IMG/VR virus record: IMGVR_UViG_3300025603_001562
Origin: an uncultured virus (IMG/VR IMGVR_UViG_3300025603_001562)
Taxonomy: Duplodnaviria > Heunggongvirae > Uroviricota > Caudoviricetes
Reading direction: 5' to 3' (one strand)
DNA: 20,000 nucleotides
Under the pieces are notes generated by a model. That model saw only the letters and a program-made list of their open reading frames with translations. It did not search any database and was not told the origin of the DNA. Within the stretch, counting starts at the first letter, position 1, and each line of letters opens with the position of its first letter. Positions 1-20,000 of this stretch are shown one piece after another. The translations under genes were made by a program, and so were the position numbers.

Positions 1-773
1 AAATTCTCTGGGCTCAAGTAGTTGTCGTAAACATCTTTCATCGCAACACGCATGGTATTTATGTCGCTCAAAGAGAACTCTTCTAATACTTTTGAAATGG
101 TCTTTATCTTTTTCTCTGGGATAGTAACCGAGATTAGGGCCCAATCAATGTCTTCGTGTAAAGGTGGTCTGTATCCATCTGCTATGATAACAGGTATTGT
201 GCCCATAGCCATCGCCTCAAACATTCTAACCGAGCTTATCCCTGTTCCTCTCGGACAAAGAGCAAACTCACAGCTAGCCAATGCGTTTGTGTAATTTTTT
301 GAGAACTCCTCTCCCAAGTTTACATCTAGACCCCAGTGGACTCCACTGTCAGTACATTGGTCAGGAAACAACTTTACTATTCCCTTCCTAGTGTGATGGG
401 TTGTGGTCGAACCTAGGAATCCAAACAGTTTCGTGCGACCGCAAGGCTGCTCAGAGACATTAACAGGGAAATGCGGAATAGATATTACATTATTGCTGTC
501 AGTGGCATGTGGGCTACACATGACGCTGTTGTTGTCTACTTGCAGTTGATTCACAAGAATATGCTGACACACAAGTATTTTTTTCTCCTTCGGGTCCAAA
601 GAGTCTATGACGCTCTGCGTTGCTGGGGCACCAATGTTATTTATCATGTGAGCCAATGGCAGCATGTGAAGAACCCAGTCATCACTAATAGTGGATTCCT
701 TCAGCTTTTGAAACATTGTTTCTTCTGTCGGAATGTATGGGTCTTTGCCATAATTGTGTTCTACTACTTTCAT
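1..773 (-). CDS. Exostosin-family (GT47-like) glycosyltransferase, runs off the left edge of the window
   Basis: Not in the ORF track. Manual translation from the ATG at 773 is open to base 1: MKVVEHNYGKDPY...LFGFLGSTTTHHTR...YTNALASCEFALCPRGTGISSVRMFEAMAMGTIPVIIADGYRPPLHEDIDW. FALCPRG..S.R.FEA...G.IPVII.D...P is the exostosin/GT47 signature. Confidence 0.85.
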   Translation of the reverse strand, partial: MKVVEHNYGKDPYIPTEETMFQKLKESTISDDWVLHMLPLAHMINNIGAPATQSVIDSLDPKEKKILVCQHILVNQLQVDNNSVMCSPHATDSNNVISIPHFPVNVSEQPCGRTKLFGFLGSTTTHHTRKGIVKLFPDQCTDSGVHWGLDVNLGEEFSKNYTNALASCEFALCPRGTGISSVRMFEAMAMGTIPVIIADGYRPPLHEDIDWALISVTIPEKKIKTISKVLEEFSLSDINTMRVAMKDVYDNYLSPEN

Positions 774-1371
774 AGTTGAATAAATGTAATCTCTGTTCGT
801 TTAGGGTTTGTTTTCAAAATGACGTAGTCATTTTCCTTCATCATCTCAATCATTTTTTCGGTATCTATTGAGATTTATCATCCAAACAAAAATGGTGAAA
901 CTCTACGCATATTTGCTTAATTCCTACACACTCTTGAAGACACTCATATTCAGAACCCTCTATATCCATTTTGATGACGGAAATATTGCTATAACGTTCT
1001 CTAAGTTCTTTGAATGAAACACATTTAGCCGTATAAGTTTCTCCCCCAACGCTAGCGTGATTTGGAAGAGCGCTCTCACTAACCCAGTCGGGGTTTGTAT
1101 TTTTATGCATCACTATCTCTTTCACTCCGTGTGGGGCCACAGCCTTTTCTAGTAGTTCGAAGTTTTTTGGATTTAACTCATTAACATGATTAATGCTTTT
1201 TTCAGTTGGGTCCACTCCGACTATTTGTATTTTTCGATGTTCTTGGAGCTCTAAGGGGAAAGTAATGTCTTCTCCTAGGCCAGCATCGATTATAAAATCG
1301 CCGTCTTTAATGTGGTCTAAATCTACGGTCCAACCGCCGTAATCGGTTCCAAAGTGTCTTATATTAGGCAT
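770..1371 (-). pseudogene. FkbM-family SAM-dependent methyltransferase with a frameshift near 870 (mutation or sequencing error)
   Basis: Motifs FGTDYGGW, IIDAGLGEDITF, VGVDPT, VIKMDIEGSEY and QICVEFH. The track ORF stops at TAG 865, but another frame continues SIDTEKMIEMMKENDYVILKTNPKRTEITFIQL* to TGA 770-772, which overlaps the next gene's ATG (ATGA). Confidence 0.75.
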
Positions 1372-2011
1372 ATGTTTTCATTTGTTGCTTTACATACTCA
1401 AACATCTCTGCTTTCTTCTCTACTCCAACAGTGAAGTTTGCGTGATGCGCCATTATGTTTCTTGGTAGGATAAAGTTTTTTTCTCCATTCCAAACTTTCG
1501 CTCCGTTAACTGAGGCGATTGTAAAATATTTATCCTGGGGAAGCAATTTATACCGCACTCTACCCTTGTGGACGTTCATGGCTACTTGGTCGTTTGCAAA
1601 GTCAGGAGTAACCTTGTGGATGTGTTTTAAGAATTTCTTCATAACCTTTGTTCCTCTTCCGATGAAAAGTCCAGCGCATATTGTTCCGTTATCAGATTGA
1701 GCAACCATATCAGTCTTGTCATCTATATACGTCAGTATGTCATCGTGGAAATTATCAAAGAACTGAATGTCACAATCGGCAAAAACAAATGGTTGGTCTG
1801 AATTTTCTTCTGCGGCCCGAATCAAAATATCGACTTTATCAACCATTGTGTCGTTGAAACCTTTTGTTCCGAAATCTCCGTTTCCTTTTTGACCCACAAC
1901 TGTAACGTCTAACTCAAAGTCTTTATCCAAACCCAATCGATTGAATGACTCCAGAAAATAATTTTCGTAGAGCTCTCTGTGGGACTCGCTATAGAATGTG
2001 TAGATTTTCAT
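1364..2011 (-). CDS. Nucleotide-diphospho-sugar transferase (GT77-like, GT-A fold)
   Basis: FVFADCDIQF (DxD), ICAGLF, NDQVAMN and AHHANFTVG..KK motifs typical of the Nucleotid_trans family. Confidence 0.75.
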   Translation of the reverse strand: MKIYTFYSESHRELYENYFLESFNRLGLDKDFELDVTVVGQKGNGDFGTKGFNDTMVDKVDILIRAAEENSDQPFVFADCDIQFFDNFHDDILTYIDDKTDMVAQSDNGTICAGLFIGRGTKVMKKFLKHIHKVTPDFANDQVAMNVHKGRVRYKLLPQDKYFTIASVNGAKVWNGEKNFILPRNIMAHHANFTVGVEKKAEMFEYVKQQMKTYA

Positions 2012-2454
2012 CTGAGCTGTCTTTTTATGTTTGATTTAAAATCTTCCGAAACGGTTTTAAGCTCACTTCTCATTAAGTCTAGCTCAGACGAGTTTGGGTC
2101 TCGCTTGATTAATTCGATATTGACGATGTCGTGTTTGCTTATTCTGTTTCTGCATATCATTCTAATTCCAATCACGGGAATAAAAAATCTAGCGTTTGGG
2201 TCCGCTATGGTGTCGACGATTAAATCCATCATAGTATCTGGGAAAACAGGCATAATTTCTAAGTTGTACTCTTTGCTTTTCAGCCTTACCGCTGTTTCTA
2301 AAATGCTATGATTAATTTGGTCGAACCGTCTTAGCTGTACATAATCGAACTCCCCTGAGTTGTTTTTTACTCCTTTAATCCAAACTTGGAAATCTGCAAA
2401 TGTCTTTACAGATTTCAACCGAGTTAGATTTACGATTGAATTACTTACTTTCAT
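2008..2454 (-). CDS. Hypothetical protein
   Basis: 148-aa ORF packed into the operon, with an ATGA overlap onto the downstream gene; no recognisable motif. Confidence 0.7.
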   Translation of the reverse strand: MKVSNSIVNLTRLKSVKTFADFQVWIKGVKNNSGEFDYVQLRRFDQINHSILETAVRLKSKEYNLEIMPVFPDTMMDLIVDTIADPNARFFIPVIGIRMICRNRISKHDIVNIELIKRDPNSSELDLMRSELKTVSEDFKSNIKRQLR

Positions 2455-2456
2455 TA

Positions 2457-3149
2457 TTATGTTTGTTTTAGAGCGAACCTTTTATTCTTTCTATCTTCAA
2501 AAGTTGTCTTATCAACATGAATAGGACCTTCGTTTTTCTGGTAAAGACCGTCCATTTTCCCAAATCCCCACGCCCAATGCTGGTGCTCAATAATGACCAT
2601 TGGTGAGTAGTGAACTTTATTTAGAGCCCTGGATACTTCCATGAATTCGTTATCACAATAAAGCGATACGTAAGATGGGTGGTATATGTACCCGAACCTA
2701 TTATAGTATTTTTTTCCGAGTATGCAAAGTGTGTTCAGTTTATCTCCCTGGTGTCCGTCGTTAAAATGGAGCACGCCATCAAAGTCTGGGAAATGTTTTT
2801 TGAAACCTTTTCGAATATGCATGTCATATCCTTGAATCTTTGGCATCATATCATCCGACACCAGCACCACGATATTCCAAGGTTCTTCGTGCTCTTGGAT
2901 GTCTCTGTTGCAAGCGAATATTTTCCCTTTGGATTCTCCCACAACTGCGTTTAGATTCTTGTACTCCGATAATCTCTCTAACACCTCAGGGGTGTTTAAT
3001 ATTTCATCGTCGTGGTCAATCGAAATAAGGAATGTGAAATTTTTTTTGTCCACCATTAGACCGTAGTACTGGTCGAGTTTCTCGAAAAGTTTGCCTTTGC
3101 GCTCTCGCGCAGGAAACTTAAATAAGATATGTGCGTCTTTCCAACTCAT
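2457..3149 (-). CDS. Glycosyltransferase family 2-like protein
   Basis: KFPARER, ISIDHDD, GKIFACN, IVVLVSDDM, YIYHPSYVSLYCDNEF and IEHQH: a GT-A fold pattern common in phage GT2 proteins. Confidence 0.75.
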   Translation of the reverse strand: MSWKDAHILFKFPARERKGKLFEKLDQYYGLMVDKKNFTFLISIDHDDEILNTPEVLERLSEYKNLNAVVGESKGKIFACNRDIQEHEEPWNIVVLVSDDMMPKIQGYDMHIRKGFKKHFPDFDGVLHFNDGHQGDKLNTLCILGKKYYNRFGYIYHPSYVSLYCDNEFMEVSRALNKVHYSPMVIIEHQHWAWGFGKMDGLYQKNEGPIHVDKTTFEDRKNKRFALKQT

Positions 3150-3958
3150 TCTACAGCTGCGTCTTTTTTACCTGTGAGCAATCGAAGTATGCCTATATCT
3201 TTATGAATCTCTTCCGTTTTTGAAATATCGAAAAAATGAAGCTTGTGACGTTCTCCTTTCATTAGCTGAATATTAGTGAGCATTTTTGTGAGAAAGGAAG
3301 TTTTTTCGTTTTGGTCTGGCTTCTGTGTGAACAAAACGCTTTTTTTTGGACACAGAGATTTATGTCGATGATAATTGCCGAACATTTGAAACCCTTCCTG
3401 AAGGTCCTCTCGTGTTGTAAACGGAATTGCTTTGATTATTTTGGCGATTTCCTTTTTACGGTAGATACTTCCAGCGATGGAAAAAGGTTCATTGAAATCA
3501 ACATAATGGACTGTCCAGTCATATTTAAGAAGCTTCCCCGACTTGCCTTCTGGCTTAAAAATGTTTTCAGCTCCTAAAGATGAGTTTTTCTTAATGTTCT
3601 CACCAAGTCTTGTGTGAATAGATAAGACCTCTTCATCTGAAAAAGTTTTGTCTAAGTCTGGAATAACAAAAGCGCGATAGAACACATCTTCTGTTGTGCA
3701 AAGACAAACATAGTCTTGGTCTGTTCGCTCGTTGATGTCTTTCAGAAAAGCATCTTTGTAACTGTCTACTTTTACAAAGTCTAGTTTTTCGCTTTTGTAT
3801 TCACGAAATATTAGCTCGTACATCAAGGAATAATCCGATGTAGAAGCTTTGTATATTATTGTAGTGGAGTAGTCTCCAATTACGTTCTCCTTTAAGCTCT
3901 GGAGAAAGAGGCGTGTATTAAACGCGGAGTCCTCTGAGAGGGCAATAAATTTCAACAT
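3146..3958 (-). CDS. Divergent glycosyltransferase-like protein (possibly inactive)
   Basis: The overall pattern (LFLQSL, IIYKAS, DYVCLCTTEDVFYR, IHTRLGENI, DFNEPFSIAGSIYR) resembles phage GT-A-like proteins, but the acidic DD/DxD motif reads TED. Confidence 0.5.
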   Translation of the reverse strand: MLKFIALSEDSAFNTRLFLQSLKENVIGDYSTTIIYKASTSDYSLMYELIFREYKSEKLDFVKVDSYKDAFLKDINERTDQDYVCLCTTEDVFYRAFVIPDLDKTFSDEEVLSIHTRLGENIKKNSSLGAENIFKPEGKSGKLLKYDWTVHYVDFNEPFSIAGSIYRKKEIAKIIKAIPFTTREDLQEGFQMFGNYHRHKSLCPKKSVLFTQKPDQNEKTSFLTKMLTNIQLMKGERHKLHFFDISKTEEIHKDIGILRLLTGKKDAAVE

Positions 3959-3990
3959 TGTTTTCTGCTTGCCTGGCTGGCAATAAAAAC

Positions 3991-4311
3991 TTAGGAAATG
4001 TGCTCGTCGATTTTGTCACTTAACGCTTTTACTGTCTGCATGCCTATAAGAGAAGCTACGCTCTCTCCTTCTTTGATTAAGAACATCTGAGGAATACTTC
4101 TAACTTTGTACTCTTTTGCGAGCTCAGAGTTTTCGTCCACATTAATTTTAACAATGCGAATGCTATCATATTTATCAGCAACTTCATCAAGTACTGGACT
4201 AAGGGCTCTACAAGGCCCACACCAGTCTGCATAAAAATCTACAAGAACGAGGGTGTTTTCTTGGATTGTTTGTTTGAATTCTGCGGTATCTGCATTTGCT
4301 ACTTCTGCCAT
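3991..4311 (-). CDS. trxA: Thioredoxin
   Basis: VLVDFYADWCGPC active site, KINVDEN and VRSIP cis-Pro loop; 106 aa. Confidence 0.95.
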   Translation of the reverse strand: MAEVANADTAEFKQTIQENTLVLVDFYADWCGPCRALSPVLDEVADKYDSIRIVKINVDENSELAKEYKVRSIPQMFLIKEGESVASLIGMQTVKALSDKIDEHIS

Positions 4312-4342
4312 TTTGTTTGTGTTGTTGTAAGTGTTGTAATCG

Positions 4343-4348
4343 TAAATA
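4343..4348 (-). promoter_or_regulatory. TATTTA putative late-promoter motif upstream of thioredoxin and the glycosylation operon
   Basis: The minus strand reads cttatttacg about 30 nt before ATG 4311; the same motif precedes many other genes in the window. Confidence 0.5.
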
Positions 4349-4506
4349 AGATTATAATGCTAAAGTAACAAAATTCTTTTTCTATGCCTCAATCCGCGTC
4401 AACTAAAAAACCTCTATTCCACTTTTCCCAGCTATTTACTTACACAGCCAGAGTTTATATACCTCTAAGCTGGGTGGAAAGAGAAGCAAAATCAACTTTT
4501 TCTTAA

Positions 4507-4512
4507 TATTTA
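4507..4512 (+). promoter_or_regulatory. TATTTA putative late-promoter motif (a second copy lies at 4433-4438)
   Basis: aaTATTTAtt, 19 nt before ATG 4532. Confidence 0.55.
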
Positions 4513-4531
4513 TTACAAAACACACACTTCG

Positions 4532-4915
4532 ATGTCTAAGAAATTAAGTCCGACGCTTGTACAGGAAGCTATCCTTGCAGAAGCAAAGGTAATCAAGAGA
4601 AAAAGAGAAATCTACACTCAGCTGCAAGCTTTGAATGAAGAGATTCAACAGCTCGATGAGCGTGGCATGGTAGGGACCTTCGGTTTTGAAGGAAACCCTA
4701 ACGACCGAGTTCATACTTCAAAAACTGGGTTCGTAAACGACTTCCAAAACATTTCACACGTTGCCAGGTTGGCAGCTGAGTTTGCTGAGGCTGACGCAAT
4801 AGATGAGTCAACCCAAGAAGAGAATACAAGGCTAAGAGCTAAGCTTGATGAACTGCAGGCTCAGTTGGATGAATCCAACAAAGCAGTAAAAGCGGAGAAA
4901 GCAGAAAAAAACTAA
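4532..4915 (+). CDS. Hypothetical coiled-coil protein, putative virion/head protein
   Basis: 127 aa, heptad-rich, lies behind a TATTTA motif and contains ILAE/LNEE/IDE motifs. Confidence 0.7.
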   Translation: MSKKLSPTLVQEAILAEAKVIKRKREIYTQLQALNEEIQQLDERGMVGTFGFEGNPNDRVHTSKTGFVNDFQNISHVARLAAEFAEADAIDESTQEENTRLRAKLDELQAQLDESNKAVKAEKAEKN

Positions 4916-4939
4916 GTAATCAATCCCGATAACACAATC

Positions 4940-5728
4940 ATGAAAAAAGTAATTGCAAAATTAACAAAAACAGAGCTTAATCAGTTGATTGCTGAAGAGT
5001 ATGCAAACCTTAAGAAGGTAGTATCGCTTAAGGCAAAAAAGGAAGCTATCCAAAAAGAGATTAAGCAGCTAAAAGAGTCTTACGGGCTTAGTGAGGTTGA
5101 GGTTTCTGGTCACAAAGATAAAGGAGATGCCTATTTTATGAAAGGTCTTCCAGTTCAAAAATTCGAAAAGAAAGGGACTCACTTGAAAGAGATGGACCTT
5201 GACGATGAAGAGATGGACACAGAGATGGACACAGAGATGGGTGCAGAAATGGGTGAAGAAGAATGTGGAGAAATCGAAAGCATGCTTCGCGACCTCGGTA
5301 GAAAGCTTGACGCACTAGTTGACGGAAATGAAACACCTGTTGATGCAGGCATGGAAGACATGGAAGACATGGGTGGAGACGAAGAAGAGCTTGAAGTTGA
5401 CATGGGTGGAGACGAAGAAGAGCTTGAAGTTGACGAGCAGTCACAAATACCAGTCGCAGGAGGCGATGATTCTTTTTCTGAGGAAGATATTGTTTCTGAT
5501 GAAGATGACGAAGACACAATCGACGAACAAGACGGAGAAACTGTGGTTAACGCTGCAAAAGAAGACACCGTTAATGATAACATGAGTAAAGTTGATAACA
5601 AGAACGCTGAGGCAGACAAACTCTACGAGGGAGCTGGTAAAGGCAGAGGTTCTAGACTTAATCCAAAAGGAAGTAGGGTTATCAACGAAGAGCTTCAAAG
5701 AATGCGAAAACTCGCAAATCTTATTTAA
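4940..5728 (+). CDS. Acidic low-complexity protein, putative internal head/scaffold-like protein
   Basis: 262 aa with a D/E/M/G-rich middle, an N-terminal KLTKTELNQLIAEE helix and a C-terminal VINEELQRMRKLANLI helix. Confidence 0.75.
   Translation: MKKVIAKLTKTELNQLIAEEYANLKKVVSLKAKKEAIQKEIKQLKESYGLSEVEVSGHKDKGDAYFMKGLPVQKFEKKGTHLKEMDLDDEEMDTEMDTEMGAEMGEEECGEIESMLRDLGRKLDALVDGNETPVDAGMEDMEDMGGDEEELEVDMGGDEEELEVDEQSQIPVAGGDDSFSEEDIVSDEDDEDTIDEQDGETVVNAAKEDTVNDNMSKVDNKNAEADKLYEGAGKGRGSRLNPKGSRVINEELQRMRKLANLI
5210..5257 (+). repeat. Degenerate 12-bp in-frame tandem repeat (EMDT EMDT EMGA EMGE)
   Basis: gagatggacaca x2, followed by gagatgggtgca and gaaatgggtgaa. Confidence 0.8.
5366..5434 (+). 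repeat. Perfect 33-bp in-frame tandem duplication (DMGGDEEELEV x2)
   Basis: gacatgggtggagacgaagaagagcttgaagtt at 5366 and again at 5399. Confidence 0.9.
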
Positions 5729-5736
5729 TAATAACC

Positions 5737-6048
5737 ATGAAAAAACAGTTTCGGGATATACTGAGAGAGAGTCTACAAGAGCAGGCTATTTCTGCTAATT
5801 TCGACTCTAAGATAAGCGAAATTGATATTCTTATAGACGCTCATGAGCGTGCGCTTGAAAAGGCTGATAAGGATATGAATACTGAGGACCAACCTGCACA
5901 CAGTGAGGCTTTAAATCGTAGAATCTCGGAACTCGAAAAGCTTATTCCTTTATACGCTAGGAAGGAGCAGTTGATGATTCAGACGCTTGATGCAAGCAGG
6001 GGAGAGGCAATTGACGCAGTTGACTATGGAGCAGCAGCGGCAGGATAG
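5737..6048 (+). CDS. Hypothetical helical protein
   Basis: 103 aa, N-terminus MKKQFRDILRESL, followed by a terminator. Confidence 0.7.
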   Translation: MKKQFRDILRESLQEQAISANFDSKISEIDILIDAHERALEKADKDMNTEDQPAHSEALNRRISELEKLIPLYARKEQLMIQTLDASRGEAIDAVDYGAAAAG

Positions 6049-6063
6049 AACTCTCTTACATGG

Positions 6064-6106
6064 AAACAAAAAAAAGGCAACCTTTACGGGTTGCCTTTTT
6101 TTGTTT
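6064..6106. terminator. Bidirectional rho-independent terminator
   Basis: aaacaaaaaaaaggcaacc-loop-ggttgcctttttttgttt, located between convergent genes. Confidence 0.9.
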
Positions 6107-6118
6107 GAACAAATTAAC

Positions 6119-6268
6119 TTAGGTCAACAGCTCTTTTCCATCATCAGTGATAATTTTTTCATCACTTCTTTCGACGATGTCGTTGTTTCGTTTTACCTTT
6201 TTGGTTATCTTCTTTAGAGAACCAGACTCAATTTCTTCTGGATTTATAAGGTCTTTCTTGTCGCTCAT
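6119..6268 (-). CDS. 49-aa microprotein ending ...KIITDDGKELLT
   Basis: Not in the ORF track. Manual translation gives MSDKKDLINPEEIESGSLKKITKKVKRNNDIVERSDEKIITDDGKELLT*. It fills the gap between the upstream ORF and the terminator. Confidence 0.75.
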   Translation of the reverse strand: MSDKKDLINPEEIESGSLKKITKKVKRNNDIVERSDEKIITDDGKELLT

Positions 6269-6274
6269 GATTGT

Positions 6275-6487
6275 TTATGTTAATAGTTCTCTCCCGTCAA
6301 GGGTTTGAATTTTGTAATTTTTCTTCTCTTGTAACTCTGTTACGGAATGGGCCATTCCAAATGATTTCTCCTTCTGTTCCATCACTCTGTCTTCTTGACT
6401 CATTAATCCGTCATGAAGTGTTTTTGCCTTCTCAGCTTTTTCTGGTTGCTGTTGTCCAGCAAAACCATATGCACCTAAAATGTTCAT
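6275..6487 (-). CDS. 70-aa microprotein ending ...KIQTLDGRELLT
   Basis: In the ORF track; preceded by TATTTA (6502-6507, minus strand) and shares its C-terminal motif with the next ORF. Confidence 0.75.
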   Translation of the reverse strand: MNILGAYGFAGQQQPEKAEKAKTLHDGLMSQEDRVMEQKEKSFGMAHSVTELQEKKNYKIQTLDGRELLT

Positions 6488-6572
6488 GTTGTGTTTTCAT
6501 GTAAATAGGCTGATTTTCACAAACATTACCTTATACCCGTTAGTCTCTACTTCTGTGCTTGCTGGGGCGGAG

Positions 6573-8432
6573 TTAGCTTTTTAATTCAAGTTTATACCTC
6601 TTCATAACATCTATTAGAATACCTGAGCGAACGATTTCATCTTCTGTGAATTGTATAAAACCAATTTTTGGAAGGCCTTGAAACCTATTAAAAGCATCGT
6701 CTAATCCTGAGCGCTGACCATTTCTTAGATAAAGGTCTGTTTGGTCTGTGTCTCCGATAATTATAAGCTTTGAACTTTCTCCTTTACGAGAAATCCAAAG
6801 CTTTAACCCAGCTACTGTTGTATTCTGCGCTTCATCAATTATTGCTACTGAATTTTCAAACGTTTCACCACGAAGATATGCAAGAGGAACATATTTAACA
6901 ACGTCATTCTGAATGAAGTCCTTTGTCTTTGTTGAGCCTACAAGTTTTTTAAAATTTCCCAAAAATGAGTCCATATAGGGGTCTATTTTTGAGTCTATGT
7001 CTCCAGGTAAGAACCCTATTGATTCGCCAGCTTCTACAATTGGTTTTGTGAGTATAATCTGGCTATATTCGTTGTCAATTTTCAGTAATTCTAAAGCAGT
7101 TTTTAAACTAAGTAAGGTGTTGTGAGTAACATTATAATCTCTTGTCACATATAAATGTCTTGGGTGGTCTATGTGAATACAAACACACTCTTCTTCTCCT
7201 TGTTTTTCGACACCAGTAATATATTTTATTTTCATTCTTTTTTTATCAGAAAATAGTCCTGCTTTTCTTGATAACTTAAAAGGGTTAAGCGTTTCAAATA
7301 AAACAGTGACAACATAGCATATCTTTCCTTGCTTTTTTTCTCCAAATTTATCTGTAAAAAAGGGTTTTTTAGTTCTAATTGAAGAAATACCACCAAGGCT
7401 TCTAATTAGCTCCATGACTTGACTAGCTAAAATTTGCGACGTGGTGTAATATTCAATAGAAGAGCCATTTTTAGGGATATGCCCATCTGTATCCATTAAA
7501 CCCCTTAGTAACTCCACCCTATCTTCAACAGAAGAGTAGAGATATTTATCAGGAATTATTTTCTCATGAGATTTTTGACCCATTAAACCTAAATCCCTCA
7601 TCTCAAAGAGGAGTAAATTATTCGCCTTATTTGACCTTGTCTTAGTTGTTATGTAATAATCATAATTATCTCCAGGTTTTTTACTTATCTTAACAGGGTG
7701 AGGGAGGCTTTGCTTAAACTCACAAATAATTTCTTCGTCCGCAGAGCTAAACGAGACAAAATGTTGGCTGTAGCACCCGTCGCCTATTAAACAGCCCATT
7801 AGATAAGGGTTAATTATTAGTTCTTTATTTGCAAACTGTATAGGATTGCAGATGGGGATTGAGTGGTTTTTCCTGCCTCGGTTAGTCAGTAAGCTCTCTT
7901 TTATTTCAAAAGTAGTTTTTACTGCTCCTGACAGCGGCTCTCTTATTGCAACCCCATTCCTTTTTTTTCTATTATTTCTATCAGCTTCTGTTTGTGTTTC
8001 CCATAAATGCTCACCACAGCATAGTGTATGCGTTCCATCAGAAAAAGACACCTTATAGACATCTTTTTCTCCTTGTGGATGAATAGAGTTGACATTTACA
8101 GGTGTTCCATCAACCGAAATTACTTTATCTCCAGGACGAATGCTTCCGATTTCCACAAAACCGCCAGGCGTTAATATAGGCTCAGTTAGTGGTTGCGCCT
8201 TACCTGTCCCAGCAGCTCCAGCAACAAATGTGATTTCATTTTCCATGATAGTTTTGCACAGAAGCTTTTGCTTAGCGTTTTTGTGCTTAATATCTTTGTT
8301 GATTTGAAAATGAGATATTGCATTAAGCCTATCCATCTGAGCTTCCTTATCTCTCTCTAAGCCCATTTTTTCCAAGTCGCTTTGTATCTCACGAGATGTT
8401 TTTTGGCGTTGTACTTTTCTGTTTTTATTCAT
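6573..8432 (-). CDS. phoH: PhoH-like ATPase containing an intein (259-aa spliced product)
   Basis: GAAGTGK|T P-loop, IILTKPIVEAGESIGFLPGD, PLAYLRGETF, IIDEAQN, IIGDTDQTD and EDEIVRS motifs. Confidence 0.93.
   Translation of the reverse strand: MNKNRKVQRQKTSREIQSDLEKMGLERDKEAQMDRLNAISHFQINKDIKHKNAKQKLLCKTIMENEITFVAGAAGTGKAQPLTEPILTPGGFVEIGSIRPGDKVISVDGTPVNVNSIHPQGEKDVYKVSFSDGTHTLCCGEHLWETQTEADRNNRKKRNGVAIREPLSGAVKTTFEIKESLLTNRGRKNHSIPICNPIQFANKELIINPYLMGCLIGDGCYSQHFVSFSSADEEIICEFKQSLPHPVKISKKPGDNYDYYITTKTRSNKANNLLLFEMRDLGLMGQKSHEKIIPDKYLYSSVEDRVELLRGLMDTDGHIPKNGSSIEYYTTSQILASQVMELIRSLGGISSIRTKKPFFTDKFGEKKQGKICYVVTVLFETLNPFKLSRKAGLFSDKKRMKIKYITGVEKQGEEECVCIHIDHPRHLYVTRDYNVTHNTLLSLKTALELLKIDNEYSQIILTKPIVEAGESIGFLPGDIDSKIDPYMDSFLGNFKKLVGSTKTKDFIQNDVVKYVPLAYLRGETFENSVAIIDEAQNTTVAGLKLWISRKGESSKLIIIGDTDQTDLYLRNGQRSGLDDAFNRFQGLPKIGFIQFTEDEIVRSGILIDVMKRYKLELKS
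7119..8198 (-). mobile_element. 360-aa Ala1 (class 3-type) intein with LAGLIDADG homing endonuclease, inserted in the PhoH P-loop
   Basis: Starts AQPLTEPILTP and ends VTHN|T. Block B CCGEHLW, block F ECVCIHID; LAGLIDADG motifs YLMGCLIGDG and LLRGLMDTDG. Confidence 0.9.
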
Positions 8433-8504
8433 TTAACATTATTATCAGGCATGTGTATCAAGAGTAATCAACCCTCTTCTCAATATCAATGGATTATTCC
8501 AAGC

Positions 8505-8510
8505 TATTTA
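8505..8510 (+). promoter_or_regulatory. TATTTA putative late-promoter motif
   Basis: gcTATTTAg, 17 nt before ATG 8528. Confidence 0.55.
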
Positions 8511-8527
8511 GAAGAAACGTTTTATAG

Positions 8528-9619
8528 ATGTCTGAAAAAATTAGCAACGAAGAACTTAAACACAAGATTGTTACCACCATAAGAGAGGAAGGTCTTGACG
8601 GAATCTTTGGGGAGGAGGTTGTGCTTGCTATTCAAGAAAAAGTTAAGCACATGTACAAACAGCAGCTTGAGAAGTCTGTATTTGAAGACGTACCGCAAGA
8701 AGAGCTTCAAGAGGAAGTTCAGGAAGAGGAAGATGGGCTTCAAGAAACGGATACTAGACCGCCTGTGCAAGGTGGTCCAAATCAGTTTCCTTATGAAGAT
8801 GATTTTATTGACTCAAATGCTGTACCAGGGCAAGACGTTGAGCAGGAAGATATAGGGATGACAGCTGGAGAGGCTGTGTCAAATGTTCCTTACACTCCTG
8901 TTCGTGCAAATACTGCACAAGTTCCCAAGCCATTACAAAACCAGGAGCCAGGTGAGATAATTGTGTTTGACTATAATGATGTTGCAGCAGTAAGTGGCGA
9001 AGGGTTAGCTAACAAACCATTTAGAACAATGGATGACCCAGAGTCTTTGAAGACTATTCACGACTTTTGGATGCAGGAGGGTAAGACTGATGTTAAAGTG
9101 TACGCCGCTAAGTTTGAACAAATAGGGATTGTTAAGTACGATTACCGAAGTGGCACTGCACTGTTTACAGACGACAAAGAAGCTCCAGAAGTGATAAAGC
9201 CTTCGTATCAAGAAAATCCTTATGCTACACCTAGCACTCCTCATATAGATGAGCCTTCAACAGAAATCGACCTCAGAAAATCTATTGAGTCATCTGTCGA
9301 TTTGGAGGCTGTTTTGCTAAAGGTAATGAAAGACATTTTAAAAGATGGACTAGGTGTTGCGCAAGAGCCGACTGTGCCTACCGAAGTACCAACTGCTCCA
9401 GCTGCTCAGCCAGTATATGAGAGACAGACGAAAGAGAACGTTATTAATACGTTTAAAAAAGTTGAAACACCAGAGGCCATTCAAAATAGACTTCTGGGCG
9501 AAAATGATAATCGTGTGGAGTATTTAGGTCAGTCGTCAGAGTATGCGACGTATTTATTTAAAGATAAAAGATACGTCGTTTTTAATGAGAATGAAAAGAC
9601 AGCATATCGTCAACCTTGA
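8528..9619 (+). CDS. Acidic Pro/Glu-rich hypothetical protein, putative virion protein
   Basis: 363 aa with low-complexity acidic and proline-rich segments; lies behind a TATTTA motif. Confidence 0.75.
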   Translation: MSEKISNEELKHKIVTTIREEGLDGIFGEEVVLAIQEKVKHMYKQQLEKSVFEDVPQEELQEEVQEEEDGLQETDTRPPVQGGPNQFPYEDDFIDSNAVPGQDVEQEDIGMTAGEAVSNVPYTPVRANTAQVPKPLQNQEPGEIIVFDYNDVAAVSGEGLANKPFRTMDDPESLKTIHDFWMQEGKTDVKVYAAKFEQIGIVKYDYRSGTALFTDDKEAPEVIKPSYQENPYATPSTPHIDEPSTEIDLRKSIESSVDLEAVLLKVMKDILKDGLGVAQEPTVPTEVPTAPAAQPVYERQTKENVINTFKKVETPEAIQNRLLGENDNRVEYLGQSSEYATYLFKDKRYVVFNENEKTAYRQP

Positions 9620-9659
9620 TATTAAGAGGATAATTGACTATTAATTATAAAATAAAAAC

Positions 9660-9935
9660 ATGGAAACAGTTTGGAAAATAACTAACACAGGAAGATTAGA
9701 CAAGATTAAGTTCACCGTTGCTATCGCATCGAATAAATCTCCAGGAGTATTCTTAAAGAAAGACGAATTTATTCTTTCACAAAAAAGAATGACTACAATG
9801 CTTGATGCCCAAGCCAAGAGAGGCTACGTGGCAATTGAAGAATTTGAAAATGTAGACAACATCGTTATCGGAGAGGTAATGAAGATGTCGGATTCTGAGT
9901 ACGCTCAGAAGCGAGTTCAAGATTACTCTAAGTGA
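9660..9935 (+). CDS. Hypothetical protein whose stop codon is supplied by the inserted IS-derived element
   Basis: 91-aa ORF with an A-rich leader; the TGA at 9933-9935 lies inside the element's right end. Confidence 0.75.
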   Translation: METVWKITNTGRLDKIKFTVAIASNKSPGVFLKKDEFILSQKRMTTMLDAQAKRGYVAIEEFENVDNIVIGEVMKMSDSEYAQKRVQDYSK

Positions 9936-10047
9936 ACTACCCACCCACGCCAGAGGCGATGGGATGGGCTTCAAGGGTCAACGCTCCAACTAGTGTTGGC
10001 AACTTACCTTGATTTTTTCTGTCAGTTCCTGACAAAATATTTCTTAA
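9912..10047 (-). ncRNA. Putative TnpB omega-RNA (reRNA) scaffold plus about 20 nt of flank-derived guide
   Basis: Nested stems on the minus strand (tgtcag-gaa-ctgaca; tcaagg...ccttga enclosing ccaac-acta-gttgg; terminal right-end hairpin). The same bases translate as LRNILSGTDRKNQGKLPTLVGALTLEAHPIASGVGG*, which resembles a TnpB C-terminal tail. Confidence 0.65.
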
Positions 10048-10160
10048 TGTACAAAAATACAAAAGTTTAAAGAAATAACAAAATTTATTTAAAATAATTA
10101 AGATAAGGTCGCTTACATCCCACCCACACTACGTGATGAGTGGGCTTTACGCTCCGTAAT
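9932..10160 (-). mobile_element. Non-autonomous IS200/IS605-family miniature element (PATE-like) lacking tnpA and tnpB
   Basis: Two related subterminal hairpins: cccacccacgcc-aga-ggcgatgggatggg (9940-9968) and cccacccacac-tac-gtgatgagtggg (10119-10144). On the minus strand it ends ...TAGTTCAC and is preceded by TTAC. There is no target duplication, and excision restores AAG TAA. Confidence 0.8.
10052..10082 (-). promoter_or_regulatory. Bacteroidota housekeeping promoter TTTG-N19-TATTTTTG inside the miniature element
   Basis: The minus strand reads TTTG ttatttctttaaacttttg TATTTTTG, an exact match to the -33/-7 consensus TTTG-N19-21-TAnnTTTG. Confidence 0.75.
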
Positions 10161-10162
10161 GT

Positions 10163-10552
10163 AAAAATGCAATTCAAGGTCAAAAAGAAGGAAGGCTAAA
10201 ATGTGCTCCAGTATCAAAAGCTGAAAGAGAGATAGTAAATAGACTCAGAGAAAAAAGCATAAAATCTGAATCTCAGTTTTCGTTAGAATCATTCAAGTTC
10301 GACATATACATCCCTGATAAAAATCTTCTTATAGAATATAATGGAGACTATTGGCATTGTAATCCTTTAAAATATTTACCTAGTTTTATTCATCCTCATA
10401 AAAACAAAACAGCTAAAGAACTTTGGAAAGCTGATGATAATAAGAAAAAGCTTGCAATTAAGTCTGGATTCAATCACCTTACTATTTGGGAATCTGAATA
10501 TAATGCAGATAAAAATAAAATAATAGAATCACTGATATCATATGGAGAATAA
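10163..10552 (+). pseudogene. 5'-truncated Vsr-like/DUF559 (PD-(D/E)XK, EDxHD-type) homing endonuclease
   Basis: Not in the ORF track (no start codon). The open frame reads KNAIQGQKEGRLKCAPVSKAERE...FKFDIYIPDKNLLIEYNGDYWHCNP...LWKADDNKKKLAIKSGFNHLTIWESEY...*. Confidence 0.8.
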
Positions 10553-11831
10553 AAGAATTAAATTGCTAGTTTGCCCGTCAGATGTGCAAGGCGTCGGGCA
10601 TTTTCGCTCAATCTGGATGGCTCAGCAACTTAGGAAATCCCACAAAGAGGAGCTCCAAATTAAGATTGATGTCACTCCTGATTTTACCAATATAAACTAC
10701 CTGTCATCATTTGATATAATTCATTTCCACAGACAGCTTGGGCCATTTGAAGCATCTGAGAAACTATTCGCGGAGCTTCAATCCAAAGGGACTGTGCTGG
10801 TGATGGATATTGACGACTTCTGGAGTCCGCCTCCAACTCACCCTCTTTATGATTTGGTGAAAGCTGAAAAAATTGACAAGCATATAGAGAACAATTTGAA
10901 ACTTGTTGATTGGGTCACTACGACCACAGAGATTTTTGCAGAAAAAATCAAAGAGGTCAATAAAAATGTGGTTGTGATTCCGAACGCTGTAAACCCCGAA
11001 GCTAAGATGTGGAGGAGTGAAGCGGTTCCAAACCCTACTGACCGTACAAGAGTTGCTTGGATTGGTGGGTCATCTCACTTACATGACTTGTTTCTTCTGC
11101 GTGACTCAATGGAGATGCTTAATAAGGACCAAGAGCTGAAGGATAAGACACAGATTGTAATGTGTGGATTTGATACCAGAGGTAATCTGACCAGCATCGA
11201 CGACAATGGGAACAGGCACGAAAGACCTATCCAACCACACGAGACGATTTGGATGCAATTCGAAAGAATATTTACAGCAGACTACCAGCTTCTAAAAGAG
11301 GACAAGGAGTATTTTAACTGGCTGTATAAAATTAAAAATGAAAAGTATCCAAACATGGATGAAAAACCATATTTGAGACGCTGGACTTTACCTTTGAAAA
11401 CATATGCAACCCATTACGACCATTGTGATGTTTGTTTAGCTCCTCTAGTAGACCATTACACTCAACAAGTAGGTCAGGGCCAGAAGGCAAAAATAGTTAA
11501 GCGACCTCACATTTTCAACAAAGTAAAATCTGAGTTGAAAGTTATTGAAGCGGGTGTTAAAAGAAAAGCGCTAATCGCGCAAGATTTCGGAATCTATTCT
11601 AAGACTATTAAAGACGGCGAGACGGGTATTTTGGTTAAGAACAACAAAAAGGGGTGGTATAACGCCATTAAGCAGGTTGTCGATGACCCTGGGTACCGAC
11701 AGGAGCTTGCAGACAATCTTCACGACTGGGTGATGGATGAATATTCCATCGATAGAATTAATGGAATCAGAGCAAGTTTCTACGAGCAAGTTTACGAGGG
11801 AATGAAACAAAAAGACAAAATCATCGTATAG
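10542..11831 (+). CDS. Glycosyltransferase, GT-B fold (GT4/group 1-like)
   Basis: GVGHFRS, VMDIDDFW, VTTTT, VIPNAV, WIGGSSHLHDL, DVCLAPL and FNKVKSELKVIEAG motifs. Confidence 0.88.
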   Translation: MENKRIKLLVCPSDVQGVGHFRSIWMAQQLRKSHKEELQIKIDVTPDFTNINYLSSFDIIHFHRQLGPFEASEKLFAELQSKGTVLVMDIDDFWSPPPTHPLYDLVKAEKIDKHIENNLKLVDWVTTTTEIFAEKIKEVNKNVVVIPNAVNPEAKMWRSEAVPNPTDRTRVAWIGGSSHLHDLFLLRDSMEMLNKDQELKDKTQIVMCGFDTRGNLTSIDDNGNRHERPIQPHETIWMQFERIFTADYQLLKEDKEYFNWLYKIKNEKYPNMDEKPYLRRWTLPLKTYATHYDHCDVCLAPLVDHYTQQVGQGQKAKIVKRPHIFNKVKSELKVIEAGVKRKALIAQDFGIYSKTIKDGETGILVKNNKKGWYNAIKQVVDDPGYRQELADNLHDWVMDEYSIDRINGIRASFYEQVYEGMKQKDKIIV

Positions 11832-11888
11832 TTAGGTATAACTACATGAGAACAAAGATACAGCTTAGATAAGAAAATAAAATGATTA

Positions 11889-12071
11889 GTGAGAAGAAAC
11901 TATAAAATAGAAAGGCTGGAGAACGGTGAAACGTTTACCACAAAAGAACGAGGGAGCTCAATGGTTCCTTTGATTCATTCAAACCAAGAACACGTCCTGG
12001 CTCCATTAGAACTAAGTAATGCAAAAGTAGGCGACATTGTCTATTGCAAAGTAAGAGGAGGGCTTTACACA
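11889..12071 (+). pseudogene. N-terminal half of a small S24/S26 peptidase-like gene, interrupted by an insertion
   Basis: GSSMVPLI (nucleophile Ser motif) and KVGDIVYCKV; the resemblance stops after GLYT. Confidence 0.75.
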
Positions 12072-12076
12072 AATTA

Positions 12077-12169
12077 TCACACTCTCCCCTCTTCTTGTGC
12101 GCCGCCCTTCTTCCATCGATGAAAGCTGTACTCTAAGCTCTCTCTATTTTTTTGGCTTATGAGTTTCAT
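12077..12169 (-). CDS. Short ORF or gene remnant (30 aa) at the insertion edge
   Basis: MKLISQKNRESLEYSFHRWKKGGAQEEGRV*; its ATG overlaps the upstream TAA (TAATG). Confidence 0.35.
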   Translation of the reverse strand: MKLISQKNRESLEYSFHRWKKGGAQEEGRV

Positions 12170-12361
12170 TAAAAACCTTCTTCGATATAGTCCATACTAT
12201 CGTATATCTCACTTAGATATTCTCTGTTTATAGAAATTCCAACTTTCAACTTATCTGAATTTCTTTCACCAACTTCCTCCAGGGTATCCGATAATCTCAA
12301 CCAGAAGCTCGCACCCTATAAAGAGCAGTACTGTTAAAATTGTAAATATTAATGTTTTCAT
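12169..12361 (-). pseudogene. Small single-TM membrane protein with a +1 frameshift in a GGG run (12314-12316)
   Basis: As written it reads MKTLIFTILTVLLFIGCELLVEIIGYPGGSW*. Removing one G gives MKTLIFTILTVLLFIGASFWLRLSDTLEEVGERNSDKLKVGISINREYLSEIYDSMDYIEEGF*, ending in a TAATG overlap. Confidence 0.5.
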
Positions 12362-12372
12362 GATTTTATTTT

Positions 12373-12401
12373 AATATACGTGGTTATTAGAAAAAAGTTT
12401 C
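12373..12401 (-). promoter_or_regulatory. ECF-sigma-like promoter GAAAC-N16-CGTATATT
   Basis: The minus strand reads aGAAAC ttttttctaataacca CGTAtatt, 11 nt before ATG 12361, matching the (T)GAAAC-N16-CGTA ECF consensus. Confidence 0.55.
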
Positions 12402-12453
12402 TACGAGTGTAAAAATTTACAGCACTGTTCACTGTGAAGTACGAGGACGACTA

Positions 12454-12489
12454 CATGTTATTTTTACTTATTTATAGGTAAAATACATG
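12454..12489 (+). promoter_or_regulatory. Hairpin covering the GIY-YIG translation-initiation region, with a TATTTA motif at its loop
   Basis: catgttatttttactta-ttta-taggtaaaatacatg lies immediately before ATG 12491; TATTTA is at 12469-12474. Confidence 0.55.
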
Positions 12490-12490
12490 C

Positions 12491-13327
12491 ATGATAATCT
12501 ACAAAACAACGAACGTAATAAATAAAAAAATCTACATAGGGCAAGACTCAAATGACAATCCTAAATATTTAGGGTCGGGGTTACTTCTTCATAAAGCGAT
12601 TAAGAAATATGGAAAAGATAATTTTAAAAAGGAAGTGCTAGAGGTTTGTTCCGACAGAAAGTGTTTAAATAAGCAGGAAATATATTGGATTAAATTTTAT
12701 AAAGCGACTGACAAGGAAATTGGATACAATATATCTGAAGGCGGAACTGGTGGTAAATTAGTTCTTGTTGAGGGTAAAAAAGGTAAAACTTATGAAGAAT
12801 ACTATGGAGAGAAGAAAGCGAAAGAGCTAAAGGCTCTTTTTTCTAAAATTAGAAAAGGAAAAAAAAGAAAATACGTCAATATAACAGCTGAGGAAGTAGG
12901 TAAAAAGGTAGGCAAAGCATTAAAAGGGAGAAAAGTATCCAATGAATGTAAGGGTAAAATTAGTAATACGCTAAAGAAGTATTTTCAAACAGAAAAAGGG
13001 ATTAAATCAAGAAAAAGCATTAGCGGATTTCACACTGGAAGAAAACATAGTGAAGAAAGTAATAAAAAAAGAAGTGACGCCATGAAAGGGAGACGGCCAA
13101 AAATAATGGACATTCACCCCAGTGCTCGATATTGGTTTTTTTATGACAATAAAAATAAACTAATTTTCGAAACACTTGGAGATAAAAAGCATGCCTTAGA
13201 AAAGCTAAAAACAAATCAAAGAAAATTAGTGACTTTTGATAATTTGAACGATTGCTTAAATTATAAATTAGAAGACAGTAAGCATTTTAAAGTTTTTTAT
13301 AAAAAGTATTATAAAAAGAAAACCTAA
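12491..13327 (+). CDS. GIY-YIG homing endonuclease (Seg-like) with NUMOD3-type DNA-binding repeats
   Basis: MIIYKTTN..NKKIYIGQ, YLGSG, AIKKYGKDNFKKEVLE, EIYWI, GYNISEGG and GRKHSEESNKKRS motifs. Confidence 0.93.
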   Translation: MIIYKTTNVINKKIYIGQDSNDNPKYLGSGLLLHKAIKKYGKDNFKKEVLEVCSDRKCLNKQEIYWIKFYKATDKEIGYNISEGGTGGKLVLVEGKKGKTYEEYYGEKKAKELKALFSKIRKGKKRKYVNITAEEVGKKVGKALKGRKVSNECKGKISNTLKKYFQTEKGIKSRKSISGFHTGRKHSEESNKKRSDAMKGRRPKIMDIHPSARYWFFYDNKNKLIFETLGDKKHALEKLKTNQRKLVTFDNLNDCLNYKLEDSKHFKVFYKKYYKKKT

Positions 13328-13442
13328 CCTGGTCAAAGCTTTAGACCCGCAAAAAGGTTGTTTGATTGGAAATAATAAAGGCGGTACAAACGGGTGGACT
13401 CGACAAGTATACGGAAAGGTTACTGAAGTTCTTCCTCAATAG
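13326..13442 (+). pseudogene. C-terminal half of the interrupted S24/S26 peptidase-like gene
   Basis: Not in the ORF track. It reads NLVKALDPQKGCLIGNNKGGTNGWTRQVYGKVTEVLPQ* and begins at the GIY-YIG stop codon. Confidence 0.75.
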
Positions 13443-13734
13443 ACTCTTCCCTCGGCGCTGGCTTATTCAAAAGCACTCTCAGGGCCGAAACGGATTTCAT
13501 AAACTCTTGCTTATCGTCAGCGTCGCCAGCATCAAGCATGCTTACGGTATTTTCCTCTAGTTGTCTGTAAAATACATCTGGAGCTTCGAACGTTTTCTGC
13601 TCAAACAACTCTCCTGAGACGTGGTCGAAGAAATTGTTCAGGCACATATTTAAAACTTTCGTCTTATCCTTCCCTTTTTTTCCAGCTATCTCAAGAATCT
13701 CTAGAATTTGTTCTGCATGCTTCGTTGCGTCCAT
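13420..13734 (-). CDS. Hypothetical protein (104 aa; start reassigned to MDATKHAEQ)
   Basis: An A-rich leader and a promoter lie directly before ATG 13734; the track's longer start runs through a terminator. Confidence 0.7.
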   Translation of the reverse strand: MDATKHAEQILEILEIAGKKGKDKTKVLNMCLNNFFDHVSGELFEQKTFEAPDVFYRQLEENTVSMLDAGDADDKQEFMKSVSALRVLLNKPAPREESIEEELQ

Positions 13735-13752
13735 TTTTATAATATTAATTTT

Positions 13753-13783
13753 CAAATATAGCGAAAAACAAAAAGGCCTCACA
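13753..13783 (-). promoter_or_regulatory. Bacteroidota-type promoter TGTG-N19-TATATTTG
   Basis: Exact -7 element TAnnTTTG at 13753-13760, and a one-mismatch -33 element at 13780-13783. Confidence 0.55.
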
Positions 13784-13800
13784 TTTCTGCAAGGCCTTTT
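13771..13800 (-). terminator. Rho-independent terminator after the vWA gene
   Basis: aaaaggcc...ggcctttt inverted repeat, followed by a T-run on the minus strand. Confidence 0.75.
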
Positions 13801-13819
13801 ATTTTAAAACTTTTCAACT

Positions 13820-16117
13820 TTAAATCTTGATTGCAGACATCTTGTCTTCAAGAATAAACTTGCGCTCCTGGTTGTCCACCTCAAGCGTAAGCTCTTTGTC
13901 GTCTCTCGACTCCAAATCCGTGAACCAGCTCTTTCCGACAATAGTCAAGAACTTCGTTCTAGAAATACTGTTCTCCAGGTCACGTTTTTCCTTTCTGATT
14001 AACTCCGACTTGTTGTCAATCCAATCTTGAATCATGTTTGTGCGCTTTGTGTCATCCATCGATTCAACCATTTTATAGAATTCAGAAAACTCCTTGATGT
14101 GTGGTTCGAGAATTTCTTCTCTCTCAGTAAGCGGCTTGCTTGCCTCAAACTTCTCAACAACTCCCTTAGCGGAAGGAAGAGAAGATAGTTTGTCGATTTT
14201 AACCTCCATCGTATTCACCATCGCTTCCTCAGTTGTTGGAGTCAAAGTTACTTTAGGGTTGAATCCATAAGAACTAATTCCAATCTCTTTCAACCACGCA
14301 GTAGCTTCTTCACCATAAGTGTCAGCGAATGATTTCGATGCACCGTCTAGGTAACACTTCTTGTAGTAGTTGAATACTGAGTTTCTCGCTTTCAACTTGG
14401 TAAGAGCGTAATGGTTTCTGAACAACTCCTCGGCGGATGCTTCTCTAACCATTTTCTGATTGATAACTGGAAGACTTGAAAAGTCTAAGTCATAAACAGA
14501 ATTAGCGTTGTAGATTTCATCTTTAAGGAGTCCGTTGTCCTGGAGTTTTTCGAATGTATCCGAATCCAATGATACTGGAAGGATATATGTGTGAATCACT
14601 CCGTCTTTAATGATGTTGTAGTTACGAAATATGTTCGTGTCAAACCTTTCTGGTAAACCAAAACTGTTTGTTGGAAGACTTACGTAGCCTTTATACGTCA
14701 CTTGAACAGAAAGGTTTGCTCTTTTGTTATTCCACGTGAGTGAAGTAATTGGGAAGCCTTTGTCTTTGTCTTCGTTGATGAAGCCAATTTTGTTGTCTTT
14801 GATTTTTTGCAACATAGACATTGCATCATCAATCTTATTCTCAGAGAGAAGTAAGTCAACTTGTTCTCTATCCGTGTCTGAAACGTCTTTGCGCTCAGTT
14901 TTTCTAGACATGCGCTTGTACTTCATTTGAGAAGGATACCATTTAGCGTCCTCAGAAGTCATTAAGTCGTCAATCATGTCCATGACACAATAAGCATCTT
15001 CTGCAGGCTCCAAGTCTGGGTTATATCCATCCCTGAACATTTTTTCAGGGTCTTGCATCGTTGCCATCAACTCAGCTTCAAGCTCGTTGATTTTCTGAGT
15101 ACCAAAAGTGTTTGCTTTTCTTACAATGAAATATGCGTCACCCACTACTCTAAGCATGTCAGAGATTGTGTTGAAGTCGTTACTTCTTGAGTAAGCCATC
15201 ATACCAGCGTACATCGGTTGTAAGATGTTAGAGTACGCATCTGGGGTTCCTGATGCAAGTTTATAGTCCACGGTATCGATTTCCGTCGAAGTACGCGGCG
15301 CTGAGCTTGTCATGTAAGATACAGTGCTGATTGATTCTGGGTCAACGAAAACTTCGTTGTCAGAGTTTACTTTGTAAGAGATGACATTTCCTTCGTCGTC
15401 ATACGAGTAAGCAAAGCCATCAATGGCGTTCTCTGAGAGAGTAACATACTTTCTCGCTGACATCATTTTCTGAGTAAACTGCTTTTCCATGTACGGCTCG
15501 TAGTCTTGGAAGTCTTCTGCGAAGATGTGTGCTCCACCAACCTCAGTAGCCATCTTGTTTAACAAGTCTTTGTTGCAGTAGTAACCGTACTCAACAATCG
15601 TAGCCGAAGCCAGGTTTGGAGCAATTTCACTTACTGATTCTAGAATTTGGCTCTCGCTCCATCCGTTGTCATAACCATCTGTCAAAAAGAATAGCGAGTA
15701 AAGCTTGCCTGAATTTCTCTCTCTATCGTTGTTAATTAGGGCCTGAGCTTCTTGTAGTGGTTCACAGAATGTTGTAAGTCCACGTGAAGTAAGTTGTGAA
15801 TCAATAAGTTTTTTAAGGTTTTTAAGACTTGTGTCGCTTTTGACCTGGAAGTCTTCAACAAGTACGCCGTACTGCCCTTTTCCAGAAAACCAGATGATTG
15901 AGACCGAATCTGTATCTCTTAGTAGGGTTGAGATTTTGTTGTATAGGTCTTTTCTGATTTCCAATAATTCATTCCACATCGAACCTGAACAGTCGATTAT
16001 AAAAAGATGGTGAGTAGGCGACGCCGTTGGCTTTATGTCCCTGGGTGTGTCTGTTGTGAATTCTTCACTCAAAAGAAATCGACCATCCTTTAATTTAGTG
16101 TGTTTATAATTAGCCAT
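13820..16117 (-). CDS. von Willebrand factor A (vWA) domain protein
   Basis: HLFIIDCSGSM (MIDAS DxSxS), SIIWFSG, GLTTF and LFFLTDGYDN motifs, then a long C-terminal region of unknown function; 765 aa. Confidence 0.85.
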   Translation of the reverse strand: MANYKHTKLKDGRFLLSEEFTTDTPRDIKPTASPTHHLFIIDCSGSMWNELLEIRKDLYNKISTLLRDTDSVSIIWFSGKGQYGVLVEDFQVKSDTSLKNLKKLIDSQLTSRGLTTFCEPLQEAQALINNDRERNSGKLYSLFFLTDGYDNGWSESQILESVSEIAPNLASATIVEYGYYCNKDLLNKMATEVGGAHIFAEDFQDYEPYMEKQFTQKMMSARKYVTLSENAIDGFAYSYDDEGNVISYKVNSDNEVFVDPESISTVSYMTSSAPRTSTEIDTVDYKLASGTPDAYSNILQPMYAGMMAYSRSNDFNTISDMLRVVGDAYFIVRKANTFGTQKINELEAELMATMQDPEKMFRDGYNPDLEPAEDAYCVMDMIDDLMTSEDAKWYPSQMKYKRMSRKTERKDVSDTDREQVDLLLSENKIDDAMSMLQKIKDNKIGFINEDKDKGFPITSLTWNNKRANLSVQVTYKGYVSLPTNSFGLPERFDTNIFRNYNIIKDGVIHTYILPVSLDSDTFEKLQDNGLLKDEIYNANSVYDLDFSSLPVINQKMVREASAEELFRNHYALTKLKARNSVFNYYKKCYLDGASKSFADTYGEEATAWLKEIGISSYGFNPKVTLTPTTEEAMVNTMEVKIDKLSSLPSAKGVVEKFEASKPLTEREEILEPHIKEFSEFYKMVESMDDTKRTNMIQDWIDNKSELIRKEKRDLENSISRTKFLTIVGKSWFTDLESRDDKELTLEVDNQERKFILEDKMSAIKI

Positions 16118-16230
16118 GTGATGTATTGATTTTGTTTAATTTGTGTGTTATAATTCTAACGAAAATCAATATTTTTATCCACAAAGCAGCCCTATTGCTT
16201 CAATGGGTTTTCTTTTTCTCTTTTGTCAGT

Positions 16231-16236
16231 TATTTA
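16231..16236 (+). promoter_or_regulatory. TATTTA putative late-promoter motif
   Basis: gtTATTTAtg, 13 nt before ATG 16250. Confidence 0.55.
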
Positions 16237-16249
16237 TGAAAAACACGCA

Positions 16250-17077
16250 ATGATGAAGATGACTTCACTAAACTTCGGAGTATTAAAGGAATCAATCGCT
16301 AAAAAGGCATCTGTCGAACTATCTAGAGGATACGAGGGTGACACTCTTATGCGATTTATGGAAACTGTAAAAAAGAGTCCTTCTCTGAAAAGACAGCATT
16401 TTATTTATAAAAACATTGAGATGGCTAAGCCGTTTGAGAAAGAGAGTCTTGCTGAGAGGTTTCTTAATCAGAATTTAACTTTAATTAAAAGCCTTAAGTG
16501 GCACAAGATTACTGCTGAGAATTTAAAGCTTAGAACAAATCTTCTTGGAGCTCCAGATAAATCAACTGTTACAGCACGCGAAGACAAAAGAGGTTTGTAT
16601 GAGGCAATTAACACACTAATTGAATCTAACACAAACACTGCTTTCAACGATTTTGAGTCAGAAGCAAATGCTTACAGTGAAATAATTACCCATCTTACAC
16701 GAGAAGTAAAAGAAGAATCTTCTAAGAGCGACGAAATAGCAACTCATCCTAAACTTGGTAAAGCTTGGGAATACATCACAAAAAATGCTGTATCAAACTT
16801 TAACGAAAGATTTTCTCACTTAAATGAAGACGAGCAACAGTTGTTTAAGGTTCTCACTGCAGAAGGAGAGCAGAGAATAACTTATATAAAAACACTTAGA
16901 GAGGAAACTCGAAAAAATCTTCAAAGGAAACTAGATGTGTGCACATTAAGAGAAGACATCACTTTGCTTGAGACGTTTAAAGAAAAGCTTATGCGAGAAG
17001 TTGGGGCTGAAATTTTAGTGAGTGACGAGTACATTTTTCACGTAGCAGACTTAAACCAGACGCTTAAGAAATTATAA
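16250..17077 (+). CDS. Hypothetical helical protein of the phage head module (start reassigned from TTG 16223 to ATG 16250/16253)
   Basis: Long ORF two genes upstream of the prohead protease; a TATTTA motif lies inside the track's N-terminal extension. Confidence 0.75.
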   Translation: MMKMTSLNFGVLKESIAKKASVELSRGYEGDTLMRFMETVKKSPSLKRQHFIYKNIEMAKPFEKESLAERFLNQNLTLIKSLKWHKITAENLKLRTNLLGAPDKSTVTAREDKRGLYEAINTLIESNTNTAFNDFESEANAYSEIITHLTREVKEESSKSDEIATHPKLGKAWEYITKNAVSNFNERFSHLNEDEQQLFKVLTAEGEQRITYIKTLREETRKNLQRKLDVCTLREDITLLETFKEKLMREVGAEILVSDEYIFHVADLNQTLKKL

Positions 17078-17113
17078 ATTTGATTTTTTAGAAACTCATT
17101 ACTATATTATGTA

Positions 17114-17635
17114 ATGAGCAGAGTAATTGAAAGAGCCGCAAGAGAGTTAGCAGTTCCATCAGTGGAATTAAATAATTCTAAAGTAAAAGTAAAGATTGGA
17201 GCAACTGAAAAACGTGATGCCCCAACTACGGTTTATATTCAAGTAAGTTTTTGGACGAAACCAGCACCAAAGCACGTCAACATGTCAAATCAAGAGTTAC
17301 ATCGACTTATTGATAAAAACATAAACAGAGCTTTTAAAAGCTCTGCTTCTAAAGAGCTTGAACAGCATTATTATTTTACAAAGCCAAAAGACAATATCAC
17401 AATTTGGAATATTCCAGATAACTTGAATTATAACTCTAAAAGAAATTACATCTCTCTAGAGTTGTATCTCCACACACTAAACACCGACAGCAAAAATGAG
17501 AGCTATCCGCTCCATTCTAAGAAAGACAGAAGGTTGTACGAGTCTGCCTTAGACATAGCTAATGTGTTTGCCGACTCAGCTTTCTTCCAAGGTGAGGGAG
17601 ACTTCCAAATATTCAAAACCGCATCTCAAGTCTAA
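17114..17635 (+). CDS. Hypothetical protein upstream of the prohead protease
   Basis: 173-aa ORF with alternating beta/alpha pattern; preceded by TTTG-N20-TATATTAT. Confidence 0.75.
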   Translation: MSRVIERAARELAVPSVELNNSKVKVKIGATEKRDAPTTVYIQVSFWTKPAPKHVNMSNQELHRLIDKNINRAFKSSASKELEQHYYFTKPKDNITIWNIPDNLNYNSKRNYISLELYLHTLNTDSKNESYPLHSKKDRRLYESALDIANVFADSAFFQGEGDFQIFKTASQV

Positions 17636-17662
17636 AGGGCTGCATTCTGCGAATTTCCAATC

Positions 17663-17668
17663 TATTTA
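17663..17668 (+). promoter_or_regulatory. TATTTA putative late-promoter motif
   Basis: tcTATTTAtg, 18 nt before the protease ATG. Confidence 0.6.
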
Positions 17669-17686
17669 TGGGAAACACAGAATGCT

Positions 17687-19504
17687 ATGAGCGGACTTAT
17701 TTCCGATTACCAAGATAAATATATCATTTCCGAGTACTATACATTTAATGCTCCAACCCGTGAAATGATTATAGAGGCTGAAAAAAAATATCAGCCTATC
17801 GTGATGTCTGGAATTCTTCAGATAGCAGATACGTTAAATAAAAACGGTCGAATTTACCCATACGAAATTTTAAAGCGCGAGGCTGATAAGTACATGGAGC
17901 TCGTAAAGGAAAACGTGGCTGGTGGTGAACTTGACCATCCTGATTGCAACTCATTAGACACTAGCATTTTAACCATTAACGGCTGGAAGAAGCTAATAGA
18001 TATTGCAGAAGATGAGTTTATATATACTTTAAATCAGGAAACTAATAAAATTGAGGCTCATAAGATTGATAAAAAAATCTTAGAACCCTATAGTGGTAAG
18101 ATGTATCACTTTAAGGGTAAAGGAATTGATTTGATGGTTACTCCAAATCATAGATTTATACTTGAGACATCTGATGGGGTATCTTTTGAGAAGACAGCAT
18201 CTGAGCTGTCTGAGTATAGAAGCGGAAAGTGGAGAATTCCTAAAAAAGGAAATTGGGATGGAATTAATTACGATTCCTATATAATCCCTGGAATCGAAGA
18301 GTTTAAACCACACATAAGCAATGAGCTTAAGGATAAATATTCTCAAAACCTTGTTGTTAATGCAAAAGCGTGGTTTGCTTTTTTAGGTTTGTATCTAGCT
18401 GATGGAACTTCTGCTGGAGTGTGTGGGAGCAAAGCAAAACACAACCTCGTTAAAATTACACAGAAGAAGTCTGAGAATTTTGAGGCAATTAGAAAAATAT
18501 TTGATGATTTAGGGATAGAGTATAACGAACGTGTTTATAGAGATGGGAAAATAGATTTTCAAATTTACGATGCACGACTTAAGCAATATCTATTTCCTTT
18601 AGGGAATAGTTCTGAAAAATACATTCCAGAAGATATAAAAGCAGCTAATTCAGAATTGCTGACTATTCTTTTTGAAAATTTTCACATGGGAGATGGAACA
18701 TCTAAAACATCTTATCATAAAGACAAAGGATATGTGTGTAAAAAGATTTTTTCTACTTCAGAAAAGATGATTAAAGACTTTAGTGAGGTGCTGTTAAAAA
18801 TAGGGCTCCACGGAAATATAACTCAAGAACAACCTGTAGATAGATATATAAATGATGTAGTCGTTCTTGAAAAAGAAGTGGTGATGTCAGATGGGGCTGT
18901 AGAGATGGTTAAAGAAGAAATTTTAAAACCAAGATTGATTGAGGCTAAAAATAGTAAAACTAAATTCATCCTTAATGTTAGCACTACAGATTTTATTTAC
19001 ATGGATGAGAGATTTTTAAAAATCTCTCAAATCCAAAACCCGTTTGATAAAGTAGCTTGTGTCAGAGTTAAAAACGGAAATTTCTTTGTAATGCGTAATG
19101 GTAAATCCCATTGGACTGGAAACTCCGCAGTTGTATCTCTCGCTAATGTTTCACACCGTGTTGTTGAGATGTGGTGGGAAGGAAAAGAATTATGGGGCCG
19201 AGTGCAAATTGCTGAAACAGATGCAGGCAACACGTTGAAGGGTCTTCTAAAAACTGGATTCAAATTAGGAATTTCTTCTCGTGGAGTAGGAAGTGTTAAG
19301 TCTCAGGGTGGACAAGACATTGTGCAAGATGATTTTGAACTAATCGCTTTTGATTATGTATCAAACCCATCAACCCCAGGGGCTTACCTTTTTAAAGAAG
19401 GTTATATGAGACCACTTAAAGGGGTTAAAGAAAAAGCTAAATCAATAGGAGAGCTTAACCGTTTACAACTTATTTCTCAGAAATCTTTCTGGCAATCAGC
19501 GTAA
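17687..19504 (+). CDS. Prohead core protease (T4 gp21-like) containing an intein (212-aa spliced product)
   Basis: GILQIADTLNKNGRIYP, GELDHPD|S, VSLANVSH, LGISSRGVGSV, VQDDFELIAFDYVSNPSTPGA motifs. Confidence 0.93.
   Translation: MSGLISDYQDKYIISEYYTFNAPTREMIIEAEKKYQPIVMSGILQIADTLNKNGRIYPYEILKREADKYMELVKENVAGGELDHPDCNSLDTSILTINGWKKLIDIAEDEFIYTLNQETNKIEAHKIDKKILEPYSGKMYHFKGKGIDLMVTPNHRFILETSDGVSFEKTASELSEYRSGKWRIPKKGNWDGINYDSYIIPGIEEFKPHISNELKDKYSQNLVVNAKAWFAFLGLYLADGTSAGVCGSKAKHNLVKITQKKSENFEAIRKIFDDLGIEYNERVYRDGKIDFQIYDARLKQYLFPLGNSSEKYIPEDIKAANSELLTILFENFHMGDGTSKTSYHKDKGYVCKKIFSTSEKMIKDFSEVLLKIGLHGNITQEQPVDRYINDVVVLEKEVVMSDGAVEMVKEEILKPRLIEAKNSKTKFILNVSTTDFIYMDERFLKISQIQNPFDKVACVRVKNGNFFVMRNGKSHWTGNSAVVSLANVSHRVVEMWWEGKELWGRVQIAETDAGNTLKGLLKTGFKLGISSRGVGSVKSQGGQDIVQDDFELIAFDYVSNPSTPGAYLFKEGYMRPLKGVKEKAKSIGELNRLQLISQKSFWQSA
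17945..19123 (+). mobile_element. 393-aa intein with LAGLIDADG homing endonuclease in the prohead protease
   Basis: Starts CNSLDTSILTINGWK, block B VTPNHRF, ends FFVMRNGKSHWTGN|S; LAGLIDADG-like motifs FLGLYLADG and LFENFHMGDG. Confidence 0.9.
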
Positions 19505-19520
19505 AACACGTTTTCTGAAT

Positions 19521-19526
19521 TATTTA
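19521..19526 (+). promoter_or_regulatory. TATTTA putative late-promoter motif
   Basis: atTATTTAtt, 22 nt before ATG 19549. Confidence 0.6.
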
Positions 19527-19548
19527 TTCACAAGCAACCAAATTAACG

Positions 19549-20000
19549 ATGCCACAAAACGAGCAAACATCATTAGAAAAAGCATTCTTGGACTTCAAAT
19601 CTTTGAAGGACACAGCTAAGGCTGAACTCATGAACCAACTCGAAGAAAAAGTAGAAGAACGAATTCTTTCGCTTATGAACGAGGAGATTCAAGAGGACGT
19701 TCCTCTAGAGGACAAAGAAATAGTAAGTGAAGGTGTAACCGTAACAATAAATGTCGATGGCGATGACGTATCAGTAGATGCGGGAAGCGACGAAGATTTG
19801 GAAACAGTAACAGCACCAGAAGAAGACGCAGATGAGATGTTTGAAATCTCAGATGACGCCGAATCATATCAAATTAAAAACGAAATGAATTACCTCGACG
19901 AACAAGAGCCATTGGCACCAGAAATGGGGGCGGCTCCTGAGGCGGCACCAGCACCAGCACCAGAAGCTGTGCCAGAGCCAGAAATGGGAGAAGGGCAGCC
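19549..20000 (+). CDS. Putative prohead core scaffolding protein (gp22-like), runs off the right edge of the window
   Basis: Not in the ORF track. It reads MPQNEQTSLEKAFLDFKSLKDTAKAELMNQLEEKVEERILSLMNEE..., is very acidic, and lies directly downstream of the protease. Confidence 0.75.
   Translation, partial: MPQNEQTSLEKAFLDFKSLKDTAKAELMNQLEEKVEERILSLMNEEIQEDVPLEDKEIVSEGVTVTINVDGDDVSVDAGSDEDLETVTAPEEDADEMFEISDDAESYQIKNEMNYLDEQEPLAPEMGAAPEAAPAPAPEAVPEPEMGEGQ

Follow-up and report, generated by a model that had tools for sequence, protein, structure and literature searches.

A 229-bp gene-less IS605 miniature in a jumbo phage retains a predicted omega-RNA scaffold beside a predicted tnpB promoter

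The closest described relatives of the locus reported here are PATEs, which according to the accessible text of one preprint often encode omega-RNAs that are acted on in trans by the TnpB proteins of other elements (Meers 2023, bioRxiv 10.1101/2023.03.14.532601). The PATE-like elements of Geobacillus stearothermophilus treated there have no protein genes, possess IS605 ends, encode an omega-RNA that needs TnpB in trans and are retained through cutting of the excision site, features that the present element shares, the last two by prediction. The PATEs of Haloquadratum walsbyi, as far as the available part of PMC3119063 describes them, resemble it in lacking inverted terminal repeats and target duplications, in having subterminal palindromes and in arising by internal deletion of an IS605-type element. 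Standalone omega-RNAs of OMEGA systems, likewise mobilised without an effector, work in trans with compatible effectors (PMC10691335, accessible text), and the omega-RNA of ISDra2 TnpB (PMC10097598, accessible text) offers a structural counterpart, with a scaffold of ~116 nt over the tnpB tail, a stem 1, a 3'-end pseudoknot and a guide taken from the flank. Gene-less PATEs with omega-RNAs served by TnpB in trans had thus already been described when an earlier note on the present DNA took its minimal module to be new (Meers preprint; PMC10691335). The trans activity of gene-less elements has mostly been asserted and seldom measured in natural elements. A literature search (titles and abstracts, with few subscription papers and no supplements) found no description of gene-less miniatures of this sort in phages, and the accessible portions of bioRxiv 2022.10.12.511977 and of a cyanophage preprint held nothing further on miniatures.

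The element lies in a 20,000-nt stretch of DNA from an uncultured virus of the Caudoviricetes (IMG/VR IMGVR_UViG_3300025603_001562), hereafter the window, in which positions are given unless a contig is named. It occupies 9932-10160 on the minus strand and is a gene-less miniature of IS605 (IS1341-type), 229 bp in length, with ends 90–94% identical to those of a full-length element, L007. We refer to it as miniature A. At this size it is too short for TnpA or TnpB, and it lacks the TnpB coding sequence that marks autonomous IS605/IS1341 elements. Palindromes are subterminal at both ends, terminal inverted repeats and target duplication are absent, and the insertion point lies 3' of a tetramer that the left-end guide specifies. 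This tetramer, TTAC (10161-10164), directly precedes the left end and is the predicted TAM core, in keeping with tetramer pairing across the family. The guide tetramer, AAAG (10145-10148), covaries with the target tetramer and falls in the same register as AAAA in a second miniature, B. The left-end subterminal hairpin (10119-10144), a predicted TnpA site, has a folding z of -2.46; the right end (9932-9972), delimited by hairpin folding and scaffold alignment, comprises a GAAG tetramer, a subterminal hairpin (9939-9969, z -3.41) and a TCAC end. Both hairpins fold better than shuffles. On the minus strand the right end reads ...GTAGTTCAC, finishing TTCAC. The boundary is fixed by the register with B and other relatives and by the AAAG tetramer; a second TTAC (10156-10159) was considered as the target and ruled out, since register with relatives puts the end at 10160. 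The predicted guide is flanking DNA (9912-9931, minus strand), antisense to the last codons of a 91-aa gene. On re-measurement every position given in the earlier note held. An Rfam search gave three weak chance matches, none on the element, and the GenBank phage and plasmid collections contained no match. The 229-bp form is known from one site only.

The last 116 nt of the element fold with a z of -4.60, equalled by none of 200 shuffles, and encode a tail 89% identical to residues 357-392 of a real TnpB. Across 14 same-length relatives, picked from 26 rows because they align without gaps, 99.6% of cells in a predicted structure of 38 pairs are paired and 16 of the 38 pairs show compensatory change. 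These values were reached by none of 500 shuffles, a control that kinship among the 14 relatives inflates, and slid controls had 33–45% of cells paired. Stems 1–3 hold nearly all of the covariation: stem 1 (10018-10036) has compensatory change at four of its seven pairs, and stems 2 and 3 (9971-10012) at 11 of 14, with 100% of cells paired. A possible pseudoknot of four pairs, between the stem-1 loop (10025-10028) and the 3' end (9934-9937), lies where that of ISDra2 does and is compatible with the alignment, being 98% paired with no compensatory changes. Every predicted pair is intact in miniature A, and its scaffold, on the minus strand throughout, is complete and covarying. Compared with ISDra2 (PMC10097598, accessible text), the scaffold is of another sequence family, has a shorter stem 3 and goes with a TTAC target, and its structure is a predicted one.

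A tnpB-bearing relative with these ends, on which the earlier note had made its reading depend, was found in a scan of viral contigs. L007 is a tnpB-only element whose 393-aa TnpB matches NCBIfam guided_TnpB (E 2e-100) and has the motifs with the D, E and D catalytic residues; its left end is 90% identical to the miniature over 123 nt and its right end 94% over 126 nt. The junction can be read directly from contigs aligned to L007: 1,080 bp of the parent are skipped (1353 to 2434), with three letters of microhomology (10047-10049). The miniature descends from a tnpB-only IS605 element by internal deletion, just as the earlier note had supposed in proposing that a deletion removed the proteins and kept the promoter beside the scaffold; the ends of L007, the junction and the covarying scaffold all bear this out. 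Immediately after the full-length parent, L007:2552-2620 resembles a tmRNA 5' end and is a candidate for one. In addition, long open frames (354–409 codons) run antisense to tnpB in L007 (1487-2551, minus strand) and in L113 and L115, and the accessible text of the cyanophage preprint describes an ORF of this sort on the reverse strand.

The deletion kept the last 118 nt of the parent, a full predicted omega-RNA scaffold, and put the -7 box of the tnpB promoter 120 nt from the right end. The predicted promoter (10052-10082, minus strand) is of the Bacteroidota sigma-A type, with TTTG at -33 and TAnnTTTG at -7, the consensus being that in the accessible part of PMC7366714. It reads TTTG-N19-TATTTTTG, exact matches to which number only three in the 76.5-kb contig that holds the window, and the same motif precedes tnpB in L007. 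It is the parent's own predicted tnpB promoter, now adjoining the scaffold, and this direct fusion distinguishes the miniature from the Geobacillus stearothermophilus PATEs.

How often deletions spare the scaffold can be asked of the whole family. Twenty unique rows below 600 bp with both ends (exact right-end pattern) fall by junction into 13 independent lineages, miniature A included, and stem 1 is kept in all 13, a count that takes in only rows with a detected left end. Stem 1 was detected by script in 17 rows and by eye in L054; L011 and L060, two copies of another lineage, keep stem 1 and carry a single change in the loop of the pseudoknot. By chance seven to nine lineages would be expected to keep stem 1 (7.1–8.8, P 7e-5 to 4e-3 over the nulls), with 7.2 of 13 expected and P 2e-4 for uniform breakpoints; with three rows dropped, miniature A among them, P is 9e-4. 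Thirteen scaffold-sparing deletions out of 13 are a quantitative hint of selection. The Haloquadratum walsbyi PATEs differ in this respect, the available text of PMC3119063 including 52-bp terminal-only forms among them.

Many of the rows without a detected left end stop 110–170 nt from the right end, and four of them, L121 (81 nt), L132 (100 nt), L159 (106 nt) and L191 (hairpin only), miss part or all of the scaffold. L132:2090-2241 is a hybrid hairpin that starts as a left end and finishes as a right end; the scaffold after it is truncated within stem 1. Right-end fragments of 110–160 nt with no detected left end (L026/L058, L062/L091, L078, L124, L126, L141 and L147) may come from aborted homing or from loss of the left side. 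The promoter is less widely kept than the scaffold: a promoter-like motif is present in only 10 of 20 full-length parents, and a consensus promoter stands beside the scaffold in only two of the 13 lineages, miniature A and the L011 group. Promoter and scaffold also occur together in L036, which has no detected left end (promoter about 125–155 nt upstream of the right end) and is possibly an immobilised guide-RNA gene.

Over 56 element rows of this family, guide and target tetramers change together. AAAA guides go with TTAT targets in 43 of 45 rows, AAAG guides with TTAC in seven of nine and TCAC in two of nine, and AAAT with TTAA in two rows, leaving two other rows. This pattern fits the guide rule of IS608. 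With TAMs deduced for all elements from insertion sites alone, six TTAC-type TnpBs form one group (93/86 support, below the tool's mark for strong support), outside which the TTAT-type TnpBs fall; the TTAC-type proteins are 77–82% identical to that of L007, and one comes from a Bacteroidales MAG. The scaffolds nearest to that of the miniature (96–97%) belong to TTAT-targeting elements, and L115, the sole nearest-scaffold element in the tree, sits in another TnpB clade. It follows from the grouping of the TnpBs that the nuclease serving miniature A would likely not be the one that serves miniatures B and C.

These other miniatures are found in the same phage. The window is part of a 76.5-kb viral contig (G000; CheckV 24% complete) and its DNA recurs in a 446,956-bp record, L118, at 99.9% identity over 5 kb; overlapping records together cover 304,477 non-redundant bases of this phage, 68% of about 447 kb. 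They carry five miniatures of three lineages (A once, B twice and C twice) plus a solo right end (L191). The earlier note had called for a search for further copies and for a full-length tnpB: other miniatures of the family are there, and neither tnpB nor tnpA was found in the 304 of about 447 kb covered. Miniature B (356 bp, TTAT target; G000:C1:8-363, G002:C1:73326-73688 and 81550-81912) is identical at two sites with different flanks, from which we conclude that the family's miniatures are mobile within this phage. Its consensus promoter stands farther from the scaffold, an extra internal segment lying between the two. Miniature C (L177:4578-4866; L190:1501-1760, minus strand) has an insert of ~40 nt before the right-end hairpin, and its second copy, C2, is damaged, having lost the 5' arm of the left hairpin. 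At about 38749-38765 of G002:C1, TTAT is followed by a 12/12 match to the predicted guide of C2, a possible self-target, given that about 0.5% of AT-rich 12-mers would match by chance and that five guides were compared. For the predicted guide of miniature A, no TTAC plus 12-nt match with up to two mismatches was present in the 304 kb. Four sequencing runs bearing the phage contain tnpB relatives, and among the contigs listed none spans a close L007-like element.

Right-end matches in genome contigs are to Bacteroidota in 33 of 48 cases and 17 of 31 assemblies (as labelled; MAGs can be misbinned), and a Shine–Dalgarno motif is seen in only two of 268 phage ORFs (cf. the accessible text of PMC6847099). 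Judged from such sequence features, the host is likely a member of the Bacteroidota. The setting, a jumbo phage that likely infects Bacteroidota and in which no tnpB was found in the searched 68%, differs from that of the Geobacillus stearothermophilus PATEs, and whereas the standalone omega-RNAs of OMEGA systems have an effector in the same genome (PMC10691335, accessible text), none was found here in 304 kb.

At its right end the miniature meets an intact, conserved 91-aa gene (9660-9935, plus strand), for which it provides the TGA stop and the final base of the codon before it. That insertion broke this gene was considered and rejected, the gene being intact with homologues of the same ending (two of 11 likewise end QDYSK). 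On the left the element borders directly on a homing endonuclease gene whose 5' half is missing exactly up to that point, a border absent from the earlier note. What remains (10160-10552, plus strand) is the C-terminal half, 130 codons, of a NUMOD3/Vsr-like enzyme, homology to which starts at the element's left end; in a search of proteins of at least 229 aa, 42 of the best 44 homologues listed are 243–329 aa long. We infer that a deletion of ~400 bp, bounded by the element, removed the 5' half, through either TnpA-mediated adjacent deletion or recombination between two copies; earlier decay of the gene that happened to stop at this point is less likely. Both routes imply a TTAC at each of the two sites, so the target proposed in the earlier note likely existed in the ancestral allele. 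A literature search found nothing on adjacent deletion by IS608. No element-free allele was seen in viral contigs, where single-protein and alignment queries returned the same four element-bearing loci only, and no joint across the element was found in the four runs, where contigs can establish that an allele is present but not that it is absent; the miniature occupies every copy of the locus that was recovered. The surrounding region of the window is rich in homing elements, with LAGLIDADG inteins in PhoH and the prohead protease (6573-8432, minus strand; 17687-19504, plus strand) and a free GIY-YIG gene (12491-13327, plus strand).

We propose that the miniature is a PATE, formed by the 1,080-bp deletion, whose omega guide RNA would direct a TnpB supplied in trans to cut element-free sites, repair then restoring or spreading the element, and we judge this reading, on balance, somewhat probable. 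The retained promoter would start a minus-strand transcript near 10045-10049, about 115 nt plus a guide derived from the flank; a TTAC-clade TnpB from the host or another phage would load it and cut element-free copies of the site, and repair of the break would restore or copy the element (homing). The miniature itself would be mobile through TnpA in trans. The gain would be retention after peel-and-paste excision and copying into empty alleles during co-infection, a benefit that, most simply, is the element's own (selfish) rather than a weapon of the phage. The guide-RNA reading is favoured by the parent with matching ends, the exact junction and the covarying scaffold, by the closeness of the 118 nt kept to the 116-nt minimal ISDra2 scaffold, by retention of stem 1 in every complete lineage, by the movement of B, by a TTAC-type TnpB clade with a Bacteroidales MAG member, and by the description of such a mechanism for PATEs and standalone omega-RNAs. 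Against it stand the lack of tnpB and tnpA in 304 kb and of a recovered element-free allele, the single site, the TTAT targets of the nearest scaffolds, the rarity of the promoter beside the scaffold, the changed loop of L011/L060 and the scaffold-deficient remnants.

Several of these points would equally suit an inert relic, in which the anatomy is as described, there is no cognate TnpB or transcription, and the miniature persists harmlessly at a stop codon. The empty search for tnpB and tnpA, the single site and the fact that every recovered copy of the locus is occupied, leaving no target in view, all agree with this, as do the damaged C2 and the solo right end in the same phage. A relic need not, however, have every predicted scaffold pair intact, an exact consensus promoter and non-random scaffold retention across its family, and the gene search spans about two thirds of the genome; we regard this reading as possible and rather doubtful.

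Retention itself might owe nothing to TnpB, if deletions favour the AT-rich stretch immediately before the scaffold or if TnpA needs a long right end. Microhomology partners are indeed 1.4–2.8 times denser in that stretch than within the scaffold, but a null weighted for microhomology expects only 8.0–8.8 of 13 lineages to keep stem 1 (P 0.001–0.004), and the 52-bp terminal-only PATEs of Haloquadratum may be mobile (PMC3119063, accessible text), which makes this explanation very unlikely. We give equally little credence to a domesticated competition module, in which a host TnpB and phage guide cassettes would cut rival phages in co-infection: five miniatures of three lineages without a nuclease gene in 304 kb would suit it, and the accessible part of a 2026 review (PMC13565253) includes in a table non-restorative homing by transposons directed at co-infecting phages, but the guides are mere insertion-site flanks and the transposon ends are intact. 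That the cassette is mainly an antisense promoter damping the 91-aa gene, whose 3' end (gene 9660-9935) the promoter faces, is scarcely credible, as it leaves the conserved scaffold unexplained and the arrangement is absent from most relatives.

A bolder extension of the guide-RNA reading, which we consider improbable, is that a TnpB-less jumbo phage with RNA-only homing cassettes of three lineages recruits host TnpBs of differing TAM, and that at this locus the cassette converts empty alleles, erasing the 5' half of the endonuclease gene. If true, a 229-bp RNA-guided element would have displaced a protein homing element. The natural promoter-plus-guide cassette and the closely matching TnpB of L007 form a clean test pair, and if homing works with a host-supplied TnpB, this would show that a guide RNA by itself is enough for phages to spread DNA.
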